The position numbers and the translations under genes are program-made. The notes beneath the pieces were generated by a model. It was given only the letters and a program-made list of their open reading frames with translations, did no database searches and was not told the DNA's origin. Shown here piece by piece: positions 1-64,000 of a DNA stretch of 64,000 bases (positions are counted from its first letter, which is position 1; each line of letters starts with the position of its first letter). This DNA is from Pseudomonadota bacterium. Its GTDB lineage: Bacteria > Pseudomonadota > Gammaproteobacteria > JAADHS01. Location: NCBI GenBank assembly GCA_021821045.1, contig JAKACW010000020.1, positions 4,487 through 68,486 on the forward strand, in the 5' to 3' direction.

Positions 1-27
1 ATCCCATGGCACCCCGTGCCGTAGAAT

Positions 28-423
28 TTACTTGACTGCTAAATTGCCGAACTGAACCCAGTTGATTGTCGCGACTTTCTTGCCGGGAGCGATGATGTGC
101 TCAATCGTGATGGGCTTGTCGCTGACGTAGGCTTGGCGCAGCGTTTCCGTTATGGCCTGTTTCGCTGGATCGGGGTCGTGCATCGGCATCACATATACCG
201 TGTCCGGCTGCGAGTCGACTTGCACCATGACTTCCGCTTCGACTTTTTCCCCGTTCACCAATACCTCGATGCCCTTCTGTTGGACTCGAAACATGGTGAC
301 TTTCCCGGAAACTTGCACGCCATGACCATGGGGCGCGGTCAGGGCTGGCGTATCTGCCAATGCCGCCGCCGCAAGTAAAATGCTTCCCGATACGATCCCT
401 GCGAACTGCAATGGTCTGTTCAT
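28..423 (-). CDS. exported hypothetical protein (131 aa)
   Basis: Complete ORF with an N-terminal signal peptide (IVSGSILLAAAALA). No family recognised. Confidence 0.55.
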   Translation of the reverse strand: MNRPLQFAGIVSGSILLAAAALADTPALTAPHGHGVQVSGKVTMFRVQQKGIEVLVNGEKVEAEVMVQVDSQPDTVYVMPMHDPDPAKQAITETLRQAYVSDKPITIEHIIAPGKKVATINWVQFGNLAVK

Positions 424-637
424 TTAAGCCTCTCCGCTACTGTGGTTGTAATAATGACTCGATTGCTATTGTTGCGGGCGATAACCTTCTGTGTGCGGCC
501 CGCGAGCAAAAGATACCATGCATCGGAAAATTTAACAGTAACCGGGATCTTCAAGTAACTGCGCATGTCTCGCTGCAGGGGAAGTCAATTCTTATCCACA
601 GACCCGATCAATACCGGCAGGAACGCTGGTCCTACAT

Positions 638-2566
638 TTAGTCTCGGTCTTGTGGCGTTGAGGGAGGTGCTTTTTGCAGCGCCGCGTCATAGATTTGTGC
701 CATAACGAACTGCGCCTCCGTTTTATAGTTCGTTAGGCGTCCCTTGTACGCTTGGAGGCGTTCGAGGGCTAGTTCGCGCAAGGTATTTTCTTGGGCCTTT
801 TGCGCTTCTTCCAGTTCCCGCAATAGACGTTCGATGCGGGTTTTCCCGTTCTCGATGCGCGTCGCGAAAGAGCCGAACTCGGCCGGAGCACGTTCTTGAG
901 CGGCGAGCAGCCGGTCGCGCAGCATTGCCGTCGTTGCCATCTGTTCTCGCGTTTCTTTCAGTTGCTTTTTCACGACCCGCAAACGGGGCTTGAAATCTTG
1001 CCCGAGATTCCACGTCAACACGCCATTGACCACCCGATGCCGTTCACGGTATTCGGCCGCCAGGTCGGGATCGAGCAGATCTTGTATGCCGTTCAGGCGT
1101 TCCTGAATGCTTTCTAGACGCGTGATCTGCATCTTTTCCTGCTCGTTAGCAACCCCGAACGGGCTGTTCTCCCTCTCGATGGCGGCAACCTCTTCGGAAA
1201 GCGAATTGAACCGCTTTTGCAGCGCCTGCATTGGCAACGCGCTGAACTTTGTCTGAATCACAGGGAGCTTTTTCTCATAGACCTTGCGCCGCAAGGCCAG
1301 GATCTCCTCATATGCGGCGATATTCTCGCGCCAGTTGAGCAAATGGTCCTGAAAAAATCGCAGATCGCGATACGTCTTGAGGGCCTCGTTAAATGCATGG
1401 CTGGCCAACAATTGAGTGATGAAGTGGTGACGCAGCGGATCGGGGATTGCATTGGGTCGCAGCAGCCAGTCCAGTTCGTCAACCACTTTGTCTTCGCTCA
1501 ACATGCGGTCCAAGAGATTGACCTCTTTGATCTCGGCGACCGTGCGGTCCAGCGCGCCGATTTCTTCGTTGATCATTTCAAGTGCTTCTTCATAGCCGGA
1601 GAGGGCCTGGGCGTAGGACTTTAGTTTGAAGAAAGTCTGGGGGATGGCGATCTTCGCTTCCAGCACGGCTGCGCCTCGGCTCGAGCGCTGGGCGAGCTCC
1701 TGCCAATAACTCAGTGCATCTTCGAGGCGGTTCTGAGCATAAAGCGCCTGGGCCATACCGAACAGCGCCTCGTTGGAATAGGGGCCGCGCAACCGCGCCC
1801 GCGCCAACGCCGCCTCGGCTGCGCCGGCATTGCCGGCCCGCAGCAAGGCGAATCCGATGGCCAGATTGGCCTTGTCTTTCAAGGCTAACAGTTCGCGCTC
1901 GGTGGTATTCAACGTGGCGAGCTGCGTGAGCGTTGCCACGCCGTCCTCGAGGCGTCCGAGGCGAATGAGCGCAACGCCAAGGTTAAAGCGTCCATAGGCG
2001 GCCCAAACGGATTTGCTGCTGAGCAATTGCAGGGTCTTGACCGCTTCCTCATACTGCTTGTCGGCGAGGTAGATGCTCGCCAACAGCAGAATTCGCCGCT
2101 CTTGGTACTCCGGGGGGAACGGCTCCTTGATGCTCAGCAAAGCGCGTTGAGCCTGCGCCAAGCGACCGCGTTGATAGAACAGCTCACCCAGATGAAACCA
2201 AGCATGATTACGCACCATGGGCGTTGCGACTTGATCGATGATCTCCTGAAAAATCCTCTCCGCCTCGTCGAACATGCCGTAGGACAAGTACAAGCCGCCC
2301 AGCAATAGTCGTGCTTCGGGCCCGTGATGATGGAGTTGTCCCTTTTCTTGCGCGACGAGCAATCGCGTGGCGCTGGAGAAGTATTTGCCTTGGAAAAAGT
2401 AGAACAGGGATTCGCCGAACTGCAGGTCTTGGATCTCTTCGATCGCCGCGAGGCCGGTTTCGTCGGCGTGCACGGGAATTGCGGCCGATAGCGCCAGCAG
2501 GCAGCCGGCGGTGGCCGCGCACAGTCGACGATTCAGCCGCGTCGTGGACATTGCCCTACCACTCAC
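638..2566 (-). CDS. exported TPR-repeat protein with C-terminal coiled coil
   Basis: 642-aa ORF with a signal peptide (CLLALSAAIPVHA), many TPR-like helical repeats and a charged coiled-coil C-terminus. It overlaps the upstream ORF by 11 nt, which fits an operon. Alternative start at M6 (2551). Confidence 0.8.
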   Translation of the reverse strand: MSGRAMSTTRLNRRLCAATAGCLLALSAAIPVHADETGLAAIEEIQDLQFGESLFYFFQGKYFSSATRLLVAQEKGQLHHHGPEARLLLGGLYLSYGMFDEAERIFQEIIDQVATPMVRNHAWFHLGELFYQRGRLAQAQRALLSIKEPFPPEYQERRILLLASIYLADKQYEEAVKTLQLLSSKSVWAAYGRFNLGVALIRLGRLEDGVATLTQLATLNTTERELLALKDKANLAIGFALLRAGNAGAAEAALARARLRGPYSNEALFGMAQALYAQNRLEDALSYWQELAQRSSRGAAVLEAKIAIPQTFFKLKSYAQALSGYEEALEMINEEIGALDRTVAEIKEVNLLDRMLSEDKVVDELDWLLRPNAIPDPLRHHFITQLLASHAFNEALKTYRDLRFFQDHLLNWRENIAAYEEILALRRKVYEKKLPVIQTKFSALPMQALQKRFNSLSEEVAAIERENSPFGVANEQEKMQITRLESIQERLNGIQDLLDPDLAAEYRERHRVVNGVLTWNLGQDFKPRLRVVKKQLKETREQMATTAMLRDRLLAAQERAPAEFGSFATRIENGKTRIERLLRELEEAQKAQENTLRELALERLQAYKGRLTNYKTEAQFVMAQIYDAALQKAPPSTPQDRD

Positions 2567-3116
2567 GGGTGGCGAATTCGGGTTGCTGCTTCTGGGTGTT
2601 GCCGATGATTTTCAGCTCGACGTATTTCGGATCCGATCCCTTGTCGACGACCAAGCTGGTGCCCCGTTTGAAATCGCGACCGTGTGGGCCCTTGCCGGTA
2701 AAAAAAGCGACGAGTTCATTCTTTCCGGTGCGCACGTTGCCCATATAAAGCCGCTGCACGCCCCCGCGTCGCAGAGCATCAAGTTCGCGTTCCGTGTAGA
2801 GGTAGTGGGCCACGGTTTTGTCATTAACCTTCAATTCCACCGAATCCAGCCCGAACAGCTCTCCCGTGTCCATGGACAAAAAAACGACCAATTCGGTGCT
2901 GGGCGGATAAAGTAACTCTTCCTCAAGGATGAACAGATCGCGGTTGAGGTCGAGCACGTCCTTTTTCAGATTCTGTGCCCGCTGGTCGACCGTTTCCGGC
3001 AGCATGGACGACACATCATCGACGCCTTGGGCGAAAGCGATCACCGGCGCCGCGAGCAAGACCAGAACAAGATGTTTCAGACGTCTAATGCGTGTTTTCA
3101 GCATGGTCAGTACCAT
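2556..3116 (-). CDS. periplasmic hypothetical protein (186 aa)
   Basis: ORF with a signal peptide (LVLVLLAAPVIAFA). It overlaps both neighbours by about 10 nt, suggesting translational coupling. No family recognised. Confidence 0.7.
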   Translation of the reverse strand: MVLTMLKTRIRRLKHLVLVLLAAPVIAFAQGVDDVSSMLPETVDQRAQNLKKDVLDLNRDLFILEEELLYPPSTELVVFLSMDTGELFGLDSVELKVNDKTVAHYLYTERELDALRRGGVQRLYMGNVRTGKNELVAFFTGKGPHGRDFKRGTSLVVDKGSDPKYVELKIIGNTQKQQPEFATREW

Positions 3117-4222
3117 AGGATGAATGACAGTTGGAGCAAGTAGGCGTCGAAAGCGTAGAGCTGTCCCGATCGCACATCCGTGAAATTGTCGTAGTCATAG
3201 TCGAAGTAGTCGTAACTGACGGTTACCGTTCCCTTGTTTACGTTACGTTGTGATCCCGGCTTGAGCAATTCATAGCTCACTTTAGCCCCCAGCGCGTAAC
3301 TTGTGAACTGGCTCAACTCTTTGTCGCGACTCATGTAGTTGAGTTCGGTGCTGAAGTTATCGCTATAGAACGACGCATCCGACTGGGTATAAGCCTGGAC
3401 GCGCCACTGGGCCAGCAGGCGGTCGCCGATACGTTGGTTGAGCGCCGCTTCCAGGGTGTGGCCGCCAATGTCCCAGTCGTCGCGATAGAAACGATAACCG
3501 AGCTGCAGGCCAAAATGTTGCGATAGGCGTCGCAAGCCTTGAAGGCGTAGGGCGTGACTGGCATGGGTGTCGGGGTAGCGCTCCGGTACGCTGGCGCCCA
3601 AAACACGCGCCGAGCGGTAGGGATTTGCCAATGCGCCATGATCGATGATCGCTTCATAGTCGAATTGGGCGATCCACTGCGGCGTGACCAGTTGCCTGAC
3701 GCCGACGCGATACAGGTGACGGTCGACATCGCCTCTGAAGTCCGTATCGACCCGTGTTTTTTCCTCCCAACCGCGGCCGTAGCCCAGGTGCAACGTGCCA
3801 GTCCCGCCGTTTATGTCTTGCCAGAGGTGAACGTCGAGATGCGTTGCGTCGTAGTCGTCTTCCGATGCAGTGATGGCCGTGACGTTGATGAGCGTGTCGT
3901 TGATCGTATAGTCGCCGGCGAGGGACAAGCGGTCGCGCCGGTCATCGTAGGGGCTGGCCGTGGTGATCACGTCGATGGAGGCGCTGCTGATGATGTCGGC
4001 GCTGTACTCGCCCGCGAAGGACCAGCTCTGGGCGACGGACTTGCGCACGAGAATCGCCGGGCTGCTCACGTCGACGCCGCCGCCGCTGTAGGTCGAATAA
4101 GCGCCCTCGGTGCGATCGGCGGGAAGGGCGGCGGCCTGGCAAAGGCCGGCGACAAAGCACAACGCCAAACCGCTGTGCCGAGATCCGTGGTGGATACGAG
4201 ATCTAGTCGCAGCCACAGCCAT
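3107..4222 (-). CDS. DUF3570-like outer-membrane beta-barrel protein
   Basis: The sequence shows alternating beta-strand patterns rich in Y/D/S/G and a C-terminal aromatic residue (LSFILWY). It sits directly downstream of a DUF4266-type lipoprotein gene, the usual partner of DUF3570. The start is uncertain: ATG at 4222 or GTG at 4252. Confidence 0.7.
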   Translation of the reverse strand: MAVAATRSRIHHGSRHSGLALCFVAGLCQAAALPADRTEGAYSTYSGGGVDVSSPAILVRKSVAQSWSFAGEYSADIISSASIDVITTASPYDDRRDRLSLAGDYTINDTLINVTAITASEDDYDATHLDVHLWQDINGGTGTLHLGYGRGWEEKTRVDTDFRGDVDRHLYRVGVRQLVTPQWIAQFDYEAIIDHGALANPYRSARVLGASVPERYPDTHASHALRLQGLRRLSQHFGLQLGYRFYRDDWDIGGHTLEAALNQRIGDRLLAQWRVQAYTQSDASFYSDNFSTELNYMSRDKELSQFTSYALGAKVSYELLKPGSQRNVNKGTVTVSYDYFDYDYDNFTDVRSGQLYAFDAYLLQLSFILWY

Positions 4223-4481
4223 CTCCGGGCAGCCCGACGGCACCGCGCGCACCTTGATGCACCGCGATTGCGACTTCGCGCTGGCGGTCCACCAGCGAAT
4301 GGTCCTGCGCGTTTAATAGCGGGTCGTTGAGCGCGTCGCGTTCGTAGGGCTTGACCCACGGGTTCGCCGCGCATCCGGCGGATAGCATGGCCCAGCCCAT
4401 AATTGTGCTGGCGAAGAGGATGGCCGTGAACCAATGGGCGTGGCGCTGCCATGGCGGCGACTGAATCGGCGCGTTAGGCAT
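4203..4481 (-). CDS. DUF4266-like small lipoprotein
   Basis: It has a lipobox (MLSAGC), then NPWVKPYERDAL, and a C-terminal GDGCGCD. This matches the family signature I recall (C-terminal GGCGC-type motif). The track ORF extends to 4535, but that extension runs through a REP unit at 4492-4511. Confidence 0.7.
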   Translation of the reverse strand: MPNAPIQSPPWQRHAHWFTAILFASTIMGWAMLSAGCAANPWVKPYERDALNDPLLNAQDHSLVDRQREVAIAVHQGARGAVGLPGDGCGCD

Positions 4482-4491
4482 GGTTCGTTGC

Positions 4492-4511
4492 ATCGCGAGC
4501 ATGCTTGCTCC
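4492..4511. repeat. REP-like unit, loop variant C (ATCGCGAGCATGCTTGCTCC)
   Basis: Same conserved flanks as the other REP units (GGAGCG...CGCGAT), with a GCGAGC-AT-GCTYGC palindromic core. Two further copies lie at 6791-6808 and 13216-13241. Confidence 0.7.
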
Positions 4512-4531
4512 TGCGTTGTCTGGTGCGCGAT

Positions 4532-5020
4532 TCATTGATTCAACAACTGCTTGATGATTTCGTCATACTTCTTTTCCTGTCCCGGCTTGTAGCCCTTGTA
4601 TTCGAATTGCACCATACCGTCGCGATCGATGATGTAGGTTTGGGGAAGGTCGTCCGGTTGGTACAACCCGCTGGCGGTTTTGCGCGTGTCGAACAGAGTG
4701 GGGAACTCGATGTCGAGCCGTCGAATGGCGTTGCGCGCCGCGGCTTCGTCGTTGTCGAGGTTGACGCCCAAGACCTGCAATCCCTGGGCATGATAGCGTT
4801 CATGCAAATCCTGCAGCGCGGGCAATTCCTGAGCGCAGGGCCCGCACCAGCTGCCCCAGAAATTCAGCAGAATGACGTCGCCGCGAAACTCATGCAAACG
4901 CAGGTTGACGCCCGCGGCGCTTTTCAGGGTGAAGTCCGGCGCCACGACGCCGATTTGAAGGGCGTTTGCCGGCGCTGCGGTGAGAGAGAGCAGCAGAACC
5001 AACCATAGCTTTGCATTCAT
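4532..5020 (-). CDS. TlpA-family periplasmic thiol:disulfide oxidoreductase
   Basis: Contains WCGPC in a thioredoxin/AhpC-TSA-like context (FTLKS...VILLNFWGSWCGPCAQELP) and a signal peptide beginning MNAKLWLVLLLSL. The true ATG is at 5020. The 50 upstream codons in the track are translated REP repeats. Confidence 0.88.
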   Translation of the reverse strand: MNAKLWLVLLLSLTAAPANALQIGVVAPDFTLKSAAGVNLRLHEFRGDVILLNFWGSWCGPCAQELPALQDLHERYHAQGLQVLGVNLDNDEAAARNAIRRLDIEFPTLFDTRKTASGLYQPDDLPQTYIIDRDGMVQFEYKGYKPGQEKKYDEIIKQLLNQ

Positions 5021-5065
5021 CGTCCTTGTTCTCCCTGTGTTGGCGTTGCCGCGCTTCGGTATAAA

Positions 5066-5252
5066 AATCGCGGAATGATCCGCTCCCACAACCGAGGTCC
5101 AGTCCCGCTGTGGGAGCGGTTTCCTACCGCGATTCTTCGCCGCGTCAATCGCGGAATGATCTGCTCCCACAATAGAGGCTCAGTCCTGTTGTGGGAGCGG
5201 TTTCCTACCGCGATTCTTCGCTGCGTCAATCGCGGAATGATCCGCTCCCACA
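5066..5252. repeat. REP-like array: five units in alternating orientation, 81-nt period
   Basis: AATCGCGGAATGATCCGCTCCCACA occurs at 5066, 5147 and 5228. It alternates with the inverted variant GTGGGAGCGGTTTCCTACCGCGATT at about 5110 and 5191. Confidence 0.92.
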
Positions 5253-5271
5253 TCCGTCACGCCGCGGCCTC

Positions 5272-6036
5272 CTAAAAGAAAATCGTCAATCCCGTTTGTA
5301 AAGCCAAATTGTGCGTCGTCTTGCTGCGGCCCACGATGTCCGTATCGAAAACATGGTCGCGAAAGTCCACCCGGACGGCGAACCAGTCATTGCCCAGGAT
5401 GCGTACGCCGATGCCGTAGTTGATGGTGAAATACCCCTCGTCGGCCACGTCGGTGTTGCCCAGGCCGCCGATCACGTAAACTTGCGCGGTGTACGCCGTT
5501 TTGCGGCCCAAAAATAATTCTCCGGGCAACAAATTGAAGCCGACGCTCAGGTTGTAGTAACTGAGAGTTTGGTCTTCCTCGGGAAACAGACTGAGGCCGA
5601 TGCTGCGGAAAGTGGTGTCCGAGACTTCCGCCAAGGCGAAAACGCCTTCGAAGAAAATGTCTTCCGTGACGTGATAGGCCGCCTGTGTCCCGTACTGAAC
5701 CTCGGTGCCGAAATCTTCCAGGCTGTAGAGGCCGATGAAGGCGCCGACTTCGAAATCTTCCGTGTCGATTTTCGGCAGCTTTTCCGGGAGGCGGCTGACC
5801 TCGGGTTGGATGATTTGTTCGTCTTCGCCGGGCGGCTCATCGGGGACGGGTTGTTGTGCGAGGCAGAGAGGGGGCGTTAGGATCCCGCACGCCACGCTAA
5901 ACAGAATATGTCGCAACGCTCGCCCTTGTGCGAGCGGTTTTCGCTGTGCATGGATGTGCGACAGCGTATGTCTCGCGATACTAAAAAACAAACGAAAAGC
6001 CCCCCGTAATTTCGTCGTATTCCCGCGCGCGGCCAT
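5272..6036 (-). CDS. outer-membrane beta-barrel protein (OMP_b-brl-like)
   Basis: Has an acidic linker followed by amphipathic beta-strands, ending in TGLTIFF. The ATG at 6036 overlaps the upstream gene by 56 nt. An in-frame TTG at 5916 would give a cleaner signal peptide (RHILFSVACGILTPPLCLA). Confidence 0.7.
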   Translation of the reverse strand: MAARGNTTKLRGAFRLFFSIARHTLSHIHAQRKPLAQGRALRHILFSVACGILTPPLCLAQQPVPDEPPGEDEQIIQPEVSRLPEKLPKIDTEDFEVGAFIGLYSLEDFGTEVQYGTQAAYHVTEDIFFEGVFALAEVSDTTFRSIGLSLFPEEDQTLSYYNLSVGFNLLPGELFLGRKTAYTAQVYVIGGLGNTDVADEGYFTINYGIGVRILGNDWFAVRVDFRDHVFDTDIVGRSKTTHNLALQTGLTIFF

Positions 6037-6763
6037 CGTCCACTAGGATAACAAAATTGCGATAGTCCACGCGCAGCATGAAGCGTTCAGTTAGATGAGC
6101 GTAAAGCCCCAATCCGACAATGCCGGCCAGCGAGTTGCTGGCTTGCGGGTCGACCAAGGTTTTTCGCGGCGTGTCGCGGAACTGACCCGCGCCGAGGGAC
6201 AGCAGCGGAACGAATAAACCCTTGCGTGCCGGAAGGGCGACCAGATGCAGGGAATACGCTTGGGTGCTGGTGTACGTGCCGGAGACTTGCGAAACATTCA
6301 ATTCACTCTGCAAGTGCTCGTTGAAGGCATAGTTGGCGCGGAACGTCATCACGGTTTGACCTTCCATGTCTCCCCCTGCCACACCGAAGACCAGTCGGTC
6401 GCGCAGAAAATGATCCACCAAAACGTCGCGAAATTCGGTTTCGCTGCCGGCCTCGGTGAGTGTCAGCTCCATTTCCTGGCGGGTGGCCCAGCCCTGGAGG
6501 CCGTCTTCCGTGACAATCTGAAACCAGTCGGTGCGGCGTTTGAGCACGGTGATCCACCCGCCGCGTTTGACGACATGGAAGACGGGATAGCCGCGTCCAG
6601 GTCCGGAGTGTATTTCCAAATAGGGCTCCGCGACTTGGACTCTAGGGGTGGCGGGTTTTTCGGCAACAGCAACCATGCTCCAACACGCCGAAAAGGCGAT
6701 CCAAGCAACGCAGAGAACGACACGGGCGGCGCGCTGTAGCAGCGGCCACGGCCGCGAATTCAT
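5981..6763 (-). CDS. SH3b-domain / outer-membrane beta-barrel fusion protein
   Basis: Has a signal peptide (VVLCVAWIAFSACWSMVAVA) and a bacterial SH3-like segment (YLEIHSGPGRGYPVFHVVKRGGWITVLKRRTDWFQIVTEDGLQGWA). A beta-barrel follows, ending in GGFSFVF. Alternative starts are at 6832 and 6853, but a REP unit lies at 6791-6808. Confidence 0.7.
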   Translation of the reverse strand: MNSRPWPLLQRAARVVLCVAWIAFSACWSMVAVAEKPATPRVQVAEPYLEIHSGPGRGYPVFHVVKRGGWITVLKRRTDWFQIVTEDGLQGWATRQEMELTLTEAGSETEFRDVLVDHFLRDRLVFGVAGGDMEGQTVMTFRANYAFNEHLQSELNVSQVSGTYTSTQAYSLHLVALPARKGLFVPLLSLGAGQFRDTPRKTLVDPQASNSLAGIVGLGLYAHLTERFMLRVDYRNFVILVDDGRAREYDEITGGFSFVF

Positions 6764-6790
6764 CCCGAGTTCGCGCGCGGATTGTGTTTT

Positions 6791-6808
6791 CGCGAGCATG
6801 CTCGCTCC
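6791..6808. repeat. REP-like unit, loop variant C
   Basis: CGCGAGCATGCTCGCTCC, a perfect GCGAGC-AT-GCTCGC palindrome. Same family as the units at 4492 and 13216. Confidence 0.65.
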
Positions 6809-6828
6809 TTCATCTGCGCGCAAGACAC

Positions 6829-7371
6829 TCATGGGACGGGGTCCGCTAAGCAACGCCGCGATGCATCGTTGGGAAAGTGGTCCAATTGCGGGCAGGATTC
6901 CGTGGTGCTCGCTTGGGGATTGGAAATCCAGTAATACAACTCTTGATAGTGATGGTCATTGGGATCGGCGAAAATGTCGCCGCCGGAATGGCTGCCGACG
7001 ATGGAAGGCGAGCCCGCTAAAGGTTCCAGCAGGATCTTGCTCATGGCCGGGTCGCCGACGTTGACGAACGCCTTGGCGGAAATGAAGTTCGCCGTCATTT
7101 CGAGGCTGCCGCCCGCGGCGCGCGGAAACAATTTGAAGGTGCCGCCGGCGCCGTTGTCCACATTGTGGCAGCCTTCGCCCGCGCAAGTGACGGTGAGCCC
7201 CGTGGCGGACGCGGCGAACGGCTCGGTGAGCACGCTGTCGACGCAGGCCTCGTAATATTCCTGGCACACCGTCGCGCCAGTGGTGACCGGCTCGACGGTG
7301 ACTTCGTTGCAGCCGCTCAGCAGCGCGGCGGCCAGGAGCGAGTGTCCAATCGAAGTCTTATTGAGGCGCAT
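6829..7371 (-). CDS. hypothetical lipoprotein with a CX4CH motif
   Basis: Has a lipobox (LLAAALLSGC) when started at M35 (7371), which overlaps the upstream stop by 14 nt. CAGEGCH is encoded at 7165-7185. No family recognised. Confidence 0.65.
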   Translation of the reverse strand: MRLNKTSIGHSLLAAALLSGCNEVTVEPVTTGATVCQEYYEACVDSVLTEPFAASATGLTVTCAGEGCHNVDNGAGGTFKLFPRAAGGSLEMTANFISAKAFVNVGDPAMSKILLEPLAGSPSIVGSHSGGDIFADPNDHHYQELYYWISNPQASTTESCPQLDHFPNDASRRCLADPVP

Positions 7372-10300
7372 TGGCGAATCTTGCGGCATCGATCCAATTG
7401 GAAATGGTTTGGTAGTCGGCCGCCGCTGTCTCATCGGCGGGTGCTTGCGGGGATAAGACCGGTACCCGCGCATCGGGCGAGGTTCGCGATGGCACTTGCG
7501 GATGAGCGGGGTTGGGGCTCAGTCCGTTGGAGCCTGCGTAGGCCAACAGCGCACTGCGGCCGGGATCGCCGAGCACGGATACGAACGCGGCGGTGATGTT
7601 GAAGTCGCCCTCGACCCGCCCGGTTAACACGAAAGACGGCGTCTTGGCGCCGCTTTGCACCGGCGCGGTGTTGTCCGAAACGCTGGACGGGCGATGACAG
7701 CCGGCGCAGCGGCGCAACAGGACGGGATGCACGCTGGCGACGAACTCATCGCCATTGAGCGTCCGCACCGTTCCTCGGACTTCCGTCAGTTCCCGGATGC
7801 CGTTGGCGTTGACATCGTCGCCGAAGGGATCATTGTAGTACTGCGCACCCAGATCCACCCACTCGACGATCAGGCGTTTCTCGGCGGCGTTTAGAAAACC
7901 GCTGTGGTCGACGCTGGCGCCGAGCGGTCGACTTGAACGCAGTTCCTCGCCGAACAGTGTTTCCACTAAGAAGCTTTCGCGGCTTGCTCCGGCGATAACC
8001 AAGGGAAGCGCGCGCCGAACCACAACTTCGTTGTTTAGCACCTCCGCTGTCACCTGGGCGTTGGCATCGCGCAGGGGAGCGCCCAGCAGCAACGCGCCAT
8101 AGCTGGCAAGCATGTTTTCGTCTGTGAACAGCCCCCGCAGATCCAACCCGCGCGAGATGGCGTCGCTTGCGCTGGTGTTGTTGTGGCAATTGGTGCAGGT
8201 GTTCGCGCCGCGGTTCTTGATCCACAGCGGCTGGATGTGGTCGGGATAGTGGATCAACCCGTTTTCCGGCGCCAATGTGGTGAGATCCTCCAGCGGCAGC
8301 GCGGCATCGGCGCAGTCCGTATTGCCGACGTAGCGTATCGTAATGCATGGGTTGACGCGGTCGCCCCAGACGTCGGAATAGCCGATGTCCGGGCCCAGTA
8401 TGGCCTGCTCCGGAAAAGTCCGCACCCGCGTCTCCGCCATCGATTCGCCCAGGGTGGCCGCCGGTATGGGGTGAATGTTGATGTTGATGGTCGCTAAGTT
8501 GGAGTCTTCGTTGCCATCGTTGGCCACCCAAGTGAAGCTGTCCGTGCCGATGGGCGCGTCGTTATTGGCGGTGTAGGTGAACGCGCCGGTGGTGGGATCG
8601 CTTATCACGACAACGCCAAAGCCGGGCGGATCGACGATGCGGTACACCAGCGGGTCGCCTTCCGGGTCGACCGCGAACAAGCGGCTGGTGGCCGATGCGC
8701 CGGGGTGGACGTGAATCAAATCGTCGCCATCGGCGCCGAACAGCGGCGGGTGATTGCCCGCAATGGGGTCGGTGTTGAGTGCCGCGCCGCGGCGGGGCGA
8801 GTGGCAACCGTTGCAGGTGCGGGTTTCGCCCGGTCGAACCTGCAGCCAATGGGTGTGCGGCGTGAACGCCCGGCCGTTGCTGTCCAGCACGCTCAATGCA
8901 AGCGGCGTGTCGGCCGGCACTTCGATTTTCGCCGAGCCATCGGGTTCAACTTCGGCGTAGCCGATGATTTGTTCCATCGTGAAGGGCGTTTCCCCAATGA
9001 ATCGCCGGCCCAAACCCGGTGGGATGGGAACGGCGCGGGTTACCCGCAGAAACCGGGCGGGGCGCTCGCTCGCCGGTGTCGCCGGATTCTTCAACTGCGC
9101 GATGTCGGCCACCATCGCCCGAGTGTCGCCGGCCGGCGCGGCAATAAGTGGAACCGACTCATTGCCCGCGAAAACGCCGTCGCCCATGCGGCCCAGCTCA
9201 TCGGTGTCGTAGACGCTCTTGATATTTAGAATGCCTTTGTTTTGCGTCGCCAAGCGCTCGTTGAGCGGTCTGTCCTCGATGGTATCCGGCGCCGGTCGCG
9301 GCTGCAGCGCGATGGGATCCGTCACGGCATAACCGCGTGGCGCTAAGACCACAGGACGCAAGGTCTTGTCCGTGAGATCAAGCATGTAAACGCCGTATAC
9401 CGGCGCGCCCTCGACCGTTTCAATATCGCCTGTCAAAGGATGAGGCCGCTGTTCCGGCTGCAGCGGCGACCAACTTACCAGAATGCGCGACGTGCCGTCC
9501 CATAGTGGATACGGTGTGGTGTAGCGCCCGTAAGGCGAAGCGCTGACGTCGAGGGGAATCTCGAACAGCGTCGGTTGCTGCTGTGTTTGGCCGCTTACCG
9601 GCGCGTTCGGCGCGGGGCGATCGTTGTCGGAGTAGTTGTGCACGTCGACAATCACCAAAGCGCCGCCCTCGCGGGTGGTTCCCATGGGTGTCAGCGTCGA
9701 CACCACGCGGCCGTCTTGCATCTCCCGCGGGTGAAGAAAACTCTCCCCAGGGCTGTGCGCGCCATAGAGCACAAACATCCCCGTCCCGTCGGGATTGGCG
9801 TAAAAAATCGAATACTGATTGCGCGGCCCCGCGTTGTCCCAGCGGCTGAACATGATTTCGCCGCTCGATAACACAGTCGGATTGCGGTCGTGGCTTTGAT
9901 TGAAGGATATCTGGCGGATGTCGCTGCCGTCGCCATTCATGATGTGAAGCACCAATGCGCGCTCGCGTCCCGCCTCGTCCACGAAGGCAAAGGTTTCATG
10001 GCCGGCGGTCGCGATCAGCGCCTGACTTTGCGTCTGTCGATTGGAGCTGAATACGATGCGCCCGTCAGGCAAGTACGCGGGATCGACGTCATCGCCCAGA
10101 TCCGCGACGAGGTCGTCGCCGACCAACCGCTCCAGGCGATCGAGAACCCGATCGTATTGCCAGATGTTCCATGTTCTGTCGCCGGGGCCGCGCATGGAAA
10201 AGACGATGCGTTGTCCATCGAAGGAAACCTCCGGGTCGCTGACGTCACCTTGACCCTTGGTATAGCGGGCCGTGACATTGCGCTCCTGGGCGCTGGGAGA

Positions 10301-10552
10301 GGAGAGGTCTCGAATATAAAGATCGCCGCCGAGTCGAAAACCGATGCCGTCGATCGCGGCGCCCAGTGCGTCGACCGGCCGTTTCACATAAGCGATCGCG
10401 AAGTCGCCCCGAAATACCGGTGCCGCATTTGCGCTGTCGTCACCGCCGCCATCGCCGCCGCACCCCAGCAGCGCGAGCGCCGCGAGCCATGCCCATCCGA
10501 AAAACAAAGCGCGCCGGCTGGCCGCGGTTGAGAGGACTCGGTGTATCGACAT
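7358..10552 (-). CDS. PD40 beta-propeller lipoprotein with three CXXCH heme-c motifs (HzsA-related type)
   Basis: 1064 aa with a lipobox (LALLGCGG) and TolB/PD40-like repeats (PEVSFDGQRIVFS, PAYLPDGRIVFSSNR). CNGCH is at 8801-8815, CTNCH at 8183-8197 and CAGCH at 7694-7708. It also has a cadherin/Ig-like insert (DPEGDPLVYRIVD...DSFTWVANDG). Confidence 0.8.
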   Translation of the reverse strand: MSIHRVLSTAASRRALFFGWAWLAALALLGCGGDGGGDDSANAAPVFRGDFAIAYVKRPVDALGAAIDGIGFRLGGDLYIRDLSSPSAQERNVTARYTKGQGDVSDPEVSFDGQRIVFSMRGPGDRTWNIWQYDRVLDRLERLVGDDLVADLGDDVDPAYLPDGRIVFSSNRQTQSQALIATAGHETFAFVDEAGRERALVLHIMNGDGSDIRQISFNQSHDRNPTVLSSGEIMFSRWDNAGPRNQYSIFYANPDGTGMFVLYGAHSPGESFLHPREMQDGRVVSTLTPMGTTREGGALVIVDVHNYSDNDRPAPNAPVSGQTQQQPTLFEIPLDVSASPYGRYTTPYPLWDGTSRILVSWSPLQPEQRPHPLTGDIETVEGAPVYGVYMLDLTDKTLRPVVLAPRGYAVTDPIALQPRPAPDTIEDRPLNERLATQNKGILNIKSVYDTDELGRMGDGVFAGNESVPLIAAPAGDTRAMVADIAQLKNPATPASERPARFLRVTRAVPIPPGLGRRFIGETPFTMEQIIGYAEVEPDGSAKIEVPADTPLALSVLDSNGRAFTPHTHWLQVRPGETRTCNGCHSPRRGAALNTDPIAGNHPPLFGADGDDLIHVHPGASATSRLFAVDPEGDPLVYRIVDPPGFGVVVISDPTTGAFTYTANNDAPIGTDSFTWVANDGNEDSNLATININIHPIPAATLGESMAETRVRTFPEQAILGPDIGYSDVWGDRVNPCITIRYVGNTDCADAALPLEDLTTLAPENGLIHYPDHIQPLWIKNRGANTCTNCHNNTSASDAISRGLDLRGLFTDENMLASYGALLLGAPLRDANAQVTAEVLNNEVVVRRALPLVIAGASRESFLVETLFGEELRSSRPLGASVDHSGFLNAAEKRLIVEWVDLGAQYYNDPFGDDVNANGIRELTEVRGTVRTLNGDEFVASVHPVLLRRCAGCHRPSSVSDNTAPVQSGAKTPSFVLTGRVEGDFNITAAFVSVLGDPGRSALLAYAGSNGLSPNPAHPQVPSRTSPDARVPVLSPQAPADETAAADYQTISNWIDAARFANAPQ

Positions 10553-10838
10553 GCTTCCGACTACGTTGATTTAGGTTGTGTGGCGAACCGGCCGCTCGTG
10601 CAGGCGGCTCGGCCTGGGAACGTGTGGGGTATTGTAACAATTTTGGATGCCGTTCCCGTGGTAATTGCGTTGTCGCGAGCATAGTGGTTGTTACGTACGG
10701 GTCGACTGAAATGGATGTCATCCGCCTTGTTATACACATTGACTCCTTTTTTTGTCGGGTTAACATGTACGCCAGCGTTTACGAACAAAATGGAGTGCGT
10801 CGACGCGTCTCATTTGATACAGGGAAAGTATTTCAACA

Positions 10839-12557
10839 GTGGGCACTCCGCTTGCAAGGAAGATGACGCCTACGCAAGAACTGGTTCTGGATTGTTACCG
10901 GTCTCCGCATTTGTTGCGTAGCTTGTCGGATCAAAGTATTCCGTTGCCGGAAGGCGTCGGACGGGTGTTGCGCGCCGCGCTCGGCGAGGAGCCTGTCGAT
11001 TTCGACGGCGCCGAAACGGTTTCGGTCGACGAGTTGCGCCGCGCCGCACTGCTGTATGTCAAACGGGTTGTCCTGGTCGACGGGGGTGACTACTACCGCT
11101 CGTTGGCCGTTCGTTCTGATGCCAGCGCCGATCAAATCGATTCCAACTATCGCGCGCTGCTGGCGCTGTTTCAATCCGACGATGACGCGTCGACGGGATC
11201 GCTGTGCGACAGCGTGTTGCGTGTCAGCAAAGCCTACTCGGTCGTCGGAGATGAGTTGCGCCGCCGCATGTATGACCGCTCGCGGATCAACGCGATCACC
11301 GGCGAAGAGTTCGATCTCCCGGTTGATGCGGTGGTGGACGAAGTGCTGGCCAACGGTCGTCGGCCGTACGATCCGATCAATTCGACGGCGGAAACGGAAC
11401 AGGCTTGGCGCGTTTTCCCCGCCGGTGGCCAGGGCGAGCGTACGTGGCAGGCCGATCGGCCCGAGGCCGTGGCGAGCGGGAGCAGTGAAAGTGATTCGGC
11501 GCGACCCGTCGAGCCGCCGCGCCAAGTGTCCAACCGGGCGCTGATCGGAGTGAGTTTGGCCGCCATCGGAATCATCGCCCTCGTCGTGCCCGTCTTGATC
11601 GCCCGCTATTCATTATTGGTGCCCCATTGGGATCGAATTCAGCAAGCGGGCGCGCCGGCCTCGCCGTCCGACGGGGTGATAGAGACGTTGCCCCCGGACT
11701 CCCTGCGAAACGAAGAAGCCGCGGCGCTGTTGGCCATCACCGAGCCCGACGCGCTGACTGAAAGCGCAGCCGACTTCGTGGACGAACCGCAATCGTTCGG
11801 AATAAGCGTTGAGACGCCGACTGCCGTGGCGGAGATTGAGCCTCCCGGCAAAGCAGTGGCGCGTCCGAGCGAACCTACTGCCGAGTCCACAGTCGCCGTG
11901 ATTGCGACTCCGGTCCCGCAGTCTACGCCGCGCTTGCCGGTTGCGGCGCCCACAGTTGCGCCGGTGTCGTCTGCTGCGACGTCGCCGGCAGTTACAACGT
12001 CAAGCATCGAGCAAATGCCGGCGCTAGACCGGCAACCTGGTGAAGACAAAGCCGCAGTCGACGCCTCCGCGCTACCGATTGCTCCCCCCGCGGCCGTCGG
12101 ACCGATGACGATGGCTGCGGCGGCAACGGATCAAACCGCGCAGACCGCAGCGCAAAATATCCCACCGGTCGGTGTTTTCCCGACGGAGCTGTTGATCACT
12201 CGCAGCGACTTGGCCCGCTTGGTGGAGCGACTTGAAGCCTATTATCAGGACGGTGATATTTTTGAGTTCGCTGGCCTGTTTGCGGTCGATGCGCGAACCA
12301 ACGACCAGGTGGATCGCGTCGGCATCAAGCAGGACTATGAGCAATTGTTCAAATCAACCGCGGCACGGCAGTTTTCGCTTAAAAACATGACGTGGCGCTA
12401 TGAAAGTGAGCGCGCCGTCGGCACCGGCGAATTCACCGTGCGCATCTCGCCGCGCTGGAAGAACCGCGATGAAGTCTTTTCCGGCAAGGTGGAGCTGCAC
12501 GTGGAGCGCGCCGGCGACGGGTTGCAGATCAGCGGGATGTATCACGATTACAAATGA
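10839..12557 (+). CDS. membrane protein with degenerate J-like domain, Pro/Ala-rich linker and NTF2/SnoaL-like C-terminal domain
   Basis: DYYRSLAVRSDASADQIDSNYRALLALFQSDDD resembles a J domain, but QSD replaces HPD. It has one TM helix (LIGVSLAAIGIIALVVPVLIA) and a long P/A/T-rich region. Starts with GTG at 10839; alternative ATG at 10863. Confidence 0.6.
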   Translation: MGTPLARKMTPTQELVLDCYRSPHLLRSLSDQSIPLPEGVGRVLRAALGEEPVDFDGAETVSVDELRRAALLYVKRVVLVDGGDYYRSLAVRSDASADQIDSNYRALLALFQSDDDASTGSLCDSVLRVSKAYSVVGDELRRRMYDRSRINAITGEEFDLPVDAVVDEVLANGRRPYDPINSTAETEQAWRVFPAGGQGERTWQADRPEAVASGSSESDSARPVEPPRQVSNRALIGVSLAAIGIIALVVPVLIARYSLLVPHWDRIQQAGAPASPSDGVIETLPPDSLRNEEAAALLAITEPDALTESAADFVDEPQSFGISVETPTAVAEIEPPGKAVARPSEPTAESTVAVIATPVPQSTPRLPVAAPTVAPVSSAATSPAVTTSSIEQMPALDRQPGEDKAAVDASALPIAPPAAVGPMTMAAAATDQTAQTAAQNIPPVGVFPTELLITRSDLARLVERLEAYYQDGDIFEFAGLFAVDARTNDQVDRVGIKQDYEQLFKSTAARQFSLKNMTWRYESERAVGTGEFTVRISPRWKNRDEVFSGKVELHVERAGDGLQISGMYHDYK

Positions 12558-12610
12558 CCGGGCGGATCGATTGCTTTTCGGCTGATTGGCCGCGAACGTG
12601 GGGAGCGCGA

Positions 12611-13213
12611 ATGAGGCGGAAGGTTGGGTGTGTGCTATTGGCGTCATTGCCGGCATGGGCGCCGGGAAGTTTTGCCGCTGCCATCGGTGAGCCGGAACAG
12701 ACCGCGCGTTTCGGCTATGCGCTGAGCACGGCGCAGGTCTCGGTCGAGGACCCCGACGGCGCGGCGGATGACGAATCGGATATCTTTCCATGGAATGTCG
12801 TCTACACCGACCGCTGGCTCGGCGGGTTTCGGTACTGGCTCGAGGGCTTTTACCAGGAGTTTACTCTTCCCGCGTCCGCCAGCTACATTGGCCAGGATGT
12901 CGAGCGCTATGGCGTGCGGTTATCCGCGCAGCGAAAAATCGAGTGGATCGAGTCATTACAATTGTGGGCCGGTGCCGGCGCCATTTTGTCCCGCGACAGT
13001 TTCACGAAACGATTTACAGTCGATAGCGACGGATTTCTAGCGGATGTCTACCCGGATCGCGACCGCAACCATATTGGCGTTCAGCTGGATCTAACCTCGG
13101 AATGGAGTTTGAATCGCCGGTGGGACGTCGCCGGGCGGGCGTACTTCGCGCCGTCCATTGGTGAGGGGGTCGAGGAGTTGGGTCTTTCGGTGGTGTTTCT
13201 CTATACTCGCTAA
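12611..13213 (+). CDS. small outer-membrane beta-barrel-like protein
   Basis: Has a signal peptide (MRRKVGCVLLASLPAWAPGSFA) and a Y/W/G-rich alternating pattern. The 19 upstream codons in the track ORF are probably not translated. Confidence 0.55.
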   Translation: MRRKVGCVLLASLPAWAPGSFAAAIGEPEQTARFGYALSTAQVSVEDPDGAADDESDIFPWNVVYTDRWLGGFRYWLEGFYQEFTLPASASYIGQDVERYGVRLSAQRKIEWIESLQLWAGAGAILSRDSFTKRFTVDSDGFLADVYPDRDRNHIGVQLDLTSEWSLNRRWDVAGRAYFAPSIGEGVEELGLSVVFLYTR

Positions 13214-13215
13214 CA

Positions 13216-13241
13216 GTGTCGGAGCGAGCATGCTCGCGATT
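13216..13241. repeat. REP-like unit, loop variant C (GTGTCGGAGCGAGCATGCTCGCGATT)
   Basis: Lies immediately after the stop at 13213. Conserved flanks and a palindromic GCGAGC-AT-GCTCGC core. Confidence 0.7.
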
Positions 13242-13418
13242 CTCTCTTTGTATCAACCGTCTCTGAACGACAACGTTTTCGGGGGGTGGGCGGATCGAAG
13301 TGTTGAAACGGTGTTAATTTTGCTTTGGAATTGGCCGCGCGGACTGAGATTTTCGCGTGGTTGTAAAGTAGAATTCGTAGTTGCCAATCAGCCTGAGGGC
13401 TCGAATAGCGGGGTAGAT

Positions 13419-15413
13419 ATGAGCAGCGGTTTACGATGGATCGTATTCGGTGTTGGCTTGACGATCGCGGCATGTGGGGGAGGTGGAACGGACTATCCGC
13501 CTCAACGTCCGAGCGGAGGCATCAGCGGTGTGGCTCATGATGGACGCATCGTCGAAGGCAACGTGCGCGCCTACCAATTCGCGGGGGGCCAAAAGGGCGA
13601 CCTGCTGGGAACTGCGACGACGGACGAGCAGGGCGCCTTCACGCTGGAATTCGTCGCGCCCGATCAACCCATCATGGTGGAAGTCGACGGCGGCCGCTAC
13701 GTTGAGGAAGCGACCAATACCACGGTAAGCGTCAAAGCCGGCAAAGGACTGACCGCGTTGGGCCTGTACCGTTCGGGCGAAGGCCTGACCATCAACGTGA
13801 CGCCACTATCCTTGCTCGCCACCGGTTTGGCCGAATACAAGATCTCGACAGGCATCGACGCCGCGCAAGCGATCGAACAAGCCAACAGCGAGCTGGCCGA
13901 CATATTCGGCATTCACGTGACCGCTACCACGCCCCGCGATTTGCGGGTGGCGGGGGAAACTACCACCGACATTGACGCATCGACCTTGTACGGCTTTCTT
14001 CTGGCCTCGTTTTCCAGTTATACGGCCTGGTTGGCGGACAAAAACGACAATTCGTTTCACGATCAATATCCGTCGATCAATCTGGCTCGGGTCATGTACG
14101 ACGATATTCGCGCTGACGGTGTGCTTGACGGCGTCGCGGGCGTCAATGGCGACGGCGCCCCAAACGTGCTGACCTTCGCCGGCGCGGAGTTGAATCAAAA
14201 CGTCTATCGCAGCGCCATGGCCCAGCACATGCTGGTCACCGCCAGCAGTCCGGCCAATAAGACGGGTATCACAGCGCGGGATCTATTGGCGCGCGCCACG
14301 ACCTTTGCATCGAGTTCGGGCCCGGTCTTTCCCGGAAGCAATAGCGCGGCTCTGGATCTGGAAGGTCCGGTGATTACCGCGAATGACGGTTTGGGCGTCT
14401 ATTACCGCGGCGATATCCAGTTTGGCGTGAGTGTTGCGGATCAATCGCCTGTGAGCGCCGTCAGCTTCGCTCTCGATGGCGCCACGCTGGGCGACGCGCC
14501 GGACGTTAACGACCCGGGTATCGTTATTCGCACCGCCGATTACGCCGATGGCGAGCACACGCTTGATGTCACCGCATTCGACGATGTGGGTAATTTGGGC
14601 AGCGAGAGTTTTATTTTGCTGTTCGACAACACCGACCCGGTGTTCACGGTGACTTCGCCCACGCTCACCAATCAGAGCCGGCTTACGATCACGGGCACGT
14701 ACGAGCGGGGCGGCTCCGCGCTCTCGCTGTTTCAGGTGCAAGGCGCGGCCGCCACGGTCGCCGGTGACGGCACGTGGCGGGCAAACGTGCGTCTGAATCC
14801 GGGCGAGAACCCGATTTCGATACTCATCCGGGACGAGGCGAACAACACGACCGAGTCCACAGTGTTTGTGTCTATGGACAATTTGCTTCCCGATTTTACC
14901 GGATCGGATGTCATTTACAGCGATGAAGCGTTGTTCGATTTGGGAAGCTCGACGTGCTATGTCGGCAAGCTAAGATCCGTGGCGAGCAACGCCCCGCTGT
15001 ACTTCAACAAGAATAAAGTCGTGGTCACCAATGTTATCCCGAAACAGAAGTTCAGTTGGTTCGACTTGCACTTGAGCCGCATTCCGTTCTTGCGTTTCTA
15101 CGTGATCGATCGGGCGGTCGGAGGAGTCTCGACCCCGGCGAGCCAGATCAAGGTTGAGATGCAATATAGTTTGGGAACCAATGTTTTGGTTCCATATAAA
15201 ACGCTGCCAATTCACGACGACCCAAATACGAGTGCCGACCCATACTTCCTGATTCCGCTGGCATCGGACTATTTGCATTCAAGCTGGACCGGCAGCGCTC
15301 CGCAGGATGAGCACAAGATCACCATTCGCTTGACCGACAACGCCGGAAACTCGCGATCTTTGAATTTCTCGTTCTGGGCCGTTTTTGGGGACGCCGACTG
15401 CACCATACTCTGA
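13419..15413 (+). CDS. large lipoprotein with carboxypeptidase-regulatory-like and Ig-like domains
   Basis: Lipobox (VGLTIAACGGGG) at the ATG at 13419. It has a CarboxypepD_reg-like segment (GNVRAYQF...TDEQGAFTLEF) and Ig-like repeats (GPVITANDG..., DNTDPVFTVTSP...). The 87 upstream codons in the track lack coding features. Confidence 0.7.
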   Translation: MSSGLRWIVFGVGLTIAACGGGGTDYPPQRPSGGISGVAHDGRIVEGNVRAYQFAGGQKGDLLGTATTDEQGAFTLEFVAPDQPIMVEVDGGRYVEEATNTTVSVKAGKGLTALGLYRSGEGLTINVTPLSLLATGLAEYKISTGIDAAQAIEQANSELADIFGIHVTATTPRDLRVAGETTTDIDASTLYGFLLASFSSYTAWLADKNDNSFHDQYPSINLARVMYDDIRADGVLDGVAGVNGDGAPNVLTFAGAELNQNVYRSAMAQHMLVTASSPANKTGITARDLLARATTFASSSGPVFPGSNSAALDLEGPVITANDGLGVYYRGDIQFGVSVADQSPVSAVSFALDGATLGDAPDVNDPGIVIRTADYADGEHTLDVTAFDDVGNLGSESFILLFDNTDPVFTVTSPTLTNQSRLTITGTYERGGSALSLFQVQGAAATVAGDGTWRANVRLNPGENPISILIRDEANNTTESTVFVSMDNLLPDFTGSDVIYSDEALFDLGSSTCYVGKLRSVASNAPLYFNKNKVVVTNVIPKQKFSWFDLHLSRIPFLRFYVIDRAVGGVSTPASQIKVEMQYSLGTNVLVPYKTLPIHDDPNTSADPYFLIPLASDYLHSSWTGSAPQDEHKITIRLTDNAGNSRSLNFSFWAVFGDADCTIL

Positions 15414-15428
15414 GGCGGATAAAGGGTC

Positions 15429-16091
15429 ATGACCAAACGCTCGCTGGGTCTGTCCGATGGTTTGTATCGCTACCTGTTGGCGCATTCGCTGCGCGAACCG
15501 GACGCGCTGCGCAGATTGCGGGAGGAGACGGCGGCCCATGAGTACGCCCGCATGCAGATCGCGCCCGAGCAGGGTCAGTTCATGGCTTGGCTGGTCGAGA
15601 CATTGGGTGTCCGGCGGGCCATTGAAGTGGGGGTGTTCACGGGCTACAGCGCCGCCTGGGTCGCGTTGGCGATGCCGGCGGATGGGAAGCTAATCGCCTG
15701 CGATATCAGCAAGGAGTGGACGGACGTCGGCCGCCGCTACTGGCGGGAGGCCGGCATAGAACACAAGATCGATTTGCGTTTGGCCGCCGCCCAAGATACG
15801 TTGCTGACGTTGGTCGAGCAGGGCGAGGCGGGAACTTTCGATTTTGCCTTCATCGACGCCGACAAGACCAACTACGAGCCCTACTACGAGTTGTGTCTGG
15901 AACTGCTGCGGCCCGGCGGTGTGATCGCGGTCGACAATGTGCTGTGGGGCGGTTCCGTGGCCGATGGCGCCGTCAACGATGCCGACACCCGCGCAATCCG
16001 CCGCTTCAATGAGAAACTCCATCAAGACGCCCGTGTGAGTATCAGTCTGATTCCCATCGCCGACGGGCTGACCTTGGCACGAAAGCGCTGA
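15429..16091 (+). CDS. class I SAM-dependent O-methyltransferase (caffeoyl-CoA OMT family)
   Basis: Typical family motifs are present: MQIAPEQGQFM, AIEVGVFTGYSA, FDFAFIDADKTNY and GGVIAVDNVLWGG. Confidence 0.88.
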   Translation: MTKRSLGLSDGLYRYLLAHSLREPDALRRLREETAAHEYARMQIAPEQGQFMAWLVETLGVRRAIEVGVFTGYSAAWVALAMPADGKLIACDISKEWTDVGRRYWREAGIEHKIDLRLAAAQDTLLTLVEQGEAGTFDFAFIDADKTNYEPYYELCLELLRPGGVIAVDNVLWGGSVADGAVNDADTRAIRRFNEKLHQDARVSISLIPIADGLTLARKR

Positions 16092-16094
16092 GCC

Positions 16095-16202
16095 GTGGGA
16101 GCGGATCATTCCGCGATCTACCAGGGCGAAGAATCGCGGTAGGAAACCGCTCCCACCGAGAAGAGAATTGCAGTTGTTGGTGGGAGCGGATCATTCCGCG
16201 AC
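16095..16202. repeat. REP-like cluster (three units, variants A / B-inverted / A)
   Basis: GTGGGAGCGGATCATTCCGCGAT at 16095, ATCGCGGTAGGAAACCGCTCCCAC at about 16133, and GTGGGAGCGGATCATTCCGCGA at 16180. Confidence 0.9.
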
Positions 16203-16210
16203 TGAGCCCT

Positions 16211-16247
16211 AGAAAAACGAGAGGCCACGTTTTACCGTGGCCTCTCG
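16211..16247 (-). terminator. rho-independent terminator for the Gly/Met micro-ORF
   Basis: A 12-bp GC-rich stem (16218-16229 pairs with 16236-16247) with a 6-nt loop. On the minus strand it is followed by TTTTTCT (16211-16217). Confidence 0.75.
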
Positions 16248-16317
16248 CTGCAACTTAAAGGTACTGCTTTGGCTTTAAGTCGGCTTATGCTGCATGTAGC
16301 GCTGCAGATGGGGGCAA

Positions 16318-16407
16318 TTACATGCCGCCGCCCATTCCGCCACCGCCCATACCGCCGCCCATGCCGCCGCCGCCCATACCGCCACGTCCGCCCATACCAC
16401 CGCCCAT
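16318..16407 (-). CDS. 29-aa Gly/Met-repeat micro-protein (MGGGMGGRGGMGGGGMGGGMGGGGMGGGM)
   Basis: ATG at 16407 is preceded by GGAGG (16413-16417) with a 5-nt spacer. TAA is at 16318-16320 and a dedicated terminator lies downstream. Not in the ORF track because it is under 60 aa. No homolog recognised. Confidence 0.5.
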   Translation of the reverse strand: MGGGMGGRGGMGGGGMGGGMGGGGMGGGM

Positions 16408-16616
16408 AAATACCTCCAAAGTTCGTTTGAGTTAGGGTTGAAAATTTCTAGTTAACGCACGCTGTTGTGTCGCGTTACGGCTGATGAAGCAAACGTAATG
16501 CCAACTATGTAAGAGGTTATTTTTGCTGCAGAAAAAGTGTTTCTTGTATGTTTCATGCGGATAAATGTAAAGTTGGCCGACACGTTTTCGCGAGCGCAAG
16601 AGACATTTTTTGGCTT

Positions 16617-17225
16617 TCAGTCTGCTCTCGCTTGTTTCAACGCATCGACGATTTCTCGGCTCAGTTCGGTAACCGCCAGGCTGTGGGCCGCGGCGATCGC
16701 ATCGTAGGTGTCGTCCCGGACGGGCACCGATGTCACGGACTTATGCGTTGGATGAACGGATTCACCGCGATTGTTGCTGATAGACCAACGCGTGACGAGC
16801 TGAACGACGTTGTCGCTGCCCACATCGAAGCGCGACACTTCGATTGAAACGGTGTGATCCGCCTGCTGGCTGCCACGGGCGGGACCGGGGATGACGGCGG
16901 GCGTGTCCGCCAGAGCGGAAATGTTCTCCAATAATACCCGCAGAAAGTTTGTCCGCAGCGGTTCCGCCCAACGATGCGTCTCCGCCACGGCAATGCTGTT
17001 GTCCGATGTGCGGCGGACCATCTGCGCTCGACTCAGATAGTCGGGAAAACCGATCAATGTCACCGCAATGGTGGGCGTTTCCCCGGGTTTGGAGGGCGTG
17101 GCGGTTTCGAGAGAGGGCGCGCTCAACACGTAAAATTTCGAGGGCGGCGTCGTCGCGCACCCGGTGAAAAGCAGTGCCAGTGCGATGCTCCGGACGATCG
17201 GCGAACGGCGGCGGCGATTGTTCAT
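16617..17225 (-). CDS. PqiC-like ABC-transport auxiliary lipoprotein (DUF330 type)
   Basis: Lipobox (LLFTGCATTPP) followed by SKFYVLS, typical of the family. It is the last gene of the MCE-ABC operon, with a 4-nt overlap with the upstream gene. Confidence 0.8.
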   Translation of the reverse strand: MNNRRRRSPIVRSIALALLFTGCATTPPSKFYVLSAPSLETATPSKPGETPTIAVTLIGFPDYLSRAQMVRRTSDNSIAVAETHRWAEPLRTNFLRVLLENISALADTPAVIPGPARGSQQADHTVSIEVSRFDVGSDNVVQLVTRWSISNNRGESVHPTHKSVTSVPVRDDTYDAIAAAHSLAVTELSREIVDALKQARAD

Positions 17226-18214
17226 TTATTTTCTCCCGAGACGGTTTTGCCACGCAGTAGGGCGTCCGGCTGACGTTCCAGCGTATCGGCCAGCGCCCGA
17301 ATCGCGCGCGCGGCGTGGGCAAGCTCTTCCAACGCCGTGGACAAATCGTAGAGCAGCCGCGAGTCCGGCGAGATCGTCTGTCGCGCGGCGCCGATCGCCG
17401 CGGTGGCCTCGTCGGCGGCGCCTCCCAATTTCTGCAGCGCCTGGTCCGCTCGGGAAAAGAGCACGTCGCTATCGTCGAACGCCTTGCGCAGGGACGCCAG
17501 CGTGGCGCGGGTGTCCTGCAAGGTCGCGTCGGTGCTTCTCGCCACGGAGCCAACTTGTTTGTTGATGTCGCGCGCCGCTTGCGCGTACTCGTCCAAGGTG
17601 CCGTTCAGGGTCTGAATGGTGGCATGGAGTTCCGGAGAGTTGACCAACCGGTTCAGCCCCTCCAGTGTGGACGAGGCATCGGAGAGCACTTGTTCCAGAT
17701 TGAACTGCTCCAGCTTCTTGCCCAATTCTTGAATCGGGGTTGGGATGGTAGGAATCTCCGGATATTCCAAGCCTTCGCCAACCCGTCGCATGGGCTTGTC
17801 CGGTTGAAAGTCGAGTTCGATGTACAGCTGACCGGTCAATAGACTTTGCATTTGAAGCTGGGCGCGCAGGCCTTTCGATACCAGCGCGTCCGCGGGAATG
17901 ACCAAACCCGCCTGTTCGATATTGGATCGACTGAGGGACTTGGGATCGATTTCGGCGGTGACGGGTATCCCGATCTCCAAGGTTTCCGGGTCGAGCACCA
18001 TGCGGATGTCGGTGACCGTGCCAACTTTTACGCCGCGAAACATGACCGGTGAGCCGACATTGAGGCCGTTGACCGAACCCTCGAAGAACATGACGACGTA
18101 ATTTTTCGCGCGGAAAAACTCTTGGCCGCCGAACAAGGTGGTTACCACCACGGCCAGGACGATGCCGCCAACGACAAAGGCGCCGATCAACGTGGGGCTG
18201 GCTTTCTTGCTCAC
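17222..18214 (-). CDS. MlaD/MCE-family substrate-binding protein
   Basis: N-terminal TM helix, then an MCE domain (VMFFEGSVNGLNVGSPVMFRGVKVGTVTDI) and a long helical C-terminus. Confidence 0.85.
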   Translation of the reverse strand: MSKKASPTLIGAFVVGGIVLAVVVTTLFGGQEFFRAKNYVVMFFEGSVNGLNVGSPVMFRGVKVGTVTDIRMVLDPETLEIGIPVTAEIDPKSLSRSNIEQAGLVIPADALVSKGLRAQLQMQSLLTGQLYIELDFQPDKPMRRVGEGLEYPEIPTIPTPIQELGKKLEQFNLEQVLSDASSTLEGLNRLVNSPELHATIQTLNGTLDEYAQAARDINKQVGSVARSTDATLQDTRATLASLRKAFDDSDVLFSRADQALQKLGGAADEATAAIGAARQTISPDSRLLYDLSTALEELAHAARAIRALADTLERQPDALLRGKTVSGENK

Positions 18215-18996
18215 GCGGCTTCACCCCGGTTGAGGAACTCCCGCACTTTCGGGTTCGGACTTTGCTCGCGCAGGACGCGCGGGTTGCCCGAGGCGATCAT
18301 GGCGTGGGTCTCGGCGTCGAGCAGGACTGCATTGTCACCGATGGCGAAAATGCTCGGCAATTCGTGGGTCACGACGACCACGGTTGCGCCCAGGCTGTCG
18401 CGAATTTCGAGTATGAGGTCATCGAGGCGCCGGGAGCTGATGGGGTCGAGGCCCGCCGACGGTTCGTCGAAAAAAAGAATTTCCGGATCGAGCGCCATGG
18501 CGCGGGCAAGGCCGGCGCGCTTGAGCATCCCGCCGCTCAATTCGGACGGATAGAATTCCTCGAATCCCGCGAGCCCCACCAGGGCAAGTTTCAATGAAAC
18601 GATTTCGCCGATTTCCACCGCGGACAGGTCGGTATATTCGGTCAGCGGCAAGGCCACGTTCTCGGCCAGGGTCAACGAACTCCACAAGGCGCCGCTTTGA
18701 TACGAGACGCCGAAGCGCCGCTTCATGAGTTCGCGCTCATCGTCCGTGGCGCCCCAAAAATCAACGTCGTGGTATAGCACTCGGCCCTGCATCGGCGTTT
18801 TCAACCCGACCAGGTGGCGCAGCAGGGTGCTTTTGCCGCAGCCGCTTCCGCCCATGACGATGAAGATCTCGCCCGGGTGCACATCGAAACTCAAATCGCG
18901 TTGAACCACGAAGTCGCCGTAAGCCATGGTCAGGTGCTCAACGCGAATGACCGGTTGTTGCGCTTGCTTGACTTGGGCGGGGGCGGCTGCGGTCAT
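18211..18996 (-). CDS. ABC transporter ATP-binding protein (MlaF-like)
   Basis: Walker A (GGSGCGKST), signature (LSGGMLKRAGLA) and Walker B (ILFFDEPSAGLD). The ATG at 18996 overlaps the upstream stop as ATGA. The longer track ORF is an artefactual extension. Confidence 0.9.
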   Translation of the reverse strand: MTAAAPAQVKQAQQPVIRVEHLTMAYGDFVVQRDLSFDVHPGEIFIVMGGSGCGKSTLLRHLVGLKTPMQGRVLYHDVDFWGATDDERELMKRRFGVSYQSGALWSSLTLAENVALPLTEYTDLSAVEIGEIVSLKLALVGLAGFEEFYPSELSGGMLKRAGLARAMALDPEILFFDEPSAGLDPISSRRLDDLILEIRDSLGATVVVVTHELPSIFAIGDNAVLLDAETHAMIASGNPRVLREQSPNPKVREFLNRGEAA

Positions 18997-20168
18997 AGAT
19001 CCAACTTTTGAAACATGATAGTCAGCGCGGAAGCGGCGATGACGATGAATAGGATGGCCGTGACCACCGCGGACGTTGTCGCCTCGCCCACTGCCTGCGC
19101 GCTCCTGCCGCATTGTATACCACGCAAGCATCCGGCGAGCGCGACGAGGATGCCGTAGACGGTGCCTTTGAACATGCCGATCAGAAACTGGCGCAAGTCC
19201 AACGCCCGGACCGTTTGATGGAAATACTCGAATACGCCGATGTCGAACGTGATCGCGCAGACAAACATGCCGGCGAAAACCCCGACGATGCCGCTGTAGA
19301 GGGTTAGCAGGGGCATCATCAGCGCGAGCGCCAAAAGTCGGGGCAGGACGAGAAAATCCATGGGTGAGATGCCCAACGTTTTAAAGGCGTCGATTTCTTC
19401 GTTGACTTGCATGGTGCCCAGTTCGGCGGCGAACGAAGCGCCGGTGCGGCCCGCGACGATGACGCCGGTCATCAGCGCGCCGATCTCGCGAACCATCCCG
19501 ATGCCCACGAGGTCGGCAATGAATATTTGGGCGCCGAATTGTGCCAACTGCATGGCACCCATGTAGGCGAGAATCACCCCGACGAGAAAGCTGATCAACG
19601 AGACGATCGGCAACGCATCCGGGCCGACTTGTTGGATGACCAGATAGAGATCGGTGCGCCTGAATTGCGCCTTGCCGCGCGCGAGCCGCCCCAGGGCAAC
19701 AGTCGCTTCGCCGACGAAGCGCAGCATTTCAGGGAAGCCGCGGGCGATTTCCTGCGCGCGCAATCCGGTGCGGGTCAGAAAGGGGGGGATCTCGCCGTGG
19801 CGGCCGGTGTCTTTCTGGGCCGGCACCGCGGCCGCCAGATCAAGCAGTCTGCGCACGCCTTCGGGTAATCCGCCGCGATCGACGGCGATGGACTTCGACT
19901 TGGCGAACTCAAGAACGCGTCGCGCGAAAATCACTAGACCGGTGTTCCAGGCCGTCACGCCGGCGCTGTCGAAGCGTATCTGCGAGACCGAACTGTCGCT
20001 TGGAAAATGGCGTAGCAAAGCTTCCGAGGACGGGAGATGGTCCGCCGAACGCCAGCTTCCGCCAAGGCGCAATTCGAGTGCGCCATCGCCCGTGCGATTG
20101 CTGGTTAACGTCCATGCGTGTTCCGGCGCATCCATAAGATCGAGATCCAAAGTGGGTGCTTGTCCCAC
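18993..20168 (-). CDS. MlaE-family ABC permease with N-terminal STAS-like extension
   Basis: The C-terminal roughly 250 aa match the MlaE permease pattern (MTGVIVAGRTGASFAAELGTMQVNEEIDA). An N-terminal soluble domain of about 130 aa precedes it. Confidence 0.85.
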   Translation of the reverse strand: MGQAPTLDLDLMDAPEHAWTLTSNRTGDGALELRLGGSWRSADHLPSSEALLRHFPSDSSVSQIRFDSAGVTAWNTGLVIFARRVLEFAKSKSIAVDRGGLPEGVRRLLDLAAAVPAQKDTGRHGEIPPFLTRTGLRAQEIARGFPEMLRFVGEATVALGRLARGKAQFRRTDLYLVIQQVGPDALPIVSLISFLVGVILAYMGAMQLAQFGAQIFIADLVGIGMVREIGALMTGVIVAGRTGASFAAELGTMQVNEEIDAFKTLGISPMDFLVLPRLLALALMMPLLTLYSGIVGVFAGMFVCAITFDIGVFEYFHQTVRALDLRQFLIGMFKGTVYGILVALAGCLRGIQCGRSAQAVGEATTSAVVTAILFIVIAASALTIMFQKLDL

Positions 20169-20187
20169 GGCGCAACTTGGCGCCGTC

Positions 20188-20212
20188 GTGGGAGCGGTTT
20201 CCTACCGCGATT
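20188..20212. repeat. single REP-like unit, variant B
   Basis: GTGGGAGCGGTTTCCTACCGCGATT. Confidence 0.85.
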
Positions 20213-20247
20213 GTCAACCGAGTTCGCCGCCGCCGCTCACTCGCCCG

Positions 20248-21165
20248 CTATTTTGCCATGCATTGGTCCCAATACGGCACGCCCGCGAAACGTTCCACCA
20301 AGAAATCCACAAAAGCGCGCACCCGCCGCGAAAGATGGCGCGTCTGCGGGTACACCGCGTAGGCGTGCATTTCCGACCAGCGATAGTTTTTGAGCAACGG
20401 CACCAATTCGCCGGCTTCGATGGCCCGATAGACAATGAATGTCGGTTGCCGAACGATGCCGTGGCCGGCGATGGCGGCGGCGCGCAGGAAATCGCCGCTG
20501 TTGGCTTTGTGGGCGATGCGCAATTGCACGCGGCCTGCTTGGCCGTGTTCGTCGTGGTAGTCGAGGGTGTGAGGGTCGGGGATGTTGCTATAGGCAAGGA
20601 ATGCGTGCTGCTGCAGTTCCTCCGGTGCGGTCGGCGTGCCATGCATTTTCAAATAATGCGGGCTGGCACATAGAACCTGGGTAATCGGCGCGATGGGGCG
20701 GGCGACCAGGTTTGAATCGGCGAGTTGACCGATGCGTACCGCGACGTCGAAGCCTTCCTGAATCAAATCAACCTGTCGGTCATTGAATTGGATGTCGAAT
20801 TCAACCTTGGGATGCTGGCGCATGAAGTCCGTAATCGCCGGGCTGAGATGGGCGAGTCCAAAAGACAGCGGGACCGTCACGCGCAGTACGCCGGAAAGCT
20901 GGCCGTGCTCTTGGGCAACGGCTTGCTCCGCCTCCTCGAGATCGCACAGGATGCGCACGGCCCGCTCGTAGAAACTCGTTCCCGTGGCGGTCAGACTCAG
21001 CCGGCGCGTGGAGCGCTGCAGCAACTGCGCGCCAAGTTGCCTTTCCAGATCCGTAATACGGCGGCTCACGGCCGATTTCGCCACATTCATGCGCTCGGCG
21101 GCCGCGGTGAAACTGCCGGCGTCGACGACCAAGGTAAATGCCTGTAAGTCTTCAATTTTGAGCAT
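20248..21165 (-). CDS. LysR-family transcriptional regulator
   Basis: N-terminal wHTH (FTLVVDAGSFTAAAERMNVAKSAVSRRITDLE) plus a LysR substrate-binding domain. It is divergent from azoR-pirin. Confidence 0.9.
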   Translation of the reverse strand: MLKIEDLQAFTLVVDAGSFTAAAERMNVAKSAVSRRITDLERQLGAQLLQRSTRRLSLTATGTSFYERAVRILCDLEEAEQAVAQEHGQLSGVLRVTVPLSFGLAHLSPAITDFMRQHPKVEFDIQFNDRQVDLIQEGFDVAVRIGQLADSNLVARPIAPITQVLCASPHYLKMHGTPTAPEELQQHAFLAYSNIPDPHTLDYHDEHGQAGRVQLRIAHKANSGDFLRAAAIAGHGIVRQPTFIVYRAIEAGELVPLLKNYRWSEMHAYAVYPQTRHLSRRVRAFVDFLVERFAGVPYWDQCMAK

Positions 21166-21289
21166 ATTGTTGCGAAATAGAGAACTATTAGTTCAATAAT
21201 CTGATATTTATTCTCATAGTGTCAACCCGTAACCTGTTCACAAGCTCAACGCGGTGAAGGCCGCGACAAACGAAACAACAGGAGACGCC

Positions 21290-21973
21290 ATGATTGACGC
21301 ACCGACCAGAAGACCAGCACAGCCGCCCAGTCGCCCCGCTTCGGATACGCCGCTTCGCGTTCTCAGAGTGGATTCGAGCAGCCGTTACGACGGCTCGGTG
21401 ACTCGCGCCCTGGGGGATCACTTCACGGATGAGTTGCGCCGAGCACACGAGGGCGCTGTGCAGGTCACGCGCCGCGATGTCGCGCAAGGATTGCCGTTCA
21501 TCAACGAAGCATGGATCGCGGCGAACTTCACCCGCGCCGGGGAACGCACCGCCGAGCAGACTGAACACCTGCGGCAATCGGATGCATTGGTGAGTGAGTT
21601 GCAGGATGCCGATGTGATTGTCTTGGCCGTGCCTGTGTATAACTTTGGCATCCCAGCGACACTGAAGGCCTGGGTTGATCTGGTGGCGCGGGCGGGGTTA
21701 ACGTTTCGTTACACCGCCGACGGCCCCGAAGGTTTGCTGCGCGGCAAGCGGGCCTACGTCATACTCGCATCCGGCGGCACGCCGATTGGCGGCGAGATCG
21801 ACTTCGCCAGCAGTTACCTGCGCCACGTATTGGGATTCATCGGCATCAAGGACGTGACAATTTTGGGGGCCGAGCGCTTGAATACCAAACGCGAAGCTTC
21901 CCTGGCGCACGCCAAACAGGACATTGAAAACGCGGTTGCGGCGCTGCGGCGACAGATCGCCCGTGCCGCGTAA
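21290..21973 (+). CDS. azoR: FMN-dependent NADH-azoreductase
   Basis: Flavodoxin-like fold motifs are present (LRVDSSSR, ADVIVLAVPVYNFGIPATLKAWVD). The ATG at 21290 follows AGGAGA. The track ORF starts at GTG 21254. Confidence 0.8.
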   Translation: MIDAPTRRPAQPPSRPASDTPLRVLRVDSSSRYDGSVTRALGDHFTDELRRAHEGAVQVTRRDVAQGLPFINEAWIAANFTRAGERTAEQTEHLRQSDALVSELQDADVIVLAVPVYNFGIPATLKAWVDLVARAGLTFRYTADGPEGLLRGKRAYVILASGGTPIGGEIDFASSYLRHVLGFIGIKDVTILGAERLNTKREASLAHAKQDIENAVAALRRQIARAA

Positions 21974-21991
21974 CACAAGGAGAATTCCACA

Positions 21992-22846
21992 ATGAAACAG
22001 AAATCGATCAAGACCATTGTTCGCCCCACAGCGGTTTCCGAAGGCGCCGGCGTAACGGTACATCGCACCATCGGCACGTCGGCGCTGCGTTTTCTCGATC
22101 CGTTTTTGATGTTGGATCACTTTAGCAGTGATGATCCGGACGACTACATCGCGGGGTTTCCGAATCATCCCCATCGCGGCTTCGTTACGTTTACCTATAT
22201 GCTCGCCGGTCACCTGCAGCACCGCGACAGCATGGGCAACCAGGGCGACTTGCGTGCCGGCGCGGCCCAGTGGATGAAAGCCGCCAGCGGAATTATTCAC
22301 TCGGAAATGCCGCAACAGACCAATGGCCTGATGCGCGGATTTCAGCTTTGGATCAATCTACCGGCGAAAGAAAAGATGACGGCTCCGGCCTATCAGGAGT
22401 TCGCGCCGGATGCTTTTCCCGTGGTGGAGGCGCGCGGCGCCAAGGTACGGGTGTTGATCGGCGATTACAATGGCACCGCCGCGCCGGTCAAAGATCCGCA
22501 CACCCATGCCCAGTTTCTCGACGTCGAACTGGCGGCGAATACGGAGTTCGTGCAGGCGCTGGACGAACGATTCGCGAGCTTTGTCTATGTATTCGACGGC
22601 TCGCTGGAGCTGGGTTCGACGCCGCTGCCGCAGCACACCTTTGCCGCCTTCGGCGAAGGCGATGTGTTGAAACTGCGCGCCGGCAACAAAGGGGGCCGGT
22701 TTATATTTGTTGCCGGTCAACCGATTGGCGAGCCGGTGGTGCAAGGCGGGCCGTTTGTCATGAACACCGAGCAGGAGATTCACCAGGCGTTTGAAGATTA
22801 CAAGAATGGGCGGTTGGTGCAGAAGAAAGCGGAGTTTGTGAGTTGA
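21992..22846 (+). CDS. pirin-family protein (bicupin)
   Basis: FLMLDHFSSD...GFPNHPHRGFVTFTYML...HRDSMGN is the classic pirin metal-site region. Confidence 0.9.
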   Translation: MKQKSIKTIVRPTAVSEGAGVTVHRTIGTSALRFLDPFLMLDHFSSDDPDDYIAGFPNHPHRGFVTFTYMLAGHLQHRDSMGNQGDLRAGAAQWMKAASGIIHSEMPQQTNGLMRGFQLWINLPAKEKMTAPAYQEFAPDAFPVVEARGAKVRVLIGDYNGTAAPVKDPHTHAQFLDVELAANTEFVQALDERFASFVYVFDGSLELGSTPLPQHTFAAFGEGDVLKLRAGNKGGRFIFVAGQPIGEPVVQGGPFVMNTEQEIHQAFEDYKNGRLVQKKAEFVS

Positions 22847-22873
22847 GAATGTGAGTTGTAGGAGCCGAACCAT

Positions 22874-22953
22874 GTGGGAGCGGATCATTCCGCGATTCTT
22901 CGCCCGAATCGTCGACGCCGCCCGACTCCATCGCGGAATGATCCGCTCCCACA
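22874..22953. repeat. inverted pair of REP-like units (variant A)
   Basis: GTGGGAGCGGATCATTCCGCGATT at 22874 and ATCGCGGAATGATCCGCTCCCACA at 22930. The pair lies between convergent genes. Confidence 0.9.
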
Positions 22954-22969
22954 CAAGGGCATGCGATTT

Positions 22970-23536
22970 TTACAGCAGCGCCTTGCCAATCGCGATCACC
23001 CCAAATATCGCGAACAACGCAGCGGCGACTCTGTGCATCACCTGTTTCGGAATCTTGCGCAACAGCGTGCCGCCCACGGCGATGCCAATGGCGGACACGG
23101 CCCATAACGCCAGTGTGCCGCCGACGAACACCGACCACAATGCGCCCGAGCTGGCGGCGAGCGCAATCAAGGCCAGCTGAGTTTTATCGCCCAGTTCGGC
23201 GACGAAAATGAGGGTGAAGCTGGTGACAAACGCGCTGCGCCGTTTGGTGTCGACGTTTTCTTCGTCGTCATCGCTGTCGCGCCACGAACGCCAGGCGAAA
23301 ACCAGAAACAGCACGCCCGCGGCAAGCAATACCGCTTGTTCCGGCAAATAGCGGTACAGCGCCGCGCCCACCAAGACAGCCAGAAGGTTCAGCACTAGAA
23401 AGGCAGAAAATACTCCGGCGACAACCGGCTTTACCGGGTAGCGATGGGCCAGCGTCATGGTCATGAGCTGGGTCTTGTCGCCGAGTTCGGCGAGAAACAG
23501 CAAGAAAAAGGCCGATGCGGCCGCGGAAAAATCCAT
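22970..23536 (-). CDS. GDT1/TMEM165 (UPF0016) family cation transporter
   Basis: Contains two E-x-G-D-K-T motifs (AELGDKTQL twice) in a six-TM protein. The start is at MDFSAAAS (23536). The upstream 48 codons in the track are an extension. Confidence 0.85.
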   Translation of the reverse strand: MDFSAAASAFFLLFLAELGDKTQLMTMTLAHRYPVKPVVAGVFSAFLVLNLLAVLVGAALYRYLPEQAVLLAAGVLFLVFAWRSWRDSDDDEENVDTKRRSAFVTSFTLIFVAELGDKTQLALIALAASSGALWSVFVGGTLALWAVSAIGIAVGGTLLRKIPKQVMHRVAAALFAIFGVIAIGKALL

Positions 23537-23671
23537 GACGTCGTCTCTGACGAAAGCGGCAATTATAGCAGAGAGTTTTTTTCGCTGTTCAAGGAATACG
23601 GGCGGTATACGGCGGCAATCTCGCGGTAGCGCGGATGCGGCGATTGATGATTTAATAGGCGCGCCCAAGCA

Positions 23672-25273
23672 GTGCAACATGGAGTTGGAATGTACAGCGA
23701 GAGCGCCTTTGAATTTCCTCCGATCGACGCTGACTTATATCGACTGATTGTCGAAACAGCCCAGGAAGGGATCTGGACCATCGATCAACAAGGTCTCACG
23801 ACTTTCGTCAATTCCAGAATGGCCGCCATGCTCGGCTATGAGCGGGAAGAGATGCTTGGCAAGCATCTTTTTTATTTCATGGACGAAGAACAGCAAGCGA
23901 TTGCGGCTAACAATATGCAACGCCGCAGGAGCGGCATTCGTGAGCAGCACGACTTTCAGTTTCAGCATAAGAACGGCGAACCGGTGTATGCCCTTTTGGA
24001 AACCGGCCCGTTGTACACCGCCGGTGGCGAGTATATCGGCGCCCTGGCGATGGTTGCCGACATTACCGAACGCAAAAAAGCCCACCAGGCCTTGGTCGAG
24101 CAGGATGCCCGGCTGAAACAAGCCATGCACATCGCCAAGCTTGGTTTGTGGGAATGGGATGTTGCCACGGACCGCACGACCTGGGCCGGCGACATGTTCC
24201 GGATCTATGGCATTTCGCCGCAGGCGTTCACGGGCCGCGGCGAGGACTATCTCGACTTCACCCATCCCGACGACCGCGCGCTGCAACGCGAGAATATTCG
24301 GCTGGCCTTCGACAAGGCGGCGGCCGCCAGCGCCAAATCGGCGGGAGAGGAGGGCGAGGAAACCCGCGTGAGCATCGACCCCAAAGAGTTTCGGATCGTG
24401 CGGCCCGACGACAGCGAATGCATTGTGTTGGGCGATGCGGTCGCGGTGGTCGATCACAAGGGACGGCCACTGCGCATGATCGGGACATTGCTGGACATCA
24501 CCGATCGGCGCCTTGCCGAGCGCGAGCTGCGCCGCCACCGCGAGGATTTGGAACGCATCGTCGCCGAGCGCACCAACCAATTGACCCGCGCCAACGCCGA
24601 ACTCGAGTCGTTTTCCTATTCTGTGTCCCACGATTTGCGCGCACCGCTGCGCTCGATCGACGGTTTCAGTGCCATCATTGTCGAAGAGTGCGGCGATCAT
24701 CTATCCGCCAAGGCGCAGGACTGTATCGGCAGGGTGAGGGCGGCGGCGCAACGGATGGGCAGGCTGATCGACGAGATGCTCGAACTATCGCGCGTTGCCC
24801 GAATCGAGCCGCGCATGATCGCGATCGACGTTTCCGCGCTGGCAAAGGAGATCGTCGAAGAAATCGCGTCGGCGAGCGATGGCCGGCAAGTGGAGGTTGC
24901 GATACAGGACGAACTTGCCGCGCACGGCGATGCTCAATTGCTGCGGCGACTGCCGCAGAATCTGCTCGAGAACGCCTGGAAATATACCTCTAAGAAAGAG
25001 CACCCAAGAATTTGGGTAGGCAGCGAGCGCTATCCGTGGGGCGAGGTGTTCTTCGTCCAGGACAATGGCGCGGGGTTCGATATGGCTTACGCTAAACAAC
25101 TCTTCGGCCTATTTCAAAGGCTGCACGCGGTGGACGAGTTTCCCGGCACCGGCGTCGGATTGGCGAACGCCAAGCGCATAGTCGAGAAACATCACGGTGC
25201 AATTTGGGCCAAGGGTGAGGTCGGCGTGGGTGCAACCTTTTACTTTACCCTCGGCCATACCCCCCCCCGATAA
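23672..25273 (+). CDS. PAS-PAS sensor histidine kinase
   Basis: Two PAS domains, an H-box (FSYSVSHDLRAPLR), and N/G boxes (ENAWKYT, DNGAGF, GTGVGL). Alternative start at 23690. Confidence 0.9.
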   Translation: MQHGVGMYSESAFEFPPIDADLYRLIVETAQEGIWTIDQQGLTTFVNSRMAAMLGYEREEMLGKHLFYFMDEEQQAIAANNMQRRRSGIREQHDFQFQHKNGEPVYALLETGPLYTAGGEYIGALAMVADITERKKAHQALVEQDARLKQAMHIAKLGLWEWDVATDRTTWAGDMFRIYGISPQAFTGRGEDYLDFTHPDDRALQRENIRLAFDKAAAASAKSAGEEGEETRVSIDPKEFRIVRPDDSECIVLGDAVAVVDHKGRPLRMIGTLLDITDRRLAERELRRHREDLERIVAERTNQLTRANAELESFSYSVSHDLRAPLRSIDGFSAIIVEECGDHLSAKAQDCIGRVRAAAQRMGRLIDEMLELSRVARIEPRMIAIDVSALAKEIVEEIASASDGRQVEVAIQDELAAHGDAQLLRRLPQNLLENAWKYTSKKEHPRIWVGSERYPWGEVFFVQDNGAGFDMAYAKQLFGLFQRLHAVDEFPGTGVGLANAKRIVEKHHGAIWAKGEVGVGATFYFTLGHTPPR

Positions 25274-25304
25274 CGCGCTTTGATTCGCGTCGCGGTATGA
25301 CCTT

Positions 25305-26267
25305 CTAACTCGTCAGCGCCAGGTGCCACAGCGGTAGTGACGCCAAGGCGACCAATGTCGACGCCGTAACCAACTGAGCATAGAGCGTTGTGTCCAGGTT
25401 GTAGCGGTCGCAGATCACCAGGCCGATTACCATGCTGGGCATGGCCGCTTCGATGACAATCGCGTGACTGAGCGGCGCCGCCACACCCATCGCCACGGCG
25501 CCGCCCAACACCAGCAGTGGTGTGAACAGAAGTTTGATCACCAGCACCGGGGTGATCTCAGCGAGCCGGTCCCGCGCCCGCGCAGGCCATTGCAGACTCA
25601 GGCCAATGGAAATCAGCATCAGCGGAATGACGCCCGCGGCCATCATGGTCAGCAGTTCCGACAGCCAAGTGGGGAAGGGCACCTTCATGCTGTTAAAAAA
25701 GGCGCCCACCACCGCGGCCCACAACGCCGGCACTTTGAACAGCTCGAAGCGCGAAAATGGCGCGCCATCATGGGTGCCATAGCGGCGGGCAAGGGCGATG
25801 CCTGCGGTCAACAAGAATGGGGTGCAGGCGAACAAGTCATATTGGATCGCCACCGAACGGGCCCAGGGGCCGAATGTTTTCTCCAATACCGGCAGGCCCA
25901 GGTAAGTGGCATTGGGAAACGTGGCGGCGAGGACCATGGCGCCCATGACCGGCGAGGCCGTCGGACGGAATCGCAGCCACAACAGGATCAAACCCAGGGC
26001 AATCCCCAAACCGAAAAGCGCCAAGACCGCGATGCGCAGCGTATCCAGTCCCAGCGGCGCCCGCCACATGACCATGAGCACCAGGGCGGGCAGCAGGAGA
26101 ATGAACACGAGATTGGTGAGTACTTGACGCACGATGACCGGGTCAATGCCCAACGGCCGGGTGATGCGCCAAATGACGCCGCAGACGATCAAAACGGCCG
26201 ATTGCAGGACAACGGGGAGCATGACGGTTTGGGGTCCGGGCTGAGTGGCAAGCGCGTATTCTACCAA
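25305..26267 (-). CDS. AEC (auxin efflux carrier) family transporter
   Basis: 320-aa polytopic membrane protein with the typical AEC two-half topology. Confidence 0.75.
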   Translation of the reverse strand: MVEYALATQPGPQTVMLPVVLQSAVLIVCGVIWRITRPLGIDPVIVRQVLTNLVFILLLPALVLMVMWRAPLGLDTLRIAVLALFGLGIALGLILLWLRFRPTASPVMGAMVLAATFPNATYLGLPVLEKTFGPWARSVAIQYDLFACTPFLLTAGIALARRYGTHDGAPFSRFELFKVPALWAAVVGAFFNSMKVPFPTWLSELLTMMAAGVIPLMLISIGLSLQWPARARDRLAEITPVLVIKLLFTPLLVLGGAVAMGVAAPLSHAIVIEAAMPSMVIGLVICDRYNLDTTLYAQLVTASTLVALASLPLWHLALTS

Positions 26268-26323
26268 ATGCTTTTTCTATAAGGTTATAATCGCCGAAAA
26301 CCTCAACCCCACGGCAGCGAGCC

Positions 26324-27043
26324 ATGAGCGAAGTCAGTCGCGTTTTCGTCGTTGACGATGACCCCACGGTCAGGGAATTCCTGTGCGACTACCTGACCGA
26401 GAACGGCTTCGAGGTGGCCGCGGCCGACGGCGGTCCGGCGCTGCGCCGCTTGTTGGAACAGACCGTTCCCCATGTGGTGCTGCTAGACGTCGGTCTGCCG
26501 GGCGAAGACGGCTTGACGCTGGCCCGCTTTGTTCGCGAGCACTTCGACGTGGGCATTATCATCGTTTCCGGCGCCGGTGAAACGGTTGACCGTATCGTCG
26601 GCCTGGAGGTGGGGGCGGACGACTACATCAGCAAGCCGTTCGAGCCCAGGGAATTGCGGGCGCGCTTGAAAAGCGTTGTTCGACGCTATCAGCGCAGCGG
26701 CAACTCGAGCGACCCGGGCGCCGCGGCGAAGGACGCAAGCCGAAGTATCCGGCTCGGAGAATGCACGCTTGATACGCAGTCCCAGCGTCTGCTCGATGGC
26801 AGGGGACAAGAGATTCCTATCACCAACATGGAGTTCGATTTGCTGCGAGTTTTCGTCGAGCGCCCCAATCGGCCGCTGTCGCGGGATCAACTGTTGAATC
26901 TCACCCAGAATCGCGATTGGGATCCCTTCGACCGCAGCATCGATATCCGCATCACCCGTCTGCGCCGCAAGATCGAGACGGACCCGAACAAACCCCGAAT
27001 TCTCAAGACGGTACGGGGCGTGGGCTATATGTTCGTTCCCTAG
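26324..27043 (+). CDS. OmpR-family response regulator
   Basis: REC domain (VVDDDP...LLDVGLPGEDG...KPF) plus a winged-helix C-terminus (LTNMEFDLLRVF...VRGVGYMF). Confidence 0.92.
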   Translation: MSEVSRVFVVDDDPTVREFLCDYLTENGFEVAAADGGPALRRLLEQTVPHVVLLDVGLPGEDGLTLARFVREHFDVGIIIVSGAGETVDRIVGLEVGADDYISKPFEPRELRARLKSVVRRYQRSGNSSDPGAAAKDASRSIRLGECTLDTQSQRLLDGRGQEIPITNMEFDLLRVFVERPNRPLSRDQLLNLTQNRDWDPFDRSIDIRITRLRRKIETDPNKPRILKTVRGVGYMFVP

Positions 27044-27147
27044 CCGCGCCCGATTTGTTTCAATTGTTTCTGTCGCGTAACAGCGCGACCAGTGTGAATC
27101 GCGCGGGTGATAAACTGCTCATGTGTATCCGGCAGCGATAGGTCGCC

Positions 27148-29301
27148 ATGGCATCCAATACTAAAAAACCGGTGATTTTGGGCGTCGACGAGCCCAGGGC
27201 GACGTCCGGGATGGTCGATGACGATCAAGGCCGCCGCCGCATCGAGAAGGCGCTGTTCAATGCGGCGCTCGGCGTGTCTCGTGCGCAGGGCCAGCAGCTG
27301 TTCGATGAATTGATCCGCTCCGCGGCCGAAACCCTGGAAGTGGAGTACGCATTGATCTCGTTGCTCGACGAGTCGTCATCGGGCGGTGCGCGCACCATCG
27401 CCTTTTATGACAACGGCAAGATCGGCGACAACTTTCACTATCGTCTCGAAGGCACGCCTTGCGAAAACGTGATCGGCAAGGAGTTTCGGTTCTTCGCCTC
27501 GGATGTCAGACAGCGATTTCCCGATCCCCACGTGAGAGCGCTGCAGATACACGGCTATGCCGGGGTGCCTTTATTCGATTCCCGCGGCAATGCCTTGGGC
27601 CTGGTGGCGGTCATGAGTCCCAGGCCGATTCACGATGAGCAATTGTTCGAATCGATTTTGCGCATTTTCGCGGAGCGCGTTGCGGCGGAAGTGGAACGCG
27701 CGCGAATCGATGACATGCGTCTGGAGCGCGAGCAGGCGTTGCGCAAGAGCGAGGAGCGCTTGCGGGCGACGGTGGCGGCGGCGCTGGATTGCATTCTCGG
27801 CATGGATAGCGACGGCAACATCATCGAGTTCAACCCGGCGGCGGAGAAATGCTTTGGCTATTCGCGCCAACAGGTGCTCGGGCGTTCGCTTGCCGATGCC
27901 ATCATTCCGCCGTCCATGCGTGAGGCGCACCGGCGCGGAATGAGTCGCTATCTCACGACCGGCGACGGCCCCTTTCTGGGCAAGCGAATCGAAGTGACGG
28001 CCATGCGCAGCGACGGTTCCGAGTTTCCGGCCGAGCTGGCGATTGGCGTAACGCGCGATCCGAGCGGTCACATTTTTATCGGGTACCTGCGTGACATCTC
28101 CCAAATCAAGCGCGCCGAGCAAGGGCGCAGTCAGTTGGAAGCACAACTACGCCAGGCCCAAAAGATGGAAGCGATCGGTCATCTGACCGGCGGCATCGCC
28201 CATGACTTCAACAATATTCTGACGGGCATCATGGGCTACATCGACATGGCGCAGGAGAGGGCGGGACAGGCGCGAGACGCCAAACTGGAAAAGTATCTCG
28301 ACCGCGCCAAGCGCTCCGGTCAACGGGCGCGAGATCTGATTCAGCAAATGTTGACCTTCAGCCGCGGCAAACGCGGCACCCCTCGGCCCATTGATTTCTG
28401 CGCCGTGGTGGGTGAATCGGTGAAACTGCTCGAATCCAGTTTGCCTTCCAGCGTGGTGTTGTCGGTGGACCTCGCGCCGGACTTGCCGACGGTGATGATG
28501 GACCCGGTTCACCTGGAGCAGATCGTCGTGAACTTGTGCATCAACGCGCGGGACGCCATGAACGGCAGCGGGGCGCTCGAGGTGGCCGTGCGAGCGATCG
28601 ACTGCTCCACGGCGTGCGTGTGCGCTTCATGTCGCGCGCCCTTGCGCGGACCGTATGTTGCGGTGAGCGTGAAGGATAACGGTCCCGGTATCCAGCCGGA
28701 GCACATCGAGCGAATTTTCGAGCCGTTTTTCAGTACCAAGGAAGTCGGCAAGGGCAGCGGCATGGGGTTGTCCACGGTGCACGGGATCGTTCACGAATAT
28801 GGCGGTCATATCACCGTGGACAATCGACCGGGGGCTGGGGCGACATTCAATATTCTGCTGCCCCTGTTGGCGGTGAGCGGTCCGGGCTACGACGGTACGA
28901 CGGGCGAACCCGATTTTACCGTCGCCGCCCGCGCGCTGACCGGCAGCGTATTGCTGGTGGATGACGATGAATCGGTGCTGGAGTTTATGACGGACCTGTT
29001 GGAGAACTGGGGAATGACGGTCACCGCTATGCCCAGCGCGACCGCGGCCTTGGATCAGCTCGACGATGAAAACCATCGGTACGATTTGCTCATTGTCGAC
29101 CAGACGATGCCCCGCATGACCGGCACACAGCTTGCCGGCACACTGCGCCAGCGCTTTCCGAGTCTTCCGATTATCCTGTATACGGGTTACGGCGAGAATC
29201 TGTCCGAGCGGGATATCCAGGGCCATGGTATTCGCGCATTGGTGAAAAAGCCCATCGACACCAAAAAGTTCTTTGAAATCGTGCAGGGTATTTTGTCCTA
29301 G
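27148..29301 (+). CDS. GAF-PAS hybrid sensor histidine kinase / response regulator
   Basis: GAF-like N-terminus, a PAS domain, an H-box (GGIAHDFNNIL), HATPase motifs (DNGPGI, GSGMGLS) and a C-terminal REC domain (VLLVDDDE...DQTMPRMTG...KKP). Confidence 0.9.
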   Translation: MASNTKKPVILGVDEPRATSGMVDDDQGRRRIEKALFNAALGVSRAQGQQLFDELIRSAAETLEVEYALISLLDESSSGGARTIAFYDNGKIGDNFHYRLEGTPCENVIGKEFRFFASDVRQRFPDPHVRALQIHGYAGVPLFDSRGNALGLVAVMSPRPIHDEQLFESILRIFAERVAAEVERARIDDMRLEREQALRKSEERLRATVAAALDCILGMDSDGNIIEFNPAAEKCFGYSRQQVLGRSLADAIIPPSMREAHRRGMSRYLTTGDGPFLGKRIEVTAMRSDGSEFPAELAIGVTRDPSGHIFIGYLRDISQIKRAEQGRSQLEAQLRQAQKMEAIGHLTGGIAHDFNNILTGIMGYIDMAQERAGQARDAKLEKYLDRAKRSGQRARDLIQQMLTFSRGKRGTPRPIDFCAVVGESVKLLESSLPSSVVLSVDLAPDLPTVMMDPVHLEQIVVNLCINARDAMNGSGALEVAVRAIDCSTACVCASCRAPLRGPYVAVSVKDNGPGIQPEHIERIFEPFFSTKEVGKGSGMGLSTVHGIVHEYGGHITVDNRPGAGATFNILLPLLAVSGPGYDGTTGEPDFTVAARALTGSVLLVDDDESVLEFMTDLLENWGMTVTAMPSATAALDQLDDENHRYDLLIVDQTMPRMTGTQLAGTLRQRFPSLPIILYTGYGENLSERDIQGHGIRALVKKPIDTKKFFEIVQGILS

Positions 29302-29563
29302 CGAAACATCGCTGTTACAAACCGATAACAATCGGCAACGTTGCCGAAATTCCGCTGTTACGCTCCCGCCTTATCTTTTCACTCAGACGCAGACAATTCG
29401 CTGCGCCGTCCAAGAGCAACGCAACTGAAAGGAAAGTGCCATGGATATTTCGACCTCGACACCGCGGACGCCGCGTGAGTCGGTAAACGCCTTGATAGCC
29501 ATTCTGTGCGCCTTGGCCTGGAATGGGGCTTAACTCGACACCACCTCAACGGAGGATTCAACC

Positions 29564-30328
29564 ATGTTCAAACGTATATCTATATTTGGGTTCGGCGTCG
29601 TGAGCTACGCCATCTTCTTTGCCACGTTTCTGTATGCGATTGGGTTTATCGGCAACATAGTTGTGCCCAAGAGCATCGACGCCGTGCCACAAGTGTCGTT
29701 TCTTACGGCGCTGCTCGTCAATAGCGCCCTGTTGGGCATCTTTGCCATTCAACACAGTGTGATGGCGCGACCGGCTTTCAAACGTTGGCTGACCCGCTAT
29801 GTGCCGCGGTCGGCGGAGCGCAGCGTCTACGTGTTGGCGTCGAGCATCGCGCTCATTGCGCTATTCGCCCACTGGGAGCCGATGGGCGGAGTCGTCTGGC
29901 AGATTACCGATCCCTTCGGCCAGACGATGTTGTACGCCGCGTACGCTTTCGGCTGGGCGCTGGTGCTGGTGGCGACATTCATGATCAATCACTTTGACTT
30001 GTTTGGTCTGCGTCAAGTGTGGCTGCAATTGCTGGGCAAGGAGTACACGCCCTTGCCCTTTAAGACGCCGTCTCTGTACAAGGTGGTGCGTCACCCCCTT
30101 TATGTCGGCTGGTTTTTTGCCTTCTGGGCGACGCCGACCATGACCGCAGCCCACCTGGTATTCGCGTTGTTGGCAAGCGCCTACATCCTGATCGCGATTC
30201 AGTTGGAAGAACGGGATTTGGCGCAGGTTCATCCGGAGTATCGCGGTTACAAGCAACGGGTGCCGATGTTGGTTCCGCGGTTGTTTGGTAAGCGCAACGG
30301 TCGACCGCCGGCCACGGAAGCGGCGTAG
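29564..30328 (+). CDS. ICMT/PEMT-superfamily membrane methyltransferase, MddA-like
   Basis: Polytopic membrane protein with FKTPSLYKVVRHPLYVGWFFAFWATP...IAIQLEERDL, the ICMT-type SAM-binding region. The N-terminus (FLYAIGFIGNIVVPKSID) resembles methanethiol S-methyltransferase family members as I recall them. Confidence 0.6.
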   Translation: MFKRISIFGFGVVSYAIFFATFLYAIGFIGNIVVPKSIDAVPQVSFLTALLVNSALLGIFAIQHSVMARPAFKRWLTRYVPRSAERSVYVLASSIALIALFAHWEPMGGVVWQITDPFGQTMLYAAYAFGWALVLVATFMINHFDLFGLRQVWLQLLGKEYTPLPFKTPSLYKVVRHPLYVGWFFAFWATPTMTAAHLVFALLASAYILIAIQLEERDLAQVHPEYRGYKQRVPMLVPRLFGKRNGRPPATEAA

Positions 30329-30385
30329 ATGGCAAACGGCGGGGCGGGGGCTGATTCTTCCCCGCCCGGTAGTGATTCCGAGGAG

Positions 30386-30410
30386 AACGCGGTAAGAAAT
30401 CGCTCCCACA
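30386..30410. repeat. degenerate REP-like unit
   Basis: AACGCGGTAAGAAATCGCTCCCACA, a diverged inverted variant B. Confidence 0.6.
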
Positions 30411-30435
30411 ATGACTGATGAAGAGGAGACGTATC

Positions 30436-31224
30436 ATGGCTATATCCTGTCCAACACACTTCGATGTTCAGTATTTGCGCGAGCAAGTGCGCAAGACCTA
30501 CGATCAAGTCGCGCAAGATCCTTCCGGGGAATTTCATTTTCATCGTGGGCCGGACTACGCGGTCCGCTATCTCGGCTACGATCGCACGGAGTTAGCGGCG
30601 CTACCCGAGCGGGCGACCTCGCGGTTCGCCGGCGTCGGCAATCCCATCAGCATCGGACCTTTCGGCGCGGGCGAGACGGTGCTGGACCACGCCTGCGGCG
30701 CGGGCATGGACTTGCTGCTTGCCGCGCGACGCATCGGCCCCGGTGGCATAGCCATCGGCGTCGATATGACAGCAGGGATGAGACAAAACGCTTCCGCGGC
30801 GGCGCAAGAGGCGGGCATGCGCAACATCGTGATTCGCGAGGGCGTCTATGAGGATCTGCCCGTCGACGACGAATCGGTGGACGTTGTCATCTCAAACGGC
30901 GTCATCAATCTCGCTCCGGATAAAGAAATCGTGCTGCGGGAAATCGTGCGGGTTCTGAAGCCGGGCGGCCGGCTGTACCTGGCGGATGTCATCGTCCAGC
31001 GCGAACTGTCGCTGTCGGCGCGCAGCAACCCGGATCTGTGGGCCGCTTGTGTCGGCGGCGCGTTGGTTGAGCCGGAGCTTTACCGCTTGGTAGACAACGT
31101 CGGCATGGTCGCAGGTAGCGTCGTGCGGCGTTTCAACTGCTTTCTGGAGACGAGCGCCGAACGCAAAGTGTCCAGCGACTTGTTCGTTCACAGCGTCAAT
31201 TTTTTCGCAAGGAAGCCGGAGTAA
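30436..31224 (+). CDS. ArsM/AS3MT-like class I SAM methyltransferase lacking two of the catalytic cysteines
   Basis: VLDHACGAGMD, VDVVISNGVINLAPDK, LKPGGRLYLADV and LWAACVGGAL align by eye with ArsM motifs. GAGGAG lies 7 nt upstream of the ATG at 30436. Confidence 0.75.
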   Translation: MAISCPTHFDVQYLREQVRKTYDQVAQDPSGEFHFHRGPDYAVRYLGYDRTELAALPERATSRFAGVGNPISIGPFGAGETVLDHACGAGMDLLLAARRIGPGGIAIGVDMTAGMRQNASAAAQEAGMRNIVIREGVYEDLPVDDESVDVVISNGVINLAPDKEIVLREIVRVLKPGGRLYLADVIVQRELSLSARSNPDLWAACVGGALVEPELYRLVDNVGMVAGSVVRRFNCFLETSAERKVSSDLFVHSVNFFARKPE

Positions 31225-31234
31225 GGCGTGCGCC

Positions 31235-31258
31235 GTAGGAGCGGTTTCAACCGCGATT
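31235..31258. repeat. degenerate REP-like unit
   Basis: GTAGGAGCGGTTTCAACCGCGATT. Confidence 0.6.
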
Positions 31259-31283
31259 TCCGCAAAGATAGACCGGGGTACCG

Positions 31284-31985
31284 CTATGGCAGCGACAAAA
31301 TGAATTTTCCGCCGCCGTCGATGCCGCTGTTCTCGAAGCGGATGTGGCCTTCGCGCTGGTTATGACTGTGCAGGCTGGCTACTTGGTGGGCGAAATACAA
31401 GCCCAGGCCGGTGCTGCCGGTATCGAAGCTGATACCGGTTTGTAGAAAAGCGTCCGGTTTGAGCATGTCCTCGGGATAGCCCGGGCCGTTGTCGGCAATA
31501 GTGAGTCGCAACCAGCCGTCCTCGATCCAAGCTTTGATCTCGATCCGGTCGCGGGTGTATTTGTAGGCATTGTTGAGAATATTGTGAACAATGCCGGCCA
31601 CCAGATTCTTGTCGAAATACCAAGTCAAACCATCTTCGATATTGACGTCGACGGCGACTCCTCTTTGGGCCAGCAACTCGCGGTGGGGCAGCACGACATC
31701 GTCGAGAAAGTCCGCGACGTCCACTTCCGCCACGTTAAGAAGGTATTGTTCGTTGCCAATCTTGTACAGCGTCAGCATTTGTACAAGATGGTTGTTCATG
31801 CGCTTGGTCTCATAGACCATCTGAGTCAAGCGATCCGCCGATTCGGCGTCTTTGGGGCGAATGATCTCGGTCACGTCGTCGAGTGTGTTGATTAGCATGT
31901 TGAGCGAGTTCTTCATGTCGTGCACGGAACTGGCGAGCAGGCTGGTGAGGGCCAGGCTGCGCGTCTTGTCTTGTTTTTTGCTCAT
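31284..31985 (-). CDS. cytoplasmic (sensorless) histidine kinase
   Basis: H-box (LLASSVHDMKNSLN), N box (NNAYKYT) and G boxes (DNGPGY, GSTGLGL). No TM or sensor domain. Confidence 0.85.
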   Translation of the reverse strand: MSKKQDKTRSLALTSLLASSVHDMKNSLNMLINTLDDVTEIIRPKDAESADRLTQMVYETKRMNNHLVQMLTLYKIGNEQYLLNVAEVDVADFLDDVVLPHRELLAQRGVAVDVNIEDGLTWYFDKNLVAGIVHNILNNAYKYTRDRIEIKAWIEDGWLRLTIADNGPGYPEDMLKPDAFLQTGISFDTGSTGLGLYFAHQVASLHSHNQREGHIRFENSGIDGGGKFILSLP

Positions 31986-32009
31986 ATGCCGAATTCCGCC
32001 GTTGAGCCG

Positions 32010-33617
32010 TTAGACCGCGACGATCTTTTTGTAGAAGCCGATCAGCTTTTGGTATTTCTCATTGGTCGGGCTGATTTGACGCACGCGATCCAAATACTGG
32101 CGCGCTTGATACAAATGGCGATCGTTCTTGCCGGCCTTTTGCATGTGCATGATCAGGGACTGAGCGGCATTGAGGTTGATGACCAAGTTCTCGGGCATGC
32201 CGGTGGCCGCCTTGGCGAAGAACTCGATGGATTCCTCGAGTTTGCCTTCCTTGGCCAGTTGCACGCCTTTGTTGTTTATGTCGACGACCTCTTGGCGCGT
32301 GGAGCTGATCAAAGCGGAGCCTTCATCGCTCATGCCCATCTCGTTGAAAAGGCCCTGCGCCTGTTTGAGCACGTCCTCGTCTTCATGATGGTTGCGCACC
32401 ACGTATTTGACCAGTTCCTCGCCTTGCTCTTTCCTGCCCATGGCGAAACAGGTCTTGGCCAGATCCATGGCGACGCTGGTCGGCACATTGCCGGATAGAT
32501 TCTGGAAAATGTGCGATGCTTCCTCGATCGCCTTCTCGGCTTGGTCGGGTTGGCCGAGTTTGGTGTAGATGGAACCTTCCATCACCGCCGCTTGCAGTGT
32601 GGCCTCTGGCGCGTTTTTGAATTCGTCGCGAACGTTGGAGATGACTTTGAGCGCATCGATGGCGCTGCCCTTGTCGAGGTAGACTTTGGCCAGACCGCTG
32701 TAATCGCTGGCTTCCTTGTAGCACGACGTTCGGCCGATCTTGACGACCTTCTTGAAGGACGCCTCGGCCGTTTCAAGATCCTTGTTCTTGTAGGCCAGTT
32801 CCGCCAACTGCTTCTGACGCAGAATCGCTTTGGGCGAAAGGGTGACGGCATCCGTCAACACCCGCTGGGCCTCGGACGTATCGCCAAGGGCTTCATAAGT
32901 CTTGGCGAGCCAGTCGTAGGCTTCCACCAATTGGGAGTTCTTTTCGATCAACTCTTGCAGCAGTTCCTTCGCGGACATGTAGTCCTTGTTTTCGTAACGA
33001 ATCTTGGCCACGCCCAGGGCGGCCCACGGAATGTCGCGAATCGACAGGACTTTCTCATAGATGCTGAGGGCTTCGGTATAGTCGCCCAGTCGCTCGCACA
33101 GGTCGGCTTTGGTGCGCATGATTTCCATGAGATTCTTTGGATTGGTCGCCAACTTTTGGTCGCACAGCGTGATGGCGGCAAGGAGATCCTTGCGGCTGAT
33201 GGCTTTTTCGATTTCCTCGAGATCCGCCTTCTTTTGCTGGATCTTTTCTAAGCGGGACGAGAACTCCGTTTTGGTAAACGGCTTGGTCAGGTAGCCGTCG
33301 GGCTGATACTCCATGGCACCCATGACCATCTCGACGGTGTTCTCTGCGGTGATCATCATCCAGATGGTGGCATAGTTGATGTGGTTCTTGGCCTTTGCCT
33401 CCTCGAGAACCTGTTGCCCGTCTTTGCCGTCGCCGAGGTTGTAGTCGCAAAGAACGATGTCGTACTTCTTTTTGGACAGCGCCTTGACGGCTTCGTCGCC
33501 GTTCTTGGCGTCGTCGATGTCTTGACCGCGAAAGGCGACGGCCATCTTGCGCATCATCGAGCGCATTTCCGGGAAGTCGTCCACCACCAAAATTTTCTTT
33601 CCAGCAAGGTCTAACAT
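32010..33617 (-). CDS. response regulator with C-terminal TPR array
   Basis: REC domain (ILVVDDFPEMR...VLCDYNLGDG...TKPF) followed by about 400 aa of TPR-like repeats. Confidence 0.88.
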   Translation of the reverse strand: MLDLAGKKILVVDDFPEMRSMMRKMAVAFRGQDIDDAKNGDEAVKALSKKKYDIVLCDYNLGDGKDGQQVLEEAKAKNHINYATIWMMITAENTVEMVMGAMEYQPDGYLTKPFTKTEFSSRLEKIQQKKADLEEIEKAISRKDLLAAITLCDQKLATNPKNLMEIMRTKADLCERLGDYTEALSIYEKVLSIRDIPWAALGVAKIRYENKDYMSAKELLQELIEKNSQLVEAYDWLAKTYEALGDTSEAQRVLTDAVTLSPKAILRQKQLAELAYKNKDLETAEASFKKVVKIGRTSCYKEASDYSGLAKVYLDKGSAIDALKVISNVRDEFKNAPEATLQAAVMEGSIYTKLGQPDQAEKAIEEASHIFQNLSGNVPTSVAMDLAKTCFAMGRKEQGEELVKYVVRNHHEDEDVLKQAQGLFNEMGMSDEGSALISSTRQEVVDINNKGVQLAKEGKLEESIEFFAKAATGMPENLVINLNAAQSLIMHMQKAGKNDRHLYQARQYLDRVRQISPTNEKYQKLIGFYKKIVAV

Positions 33618-33672
33618 CCGATACCTCTGTCTTTGCGTTGCTCGCGGTGCTGCAGGTTAAGGCGGTGACGCC

Positions 33673-35238
33673 CTAGCCGAGTAGGTCTTCCAGTTCCGCG
33701 ATCAATGCCTCCTTGTCGTGTGTCTTCGCTTTGGACTTGTCAGCCGCGCGCGACTCCGAGCGCGCCGGCGCGGTGTCCGGGTCCGGTATCAACGGTTCGG
33801 TTGTCGCGTCCGCGGCGGACTGTCCACTTTCATCGCCGTCAGAGACTATATCGTTGTTTTTCTTGTTTTCCCCAGGTTCTCCGACCGACGCAGCCGTTTT
33901 CGCGTCGAGATCCGGTATTAACTCCACACTTTTCGTATCATTCTGTGGCTGTGGTGTCGGCGTGGAATCGCTTAGCAAGCTGTCGAGAATCTCGTCGGGA
34001 TCGAGGTCGCCGGCGGTGCCGGGTTTCGCGGGCCGAGTTGAAGCGGATGTTGGCTGGGGCTCGTTCGCCGTGGCCGGCACTTGCGCTTGGTTGACTTCCG
34101 CAGCTTCGGATAGCGCGATGGTGTCCGTCGCGGACACGTCCGATCGGGCGATCTGGTCAAGAATGTCATCCGGGTCCGGCGTCGAACTGGACGCAAGTTC
34201 GATTTCGTCCTGATGTGGTGCGGCGGCGACGTCGAGGTCAGCGGCCGGAGGCGGCGCGGCCTCGATTATCTGGTCATCGGCAGAGATTGCCTGCGGCTCT
34301 TCCGCCGCAGCGATGTCGATCTCATGCTCGGTCACTGTTGGCGCTGCAGGTTCGGTGTCCTCGATCGGCGTTAGCTCGGATGCGGATTTGTCGCTGAGTT
34401 CAGGCTCGGCCGCGCCGGCTTCGCCAAACAGCAAGTCGTCCGGAATCTCCGCGATGCCTGATGTATCGAGTTCCTGGCTTGGCATGCTCGCCGATGCAGG
34501 CTGCGCCGGGGGTTCAACTTCCGCAGCGGAGTCCAGCGATCCAAGGTCGACAATCTCTTGGGGTTCACCGGATTCTTCTGTTTGCTCCGAGAAGTCGAGA
34601 TCCAGTTCTTCGATGGCCATTTCCTTGTCCGGCGCGGCGGTCGGGACGGCGGAAGCGCTGTTGGTCTCACCAGGCGGTGCGTCGCGCTCGGGTTGAGCTG
34701 GCCGCGCGGTTACTGCCGCCGCCGAGATTCCGGCAATCGCTTTTTTCAAATCGTCACGTGTCGCTTTCAGCTCGGTTTGGACCTTCGCTTGTTCGCTGCG
34801 GATGGCGTCGATGATTTTCGCGGTCTCGTTGCCCGAGCCGGCGACCGCCGCAATCGGGGAGGGCGCGGCGACCGGCGCCGCGGCGACTTCTTTGATGAGA
34901 GCTTCCACTTGAACGTCGAGCGCGAGCAAGGACTTGCCGTCGGCCTTCAGGAGCGCTTGAATCAGAAAGCGGTACAAGCCGGTTTCCGCTTTCAAGATCG
35001 CATCCGCCAGGGCGGCGGTTCGTTCGTCACTGGCGCCGCCGGCTGCTTTCAATGCGGCACGCAGTGTTTCGATGCGCTGTGGTCCGTTATCTTTTAATCG
35101 TCCCACCAGTTCTAGCAGCGCTTGTTGCCGTTGGCGGCGGCGGCGCAGGGCAAAGCCGCCCATTACGGCCACGACCACGGTAAGCAGGCCAATGGCTTCG
35201 AGCAGGATGTAATAAAGCGTTGGGCTAAGCTGGATCAT
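33673..35238 (-). CDS. single-pass membrane protein with long acidic, Pro/Ala-rich low-complexity region
   Basis: N-terminal TM helix (LLEAIGLLTVVVAVMGGFAL), then RRRRQRQQ, a helical segment, and about 380 aa rich in D/E/A/P. It overlaps the upstream gene by 14 nt. Confidence 0.7.
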   Translation of the reverse strand: MIQLSPTLYYILLEAIGLLTVVVAVMGGFALRRRRQRQQALLELVGRLKDNGPQRIETLRAALKAAGGASDERTAALADAILKAETGLYRFLIQALLKADGKSLLALDVQVEALIKEVAAAPVAAPSPIAAVAGSGNETAKIIDAIRSEQAKVQTELKATRDDLKKAIAGISAAAVTARPAQPERDAPPGETNSASAVPTAAPDKEMAIEELDLDFSEQTEESGEPQEIVDLGSLDSAAEVEPPAQPASASMPSQELDTSGIAEIPDDLLFGEAGAAEPELSDKSASELTPIEDTEPAAPTVTEHEIDIAAAEEPQAISADDQIIEAAPPPAADLDVAAAPHQDEIELASSSTPDPDDILDQIARSDVSATDTIALSEAAEVNQAQVPATANEPQPTSASTRPAKPGTAGDLDPDEILDSLLSDSTPTPQPQNDTKSVELIPDLDAKTAASVGEPGENKKNNDIVSDGDESGQSAADATTEPLIPDPDTAPARSESRAADKSKAKTHDKEALIAELEDLLG

Positions 35239-37012
35239 TGCCTAGCTCTCCCTGGATTCTATTTAGCCATCGTTGATGGCGGACTCGCCAGGCGCGAATA
35301 AGGAGCCCCGCGCAGGCGACCAAAAATAAATTCAGCGCCGCCAACTCCGCGGCGGTTCGCCATGCCGAGTGTTCATGTTTGGGGGCACTCACCCGACTAG
35401 GTTTCGCATCCAGGGCAACAGCGTCTCTCCCCGCCTCATCCGCGTCGCTGTCGGCTTGCTCGCTTGGGTCGACGTGCAGGGCGGGACCCGATTGCAGATC
35501 CGTGTTGCCGGTCGTCGGCGAAGGCATCGCAGGGGCGTTGTTTGCCAGGAGTGGCAGCCATACGCTGACCGTTTTTCCCTTGCTATCCGTGGCCGAAACG
35601 TTCACCTCCGTCTGAAGTGCATCTGCCTTCGATAGTGTCGCGTGCCACACGTACGGGTCCAAATGGGCTACCGGCGACTCCATTTGCCCGCCCGTAGGGT
35701 CGCTGCGCACCAGTGAAACGAGGGTGGTCTCGGGTTTCACGATCTTATGCCGGAGGTAAAAATAGACGTCGATTTGATCGCCCCTTTCCTCGCGGCTGGC
35801 GAAAATGGGCTGATCGACCACGTGAAACGCTATATTCGCCCGCCGTTGCGCGTCGAGGGTTTCGGCGTCGACGACAACTTCGTGCAGTCCGGGTTCGGAA
35901 ACGCGTGTGAGGTCGAGCGTGTAGACGCCGTCGTCGGAGCTGGCGTCGAAACCGGTCCCGGCGTCCTCCGGGAACCAGGTCCGAATCTCCTTTCCATCGA
36001 CCAGGTGAGTGGCCTTGAGGACGAGGTGATCGAGTGTTTCCCGTGATGTGACCGCCGCGCCGGCGCTGACAAGCTGAACCGGAACGGGCAGCTCATGCCG
36101 CGCGAGGAGCTGAACGTCTGGCAGCGCGGCGGCGATGGCGAATCCTGAGTTAGCGAAAACGCGGTTGGCGGCGTCTTGGGTGGTTGCGACGTGCCACGTG
36201 CCGACCAGCGGTTTGGAGAAATGGACGATTTCAAAATTGGCGCTGGCGTACCATGCAATGTCTTCCGGCCGATTGTATTGGCTGAACGTTTTCAACGCCG
36301 GCGACATGAACTCGGCGGGGAGGTTGGGGTCCGGCCGGAACAGCAACAATGTCAGACTTTCGATGCTGCGGTCGACCCGAAACAGTGCGTCGACGATCGG
36401 CACGGTGGGGCCTGGTCGGATTTGTTGCAGCAGCTGGGCGTAGGCGCGCTCACCGTCGACTCGGTTTGTGACGGCGCGGAAGGTGCCGTTCGTCAGCGCC
36501 GTGAGAGCTTGTAGAACAGGGTTGGCGCCGCCCATGGCGATGATGTCCAGGGCAACGTCGCTTTGCTGCAGTGAGCGGATAAAGTCGGGACGCTGGCGCG
36601 GCATGCCGGCTGCGGTCAGGCTCGACCGATGGCTGTCGGTCAGCAAGACGATGCGTGCCGTGTCTTGGCGTTGTTGGTTGGCGATTCTGTCGAGCAACTT
36701 CTCGACTGTTATCGATCCGAGCGACTGACTCGGCGCGGGTGTGTCCGACATGCCGTTGGCGAGCGGTGACAGCGTGCTGATGGTTGTCGACTCGTCGATC
36801 GTATAAAAAAAGAGTGCGGTGCCCCGCGGCGCAAGGCGCGTCAGCCAGGTGAGCGTTTCGCTGTTCCACGATCCGTCGCGAGGCTGTTCGAGCGCGACAT
36901 GAATTTCGAGCGCTTCGGCGGCGCGGGCGTGGGACGAGTGCAGTCCACCCATGCCAATTAGCAGGGAGAGAATGACTGCCGCGAGAAATCGCCCCGTCGC
37001 GCATGCGTCCAT
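35225..37012 (-). CDS. exported protein with weak vWA-like N-terminal domain, Ig-like middle region and C-terminal membrane anchor
   Basis: Signal peptide (AAVILSLLIGMGGLHSSHARA), a vWA-like motif (IVLLTDSHRSS), DDGVYTLDL, and a C-terminal TM helix (LAALNLFLVACAGLLI) followed by a basic tail. Confidence 0.7.
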   Translation of the reverse strand: MDACATGRFLAAVILSLLIGMGGLHSSHARAAEALEIHVALEQPRDGSWNSETLTWLTRLAPRGTALFFYTIDESTTISTLSPLANGMSDTPAPSQSLGSITVEKLLDRIANQQRQDTARIVLLTDSHRSSLTAAGMPRQRPDFIRSLQQSDVALDIIAMGGANPVLQALTALTNGTFRAVTNRVDGERAYAQLLQQIRPGPTVPIVDALFRVDRSIESLTLLLFRPDPNLPAEFMSPALKTFSQYNRPEDIAWYASANFEIVHFSKPLVGTWHVATTQDAANRVFANSGFAIAAALPDVQLLARHELPVPVQLVSAGAAVTSRETLDHLVLKATHLVDGKEIRTWFPEDAGTGFDASSDDGVYTLDLTRVSEPGLHEVVVDAETLDAQRRANIAFHVVDQPIFASREERGDQIDVYFYLRHKIVKPETTLVSLVRSDPTGGQMESPVAHLDPYVWHATLSKADALQTEVNVSATDSKGKTVSVWLPLLANNAPAMPSPTTGNTDLQSGPALHVDPSEQADSDADEAGRDAVALDAKPSRVSAPKHEHSAWRTAAELAALNLFLVACAGLLIRAWRVRHQRWLNRIQGELGNDPA

Positions 37013-37138
37013 GGTGGTCGAAACTCCAAAACAATAATCTCCGAGTGGATTGCGGAGATGGGAACTCGTTATTGCTTCGGCTTTGGACGGGGTAACTTTA
37101 CGATTGCGCTGGAAATTGCGGCGATTCGTCGGTCGTTT

Positions 37139-38650
37139 TCACTTTTTCCATGAGTTTAGTATGGACATGCAAGCGGCATTGAGTTGCGCGGCACGCTCGG
37201 GGGAAGCGGCCTCGTTGTAGCAGCGGAATTCCGGGGCGTTGCCGGAAGGGCGCAGATGAACGACTTCGTCATTGTTGAATTGGATGCGCAGCCCATCGGT
37301 GGTGTCGAAGGTTTTCACGGCGCCGCACAGGGTGCCGAAGACGGCTTCGACAGCCTGTTTGGTGGCCGCCGCGTCGCCGGCGAGAAAGCCCTTGATGCGC
37401 GCCTGGCTGAGTTCGGTGGGAAAATTCTTGACCCGGTCGCTGGCGGTGTAGCGCGGCGGGAGTTGCGCCACCAGTTCGGTGATTTTCTTTCCCGCCAGCT
37501 TGGCCGAGTGCAGGATACTCAATACGACGATGACCGCGTCACGGGTCGGCAATGCGGAGAGGGTGCGGCCATCGCGGGTTGACGGCGTGGCGGTGAGGAA
37601 TCCTCCGTTGGCCTCGTAGCCGACGACCATGGCGCTGGGATCCTTTTCCAGGGCCTCGTTCATCGCTGCGATGACGTAGGGCGAACCGATTTTGGTGCGC
37701 ATCACGGCCTTGAACCAGCCGCATTTTTCCACGGCGCTGTTGGAGCTGACGGGGGTGACGACAACCTGTGCGCCCAGATACTTGGCGCACAAGATACCGG
37801 CCACGTCGCCGCGCAGCCATTGCCCAGTGTGATCACCGATCAACGGGCGGTCGGCGTCGCCGTCGGCCGAGACAATGGCGTCGAACTTCAGCTCCCGCGC
37901 CCAATCCCGCGCCAGCACCACATCCTCCGGCCGAATCGCTTCTGTATCGACCGACACGAAGACGTCCGAGCGACCGACGGGGATGACTTTCGCGCCGAGT
38001 TTGTCGAGCAAATCCGTTAGAACAGTCCGCCCCACCGTGGAGTGCTCGTACACCGCCACGCGCATTCCGGTGAGCACCATGGCGGGGAGAAAATTCACAT
38101 AGCGTTGGAGATAGTGCTCATACGCGCAACGATCTTCGTTGCTCTGGGCACCGTCGCTCGGAGCGGAAAACATGCCATTCGCCGCGAACAGGCCCGCGGG
38201 AATGGTCACCCGCTGAGCACGGATGCCGGTCTCGTCCTCTTTGAGGATCTCGCCTCGGGCGGTATTGAACTTAATGCCGTTGCGGTCTTCGGGAATGTGG
38301 CTGCCGGTTACCATGATGCTGGGCATGTGATGATCGAGGGCGAAACAGGCAACTGCCGGGGAGGGCACGGTGCCGCAATTGACAACAATACCGCCGAAGT
38401 CGGAGACCGCTTTGGCTGCCGCCGCCATGATTCGCGGCGAACTGTGTCGGAGGTCACCGGCGATGGCGACCTCGCCCCCTCTAGTGAATTGCTTCGTTTG
38501 TTCAAGGTGCTGCAGGAACGCTGTCATATAGGCGTAACAGACCTCATCCGTCATAGCGGTGACCAAGCCGCGCGCGCCGCTGGTGCCAAACTGCACGCCG
38601 CTGGCTTGCATCAGCTCTGCGATCGAAACAACTTTTCCGGTCTGTGGCAT
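37139..38650 (-). CDS. alpha-D-phosphohexomutase family protein (phosphomannomutase/phosphoglucomutase-like)
   Basis: FGTSGARG is present, and the active-site loop is VTGSHIPEDRNGIKF (serine loop). The metal loop is SADGDADRP. Confidence 0.85.
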   Translation of the reverse strand: MPQTGKVVSIAELMQASGVQFGTSGARGLVTAMTDEVCYAYMTAFLQHLEQTKQFTRGGEVAIAGDLRHSSPRIMAAAAKAVSDFGGIVVNCGTVPSPAVACFALDHHMPSIMVTGSHIPEDRNGIKFNTARGEILKEDETGIRAQRVTIPAGLFAANGMFSAPSDGAQSNEDRCAYEHYLQRYVNFLPAMVLTGMRVAVYEHSTVGRTVLTDLLDKLGAKVIPVGRSDVFVSVDTEAIRPEDVVLARDWARELKFDAIVSADGDADRPLIGDHTGQWLRGDVAGILCAKYLGAQVVVTPVSSNSAVEKCGWFKAVMRTKIGSPYVIAAMNEALEKDPSAMVVGYEANGGFLTATPSTRDGRTLSALPTRDAVIVVLSILHSAKLAGKKITELVAQLPPRYTASDRVKNFPTELSQARIKGFLAGDAAATKQAVEAVFGTLCGAVKTFDTTDGLRIQFNNDEVVHLRPSGNAPEFRCYNEAASPERAAQLNAACMSILNSWKK

Positions 38651-38710
38651 ATCAATTCCTATAGTTTGCGACGTGCTGCCGCTATTTTAGCCCAGCTTGG
38701 CGATCGCGCA

Positions 38711-40690
38711 TCATCCTTTCAATAATTGATTTTCCATCTTTTCCAATGCATCGGCCGCGCCATACATGATCAACACGTCGCCGGCCTGCAGCAGCATGTC
38801 GGAGCGTGGTCGCGCGCTGCGGCTATCCCCGCGGCGGATCGCCGTCAAAATCACATGCGCTTCATCGAAGTTGAGTTCCGCCGGCGTGAGTCCCACCGCG
38901 TGAGCTTCCGCCGGCAACGTCACCGCATGAAGCACCTCCTTGGCACTGTCGCCGCCCGTTGAACTTACGGTGGCCTGGCCGGGAAATATTTGACGCAGCA
39001 GTTGGTAGCGTTGAGAACGCACGCTTTCCATGTGTTCCACGATGCGGCTTACCGGTATGTTCAACAGAAACAGCAGGTGAGTAACCAACATCAAGCTTGC
39101 CTCAAACGTCTCCGGCACGACCTCCGTGGCCCCGGCTTCCTGCAGCTTGTCGAGGCTGGAGTCGTCGCGAGTACGGGCGAGAATCGGCAGATTCGGCCGT
39201 AGATTGCGCGCCTGAGGAAGGATCTTTAATGCGGACATCGTATCGTCCAGACTGATGACCAGAATCTTGGCTCGCCCCAACCCAGCCGCTTCCAGGATGC
39301 TGCCGTGTGTTGCGTCGCCGTAGAAAACCGGATCGCCCGCTTCTCGCGCCTCTTGCACACGGTACGGATCCAAATCCAATGCGATATAGGGGATCTGTTC
39401 TTTCTCCAGGAAGCGGGCGATGTTTTGGCCGATGCGGCCGTAACCGCAAATGATGACGTGATCACTGAGTTCATGGCCGGCCCCGGCGATTTCGCTGCGC
39501 TGGGCCTCGCGGCTTTTGACATAGCTGGCGGCGCACAGATGTTTGGCGAACCAACCGTTGTAGCGAATGAGAAAAGGGCTCATGCCCATCGAGATGACCA
39601 TAACCGCAAGGATGATTTGGGCCGTCACGGGATCGAACAAATCGCCCTGCTTTGCCAGCGCCAGCAGGGCGAAACCGAACTCCCCGGTTTGGGCCAGCGC
39701 GACCCCCGTACGCAAAGCGACACCGGACTCGGCGCCGAAAGCGCGGGTCAGCATGAAGACGAGTCCGGCTTTGCCCAGCGTGACCAACACCACAAGAAGT
39801 GCCACCCAGTGCCATTGCTGGAGCACCGCGCCGACGTCCAGCAACATCCCCACCGTAACGAAAAAAAGACCGAGCAGTACATCGCGAAACGGTCGAATGT
39901 CCGATTCGACTTGGTGACGGTATTCGGTTTCCCCCATCATCATGCCCGCGAGGAATGCACCCAGCGCCAGCGATAACCCGGACACGCTGGTAAGCCACGC
40001 GGCGGAGAGCGAGAACAACAGCACGGTCAGCGTGAAAAGTTCGGCCGAGTGAAAGGCCGCAATGGACCTGAACAGCGGGCGCAGCAGCCAATGACCGACC
40101 GCCAGCATCGCTCCCGACGCGAGTATGCCCTTGGCCAGCGCCCACAGCAGTTCCGTAGCAAGGCTTGTTGTGCCGTCGGCGCTAAGCGCGGGAATGATGA
40201 TCAGAAACGGCACAACCGCGATGTCCTGGAACAATAGAACCGCAATGCCCAAACGACCGTGCCGCGAGTTCAATTCCAGCTGCTCGGCCAATTGCTTGGT
40301 GACGATGGCTGTGGAGGACATCGCCAGCAGCCCGCCGATGACGAACGCCGCTTGAGCATCGAGACCGGTGGCGGAGGCGCATATCGCCGCGATCGCTGTC
40401 GTCAGCAGCACCTGGGCTCCGCCCAAGCCAAGTACCTCGCGGCGCATTGCCAGCAACTGGGCGAGAGAGAATTCGAGTCCCACGGTGAACAGAAGAAACA
40501 CAACGCCGAATTCAGCGAGAAAGCGCGTGTCCTCGGTGTCGGAAATCCAACCGATGCCGTGGGGCCCCACCACTGCGCCGGTGATGAGGTAGGCGAAAAT
40601 CGCCGGCATCTTCAAGCGTCGAAATGCCGCAACCGTGACAACCGCGACAACCAGCAGGACGATGATGCTGTCGAGTATTCCATGATTCAT
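38711..40690 (-). CDS. CPA2-family monovalent cation:proton antiporter with TrkA-N and TrkA-C domains
   Basis: About 12 TM helices of the Na_H_exchanger type, a Rossmann motif (VIICGYGRIGQ) and a C-terminal TrkA-C domain. The ATG is at 40690 (MNHGILDS). Confidence 0.88.
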   Translation of the reverse strand: MNHGILDSIIVLLVVAVVTVAAFRRLKMPAIFAYLITGAVVGPHGIGWISDTEDTRFLAEFGVVFLLFTVGLEFSLAQLLAMRREVLGLGGAQVLLTTAIAAICASATGLDAQAAFVIGGLLAMSSTAIVTKQLAEQLELNSRHGRLGIAVLLFQDIAVVPFLIIIPALSADGTTSLATELLWALAKGILASGAMLAVGHWLLRPLFRSIAAFHSAELFTLTVLLFSLSAAWLTSVSGLSLALGAFLAGMMMGETEYRHQVESDIRPFRDVLLGLFFVTVGMLLDVGAVLQQWHWVALLVVLVTLGKAGLVFMLTRAFGAESGVALRTGVALAQTGEFGFALLALAKQGDLFDPVTAQIILAVMVISMGMSPFLIRYNGWFAKHLCAASYVKSREAQRSEIAGAGHELSDHVIICGYGRIGQNIARFLEKEQIPYIALDLDPYRVQEAREAGDPVFYGDATHGSILEAAGLGRAKILVISLDDTMSALKILPQARNLRPNLPILARTRDDSSLDKLQEAGATEVVPETFEASLMLVTHLLFLLNIPVSRIVEHMESVRSQRYQLLRQIFPGQATVSSTGGDSAKEVLHAVTLPAEAHAVGLTPAELNFDEAHVILTAIRRGDSRSARPRSDMLLQAGDVLIMYGAADALEKMENQLLKG

Positions 40691-40965
40691 GCGACGTTCG
40701 TCCCTGTAAGGTCGACTGGAGCTGGAGGCACGCAAGCCGCCTATACTATTGAGCGCCGACTCTAGAATCAACAGTAAGACTGTTTCTTTTTCGCCGGATC
40801 AGCGCGTCAACTTCACATGCGTAATCCCCCGCTTAAATACGTCGCCCGAAACGTCGATAATTGAATGGGACCGGGCGCGCAAGAAAACCGCGTAGGGTAA
40901 ATAACGAAGCAAGCGTGCCGCGTAGATGTCTCGGGGCTGGGGCCGGCGCGCCAACAGGAATTGCG

Positions 40966-41970
40966 ATGACCGAATTGGCGGTTTCCTTCAAGGGTAGGGA
41001 AATCCTTGTCAACTATCTTGCAGCCGCAAGCCTGTTGACGTTTGGATTTCTCATTTACTCGTTTCATCCGTACTACATCCAATTCTTTTCCGAGCAAGCA
41101 CGCGAGTTGTTTCTGTACTGCTGGGGCGCCTACCTGGTGCTGCTGCCCTTTTATTACACCACGCTGCCGACGGGCTATCCGACCAAGAGCCGGCTGTTCT
41201 GGCTGGCCGCGGCGGGCTTCCTGCGCCGGTCCTTGTCAGCCGAGGAAAAGGTTGCCGTTTTGGCCGTTGTCGTGAAGCTGTTTTTCCTGCCGTTGATGAT
41301 CGCGTGGTTGTTTCACCATGCCAAGGAAACGCTTTTTCATTTGGACGTGCTCATGGCAAACGGAAACTTCTTTCCGAACGGCTTCTGGCTGCTGTTCAAT
41401 ATCGTGTTCTTGGTGGACGTGGGCTGCTTCACCGTCGGTTACGCTGTCGAGCATCCGCGACTGGGCAACGAGATTCGTTCGGTCGAGCCGACCGCCGTGG
41501 GTTGGATTGTGACATTGATCTGTTATCCGCCCTTCAATGGGGCCACCCAACAGATGCTGGGTTGGCACTCCGGCGACTATCCCGCATTTGAGCATCCGCT
41601 TGCGCAATACCTGTCTGCCGCGTTGATCTTGGCCGCGCTTGTCATCTATGCGTGGGCGTCGGCGGCCCTCAATCTCAAGGCAAGCAATCTAACGCATCGC
41701 GGCATCGTCGACGGCGGCCCCTACGCATGGGTACGGCATCCCGCCTATATCGCCAAGAACTTTTCGTGGTGGATCGGTTCGCTGCCCATCTTGTACGGCT
41801 ACGCGCAGCGCGACGCATCGGATCTCATTTATGGGATCATCGGCGTCGCCGGTTGGAGCGCCATTTACTACCTGCGCGCAATGACCGAAGAGCGCCATTT
41901 AGGCGCCGACCCAGCGTATGCTGCCTACTGCGAGAAAGTTCGCTACAAATTCATACCCGGCGTTTGGTAG
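40966..41970 (+). CDS. polytopic membrane protein with C-terminal ICMT-like methyltransferase domain
   Basis: LTHRGIVDGGPYAWVRHPAYIAKNFSWW...EERHL is the ICMT/PEMT signature, preceded by extra TM helices. The start is uncertain (40861 or 40966). Confidence 0.7.
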   Translation: MTELAVSFKGREILVNYLAAASLLTFGFLIYSFHPYYIQFFSEQARELFLYCWGAYLVLLPFYYTTLPTGYPTKSRLFWLAAAGFLRRSLSAEEKVAVLAVVVKLFFLPLMIAWLFHHAKETLFHLDVLMANGNFFPNGFWLLFNIVFLVDVGCFTVGYAVEHPRLGNEIRSVEPTAVGWIVTLICYPPFNGATQQMLGWHSGDYPAFEHPLAQYLSAALILAALVIYAWASAALNLKASNLTHRGIVDGGPYAWVRHPAYIAKNFSWWIGSLPILYGYAQRDASDLIYGIIGVAGWSAIYYLRAMTEERHLGADPAYAAYCEKVRYKFIPGVW

Positions 41971-41996
41971 CGCAATACCAAGGAAGTGTAGAACCA

Positions 41997-44534
41997 ATGG
42001 CGATGAGACGAACGCAGCATCCGGATGCCCGAATCCTCGTCGTCGACGACAATCCCGTCGATGCCGGTCTGCTCGAGCAGGCGATGCTCAATGCCGGCTA
42101 CCGTCGCGTCACGGTGATCAACGATCCGCGGCACATGGCCGAGCAAGGGTATGACACGCATTTCGATGTGATACTTCTTGACCTGAATATGCCGCATCTT
42201 GACGGGTTCGACATTCTCAAGCTGATGCGTGAGCGGCGCCAGGATATGTTTGTTCCAGTTCTGGTCATCACCGCGCAGCACGAACGGGCGGTGCGGTTGC
42301 GGGCGCTGGAACTGGGCGCGAAGGACTTTATAACGAAGCCCTACGACGCGCATGAGTTGTTGAACCGTATTCACAATGCGCTCGAGGTCCGCACCCTGCA
42401 TCAGCAGGTGCTTGAGCAGAACAAGACGCTTGCGCGGCGCGAAAGCGACTTGCGCATGGTGCTGGACAACGTGTTGGAGGGGATTTTTACCTTGGACGAG
42501 GCGGGAACGATTCAGTCCGTCAATTTGGCCGCGCAGAATTTGTTCGGCTACCCCCCCGGCGAGGTGATCGGCGCCAGCTTGGCCATACTTATTCCTCCGA
42601 GCGGCGGTGATGGATCAAAGTCCTTGTTCGAGAAGTTGCGTTCACGGGACGTGAACGGCATACGCAACGAGGAGGCCTTCGGCGTGCGGCGCGACGGGAC
42701 GACGTTTCCCTTGGAGCTGTCGATGGGGGAAGTCGCGGGCGGCGAGTCGCGGCTATTTGTCGGTATTTGCCGCGACATCACGGATCGCAAGTTATCCGAC
42801 GCCGCGATGAAGTTGGCTAAGGAGGAACTCGAGCAGCGCGTCCGGGCGCGCACGGCCGCGCTTACGGCGATTAACGCGCGCTTGAGCCATGAAATCGACA
42901 TTCGTAAGGCCGCCGAGGTGGAACTGGCGGCGGCACGGGACAAAGCGGTGGAAGCCTCAAAGCTGAAGTCCCAGTTTCTGGCCAACGTCAGCCATGAGAT
43001 TCGCACACCCCTCAACGGCATTCTGGGCATGTTGAGTCTGCTGCTTAACAGCAGGATCGATTCCGAGCAGCAAGACTTCGCGCTGACGGCGTTCAAATCC
43101 GGCGAGCTGTTGTTGGCGTTGATCAACGACATTCTGGATTTTTCGAAAGTCGAGTCGGGACGGTTGGAACTCGAGCATATCGGCTACGACGTGAGGCAAT
43201 TGGTGTATGACGTGGTCCATTTGTACGAGGAGCCGTCGCGGAAGAAGGGCGTCGATATTGTTTCGCTGGTTGCCCCCGATGTCCCCCCGATGCTTATTGG
43301 CGATCCCGGAAGACTACGCCAGATCGTCACCAATCTCGTGGGCAATGCCCTGAAATTCACCGAGAAAGGCGAAGTATTGGTCCACGTGCAAATCGACGGC
43401 GAGGTCGATGGGGACTTCAGGCTGCGCGTGGACGTGCGGGATACCGGGGTCGGCATCGCGGAGCAGGCGCAGAAAAAAATCTTTGAATCCTTTACCCAGG
43501 CAGACGGTTCCACAACGCGGCGATTTGGCGGCACTGGGCTCGGTCTTGCCATATGCAAGCAGCTGGTTGAACTGATGAACGGCGCGATCGGCGTGGAGAG
43601 CCGATTGGGTGAAGGCAGTCATTTTTGGTTTTGGGTGTCCCAAGGTAAATATCACGGTACGGCGAGTTCCCAGGCGGCACGCGTCGATCTGGCGGGGTTG
43701 CGCGCCCTCATCGTGAGCGATGCCAGCGCCAAGGTGTCTTGGTTGGAGCAGCGCTTGATGGGGCTTGGGGTGTCGTTCGAAAAGTGCGCGGACGAGTCAA
43801 AAGCGGTGAGCATTTTGCGCGATGCGAAACGGCACGGCCGTCCGTTTAAATTTGTGTTGGTGAACAGCGCCGGCCTGGCGGGTGAAGGCTTGGATTTTGT
43901 CAGGTCGTTGTATGCCAGCATTCCGATGGCGGAGCTTCGCGTGGTTCTGCTGGCCTTGAGCGGTTTTCGCGGCTTTGGTCGGGATGCGCGCGAGGCGGGC
44001 GTGGCCGCGTATATCACCGAACCCGTCGACCATCAGATGCTCGAGGGGTGCTTGACCGCCGCGCTTGCCGCCGCGCCCGGTGAAACACAGTTGATCACCC
44101 GTCACAGTCTCGCCGAACAAGCCGCTTCTTTCAAAGCGCGCGTGCTGGTTGTCGATGACAATCCCGTGAATCAGAAGGTCGCGGCAAAGATGTTGAGCAA
44201 ACTTGGCGCGCGGGCCGACGTGGCGCCCGACGGTGTGAGCGCGCTGGATGCGGTGAAGAAAACCCGTTATGACATCATACTCATGGATTGCCTGATGCCC
44301 GAGATGGACGGTTTCGAGACGACGCGGCGCATCCGCAATTTAGAGCAAGCCGCGGATGGCACGGCCAAGGGCGCGTTGGCGCCCACGCCGATCATCGCCA
44401 TGACGGCGAATGTGCGGCAGGAGGATAAGGAAAAATGTTTAACGGCGGGTATGAATGACTTTGTCGCGAAACCGGTGACACTCGATACGCTGCGCGCGGT
44501 GCTCGCGACGTGGACGCCGGAAACAACCAACTAA
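41997..44534 (+). CDS. hybrid histidine kinase (REC-PAS-HisKA-HATPase-degenerate REC-REC)
   Basis: N-terminal REC domain (ILVVDDNPVD...LLDLNMPHLDG), a PAS domain, an H-box (FLANVSHEIRTPLN), HATPase motifs (DTGVGI, GTGLGLA) and a C-terminal REC domain (VLVVDDNPVN...MDCLMPEMDG...KP). The ATG is at 41997. The track ORF from 41652 overlaps the previous gene. Confidence 0.9.
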   Translation: MAMRRTQHPDARILVVDDNPVDAGLLEQAMLNAGYRRVTVINDPRHMAEQGYDTHFDVILLDLNMPHLDGFDILKLMRERRQDMFVPVLVITAQHERAVRLRALELGAKDFITKPYDAHELLNRIHNALEVRTLHQQVLEQNKTLARRESDLRMVLDNVLEGIFTLDEAGTIQSVNLAAQNLFGYPPGEVIGASLAILIPPSGGDGSKSLFEKLRSRDVNGIRNEEAFGVRRDGTTFPLELSMGEVAGGESRLFVGICRDITDRKLSDAAMKLAKEELEQRVRARTAALTAINARLSHEIDIRKAAEVELAAARDKAVEASKLKSQFLANVSHEIRTPLNGILGMLSLLLNSRIDSEQQDFALTAFKSGELLLALINDILDFSKVESGRLELEHIGYDVRQLVYDVVHLYEEPSRKKGVDIVSLVAPDVPPMLIGDPGRLRQIVTNLVGNALKFTEKGEVLVHVQIDGEVDGDFRLRVDVRDTGVGIAEQAQKKIFESFTQADGSTTRRFGGTGLGLAICKQLVELMNGAIGVESRLGEGSHFWFWVSQGKYHGTASSQAARVDLAGLRALIVSDASAKVSWLEQRLMGLGVSFEKCADESKAVSILRDAKRHGRPFKFVLVNSAGLAGEGLDFVRSLYASIPMAELRVVLLALSGFRGFGRDAREAGVAAYITEPVDHQMLEGCLTAALAAAPGETQLITRHSLAEQAASFKARVLVVDDNPVNQKVAAKMLSKLGARADVAPDGVSALDAVKKTRYDIILMDCLMPEMDGFETTRRIRNLEQAADGTAKGALAPTPIIAMTANVRQEDKEKCLTAGMNDFVAKPVTLDTLRAVLATWTPETTN

Positions 44535-44543
44535 TACGTCGAT

Positions 44544-45110
44544 CTAGTTCGGTGTGACGGTTGCGGCGTCTTCGACTTCCACCGATTGAGTCTTGGGAGA
44601 CTCGCGGCGGGCAGTGAGCTGAAAGCTGTCGAGTTGGGCGAGCAGCGTGTTGACCAACTCCTTCGACTCGCTGTTCAGGCCGTCTACCTTGCTCAACGCG
44701 TCCGCAGTGGCGCGAACGTCGGACACTTTTCTTTTAAGGCTCGCCGCGCAGCGGTTGAATACGTCTCCGGTTTCGTGAAAGTAGTCGCCCTTGCGCAGAT
44801 GCACACTGGCTGTCAGATTGCCGTTGGCCAATTCGTCCATGCGTCGTTCGAGCATATAAACCGGGCCGGCGATGCGGTGGGACGACTTAAGGCTGTAATA
44901 GTAGATGATCGCGAGTCCGCCCACTTCGCCGGTTGCGAGCGCCACCGCGAGAGTCATTTTCAGTCGAAAGAAGTCGTGAATGCTTTCGATGGCGAAGAAG
45001 CTGGCGATCACGAGCACGTTGATGAAAATGAACGTGGTCAGGATCACTTCAAGGATCATTCGGTCTTGGAATTTATTCTTTACCTTAAGGATCTTGCGTC
45101 GGTTCTGCAT
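44544..45110 (-). CDS. two-TM HAMP-domain protein without output domain
   Basis: Two TM helices, then a HAMP-like segment (RIAGPVYMLERRMDELANGNLTASV) and a short helical tail. Confidence 0.65.
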   Translation of the reverse strand: MQNRRKILKVKNKFQDRMILEVILTTFIFINVLVIASFFAIESIHDFFRLKMTLAVALATGEVGGLAIIYYYSLKSSHRIAGPVYMLERRMDELANGNLTASVHLRKGDYFHETGDVFNRCAASLKRKVSDVRATADALSKVDGLNSESKELVNTLLAQLDSFQLTARRESPKTQSVEVEDAATVTPN

Positions 45111-45261
45111 AGCCGTTACCCGTTGTCCTCGTTGTGATTTGTTGTGACCCGATGGACCGGCTTAGGACGCCGGCTCACGTTTCGGTAACGGCGCGGCGGG
45201 GGCGTGCTTGAGAAAGGAGGCCCAAGAGTGAGAACGGGTTCTCACTTTCGGTTTCGTCCGA

Positions 45262-46314
45262 TTAATTTATAACTAATGATTCCACGGTATTTAGCCCGCC
45301 GTCCGGACCGCCTCCGCCCAGCACAAACAGCGCATTGGTCGTCGCTGCCGTTGCGGCAGCCGAGCGAGGCATTTGCAGTTCGGCGATGTTCCGCCATGGC
45401 CCCGGCGCGCCGTCACGGCCTGCAACCGCGGCTTCCACGCTTGATAAGCGATGGGTGCCGTCATGGCCGCCGATGAGGTAGAGAATATTGCCGCGCGATG
45501 CGGCGGCGGCGAGAAATCGCGGTCCGCCAACCTCAGAGTGTTCGCGGCGCCAAGGACCAACGGCGCCCGTCGGATCCAACGGGGCGGATTCGACGCTGGC
45601 GTAGCCCATGCCCGCCCGGCCTTCGACGTGCCCGGTGAGGACGTAGATTCGACCGTGGGCGACCGTTGCGGCGTGCATGTAGCGCTCCAATTGCGCCTGC
45701 TCTGCGGCGAGTTGCCATTCGACGATTCGGCCGTCGCGATCCATCAGCGCCTTCTCGACGGAACGCAGAAAGGTGCCGTTGTACCCGCCGACCGCATAGA
45801 TCCGATTGTTCCACGTGACCACCTGCAGTCCGCGTCGAGGGGTGGAGAGATACGCTTCGTTTCGCCATGGTCCCAGTTCGCCGTCGGCGGCGATGGCGGC
45901 GGAGTGCGCGGAGGCGCTCGGGAAATTGTCGTCGCCGAGCGGGCCCGTTCCGCCGCCAATGGCATAAAGACGGCCATTGACGATAGCCGCGCCAAGATAA
46001 AAGCGCGGTTCGGGGAGTTGTCCGGCGACTTGCCAGGTCGACAGGCGACCGTCGGGCCCGATGCGGCTGTATTCGACGGGTGCCACGTACTCGTTGCGGT
46101 CGTTCACCCCGCCGAGGATGTAAACAAACCGTCCGTCGGTCGCGGCCGCGAGCGCTCGACGCGCCACACTGAATGACGGTTCGTCCCGCCAGAATGACGG
46201 CAGCGAGGATCCGGCTTCCGCGATGTCATAGCTGACACGGAGCCAAACGATGAGGGCAACCATTCCACCGAGAAAAGCCAGTCCGGCGAGAATCGGCCGT
46301 CGCGCCCAAGTCAT
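45262..46314 (-). CDS. membrane-anchored Kelch-repeat beta-propeller protein
   Basis: N-terminal TM helix (ILAGLAFLGGMVALIVWL) and repeated Kelch motifs (GRLYAIGG, NRIYAVGGYNG, GRIYVLTG, ILYLIGGHDG). The start at 46314 avoids overlapping the upstream gene. Confidence 0.8.
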   Translation of the reverse strand: MTWARRPILAGLAFLGGMVALIVWLRVSYDIAEAGSSLPSFWRDEPSFSVARRALAAATDGRFVYILGGVNDRNEYVAPVEYSRIGPDGRLSTWQVAGQLPEPRFYLGAAIVNGRLYAIGGGTGPLGDDNFPSASAHSAAIAADGELGPWRNEAYLSTPRRGLQVVTWNNRIYAVGGYNGTFLRSVEKALMDRDGRIVEWQLAAEQAQLERYMHAATVAHGRIYVLTGHVEGRAGMGYASVESAPLDPTGAVGPWRREHSEVGGPRFLAAAASRGNILYLIGGHDGTHRLSSVEAAVAGRDGAPGPWRNIAELQMPRSAAATAATTNALFVLGGGGPDGGLNTVESLVIN

Positions 46315-46357
46315 GGGGTGGCGGCGATGGGCCGAATCGTGCCAAACGTCGCTCCGA

Positions 46358-47680
46358 TCATTGTTGCATCGGTTGCGGTGGCGGGAGCATTTGCAGAGCG
46401 GGGTGGTCGAGCGTTCCACCGGTCAGAATCAACGTGTAAAGCACTGCGGGAACGGCGGGCGCGGCACGGCCGTTGATCACCGTGAAGGGCGTGCCCTGAA
46501 TGCCGTGACCATTGGCGTAGGCGATATCTTCGGCAATCCGGTTCGCGGTATCCGCGCTATCGACGCAGCCGCGCAGCGCATTGATGTCGGTCGATTGTTT
46601 TGCTGCCAGCTCCCATAACAGGTTCGGGTTGAGCTTGGATTGGCTGGCGAAGAAGTCGCTGCGCAGGCGCAGTTCCGCGGCCCGATCGGCATCGCCGAGG
46701 CAAACCAGCATTTTCGCCGCAAGACAGCGCGTGCCATCGGGTGTCCGGCGTTGGATGCCCGCATTGCAGACGCCGTCCAACGGGTAAAATCTCGTTTCGA
46801 GACTCCAGCCGACGGGTGCGAGAGACATGATCTCATCCAATGCGCTGTGCAGCTCGCGGCAGTGCGGGCACATCAGATCAATCCACTCCACGATGTGGAC
46901 CGGGCTGTTCGGGTCACCGAAAGTCACTCGCCGCGGGTCCGTCGCGCGCGGCTGCATCGGCGCCGCCCGATACTCGGCCAACGCATTGCTCAGCAGCTGT
47001 TTGACTTCGGCGTTCAGGCTCGAAAAGAGACGCGTCAACGGATCCGTGGGCCCCGCTGTGGGTGGTTGCGCTGATGCCGCCGGCGCGGCGCTGGCCACCG
47101 GCGGCAACGTCTGCGTCGCGAGACTGAGCGGCGTCTGCATGCCGGGATAAATCAATAGAACAACGGCGCCGGCCATCCAGCCGGCCGTTTGCAGCAGCGC
47201 TAACAATGGGTCGCGCGGCGATGCATCGCCGCGCGACCAGGCGAAATAAGTCACCACGGCGACAACGACATAAAACATCAAACAGGTCGGGCACAGCACC
47301 TTGATCATTAGCGTGTATACAAGCAAGCCGACGCAGATTGCTGCCGCCGCGCTGGCCAGGATGCGCAGCGCCAGAGTGCGGTTGCCGTGCCGGCCAGAAG
47401 GACGAATGATGCGGGGAAGCGTCAGCCCGATGATGACGAAACACCAGGCCAACCCCCACGCCGGAAAAGGCAGACCGGTGAGTTGCTGCACTTGGAGCGA
47501 CAGCGGCGCATTCCATACCACCGCGCAGTCGACGGCGTCATTGACCGAGCACCCCGGCGCGGTGCCGGCCGTTCGCAGAGAGTAAAGCGCGACCCATTGA
47601 TAAAGACAGAGCGCGGCGCCCAGCGCCGCGGCGATAACGATCATCCAATCACGACGCGCGTTCTTGAGTTCTTGGCTCAT
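46358..47680 (-). CDS. VKOR-family / DsbA-like thioredoxin fusion protein
   Basis: VKOR-type membrane core with loop cysteines (GCSVNDAVDC) and a CPTC motif. A periplasmic DsbA-like domain with CPHC follows. Confidence 0.8.
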   Translation of the reverse strand: MSQELKNARRDWMIVIAAALGAALCLYQWVALYSLRTAGTAPGCSVNDAVDCAVVWNAPLSLQVQQLTGLPFPAWGLAWCFVIIGLTLPRIIRPSGRHGNRTLALRILASAAAAICVGLLVYTLMIKVLCPTCLMFYVVVAVVTYFAWSRGDASPRDPLLALLQTAGWMAGAVVLLIYPGMQTPLSLATQTLPPVASAAPAASAQPPTAGPTDPLTRLFSSLNAEVKQLLSNALAEYRAAPMQPRATDPRRVTFGDPNSPVHIVEWIDLMCPHCRELHSALDEIMSLAPVGWSLETRFYPLDGVCNAGIQRRTPDGTRCLAAKMLVCLGDADRAAELRLRSDFFASQSKLNPNLLWELAAKQSTDINALRGCVDSADTANRIAEDIAYANGHGIQGTPFTVINGRAAPAVPAVLYTLILTGGTLDHPALQMLPPPQPMQQ

Positions 47681-47938
47681 TGTGATCCCGTTGGCGAAAC
47701 TTCACGAATCTAGCAGAAAGCCCCGCACATTTCACCTCCGTCACTGACGGTGATTTCGTGCCTGAAACGCCCGTTCAGCCCAGCACAGTGCCGGGGGGTT
47801 GTCAAGAATGTCATTCCGGTTTCATTCGCTGTTTAATGGACATCGGAACACCAAGATGGTGTGAAGGTAATGGGGCTGTTTTTTCGGTCGATAACCTACA
47901 CGAGACAGGTCGCGCCATTGGCGCTTGTTGGGTGATTT

Positions 47939-48394
47939 GTGATTCTAGAAAAGACACGCAAATTTTCGGTCGGTCAAACGATCGACTTATACGAAGGCAA
48001 CTACGACAGGTTGGTTTGCCTTGTTCCTGATCTGCGTGATTTGGAACGACCGCGGTTGTTGGAGATGACGCCCGATGTGTCATTGCGCATCGAAGTCATC
48101 GAACGCACCCGTTATACGACCATGTTGCTGCTGCGGGGTGAGTACGCCCAGAAGCAAGCGCTGGTGGCCGAGCCCGTCATGAAGGTGCGGGTGTGTCATG
48201 ATGCCCGCGTGGCCGAGGTCATCGGTTGCCAGGAGCACGGCCGGTTTGAAGCCCGCTATTCCCAACCCAACGAGACCATGTTCGGCCGCTTCGAGAAGCG
48301 CCAAGTGAACTGTTTCCTGCGGGAATGGCTCGATTGCTGTTTCACGCGTGACGAGGCCTTCGCGGCCCGCGCCCGACTTTCCCGCACTTCCTGA
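47939..48394 (+). CDS. yqiB: DUF1249 family protein (YqiB-like)
   Basis: ERTRYTT, VRVCHDARVAEV, FEARYSQPN and NCFLREWLDCC align by eye with E. coli YqiB. Starts with GTG. Confidence 0.75.
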   Translation: MILEKTRKFSVGQTIDLYEGNYDRLVCLVPDLRDLERPRLLEMTPDVSLRIEVIERTRYTTMLLLRGEYAQKQALVAEPVMKVRVCHDARVAEVIGCQEHGRFEARYSQPNETMFGRFEKRQVNCFLREWLDCCFTRDEAFAARARLSRTS

Positions 48395-48598
48395 TCCACC
48401 GTATTTTTTGTATCCAGTTTTTTGCCTTACGCAATTGCCCGCGAAAGTGCTCGCTCGATCCCCTGTTTCCCTAGCCGGAACTCAGTCTTGCCGCTCGTCT
48501 CCGATTCTGTCTAAGTGGTAGCGAATACTGGATGTTTTTAAAGTTCGTCCCGGAATTTGACGATCTATTTAGTATCGAAGACGCTTTAAGGGGTGACC

Positions 48599-48772
48599 AT
48601 GGGCGAAACGTGGGAAGAGTTCAGCGACGCCGACGTGCATATCGTCGAACTGATTCGGGCGGCCAAATCGGGTCGGTGCGTGGAGCATGAGCGCTGGTTG
48701 TTCATCGACTACTGGAATGAGGCCAGAGACTTCGAGCAGTTCGCGGTTTGTTCGGAGGACGACTCCGCCTGA
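48599..48772 (+). CDS. hypothetical acidic small protein (57 aa)
   Basis: Not in the track. ATG at 48599 is preceded by AAGGGG, and third-position GC is high like neighbouring genes. Sequence: MGETWEEFSDADVHIVELIRAAKSGRCVEHERWLFIDYWNEARDFEQFAVCSEDDSA. Confidence 0.45.
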   Translation: MGETWEEFSDADVHIVELIRAAKSGRCVEHERWLFIDYWNEARDFEQFAVCSEDDSA

Positions 48773-49021
48773 GCGGGAGTTGGCCGCGCGACTGTCGCTT
48801 CGCCGGGGGCCTGTCGCGCCGTCGAAAATATCCCCTCGGCATTAGTAGATATTTATCTCCACCGTGCGATTCGCGCGCTCCAATCGAACAATTGCTTAAA
48901 GAAAGGTCAACCGCGTCCGCTTTTAAGCTGAGGTTTTTCCATTACGTTAAACTGAGTCACGATGGATGTGCATCGGACATTGACCGGATCTCCCGGGTGA
49001 GCTTCCGAGAATAGGAGCATC

Positions 49022-51046
49022 ATGCAAGCTGTCGAAAACGTCTTCAGCCGGTTGAACCGCCTTTCGGTCCATCTGAAAATCAATCTCGTTATCGCACTCA
49101 CCTTCATGGCCGTGATACTCACGGTTATTTTGGATACCGCATCGCGGGAACGCGAGCAGGCGCTGAATGTGGCGGTGCAGAACACCAAAGACATCACCAC
49201 GTTTTATTTCGATAGTCTCAATACCATGATGCTGACGGGCACCATGGATCAGCGCACGGTGTTGCGCAATAAAATTCTTCGCCGCTCGGGTATCAAGGGC
49301 GCTCGCGTCATCCGCGGAACGCCGGTCAAGAATCAGTTCGGTCCCGGTTATCCGGAGGAACAAGCGGTAGATGACCTGGATCAGCGCGCGCTCGCGGGCG
49401 AGGAGATCGTCCATGTCGAAGGCACGCCGACGGGGCGCATGGTCACCGTACTTACGCCGTTTCTGGCCACCGAAGATACGCGGGGCGTAAATTGTCTGCA
49501 GTGCCACGAGGTTCCGAGCGGATCCATCAACGGCGCGATCCGCGTGTCCTATTCCTTGGAGGATCTGGATCGTCAAGCGAAGGCGCAGCTCACGCGGGAG
49601 GCGCTCACTAACATCGGTTTGCTGACCATAGGGTTGATAATGGTCAACATTCTGTTGCGGGTCTGGATCAGAAGTCCGCTGTTGAGTTTGATGGATGTGG
49701 TGAACCGCCGCGCCGAGGGTGACCATTCGGCTCGGGCGACCATCGCCAGCGCGGATGAAATCGGCCGCCTCGGAATCGCCTTCAACGACATGGCCGAAAA
49801 ACTCACCGAGAGCGCCGCGCGCGAACACAAGGCGGCGCAGGATCTGCGCAACAAAGTGGACATCTTGCTCGATGTGGTGAGCAGGGCGGCCCGCGGCGAT
49901 CTTTCCGGCCAGGTCAGGTTCAGCGGCGACGATGCCATTGGCGAGCTGGCTCAGGTTATTCAGATCATGATCAACAATCTGCGCCTGTTGCTGAAGGAGA
50001 AACACGATACGGTGGAGGACTTGCAGCGCAAGGTCGATCGTATGCTGGCGGTGGTGACTCGCGCGGCTAACGGTGACTTGACCGGCAAAATCGACGTCAA
50101 GGGCGAGGATGCGCTGGGGCGGTTGGCGGCAGGCGTCCAAGCCATGATCGACAATCTGAATTTTCTCGTCGCTCAGGTTCAGCGCTCCGGCATTCAGGTT
50201 TCATCCTCCGCCACGGAGATCGCCGCGACGGCCAAACAACAAATGGCGACCATGCAGCAGCAGGCGGCGACAGTGAATGAGATCGTGGCGACGTCGGCGG
50301 AAATTTCGGCTACCGCAAAGAATCTGCTCAACACGATGAACGAGGTGGCGACGGTGGCGGAAGAAACGGCCTCGTTTGCGACCAGCGGTCAAGCCGAGTT
50401 GGGGCAAATGGAGGGCACCATGCACCAAGTGGTGGACGCCTCTACCGCGATCGTGCAGAAACTCGAAACGCTGCGAGAGAAGGCGGCTAACATCAACACC
50501 GTTGTCACAACGATCACCAAGGTCGCCGATCAAACCAACCTATTGTCGCTCAACGCCGCCATCGAAGCGGAGAAAGCGGGCGAGCACGGATTGGGTTTCG
50601 GCGTCGTCGCCACCGAAATTCGCCGCCTGGCCGACCAAACGGCGGTCGCGTCGTGGGACATCGAGCAGCTTATTAATAAGATGCAGACGGCCGTGTCGGC
50701 CAGCGTGCTCGGCGTGGAGCGATTCTCCGACGAACTGCGTCATGGCGTGGAAGAAGTGGACCAGGTCAGCACCCAGCTGGCGCAGATCATCGAGCAAGTT
50801 CAGGCGTTGACACCGCGATTCGAGCGGGCACGTGAAGGCATGCATTTCCAGAGCCAAGGTGCCGAGCAGATCAAGCAAGCGATCAATCAGCTCAACGAGT
50901 CCGCCCATCAGACGGTCGAGTCGTTGCGTCATTCCAATTCGGCGATCGAGAGTCTGAATGAAGCCGCGCACCGCTTACAGGTCGGGGTTTCCAAGTTTAA
51001 AGTCGCCAACGTCGGTGCGAACGCCGGCGCCGGCGCAAGCAGCTAG
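49022..51046 (+). CDS. wspA: methyl-accepting chemotaxis protein with periplasmic CXXCH (heme-c, DUF3365/Tll0287-like) sensor and three HAMP domains
   Basis: Two TM helices flank a periplasmic domain carrying CLQCH (49493-49507). There are three HAMP-like repeats (ADEIGRLGIAFNDM, DDAIGELAQVIQIM, EDALGRLAAGVQAM). The MCP signalling hairpin is present (NLLSLNAAIEAEKAGEHGLGFGVVATEIRRLADQT). Confidence 0.88.
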   Translation: MQAVENVFSRLNRLSVHLKINLVIALTFMAVILTVILDTASREREQALNVAVQNTKDITTFYFDSLNTMMLTGTMDQRTVLRNKILRRSGIKGARVIRGTPVKNQFGPGYPEEQAVDDLDQRALAGEEIVHVEGTPTGRMVTVLTPFLATEDTRGVNCLQCHEVPSGSINGAIRVSYSLEDLDRQAKAQLTREALTNIGLLTIGLIMVNILLRVWIRSPLLSLMDVVNRRAEGDHSARATIASADEIGRLGIAFNDMAEKLTESAAREHKAAQDLRNKVDILLDVVSRAARGDLSGQVRFSGDDAIGELAQVIQIMINNLRLLLKEKHDTVEDLQRKVDRMLAVVTRAANGDLTGKIDVKGEDALGRLAAGVQAMIDNLNFLVAQVQRSGIQVSSSATEIAATAKQQMATMQQQAATVNEIVATSAEISATAKNLLNTMNEVATVAEETASFATSGQAELGQMEGTMHQVVDASTAIVQKLETLREKAANINTVVTTITKVADQTNLLSLNAAIEAEKAGEHGLGFGVVATEIRRLADQTAVASWDIEQLINKMQTAVSASVLGVERFSDELRHGVEEVDQVSTQLAQIIEQVQALTPRFERAREGMHFQSQGAEQIKQAINQLNESAHQTVESLRHSNSAIESLNEAAHRLQVGVSKFKVANVGANAGAGASS

Positions 51047-51054
51047 CGTTTTCT

Positions 51055-51471
51055 ATGCTGGCGCTGCTGTTCACGGTTGGCGCGCAGCGATGCGGAGTCG
51101 ATGCCCGCTGGGTCGTCGAAGTGGTTCCCGCCGTGCCACTGGAAGAGGCGCTTGCTCGCTATCCCAATTCCTGCGGCGGCTTGGTGCGGCGCGGCGCCTG
51201 TTTGCCGGTTTACGATTTAGAGCAGGTATTCGCCGGCCGGCCATCAAGCGCGAGCTTGAGCCGGCGCATTATCATTGTTCCGCAATCGCTGGGCTCGGGC
51301 GGCGCGGCGGCCGGCCTCATGGCGTGCGGTGTCACCGAGGCGACGCGGGTGGACGAGTCTACGCTGTTGCGCCAGTCTTTCAATGCGCTGCGCCAGGACA
51401 CCCCGGCCGGAGGGTTGTTCTATTTCGACGTAAACGCCGCGCTCGCGCACTGCGGCTACACGGCCGGCTGA
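51055..51471 (+). CDS. wspB: CheW-like coupling protein (WspB position)
   Basis: Single 138-aa CheW-like domain in operon position 2. Confidence 0.75.
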   Translation: MLALLFTVGAQRCGVDARWVVEVVPAVPLEEALARYPNSCGGLVRRGACLPVYDLEQVFAGRPSSASLSRRIIIVPQSLGSGGAAAGLMACGVTEATRVDESTLLRQSFNALRQDTPAGGLFYFDVNAALAHCGYTAG

Positions 51472-51475
51472 CATC

Positions 51476-52744
51476 ATGGATAGACTGGAAAAGTATTTGC
51501 ACGACGAGTTTGGGTTGTCTCTCGACACCATCGGGCGGGAGCGCGCATTGCACAAAGTGCGCGCGCTGATGCACGCCGCGGGTTTTTTCGACAGTGGCGA
51601 CTACATCGACGCGCTGGTCGGCTCGGAAGAGCAGAGACAGCGATTGTTCGATGCCGTGACCGTGGCGGAAAGTTGGTTTTTTCGCGACGAAGCGCCGTTT
51701 TCGTTTCTAAACCGCTGGGCCACGGACCGCCACCGGCAGCGTCCGCAGGATCATCTTCATCTGCTGAGTATTCCGTGCGCGGGCGGCGAGGAGGCGTATT
51801 CCATCGCCATCACGCTGTTGAAAGCGGGGATCCCCGACAGTGCATTTGACGTGGATGCGATCGACCTCAACAGTCGGCTGGTCGAGCGCGCGCGGGAAGG
51901 CGTTTTCGGCAGCCACTCGTTCCGCGGCGTGAAGCGGGATGATTACGCCGATTTTTTTCTGCCCGCGCCGTCCGGCGACGCGCTCGAGGTCCGCGCGCGA
52001 GTGAAGGAGCGCATCCGGTTCGCCGAAGGTAACTTGTTTTCGTTGGAGAATGTTTTGAATGGCCGGCGCTTCGACGCGATTTTTTGCCGCAATCTGTTGA
52101 TCTACTTCAGCCCTGAGAGCCAGGTTCGGGCGCTCAACATCCTGCGCGATAGACTCGTCCCCGACGGCGTGCTTTTTCTCGGCCATGCGGAGGCCGGTGC
52201 AGGCGTGCTCGATTTGTTCGAGCCCTGTGGTGTTGCCGGTGCATTCGCCTTTAACGCGCGCAAGGGGAGTGTTTTGCCCGCGCGCGGTGGCGGGCCATTG
52301 CGCGAAACGATGGTCAAGGGCGCTGTAAAAGGCGCAAAGAAGCGGGGCGCGGTCGGAAAGTCGGCGCGTCCGCGTCCGCGGGTAGCCGCGGCGGATGGCG
52401 CTATCAGCGCACAGCAGAAAGTGTTTCTCGACCTCAAGAGACTTGCCGATTCGGGCAACCTCAGCACGGCCGTGGAACAGTGTGACATCCTGTTGGATCA
52501 TGCCTCCGACGACGCCCGTGTCCTCTATTTGTGCGGTGTCGTGAACGAAGCGAGCGGGCGCCATGAAAAGGCCTGTCTGCTTTACCGACGCGCGCTCGAA
52601 GTCGATCCGCATCAGAGCGACGTCATGTTTCACCTCGCGGCCACCCTCGAAGCTTTGGGCGAAACCGCCGAGGCGCGACAGCTTAAGGCGACCGCGGGGA
52701 ACCTCAAGGGCCGGCAAGATGAACAGGAGGCCGGCGGTGACTGA
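51476..52744 (+). CDS. wspC: CheR-type methyltransferase with C-terminal TPR (WspC-like)
   Basis: CheR motifs (ESWFFRD, LLSIPCAGGEEAYSIA, IFCRNLLIYF) plus a TPR tail. Confidence 0.88.
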   Translation: MDRLEKYLHDEFGLSLDTIGRERALHKVRALMHAAGFFDSGDYIDALVGSEEQRQRLFDAVTVAESWFFRDEAPFSFLNRWATDRHRQRPQDHLHLLSIPCAGGEEAYSIAITLLKAGIPDSAFDVDAIDLNSRLVERAREGVFGSHSFRGVKRDDYADFFLPAPSGDALEVRARVKERIRFAEGNLFSLENVLNGRRFDAIFCRNLLIYFSPESQVRALNILRDRLVPDGVLFLGHAEAGAGVLDLFEPCGVAGAFAFNARKGSVLPARGGGPLRETMVKGAVKGAKKRGAVGKSARPRPRVAAADGAISAQQKVFLDLKRLADSGNLSTAVEQCDILLDHASDDARVLYLCGVVNEASGRHEKACLLYRRALEVDPHQSDVMFHLAATLEALGETAEARQLKATAGNLKGRQDEQEAGGD

Positions 52745-53414
52745 CAAGGAAACCCGCATCGACGATTGCTGGAACCGCATTGGTACGTGGGGCGAGGACG
52801 GACCGACTTGCGGGCGTTTGAAGGACGTTCACCATTGTCTCAATTGCGATGTTTACGCAGCAGCAGGCCGGGCGCTGCTCGAGCGTGCTCCGCCGCCGGG
52901 CTATCTCGATGACTGGAAGACGTTCCTCGCCCAGCCGACGGTGCGCAGTTCCGGTGCGATGCAGTCCATGGTCATTTTTCGCCTCGATCGTCACTGGCTC
53001 GGTTTGTCGACCAGCTTGTTCGAAAACATTGTGGAGCCGCGCACCGTTCACTCTTTGCCCCACAATCGCAACCAAGCCGTGCTTGGTCTGGTTAGCGTGC
53101 GGGGCGAATTGGTGGTGTGCATATCGCTTGGGCATCTGGTCAGCGAGAGTCCCGCCGATTTCACTCGTCGGATGTCGGGCGCGTTTCCGCGGGACATCGT
53201 CGTTGAGCGGGATGACAATCGCTGGGCCTTTCCCGTCTCGGAAGTCCATGGTGTCGTGCGCGTGCCCAAGGAGAACTATGCCGGAGTGTCCATGTACCAT
53301 GGCGGCCTACGGCGGGAGTTCCTGGCCGGCGTGCTGCCGTGGCGCAATACGCAGGTTGCGTGCCTGGATGACGCGGCTCTTATCAAATCGTTGACGGAGC
53401 TGAGACTGACGTGA
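52737..53414 (+). CDS. wspD: CheW-like protein with N-terminal four-Cys motif (WspD position)
   Basis: GTG at 52737 lies 6 nt after AGGAGG and overlaps the wspC stop; alternative ATG at 52719. The N-terminal motif is CWNRIGTWGEDGPTCGRLKDVHHCLNC, followed by a CheW domain. Confidence 0.78.
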   Translation: MTDKETRIDDCWNRIGTWGEDGPTCGRLKDVHHCLNCDVYAAAGRALLERAPPPGYLDDWKTFLAQPTVRSSGAMQSMVIFRLDRHWLGLSTSLFENIVEPRTVHSLPHNRNQAVLGLVSVRGELVVCISLGHLVSESPADFTRRMSGAFPRDIVVERDDNRWAFPVSEVHGVVRVPKENYAGVSMYHGGLRREFLAGVLPWRNTQVACLDDAALIKSLTELRLT

Positions 53415-55642
53415 GAGCGACCGGCGACAGCGATCTTTCAGCCATGCCGATGGCGGACCTGTTCAAGCTGGAGCTGGAGCAGCAAGCGGCGGTCTTGACC
53501 GAGAACTTGTTGGCCATCGAGAAGGAGGGCGGGTCGACGGAGCGGTGGACGTCCATGATGCGGGCCGCCCATTCGATCAAGGGCGCGGCGCGGCTGGTCA
53601 ACATGCAAAGCATCGCGGCGATCGCTCACTCCCTGGAGGACGGTTTAACCGCCATGCAGCACCAGGGCAAAGGGGTTGCCGCCGAAGAAGTGGACCTTAT
53701 GCTGCGGGCGGTTGATCTCATGGGACGCCTGGCCAAAAGCACCGACGAGCAAGCGTGGTTAGCGGGTCACCAAGACGCCTATGACAGCGTTATGGGCGAC
53801 TTGAATGATCATAGTGTCGCGCGACACAAACAATCGCCCGAAGAGTCGGAGCCGACGTTCACCGCTCCGATGTTCGATCAAGCCGAAGCGTTCAAGGCAA
53901 AGGATGATCGCACGCTTCGCGTGGCCGCGCGTCAGTTGGACCGCTTGATGGCGCTGGCGGGCGAGGCCTTGATTCAGGCGCGCTGGGTCCGACCGTATGC
54001 CGAAGACTTGCGCAAGCTCAAGCGTGAACAGGCGGCGGCGCACAATCTGGCGCAGGAGTTGAAGGATGTTCTGCAGATGGCGAACGCGGACGAGAAAGTG
54101 TTTGCGCGGGTGACCGAGCTGGTGCAGCAGTTGATCGTGTGTCGGGATATGGTGGATGAGCGAGTCACCGCCGTGGAGCAATTCGATGTGCGGCTGGAGA
54201 GTCTGTCCAGCCGGCTGCAGTCCGAGGTAATTGCCTCGCGCATGCGGCCGTTCCGCGACATCGTTTCCGGGCTGCCCCGCTTGGTGCGGGATTTGGCGCG
54301 AACCTTGGGAAAGTCCGTCGAGTTGACTGTCGAGGGAATGGAAACCCTTGTCGACCGCGATGTGCTGGATAAGATCGAGGCGCCGTTGACCCACTTGATC
54401 AACAACGCGCTCGATCATGGGATCGAAACCGTTGCCGAGCGCCAGGCGGCGGGAAAAACCGAAGCGGGGAATATCGAGCTGCGGGCGTTCCACAAAGGCG
54501 GAATGTTGTACATCACAATCGCGGACGACGGTCGCGGTCTGGACTATGATGCCATTCGGGAGCGTATCGTCAAAAGGCGGTTGTTGAAGAAAACCGTTGC
54601 CGCTTCGTTGACCGAGGTCGAGCTGACGGAGTTTTTGTTCATGCCGGGGTTTTCGACGCGGGACAAAGTCAGCGCGCTGTCCGGTCGGGGTGTCGGTTTG
54701 GATGTTGTCCGGGACGCACTCGTTGAGTTGCGCGGCAGCGTGGAAGCTACATCCCGCGCCGGCGGCGGCACCCAGTTTGCGTTGCGTTTGCCGTTGACGC
54801 TCTCAGTGCTGCCGGCGTTGCTGCTAACGATCGCCGACGAAACTTATGCCGTTCCCCTGGCCCGCATCCAATCGATCGTTCGGCTCCCCGTGCACGAGCT
54901 GATCAGCCGGGAGGGCAAGCGGCTGGTGAGGATCGGCGATGCGGAAGTGCCGTTGGTCTCCGCGGCGCGCGTATTGGAGCTGGGCAAGCGGGACGAGCGC
55001 ACCCGTGTCGTTTCGGTGTTGGTGCTAGGCGATCGGGACGGTTCGGTTGGATTCGTGGTCGGCCGCTTTGTGGCGGAAAGCGAACTGTCTGTCCACGTAT
55101 TGCCGCGGCAGATTGGCAAGATCGCCGACGTGGCTGCGGCGGCACTGCTGGAGGATGGCACGCCGGCGCTGATCTTGGACGTGGATGACTTGTTGCGCTC
55201 CGGCCGCCGTGCGCTGGCGCGGGACGAAGCGCAGCTAAAGACCGGTGCGATCATCGAGGAGGAGCATAAGAAAAGAGTGCTCGTCGTGGATGATTCGATA
55301 ACGGTACGGGAGTTGGAGCGCAAGTTGCTCACCGCCGCGGGATTCGAGGTCGACGTGGCCGTGGATGGCATGGATGGTTGGAACGCGGCGCGAACCCAAA
55401 TCTACGATTTGGTCATCACGGACATCGACATGCCGCGGCTCAATGGTTACCAGTTGACTCAAATGATCAAGCAGGATTTTTCGTTGCGGGACATTCCGGT
55501 ATTGGTCGTATCGGCGAAGGAGCGGCGCAGCGAGCGGGCGATGGCAATGCAGTCCGGCGCGGCGGCGTTTCTCGGCAAGACGCATTTTCATGACGACAGT
55601 TTTCTCGACGTGGTGGCGAAGGTCTTGGCGGGGAAATCATGA
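53411..55642 (+). CDS. wspE: CheA-REC hybrid histidine kinase (WspE-like)
   Basis: Hpt domain (RAAHSIKGAARL), HATPase motifs (DDGRGLD, GRGVGLD), a CheW-like domain and a C-terminal REC domain (VLVVDDSITV...TDIDMPRLNG). Confidence 0.9.
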   Translation: MRATGDSDLSAMPMADLFKLELEQQAAVLTENLLAIEKEGGSTERWTSMMRAAHSIKGAARLVNMQSIAAIAHSLEDGLTAMQHQGKGVAAEEVDLMLRAVDLMGRLAKSTDEQAWLAGHQDAYDSVMGDLNDHSVARHKQSPEESEPTFTAPMFDQAEAFKAKDDRTLRVAARQLDRLMALAGEALIQARWVRPYAEDLRKLKREQAAAHNLAQELKDVLQMANADEKVFARVTELVQQLIVCRDMVDERVTAVEQFDVRLESLSSRLQSEVIASRMRPFRDIVSGLPRLVRDLARTLGKSVELTVEGMETLVDRDVLDKIEAPLTHLINNALDHGIETVAERQAAGKTEAGNIELRAFHKGGMLYITIADDGRGLDYDAIRERIVKRRLLKKTVAASLTEVELTEFLFMPGFSTRDKVSALSGRGVGLDVVRDALVELRGSVEATSRAGGGTQFALRLPLTLSVLPALLLTIADETYAVPLARIQSIVRLPVHELISREGKRLVRIGDAEVPLVSAARVLELGKRDERTRVVSVLVLGDRDGSVGFVVGRFVAESELSVHVLPRQIGKIADVAAAALLEDGTPALILDVDDLLRSGRRALARDEAQLKTGAIIEEEHKKRVLVVDDSITVRELERKLLTAAGFEVDVAVDGMDGWNAARTQIYDLVITDIDMPRLNGYQLTQMIKQDFSLRDIPVLVVSAKERRSERAMAMQSGAAAFLGKTHFHDDSFLDVVAKVLAGKS

Positions 55643-56679
55643 GAATTGCGATCGTCAACGACATGTTGCTGGCCGTCGAGTGTCTGCGCCGCGCCCTCGC
55701 CAGTAGCGGTGAGCACGAGATTGCCTGGATCGCCCGCGACGGGGAAGAAGCCGTGGCCAAAGCCATCGCCGATTCGCCGGAACTGATCTTGATGGATCTG
55801 TTCATGCCGAAAATGGGCGGCGTCGAAGCCACTCAGGAAATCATGCGCCGCAAACCGTGCCCCATTTTGATCGTGACCGGCGACATTGACCAACACGCCG
55901 GCGCGGCGTTCGAGGCGATGGGTGCGGGCGCGCTCGACGCCATCAACACGCCCGTTTGCGGCGACGCGCAAGCGAGCATGCTGGTCCGCGACCTGTTGGG
56001 CAAGATCGACACGATCAGGCGGTTGTCGCGCTATCAGTCCGTCACCCTGCCGACGCTGCGCGATGCGCCAGCCGACTATCTGCACCCTGGCCCCTTGCCG
56101 CCGCTGGTCGTCATTGGCGCTTCCTCGGGGGGGCCTCAGGCGCTGGCGGACCTGTTGGCCGCGCTGCCGCGGGAGCCGGGGGCGGCGTTCGTGGTCGTTC
56201 AGCATGTGGATGCGCAATTCGCGCCGGCGCTGGCCGAATGGCTTGGCCAACGTACAGAATTGCGCGTCGCGACCGCTAAAGAAGGTGATCAGCCGGCGCT
56301 CGGTACCGTTCTTGTTGCGGCGACAAACGATCACATTATTTGCGATGAAAAACATTCGCTTAGGTATACACCATGGCCGCTCAACAACGTTTATCGACCG
56401 TCGGTGGACGTGTTTTTCAGCTCAGTGGCGTGCAATTGGCAACACCCTGTCCTGGGTATCCTTCTTACGGGCATGGGGTATGATGGTGCGGAAGGTTTGC
56501 TCGCACTCAAAAATGCAGGTCATATGACCTTGGCTCAGGATCAGGCCAGTTGCGCGGTGTTCGGAATGCCCAAAGCGGCCATGCAATTGGGCGCCGCGTC
56601 GAAGATGGTGCCGCTTTCCGAATTGGGGGCGGAGATCAGTGCATGGGCGCAAATGCAATGCGAGCCCGTTGAGGAGTAA
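55639..56679 (+). CDS. wspF: CheB-type protein-glutamate methylesterase (WspF-like)
   Basis: REC domain plus a methylesterase domain (VVIGASSGGPQAL, VVQHV, LTGMGYDGAEGL). It overlaps the wspE stop as ATGA. Confidence 0.9.
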   Translation: MRIAIVNDMLLAVECLRRALASSGEHEIAWIARDGEEAVAKAIADSPELILMDLFMPKMGGVEATQEIMRRKPCPILIVTGDIDQHAGAAFEAMGAGALDAINTPVCGDAQASMLVRDLLGKIDTIRRLSRYQSVTLPTLRDAPADYLHPGPLPPLVVIGASSGGPQALADLLAALPREPGAAFVVVQHVDAQFAPALAEWLGQRTELRVATAKEGDQPALGTVLVAATNDHIICDEKHSLRYTPWPLNNVYRPSVDVFFSSVACNWQHPVLGILLTGMGYDGAEGLLALKNAGHMTLAQDQASCAVFGMPKAAMQLGAASKMVPLSELGAEISAWAQMQCEPVEE

Positions 56680-56688
56680 GGAGTCCGT

Positions 56689-57738
56689 ATGCCATTGACG
56701 GATTTTTACGAGACGAAAGCCCTCACCGACGATCAGTTCGAGATGCGGTCGCGGGTGCTCTTGGTCGACGATCAGCTCATCGTGGCCGAAGCATTCCGCC
56801 GGATGGTTGCTGACATTGACGACATGGAAGTGTTCTATTGTTCCGATCCGGCCCGCGCCGTGGAGGAAGCAGCCCGCATCAAGCCGACGACTATTCTGCA
56901 AGATTTGGTGATGCCGGGAATGAGCGGACTGATGTTATTGAGCCTGTTGCGCTCCCATCCGCAAACCCGCAACGTCCCCATCGTGGTGTTGTCCACGAAG
57001 GAAGAACCCAAAGTCAAAAGCGAAGCGTTTGCCATCGGCGCCAACGACTACCTGGTCAAGTTTCCCGACAAGATCGAGCTGGTTGCGCGTATACGGGCCC
57101 ATACCCGCGGCTATCTGGTGCAGCAACAGCGTGACGACGCGTATCGCGCGTTGCGCCGTATGAAGCTCGAGTTGGAGCGCAAGAATTCCGAGTTGGAGGC
57201 GCTCTCGTGTCGCGACGGGCTTACCGGCGTGCTGAACCGCCGCGGCTTCGATGACTTTCTCAACAAGGAATGGTTGCGCGCCATTCGCGAGCGCAAACAG
57301 CTTGGGCTGTTGTTGATCGATATCGATCATTTCAAGGAATACAATGACAACTATGGGCACCAAGGCGGCGATGAGTGCCTGCGGCGGGTCGCCTTCGCCC
57401 TAGGAGCGAGCCTCAAGCGTCCAAGCGACATCGTGGCGCGCTACGGCGGCGAGGAATTCGCGGTTATTCTTCCCGATACCGGCATCGACGGCGGGGCGAT
57501 GATCGCCGATTCCTTGTGCGGCGCCATCGAAACCATCCACGTTCCCCATGCCTACTCCAAGACGGCCGATCACGTCACCGTGAGCATCGGCGTGGCCGGC
57601 ATGCTGCCTGTGACAGGCGATACGCCCGAGGATCTCGTCGATCTGGCGGACAAGGCGCTTTACGAGGCCAAGTCGTTCGGGCGCAATCAATATCGATGCA
57701 GCGAGTCCAGTGGCAACACCGTTGTGACGAGCGATTGA
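56689..57738 (+). CDS. wspR: REC-GGDEF diguanylate cyclase (WspR-like)
   Basis: REC domain (VLLVDDQ...LQDLVMPGMSG), a coiled-coil linker and a GGDEF domain with an RPSD I-site just upstream of GGEEF. Confidence 0.9.
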   Translation: MPLTDFYETKALTDDQFEMRSRVLLVDDQLIVAEAFRRMVADIDDMEVFYCSDPARAVEEAARIKPTTILQDLVMPGMSGLMLLSLLRSHPQTRNVPIVVLSTKEEPKVKSEAFAIGANDYLVKFPDKIELVARIRAHTRGYLVQQQRDDAYRALRRMKLELERKNSELEALSCRDGLTGVLNRRGFDDFLNKEWLRAIRERKQLGLLLIDIDHFKEYNDNYGHQGGDECLRRVAFALGASLKRPSDIVARYGGEEFAVILPDTGIDGGAMIADSLCGAIETIHVPHAYSKTADHVTVSIGVAGMLPVTGDTPEDLVDLADKALYEAKSFGRNQYRCSESSGNTVVTSD

Positions 57739-57764
57739 GATCGCCGTTACGGTCGCGAATTGCC

Positions 57765-57935
57765 GTGGGAGCGGATCATTCCGCGATCTACTCGGCAAAC
57801 CATCGCGGTAGGAAACCGCTCCCACGAAGATGCAGCCAAGACGAGTGCGAATTTCTGTGGGAGCGGTTTCTTACCGCGATGCTTCGCTCGAGCCATTTTT
57901 ATTGTCGAGTCAATCGCGGAATGATCGCTCCCACA
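57765..57935. repeat. REP-like cluster (four units: A, B-inverted, B, A-inverted)
   Basis: Units at 57765-57787, 57802-57825, 57857-57880 and 57912-57935. Confidence 0.9.
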
Positions 57936-57964
57936 GCAGAAAGCCCGGGACGGCTGCCAAATCA

Positions 57965-59248
57965 TCACCGCTTTGTCCGCTTGTCCCAGTCTTTCAGCCG
58001 CGGTTGAATCCGGGCCATTTTGACCGCGTTTTCCGCCGTCTGCATGATTTCGATCGGATAGCCGGCGATCAACAGCGAGGTTCCCGGCTCGGGGATGGCT
58101 TCCAAGTGCTCGAGAATTAAACCGTTCAGCGTTTTCGGGCCCTTGATGGGAAGCTTCCAGTGCATGGCGCGGTTCAAGTCCCGCAAAGCGGCCGATCCGG
58201 ATACTAGGAAAGTGCCGTCCTTTTGCGGATGCACATCTGCGATAGCGGAGGCGGCGTCAGTCGTAAACTCGCCGACTATTTCCTCCAGAATGTCTTCCAG
58301 CGTGACCAGACCGTTGACTTCGCCGTACTCATCCACCACTAGGCCGATCCGACGCTTTTCTTTTTGGAAACTCAACAACTGGCTGTGCAGCGGGGTGCCC
58401 TCGGGAACGTAGTAGGGCTCCCGTGTCGCCTTTTCCAGGCTCTCGCGGTTCAGTTCGCCGGTTGAAATCAAATGAGCGATGTTGCGTAGATGCAGAATGC
58501 CCACGATGTTGTTGACGTCGTCGCGATAAACAGGCAATCGAGTATGCTGAGTGTTGGCAATGGTTGTGCGGATCGTTTCCCAGTCCTCCCCCAGGTCAAG
58601 GCCGACGATATCCTGTCGGGGAACCATGATGTCCTCCACCGTCGCTCTTTCGAGATCGAGAATGCCCAACAGCATCTGTTGATGGCTACTGGATATGAGG
58701 GCGCCTGCTTCGTTCAGCACTGTGCGCAGCTCGTCCCGCGAAAGTTGCTGCATGGCGGTGCCTTCGCTGCGCACGCCGAGTGCGCGGATCAGACCATTGG
58801 CCATACCGCTGATTGCCCACACGAGAGGATAAAAAATTTTCAGAAGCGGCGTGTATATAAATGCTGAAGGATATGCGATGCGTTCCGGGTGCAACGCAGC
58901 GAGGGTTTTGGGCGTAACTTCACCGAAAATCAAAATGATTAGGGTAAGAATCCCCGTCGCGATGGCAATCCCTGCTTCGCCGTACAAACGTAGCCCAATT
59001 ACTGTCGCAACGGCCGATGCAAGAATGTTGACGAAGTTGTTGCCCAGCAGAATCAATCCGATCAATCGATCCGGTCGGTCCAGCAACGCACTTGCGCGCA
59101 CCGCGCCGGGATGTTTCGCCTTGGTCAGATGTTTGAGGCGATAGCGGTTCAAACTCATCATCGCGGTTTCCGACGACGAGAAAAACGCCGAGAACGCGAT
59201 TAAGATGAACAGGGTAGTAAATAAAACGCTTAAGGGAATTTCATCCAT
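57965..59248 (-). CDS. yfjD: HlyC/CorC-family transporter (DUF21-CBS pair-CorC_HlyC)
   Basis: N-terminal four-TM DUF21 domain, a CBS pair and a C-terminal CorC_HlyC domain. The size (427 aa) and position next to ypjD/ffh match E. coli yfjD. Confidence 0.85.
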   Translation of the reverse strand: MDEIPLSVLFTTLFILIAFSAFFSSSETAMMSLNRYRLKHLTKAKHPGAVRASALLDRPDRLIGLILLGNNFVNILASAVATVIGLRLYGEAGIAIATGILTLIILIFGEVTPKTLAALHPERIAYPSAFIYTPLLKIFYPLVWAISGMANGLIRALGVRSEGTAMQQLSRDELRTVLNEAGALISSSHQQMLLGILDLERATVEDIMVPRQDIVGLDLGEDWETIRTTIANTQHTRLPVYRDDVNNIVGILHLRNIAHLISTGELNRESLEKATREPYYVPEGTPLHSQLLSFQKEKRRIGLVVDEYGEVNGLVTLEDILEEIVGEFTTDAASAIADVHPQKDGTFLVSGSAALRDLNRAMHWKLPIKGPKTLNGLILEHLEAIPEPGTSLLIAGYPIEIMQTAENAVKMARIQPRLKDWDKRTKR

Positions 59249-59313
59249 GGCGGCGTTATTGCGGCCTCGAACGACGGGAAATTGTTAGGCGTGCAAAGCG
59301 GGCGCGGGGCATA

Positions 59314-60126
59314 CTAAGGACTCGACAACACCAGTTCGAGCACCATTTTGCTGCCCAAATAGGCCAGCAACAAGGCGGCGAAACCACCCAAGGTCCAGCG
59401 GATGGCGGTGCGGCCGCGCCAACCGAAGCGCAGCCGGCCGATGAGCAGCGTGGCGAACACCAGCCACGCCGTTACGGCGAAGACCGTCTTGTGCACCATG
59501 TGCTGGGCGAACATGTCTTCCAAAAAGGCGAACCCGGTGATCAGGGACAAGGTTTCCAACATGAAACCCAGGCCGATGATCTGAAACAGCAAACGCTCCA
59601 TGACTTCCAGCGGCGGCAGCCCGCGGATAAAACCGCCGGGACGTTTGTTGCGCAGCTGACGATTTTGAATGGCCAGCAGAACAGCTTGAATCGCTGCGAT
59701 GTTGAGAAGACTAAATGCCAGCACGGAAATGAGAATATGCAGTTCCAGCCCTAGCCGCTCTTCCTGCACGATGACCCTTTCGGAGGGAAAAAACATCGAC
59801 AGCAAAATCGCCACGCCGGCAAGGGGTAGCAGAGCGATGCCCAAGTTTTCCACTGGCCTATACATGGCCGCAACCAGCAATAGCGCCGCGATGAACCAGG
59901 CAAGCAACGACAGCGCGTTAAAAAAGCTGAAATTCAGGCCGCCGGAGGTGAACGACGTCATGTATATCAACAGTCCATGCAGGGTGATCGCGCCCATGCC
60001 CACAGCGATGGGTAGGCGCTTGCCCTCCGCGGCGGCCGCGCCAAGGGACAATCGCTTGCCAAGTCGGAACGCAACCCAAAAATAAAGAACGGCGGCCAGG
60101 CCGCCGAAGATCCAGAATGTGCTCAT
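59314..60126 (-). CDS. ypjD: cytochrome c assembly (CcsA-like) family inner-membrane protein
   Basis: Eight-TM, 270-aa protein located between yfjD and ffh, as in enterobacterial synteny. Confidence 0.8.
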   Translation of the reverse strand: MSTFWIFGGLAAVLYFWVAFRLGKRLSLGAAAAEGKRLPIAVGMGAITLHGLLIYMTSFTSGGLNFSFFNALSLLAWFIAALLLVAAMYRPVENLGIALLPLAGVAILLSMFFPSERVIVQEERLGLELHILISVLAFSLLNIAAIQAVLLAIQNRQLRNKRPGGFIRGLPPLEVMERLLFQIIGLGFMLETLSLITGFAFLEDMFAQHMVHKTVFAVTAWLVFATLLIGRLRFGWRGRTAIRWTLGGFAALLLAYLGSKMVLELVLSSP

Positions 60127-60282
60127 GTTTTACTGTTTTTGAACGATGTATGAATGATGGCACATCTGCCCGGCAGGTTGAAGGGGGCCGGTCCGATTGG
60201 GGAAAAAAGTTAGAAAAATTTAAGACTTGTGGCGTTTGGACGATGTTGTTAGCATCGCCCGTAATTTTGCGAAGACGACGGA

Positions 60283-61059
60283 ATGGAAATTCGTGTACTA
60301 GGATGTAGTGGGGGGATCGGTCTTGATCGACGTACCACATCACTGCTCATCGATGATGACATCCTGATAGACTCCGGTAGCGGAGTGGGTGACCTGTCGC
60401 TGGACGAAATGGCAGCGATTCGACACATTTTCCTAACGCACTCGCATCTTGATCACATCACGCTTCTGCCGTTGCTGGTGGACAGCATCTTCGAGCGCAT
60501 TGAGTCGCCGATCGTCATTCACGCCCAGCCGCCGACATTGAAAGCTTTGCAGGATCATATATTCAACTGGCATATCTGGCCGGACTTCGCCAAACTGCCA
60601 ACGCTCGAGAAACCGGTCATGGCCTACGAAACGCTGACGCCCGGTGACATCGTCAAATTGGGCACTCGCAGTTTCGAGGTGATTCCCGTGAATCACATCG
60701 TTCCGGCGGTGGGCTATCGAGTCGAGAATCTGGCGAACGGTAAGTCGTTCGCGTACTCGGGCGACACGTCGACCAACGACACACTCTGGAACGCACTGAA
60801 CCGCCACGGCAGGCTCGATTTGCTATTCGTCGAGGCCGCCTTCAGCAATTCCGAAGAAGCGCTGAGCATCAAGGCCAAGCACTATTGCTCAAAAACGTTG
60901 GCGGCGGATCTGGTCAAGCTCAAACTCAACCCCCGGCCGCAAATCTTCGTCACCCACAACAAGCCCGGCGACGAAACGGACATCATGGCGGAGTGCACCC
61001 AGCTGCTGCCAAATTGGGGTTTGAAGTCTTTGAAGGGCGGCGACCGCTTCACGCTCTAG
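60283..61059 (+). CDS. MBL-fold hydrolase, class II 3',5'-cyclic-nucleotide phosphodiesterase-like
   Basis: MEIRVLGCSGG...LLIDSGSG...FLTHSHLDHI carries the HxHLDH signature. Confidence 0.75.
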   Translation: MEIRVLGCSGGIGLDRRTTSLLIDDDILIDSGSGVGDLSLDEMAAIRHIFLTHSHLDHITLLPLLVDSIFERIESPIVIHAQPPTLKALQDHIFNWHIWPDFAKLPTLEKPVMAYETLTPGDIVKLGTRSFEVIPVNHIVPAVGYRVENLANGKSFAYSGDTSTNDTLWNALNRHGRLDLLFVEAAFSNSEEALSIKAKHYCSKTLAADLVKLKLNPRPQIFVTHNKPGDETDIMAECTQLLPNWGLKSLKGGDRFTL

Positions 61060-61149
61060 TTTCCGCTCTCGCTCCATTTGCGCGGCGCTCCGCCGCACCC
61101 GTCGTTAAGCTATAATGCCCGCCAAACGCATTTCTTAGAGTATCCCGTC

Positions 61150-62508
61150 ATGTTTGAAAGCCTTAGCCAGCGACTCGACCAAACCATACGCAAACTGCGC
61201 GGCGTTGCCCGTCTCACCGAGGACAACATCAAAGACGCATTGCGCGATGTGCGCATGGCGTTGCTCGAAGCCGACGTCGCCTTGCCGGTGGTGAAGGAGT
61301 TCACCGACCGGGTCAAGGAGCGGGCGGTGGGTGTCGAGGTCAGCAAGAGCCTGACGCCGGGGCAATCGTTCATCAAAGTCGTGCGGGATGAACTCGTGCA
61401 TGTCATGGGCGACGCCAATGAAACGCTGGCCTTGAATGTCACGCCGCCCGCGGTGATCTTGATGGCGGGGCTGCAGGGTTCGGGTAAAACCACTACGGTG
61501 GCGAAACTGGCGCGGCTGCTGCGCGAGCGGCACAAGAAATCCGTTCTGGTCGCCAGTTGCGACATCTATCGTCCCGCGGCCATCGATCAGTTGAAGACGC
61601 TGGCGGGCGAGGTCCAGGCCGACTTCTTCCCCAGCGATCCGTCGCAAGATCCCGTAACCATTGCGCGCAACGCCGTCGAACAGGGCCGGCGCAAGCTGAT
61701 CGATGTGGTGATTGTCGATACCGCCGGCCGTCTGCACATCGACGACGAAATGATGGATGAGATCAAGCGCGTCCATGAGGCTATTAACCCGACCGAGACC
61801 TTATTCGTCGTCGACAGCATGACGGGCCAAGACGCGGCGAAAACCGCCAAAGCATTCAACGAGGCAGTGGCGCTGACCGGCGTGGTGCTGACCAAGGCCG
61901 ATGGCGACGCCCGCGGCGGCGCCGCGTTGTCGGTGCGCCATATCACCGGGAAGCCGATCAAGTTCCTGGGTGTGGGCGAGAAGACAGCGGCGCTGGAGCC
62001 GTTCTACCCCGATCGCCTTGCCTCGCGAATCCTCGGCATGGGCGACGTGCTCAGCCTGGTGGAAGAGGCCGAGCGCCATGTGGACCGGGACGCGGCGGAA
62101 AAGCTGGCGACCAAGTTCAAAAAGGGCAAATCCTTCGATTTGGAAGATTTCCGCACCCAGTTGCAGCAAATGCAGAAAATGGGCGGCCTGACGGGCTTGA
62201 TGGACAAACTACCCGGGGTGGGCCAGCTGCCGGCGGATGTGAAAAGCAAGGTCAACGACAAGGATTTGTTGCGCCTGGAGGCAATCATCAGCTCCATGAC
62301 ACCTCACGAGCGCCGGTCGCCCCAGGTGATTAATGGGTCGCGCAAACGGCGGATTGCCAATGGTTCGGGCACCCAGATCCAGGATATCAACCGCCTGCTC
62401 AAGCAATTTGAGCAAATGCAGAAAATGATGAAAAAGATGTCCAAAGGCGGTTTGGGCAAGATGATGAAGGCGCTGAAGGGCAAGTTGCCGCCGGGAATGC
62501 AGTTCTGA
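61150..62508 (+). CDS. ffh: signal recognition particle protein Ffh
   Basis: MFESLSQRL..., GLQGSGKTTT, DTAGRL, TKADGDARGGAA and a Met-rich M domain. The ATG is at 61150. Confidence 0.97.
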   Translation: MFESLSQRLDQTIRKLRGVARLTEDNIKDALRDVRMALLEADVALPVVKEFTDRVKERAVGVEVSKSLTPGQSFIKVVRDELVHVMGDANETLALNVTPPAVILMAGLQGSGKTTTVAKLARLLRERHKKSVLVASCDIYRPAAIDQLKTLAGEVQADFFPSDPSQDPVTIARNAVEQGRRKLIDVVIVDTAGRLHIDDEMMDEIKRVHEAINPTETLFVVDSMTGQDAAKTAKAFNEAVALTGVVLTKADGDARGGAALSVRHITGKPIKFLGVGEKTAALEPFYPDRLASRILGMGDVLSLVEEAERHVDRDAAEKLATKFKKGKSFDLEDFRTQLQQMQKMGGLTGLMDKLPGVGQLPADVKSKVNDKDLLRLEAIISSMTPHERRSPQVINGSRKRRIANGSGTQIQDINRLLKQFEQMQKMMKKMSKGGLGKMMKALKGKLPPGMQF

Positions 62509-62533
62509 GGCGGGGCGAGTGTCCGGCAGGGCC

Positions 62534-62589
62534 TATCGCGGAATGATCCGCTCCCACACCCTCGGTGGGAGCGGTTTCCTACCGCGATT
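62534..62589. repeat. inverted pair of REP-like units (A-inverted + B)
   Basis: TATCGCGGAATGATCCGCTCCCACA followed by GTGGGAGCGGTTTCCTACCGCGATT. The pair lies just after the ffh stop and may act as a terminator-like hairpin. Confidence 0.9.
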
Positions 62590-62766
62590 CGAATTGGGCT
62601 GATTCCCGTCAAAACCCCTAAGTTTTCCGCTTAAAGGCCTCGCCGCAGAATAGTTTTGCCTAACGGCGCGATTTTGCGTAAAATGCGCCCATTTTTCCGG
62701 GGCATACTGAAACGGCATCCCGGCACGTTAACAACGACGATTCGCAGGCATAGAGGTTCACACGAA

Positions 62767-63021
62767 ATGGTAACGATACGGTTGTCCCGCAGCGGCGCTA
62801 AACGGCGTCCGTTTTACAATATTGTGGTCACCGACTCCCGCAGCTCGCGCGATGGTCGATTCATCGAGCGCGTTGGGTTTTACAACCCCGTTGCTCCGGC
62901 ATCCGCCGAAGGTCTGCGCATCGATTTCGATCGCATCGACTACTGGGTCAAGCAAGGCGCTCAAACTTCCGATCGTGTCGCGTTCTTGCTCAAGACGGCT
63001 AAAGAAAAAACCGCAGCCTGA
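62767..63021 (+). CDS. rpsP: 30S ribosomal protein S16
   Basis: [41 protein letters not shown]. The track ORF begins 37 codons too early. Confidence 0.97.
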
Positions 63022-63038
63022 ACACGCGAAGCGTAGCG

Positions 63039-63575
63039 ATGGTGCGGCGGGCACCGATTAACCCGGCTTTGCCCGTCGAACACCCGGTTGTCATCGGCCA
63101 GATTGTCGGCGTGTACGGGGTTAAGGGTTGGGTGAAAGTGCGTTCATTCACTGACCCGGCCGAAAACGTGCTGAGCTACCATCCGTGGTACGTGCGTCAC
63201 GCTGATCGCTCGATGCGCTGTGATGTCATTGATGCGCGAGTGGGAGACAAAGTAATTGTTGCGCAACTGTCCGGATTCAACGTCCGCGAAGAAGCGCTTG
63301 AATGGGTGGGTGCGGAAATCGTCGTCGATAGGTCGATGCTGCCCGCGCCCGGGCCCGGCGAATACTACTGGGCCGATTTGATCGGCCTGCGCGTGGCGAC
63401 AGCCGATGGCGTGGAACTTGGCGTCATCGAGCGAATGCTCGAAACGGGCGCCAACGATGTGCTGGTGATTCGCGGCGACAGAGAACGGCTGGTGCCGTTC
63501 ATCTACGGACAAGTCGTGAAAGACGTGGATTTGGCGGCCGGTCGGATGACGGTCGACTGGGATCCGGAATTTTAG
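63039..63575 (+). CDS. rimM: ribosome maturation factor RimM
   Basis: IGQIVGVYGVKGWVKV...EYYWADLIGL...VLVI..ERLVPF, located between rpsP and trmD. Confidence 0.93.
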   Translation: MVRRAPINPALPVEHPVVIGQIVGVYGVKGWVKVRSFTDPAENVLSYHPWYVRHADRSMRCDVIDARVGDKVIVAQLSGFNVREEALEWVGAEIVVDRSMLPAPGPGEYYWADLIGLRVATADGVELGVIERMLETGANDVLVIRGDRERLVPFIYGQVVKDVDLAAGRMTVDWDPEF

Positions 63576-63638
63576 TGTGTAGGAGCGAGCCGGCGTCAGT
63601 TGTGCGGCCTGGCCTATCGTTCCGAGCGGCGGAATCGT

Positions 63639-64000
63639 ATGCGGTTTGATGTGATTACGCTGTTTCCCGAAATGTTCGCCGCGCTAACCGCGGGCGGCGT
63701 GACGGGCAGAGCCATCGAGCGGGGACAAGTCAGCGTCGAGCTGTGGAATCCGCGGGACTATGCCACCGATCGTTACCGCACGGTGGATGATCGTCCTTAC
63801 GGCGGCGGTCCGGGCATGGTGATGAAGTTCGAGCCGCTGGCGGCAGCCATCGGCGCGGCGGCTGCGGATGCAGTCGAACCGGCCCGGGTGGTGTACTTAT
63901 CGCCCCAGGGTGCGCGCCTTGATCAAGCCGGCGTGCGGCGCCTGGCGGGATTTCAGCGTATCATGCTGATCGCCGGCCGCTACGAGGCGATAGACGAACG
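63639..64000 (+). CDS. trmD: tRNA (guanine37-N1)-methyltransferase TrmD (5' part; continues beyond the window)
   Basis: [13 protein letters not shown]...[13 protein letters not shown]. Truncated by the window edge. Confidence 0.95.

Follow-up and report, generated by a model that had tools for sequence, protein, structure and literature searches.

A conserved, unannotated family of free-standing Met/Gly-repeat micro-genes in uncultured proteobacteria

A 29-codon Met/Gly reading frame on the minus strand of the window (the 64,000-nt stretch of contig JAKACW010000020.1 analysed here) is real and belongs to a conserved, unannotated family of tiny stand-alone genes in uncultured proteobacteria. 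These genes encode peptides made almost only of methionine and glycine, resembling a detached GroEL chaperonin tail, and their function has not been tested. The initial annotation described a small unit with its own Shine–Dalgarno sequence (SD), ATG, stop codon, 8-bp hairpin and terminator, and this description proved correct to the base (Table 1). Its reading of the unit as a small, separately translated and terminated ORF with a product of essentially only Met and Gly is also supported, with the amendments given below, although the functions it suggested, thioether metal binding or an oxidant sink, remain untested.

Table 1 Features of the Met/Gly micro-gene cassette in the window.
Feature	Coordinates	Strand	Sequence or structure	Basis
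5′ copy of an 18-nt imperfect direct repeat	16609-16626	-	Overlaps the stop codon of the ymbA/pqiC-like gene	Repeat search
σ54-type promoter motif	16488-16503	-	TGGCAT-N5-TTGCT (GG-N10-GC); TGGCATTACGTTTGCT at 16503-16488; predicted transcription start near 16476	Only match to TGGCA[CT]N5TTGC[AT] on either strand of the window; function inferred from the motif only
5′-terminal hairpin of the predicted 5′ UTR	16453-16477	-	UAACGCG...CGUGCGUUA	Predicted fold
G-poor, A/U/C-rich leader	16408-16452	-	Contains GGAGG (16417-16413), then the 5-nt spacer TATTT	Sequence
Micro-ORF, 29 codons plus TAA	16318-16407	-	ATG at 16407-16405; ATG GGC GGT GGT ATG GGC GGA CGT ... ATG, reading MGGGMGGRGGMGGGGMGGGMGGGGMGGGM; TAA at 16320-16318	Sequence and family comparison
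Hairpin including the last Gly-Met codons and the stop codon	16292-16325	-	GCAUGUA...UACAUGC	In both the MFE and the centroid structure; role unknown
3′ copy of the 18-nt direct repeat	16268-16285	-	AGC[A/C]GACT[G/T]AAAGCCAAA	Repeat search, 89% identity
AT-rich 8-bp hairpin in the 3′ UTR	16253-16280	-	ACUUAAAG/CUUUAAGU; 5′ arm inside the 18-nt direct repeat	Visible in the sequence; weak and absent from the centroid
Intrinsic terminator	16211-16249	-	12-14 bp GC-rich stem, arms 16218-16229 and 16236-16247 (100% complementary), loop GUAAAA, then UUUUUCU	Fold and inverted repeat

The 131-nt 3′ region folds at -51.3 kcal/mol (z = -4.1 against shuffles), and the 12-bp arms of the terminator extend to 14 bp in this fold. 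A simple terminator consensus scan did not list this hairpin, so the evidence for it is the fold and the inverted repeat. The weaker 8-bp hairpin, ACTTAAAG/CTTTAAGT (16280-16273 / 16260-16253), is present as had been described. The cassette lies in a 525-nt gap between the flanking genes (16092-16616), with MlaE, an ABC ATPase, MlaD and an ABC_trans_aux (PqiC/YmbA-like) lipoprotein upstream on the same strand and a convergent Methyltransf_3 O-methyltransferase downstream. As the initial annotation had stated, no modifying enzyme is adjacent and no co-oriented gene lies downstream in the window. However, we see no terminator between the upstream ymbA-like gene and the micro-ORF, either by eye or in the consensus scan, and the micro-ORF may therefore also be co-transcribed with that operon and is not necessarily insulated from it. 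The two copies of the 18-nt direct repeat bracket the promoter and ORF, suggesting that the cassette was inserted between ymbA and its original terminator.

We then compared the cassette with relatives of the same lineage, in which conservation of the frame, SD and ATG had been proposed in advance as a test of the ORF. Two such relatives keep the SD and ATG and change the ORF only by in-frame unit changes and synonymous GGN changes. Loci L005 and L008 (98% YmbA identity) carry a clean 12-nt in-frame deletion plus a synonymous GGC-to-GGT change, while L009 and L010 (85% YmbA identity) keep GGAGG-TATTT-ATG and read MGGGMGGGGMGGGGMGG..., with synonymous GGN changes and a 3-nt length change. No frame-breaking indels, one of the outcomes that would have counted against the ORF, were found. 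The promoter-to-ATG stretch is about 93% identical in L009, and the last 33 nt before the ATG are 100% identical, against 75% at third codon positions of the neighbouring ymbA. A (GGN)n/ATG triplet repeat nonetheless keeps its frame automatically, and its third-position changes are also synonymous in the complementary Pro frame, so that frame conservation and 3-periodicity alone do not prove translation of this strand; that argument rests on the SD/ATG/TAA placement and on promoter and terminator polarity. A conserved opposite-strand polyproline frame had likewise been named as a refuting result, and although all six frames are open across the repeat, the opposite-strand poly-Pro, His/Ala and Arg/Cys frames have no consistent start, SD or extent.

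A metagenome pattern scan and an independent synteny walk recovered 12 more distinct ORF sequences of the form (M-G2-10)n-M, 18–52 aa long, in three kinds of gene neighbourhood, and the cassette persists across hosts whose neighbouring proteins are only about 60% identical. An SD-ATG pattern with spacer N{3,9} had first given 55 loci in viral contigs, all inside larger Gly-rich proteins, because GGA GGN is itself Gly-Gly when the spacer is 4 or 7; this led to the out-of-frame spacer N{5,6}. A further pattern ending in MGGGMGGGM-TAA gave no hits in viral contigs. In the metagenome scan, 8 of 30 hits are stand-alone M/G ORFs, representing 6 distinct ORF sequences, and the synteny walk, which did not use the DNA pattern, found four more (L096, L100, L101 and L102) and re-found L089. 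Part of the family was found with a pattern that imposed the SD plus MGGGMGG, but all 11 complete cassettes, including those found without the pattern, have an SD, an ATG at the first repeat, a TAA directly after the last Met, and a hairpin with a T-rich tail 41–174 nt later. Locus L069 carries two tandem cassettes, and an AACTT(T)-type motif recurs upstream of the SD in other clades. The members whose neighbouring genes carry names come from uncultured Gammaproteobacteria. The samples that hold the contigs include SRR13304626, the SRR332302xx runs and the JGI Ga0315xxx sediments.

Of 418 sense codons in the family, 102 are ATG (24%) and 309 are Gly codons (GGC 174, GGT 106, GGA 29, GGG 0), whereas host genes use GGG for 8–17% of Gly codons; only 7 codons are neither Met nor Gly. 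Entropy is 0.13, 0.13 and 1.32 bits at codon positions 1, 2 and 3, such that the first two positions are nearly invariant and the third varies freely. In the window, the array is an imperfect 12/15-nt repeat with diversified third codon positions and is not a homogenised microsatellite. The recurrence of the same anatomy in unrelated contigs also indicates more than chance.

The linkage to pqiC/MCE operons that had been put forward as a test is not recurrent, as other family members sit next to a fused MFS/spermidine-synthase gene or a TPR gene. In another clade, the stress-gene neighbours Hsp20, HtrA and Usp are found, and a tblastn search of the window for homologues of the other clades' neighbours (spermidine-synthase fusion, AsnB, Hsp20, TPR and TraB) found none. 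A contig scan with the YmbA-like neighbour returned only 32–41% relatives, none with a micro-ORF; named species carrying the cassette were not surveyed. 'Kaarinaea lacus' was considered as a cultured carrier but is a cyanobacterium, and the 59% 'fused MFS/spermidine synthase' record under that name is probably a contaminant contig, with no encoding contig on record. In one sub-clade (L074, L079, L096 and L101), an asparagine synthase gene, asnB (MCGI... start), begins 6–60 nt after the conserved CAACGGCRCC hairpin, co-oriented with the micro-ORF, so that a leader or operon role cannot be excluded there. A RiPP or lasso reading for this asnB and ABC-exporter neighbourhood was rejected, since asnB passes the asparagine synthase cut-off of NCBIfam (441.7 against 267.1 bits) and fails the lasso cyclase cut-off (219.7 against 525). 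The window peptide likewise lacks the leader-core organisation and modifiable residues (Cys/Ser/Thr, or Asp/Glu for a lactam) of a RiPP precursor such as a lasso or microcin B17-type peptide, and no maturation gene lies next to it.

Upstream of the ATG, by 81 nt, we identified a single σ54-type promoter motif that had not been noticed in the initial annotation. Its -24 GG and -12 GC elements are correctly spaced, it is the only strict match in the window, and it is conserved in L009 with one change inside the spacer; in the predicted 5′-terminal hairpin, a U-to-C change in L009 shifts the register but keeps a 7-bp stem. The σ54 assignment is a motif match. No GAFTGA-type enhancer-binding protein is encoded in the window, and a conserved block 50–100 nt upstream contains no recognisable dyad, which leaves the presence of activator sites and a cognate activator undecided. 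Sites of the CIRCE, σ32, LexA, LuxO or GlrR type were sought upstream by eye only, and no convincing match was seen. In the L074 sub-clade, a Crp/Fnr-type dyad, TGTC-N8-GACA, is centred about -41.5 and is shared with the promoter of a Tat-exported multicopper-oxidase/NirK-like gene next to two Crp/Fnr genes.

Searches of existing collections did not reveal a description of this family. Rfam 15 gave no hits at gathering score in the window or in 8 related loci, and none at E ≤ 1 in 16050-16700, and Pfam and NCBIfam searches of the peptides found nothing. None of six family peptides looked up by exact sequence is present in a collection of 15 billion proteins. A protein search with a natural 49-aa family member gave 1009 word-sharing candidates, none at E ≤ 10, but HMMER's composition correction erases the similarity, and this is not evidence of absence. 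Assemblers break at the repeat, and gene callers sometimes call the wrong strand. In agreement with the initial annotation, we found no published description of such a free-standing peptide. A pattern scan with an out-of-frame SD, followed by a synteny walk, can recover low-complexity micro-ORF families that profile methods cannot see.

We favour, with about even confidence, a model in which this is a genuine, translated micro-gene of a previously unannotated family of free-standing (Met-Gly2-10)n-Met peptides. In this view, the gene would be transcribed from a σ54-dependent promoter, and possibly also by read-through from the upstream mlaEFD-ymbA-like operon, would be translated efficiently owing to a consensus SD at 5 nt, an unstructured leader, the lack of GGG codons and a TAA stop, and its transcription would end at the strong intrinsic terminator, with the 3′ end expected in the U-tract at 16211-16217. 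The product, with no signal peptide and no residues other than Met, Gly and one Arg, should be a disordered cytosolic peptide. Its expected average mass is about 2290.6 Da, or about 2159.5 Da after removal of the N-terminal Met, plus 16 Da per oxidised Met; with a single internal Arg at residue 8 and no Lys, a tryptic digest would leave two low-complexity Gly/Met fragments that are hard to identify. Because only the composition, the start and the ...GGGM end are kept across the family while unit number and Gly-run length drift freely, the peptide most likely acts in bulk through its composition, namely solvent-exposed methionine thioethers on a flexible glycine backbone. We propose a thioether buffer, either a sacrificial sink for oxidants (HOCl, peroxide, reactive nitrogen species) recycled by methionine sulfoxide reductases or a ligand for soft metals such as Cu(I), in effect a free version of the GroEL Gly-Met tail or a cytosolic analogue of the Met-rich sacrificial peptide MrpX (PMC4436054). 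The anatomy, the conservation and the family are established by our analysis, whereas transcription from the σ54 motif, translation, cellular location and function are inferences, and there is no expression, ribosome-footprint or peptide evidence of any kind. Several points weigh against a thioether buffer: no msr, cop/cus or groEL gene lies in the annotated part of the window (1-31985), no neighbour is shared across the clades, cytosolic Cu(I) is normally handled by thiolates and not thioethers, and known Met-rich scavengers and metal binders are periplasmic. It is nevertheless more likely than not that these genes represent a hitherto unrecognised family of stand-alone bacterial micro-proteins made solely of Met and Gly repeats, in effect free 'GroEL tails', which would be highly translated under specific regulators (σ54 here, Crp/Fnr-type elsewhere), would act in trans through exposed thioethers or tail-like flexibility, and would constitute a new class of composition-driven small protein that gene callers and protein databases systematically miss.

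Among the alternatives, a regulatory small RNA, purely non-coding or dual-function, is unlikely but has some support. A roughly 260-nt σ54-dependent transcript with a 5′ hairpin and an Hfq-type 3′ end (terminator plus U-tail) would have sRNA-like size and architecture and could act by base pairing or by titrating an RNA-binding protein through its G-rich repeats, with the ORF incidental or only tuning RNA stability. σ54 promoters drive sRNAs such as Qrr and GlmY, the 5′ UTR is more conserved than neutral sites, the terminator hairpin of the asnB sub-clade shows a compensatory A-U to G-C change, and the whole transcript folds better than shuffled sequences (z = -3.2). Yet beyond the lack of an Rfam match, only the ORF, its SD and its stop are shared across clades, not the UTRs, a consensus SD at optimal spacing, an ATG exactly at the first repeat and a TAA exactly after the last occur in 11 of 11 cassettes, and the strong 3-periodic constraint and GGG avoidance are not expected for a pairing or sponge RNA. 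Similarly unlikely is a cis-acting leader ORF whose translation rate would report Met-tRNA and Gly-tRNA charging, and so one-carbon or SAM status, to control termination at the downstream hairpin and thereby read-through into asnB in the sub-clade that has it, or antisense transcription into the convergent SAM-dependent O-methyltransferase in the window. The stop-codon hairpin would be melted by a terminating ribosome, and neighbours in different clades touch Met/SAM/polyamine chemistry (spermidine-synthase-like, Orn/Arg decarboxylase and O-methyltransferase). However, no co-oriented gene follows in the window, L088, L089 and L102, Met/Gly codons do not match the product of asnB, and the tandem duplication of whole cassettes in L069 suits a dosage-dependent product better than a leader. 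By inspection, we found no convincing antiterminator alternative to the 12-14 bp terminator, the only complementarity being a 6-7 nt stretch at the Arg codon, which the 85% relative lacks; no dedicated search was run, and the question of mutually exclusive structures coupled to ribosome position stays undecided. The upstream position and co-orientation expected of a leader are found only in the asnB sub-clade.

A trans-acting mimic of the chaperonin tail is an unlikely possibility, in which the free Gly-Met peptide would act on protein folding, as a flexible, mildly hydrophobic holdase-like crowding agent or as a modulator of GroEL or DnaJ-type G/M regions, and not as a redox or metal buffer. 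The composition is identical to GroEL/Hsp60 tails, L101 reads MGGDMGGMGGMGGMGGMGGGM with the GGM period of those tails, the tails are functionally important and their hydrophobicity and flexibility matter (PMC11978752), and Hsp20 and HtrA lie next to the cassette in L089 and L103. On the other hand, no groESL, dnaK or heat-shock-type promoter or operator was seen at any locus, no mechanism is known by which free tails would act, and the Gly runs of 8–10 in L102 depart from the tail pattern. Least likely is a functionless expandable triplet repeat riding on a small duplicated or inserted cassette, with the ORF an accident of the repeat. The array does evolve by unit gain and loss, and the direct repeat, the duplication in L069 and the six open frames are compatible with this reading, but it is opposed by persistence across divergent hosts and three kinds of neighbourhood, the invariant placement of SD, ATG and TAA, diversified third positions beside frozen first and second positions, the absence of GGG, and the conserved promoters.

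If translated, this would be an unusually simple conserved gene product, built from essentially two amino acids. It gives a genetic way to ask what Gly-Met sequences do, because here the 'tail' can be deleted, dosed or recoded without touching an essential chaperonin, and it would provide a natural test of methionine as an antioxidant or metal buffer in the cytosol.

Among known systems, the Gly-Met-rich C-terminal tail of GroEL/Hsp60, (GGM)4M (human Hsp60 ...GGMGGGMGGGMF), shares the composition, the terminal Met followed by a stop, and disorder and flexibility. The window peptide has 7 Met, 21 Gly and 1 Arg and ends ...GGGM, and L101 has (GGM)4, the exact GGM period. It is not continuous with a Cpn60 equatorial domain, as the ORF starts at its own ATG with an in-frame stop a few codons upstream, and the upstream gene is not cpn60. 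Most units are M-G3-4 rather than M-G2, the peptides are 18–52 residues long against about 13 for the tail, and the cassettes have their own promoter and terminator, with σ54 or Crp/Fnr-type motifs, unlike a heat-shock operon. MrpX, the periplasmic peptide of the SigF/NrsF-YedYZ hypochlorite response of Azospira suillum (PMC4436054), is also a small, low-complexity, inducible, Met-rich (about 20–25%) product whose proposed value lies in its methionines and not in a fold; MrpX is 20% Met, and 7 of 29 residues (24%) are Met in the window peptide. In contrast, MrpX has a signal peptide, is 44% charged residues, and sits in an operon with a methionine sulfoxide reductase (yedYZ) under an ECF sigma factor, whereas the window peptide begins MGGGMGG with no hydrophobic or charged N-terminal region. 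Pfam annotation of window ORFs between 638 and 31985 (32–64 kb was not annotated) and of the neighbours in L069–L103 shows no Msr or SigF/NrsF genes; methionine oxidation in vivo by reactive chlorine or oxygen species, and re-reduction, were not measured here.

The Mets-motif Cu(I)/Ag(I) binders (CusF, PcoC/CopC, PcoE/SilE, the Ctr1 ectodomain and Met-rich inserts of CueO/PcoA) similarly carry regularly spaced thioethers on a flexible segment, and M-G2-4-M spacing runs throughout the window peptide. They are extracytoplasmic and usually combine Met with His or Asp, whereas this peptide has no signal peptide, no His, and no cop/cus/pco/sil genes in the annotated part of the window, the only hint being the operator motif shared with the multicopper-oxidase/NirK-like gene in the L074 sub-clade. 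Amino-acid-sensing leader peptides and attenuators (trpL, hisL, pheL, speFL) are also very short ORFs with a strong SD, biased codon content and a terminator hairpin shortly after the stop, and in one sub-clade a biosynthetic gene follows; in the window and in two other clades it does not, and the codon content does not match the downstream pathway. Finally, σ54-dependent or dual-function small RNAs (Qrr1-5, GlmY; SgrS/SgrT, RNAIII/hld) resemble the cassette as small independent transcripts with a -24/-12 promoter motif and a Rho-independent terminator with a U-tail, and provide precedent for an sRNA that also encodes a peptide. Here, there is no conserved non-coding core across clades, and the conserved part is the ORF and its translation signals.

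The reading frame reported in the initial annotation is present exactly as described, to the base. On the minus strand, a Shine-Dalgarno sequence (SD) precedes twenty-nine codons that use only ATG, GGC/GGT/GGA and one CGT and read MGGGMGGRGGMGGGGMGGGMGGGGMGGGM. The 131-nt 3′ stretch folds at -51.3 kcal/mol (z = -4.1) and contains a perfect inverted repeat followed by UUUUUCU. A simple consensus scan did not list this textbook terminator, although it seems to meet the stated criteria of the scan; we therefore rely on the fold and the repeat finder, and negative results from that scan should be read with care. The flanking genes are also as annotated, with MlaE, an ABC ATPase, MlaD and an ABC_trans_aux (PqiC/YmbA-like) lipoprotein upstream on the same strand and a convergent Methyltransf_3 O-methyltransferase. 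The array itself is an imperfect 12/15-nt repeat.

A motif upstream of the ATG matches the σ54 -24/-12 consensus (GG-N10-GC) and is the only match to TGGCA[CT]N5TTGC[AT] on either strand of the 64-kb window. The predicted transcription start coincides with a 5′-terminal hairpin, while no enhancer-binding protein (GAFTGA motif) is encoded in the window. We see no terminator between the ymbA-like gene and the micro-ORF. Read-through from the mla/pqi-like operon is therefore possible, and the unit described as stand-alone may share the terminator of that operon. An 18-nt imperfect direct repeat (16 of 18 identical), AGC[A/C]GACT[G/T]AAAGCCAAA, brackets the promoter and micro-ORF, which looks like a duplication left when a cassette of promoter plus ORF was inserted between ymbA and its former terminator. 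A dispersed 21-nt REP-like element, CGCGGAATGATCCGCTCCCAC, occurs 9 times in the window against 0.01 expected, mostly between genes and often in pairs or triplets spaced 81–85 nt apart; two copies sit between the micro-ORF terminator and the O-methyltransferase gene. The wider neighbourhood encodes LysR, an NQO-type flavodoxin, pirin, an AhpC/TSA redoxin and sensor kinases, and the annotated part (1-31985) holds no msr, groEL or copper genes. Unrelated to the micro-ORF, two unusual surface or periplasmic proteins are encoded in the window: a 1064-aa protein with a hydrazine-synthase-alpha middle domain (HZS_alpha), PD40 and Big_9 domains, and, near it, a DUF3570 protein.

Coordinates of features in the window and in related contigs (L numbers).
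Sequence	Feature	Position	Strand	Remark
Window	SD, GGAGG	16417-16413	minus	followed by TATTT
Window	ATG	16407	minus
Window	TAA	16320-16318	minus
Window	Terminator arms	16218-16229 / 16236-16247		perfect 12-bp inverted repeat, 14 bp in the fold
Window	Terminator hairpin with T-run	16211-16249
Window	σ54-type motif TGGCATTACGTTTGCT	16503-16488	minus	81-96 nt upstream of the ATG
Window	Predicted transcription start	near 16476
Window	5′-terminal hairpin	16477-16453
Window	18-nt direct repeat	16609-16626		overlaps the ymbA stop codon
Window	18-nt direct repeat	16268-16285		in the micro-ORF 3′ UTR
Window	REP-like element	16095-16115, 16180-16200	minus
Window	REP-like element	5069-5089, 5150-5170, 5231-5251, 22932-22952, 62537-62557	plus
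Window	REP-like element	22874-22894, 57765-57785	minus
Window	REP-like element, partial inverted copy	16147-16162
Window	HZS_alpha/PD40/Big_9 protein	7358-10552	minus	1064 aa
Window	DUF3570 protein	3107-4252
L069	Two tandem micro-ORF cassettes	4894-4950 and 5348-5431		18 and 27 codons, about 455 nt apart
L074	TGTC-N8-GACA dyad	4987, 9279, 9312
L079	TGTC-N8-GACA dyad	4535, 8835
L069	TGTC-N8-GACA dyad	4776, 5231
L096	TGTC-N8-GACA dyad	2837
L074	Multicopper-oxidase/NirK-like gene	start 9413		MQIKRREFLRF...
L074	Asparagine synthase gene	5291-7288
L096	Asparagine synthase gene	575-2566	minus	ATG 6 nt from the stem, no SD visible
L101	Asparagine synthase gene	492-2456	minus
L079	Asparagine synthase gene	6523-8523	minus
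L009	ORF call over the repeat	3099-3197	minus	opposite strand
L010	ORF call over the repeat	947-1033	minus	opposite strand
L102	ORF call over the repeat	2089-2253	plus	opposite strand
L099	Apparent mis-join in the repeat	1-154

Retention of the frame and SD in relatives, with length changes in multiples of three, had been set out in the initial annotation as a test of the ORF, and the relatives examined behave in this way, although the lineage is thinly sampled. Contigs encoding an identical (L005) or 98%-identical (L008, assembly GCA_027343985.1) YmbA protein carry the same cassette with a clean 12-nt in-frame deletion, giving 25 codons, and a synonymous GGC-to-GGT change. The 85% relatives L009 and L010 keep GGAGG-TATTT-ATG and read MGGGMGGGGMGGGGMGG..., with synonymous GGN changes and a 3-nt length change that removes the Arg; both contigs end inside the repeat. 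We then compared the window with L009, using third codon positions of ymbA as a neutral proxy. Identity is 86% over all ymbA positions and 75% at its third codon positions, but about 93% from promoter to ATG and 100% over the last 33 nt before the ATG, and the σ54 motif is kept with one change in its spacer.

Profile methods fail on this sequence, so we searched for more distant members by scanning DNA. With spacers of 3–9 nt, the SD-ATG pattern hit only Gly-rich segments inside large viral proteins, because GGA GGN is itself Gly-Gly when the spacer is 4 or 7. Restricting the spacer to 5–6 nt, which puts GGAGG out of frame, gave 30 metagenome loci, of which eight are short ORFs made only of Met and Gly with a rare Ala or Thr. 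These represent six distinct ORF sequences (contigs L069, L074, L077 = L079, L084, L088 and L089). In several loci the cassette lies divergent from a ‘fused MFS/spermidine synthase’ gene, and we therefore walked the homologues of that gene without using the DNA pattern. The source names attached to these homologues point to Gammaproteobacteria MAGs; one record, attributed to the cyanobacterium Kaarinaea lacus, is 59% identical to a protein from gammaproteobacterial MAGs and is probably a contaminant contig in that assembly. The cassette was present in L096 (30 aa), L100 (at least 28 aa, starting MGGMGGG, SD AGGAG), L101 (MGGDMGGMGGMGGMGGMGGGM, SD AAGGAG), L102 (38 aa, Gly runs up to 10) and L103 (identical to L089), and was absent from L098. 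All 11 complete cassettes have an SD 5–7 nt before an ATG that is the first codon of the repeat, a TAA directly after the last Met (always ...GGGM followed by the stop), and a hairpin with a T-rich tail 41–174 nt downstream. L069 carries two complete cassettes in tandem, each with its own TGTC-N8-GACA dyad, 5′ UTR hairpin, SD and terminator. Short-read assemblies often break inside the Met/Gly repeat (contig ends of L006, L009, L010, L077, L084 and L100), and L099 appears to be mis-joined there. Gene callers placed ORFs over the repeat on the opposite strand in three contigs, and only L103 has the micro-ORF called on the right strand. These assembly breaks and gene calls are practical reasons why the family is missing from protein databases.

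To ask whether the repeat is coding, we examined codon usage over 14 cassettes. Of 309 Gly codons, 174 are GGC, 106 GGT, 29 GGA and none GGG, whereas host genes use GGG for 8–17% of Gly codons. Entropy at non-ATG codons is 0.13, 0.13 and 1.32 bits for positions 1, 2 and 3, and only 7 codons are neither Met nor Gly. The repeat is therefore frozen at the amino-acid level and diversified at the DNA level, the opposite of what a recently slipped microsatellite would show. However, (GGN)n read on the other strand is (CCN)n, so these changes are also synonymous in the poly-Pro frame, and triplet slippage preserves any frame. What singles out the Met/Gly strand is the exact placement of SD, ATG and TAA, the polarity of the terminators, and the promoters. 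Conservation of the opposite-strand polyproline frame had been named in advance as grounds for rejecting the ORF; the opposite-strand frames are open but have no consistent start, SD or extent, and long poly-Pro tracts are poorly translatable. We consider a translated gene likely, although there is no direct expression evidence, and the reading of the initial annotation, a small ORF with its own translation signals and terminator, is supported.

Context and regulation differ between clades. In the window, the cassette lies after mlaEFD-ymbA and carries the σ54 motif. In the L084/L088 clade it lies after a TPR gene, in an operon with an Orn/Arg decarboxylase-like gene and a urea-transporter/M23 fusion, and has a good σ70 promoter, TTGATT-16-TAATAT. 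In the L089/L102/L103 clade it is divergent from the MFS/spermidine-synthase fusion, with Hsp20 and HtrA on one side in L089 and L103, and Usp, a c7-type cytochrome and a molybdopterin oxidoreductase on the other; a TTGACA-17-TAGTTT promoter precedes a long 5′ UTR. In the L069/L074/L079/L096 sub-clade, a TGTC-N8-GACA dyad sits about 41.5 bp upstream of the predicted start, which is the class II Crp/Fnr geometry. The same dyad occurs twice in the promoter of a Tat-exported two-domain multicopper-oxidase/NirK-like gene and once beside a Crp/Fnr gene, where two Crp/Fnr-family regulators are encoded, suggesting a small regulon of unknown signal. In this sub-clade, an authentic glutamine-hydrolysing asparagine synthase gene (asnB) follows the cassette, 6–60 nt after a conserved hairpin, CAACGGCRCC-N4-GGYGCCGTTG, which shows a compensatory A-U to G-C change. 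The initial annotation had proposed recurrent linkage to pqiC-like/MCE operons as a check, but no neighbour is shared by all clades, and the window holds no homologue of the neighbours found in the other clades.

The analysis itself establishes that the micro-ORF is conserved, has canonical, strong translation signals, promoters with regulator-dependent motifs and optimal-looking codon usage, tolerates almost any unit number (5–14 Met) and Gly-run length (2–10), and is tandemly duplicated in one genome; what the product does is our inference from these features. They fit a product needed in bulk, whose function resides in composition and not in sequence or fold. With no signal peptide or transmembrane segment, the product should be cytosolic and disordered. 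We therefore favour an exposed-thioether buffer, which would act as a sacrificial methionine sink for oxidants, recycled by Msr enzymes, as shown for periplasmic MrpX (PMC4436054), or as a soft-metal ligand. The operator shared with a copper/NirK-like protein and the stress-gene neighbours give weak support to that direction. A folding role like that of the GroEL tail (PMC11978752) is a narrower alternative. The cassette could instead specify a regulatory or dual-function RNA, or a leader ORF, the latter being plausible only where asnB follows, or it could be a neutral repeat.

The finding is real and not an artefact and, as far as these tools can tell, has not been described: no Rfam, Pfam or NCBIfam family matches, and literature searches returned only chaperonin tails and the Sis1 G/M region. 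The family is new, whereas composition-driven small proteins akin to a Met-rich scavenger have precedent. We regard a truly functional family of free Gly-Met micro-proteins as somewhat more likely than not; its conservation at the family level is striking and easy to test, but its function is still inferred. The micro-ORF resembles leader peptides in size but, in this window, nothing lies downstream. It resembles Mets-motif copper proteins in its M-Xn-M spacing, but is not extracytoplasmic and is not linked to cop genes. It resembles MrpX in Met content, but lacks the signal peptide, the charged residues and the Msr operon. It resembles the GroEL tail in composition, but does not share the defining feature of being part of a chaperonin.
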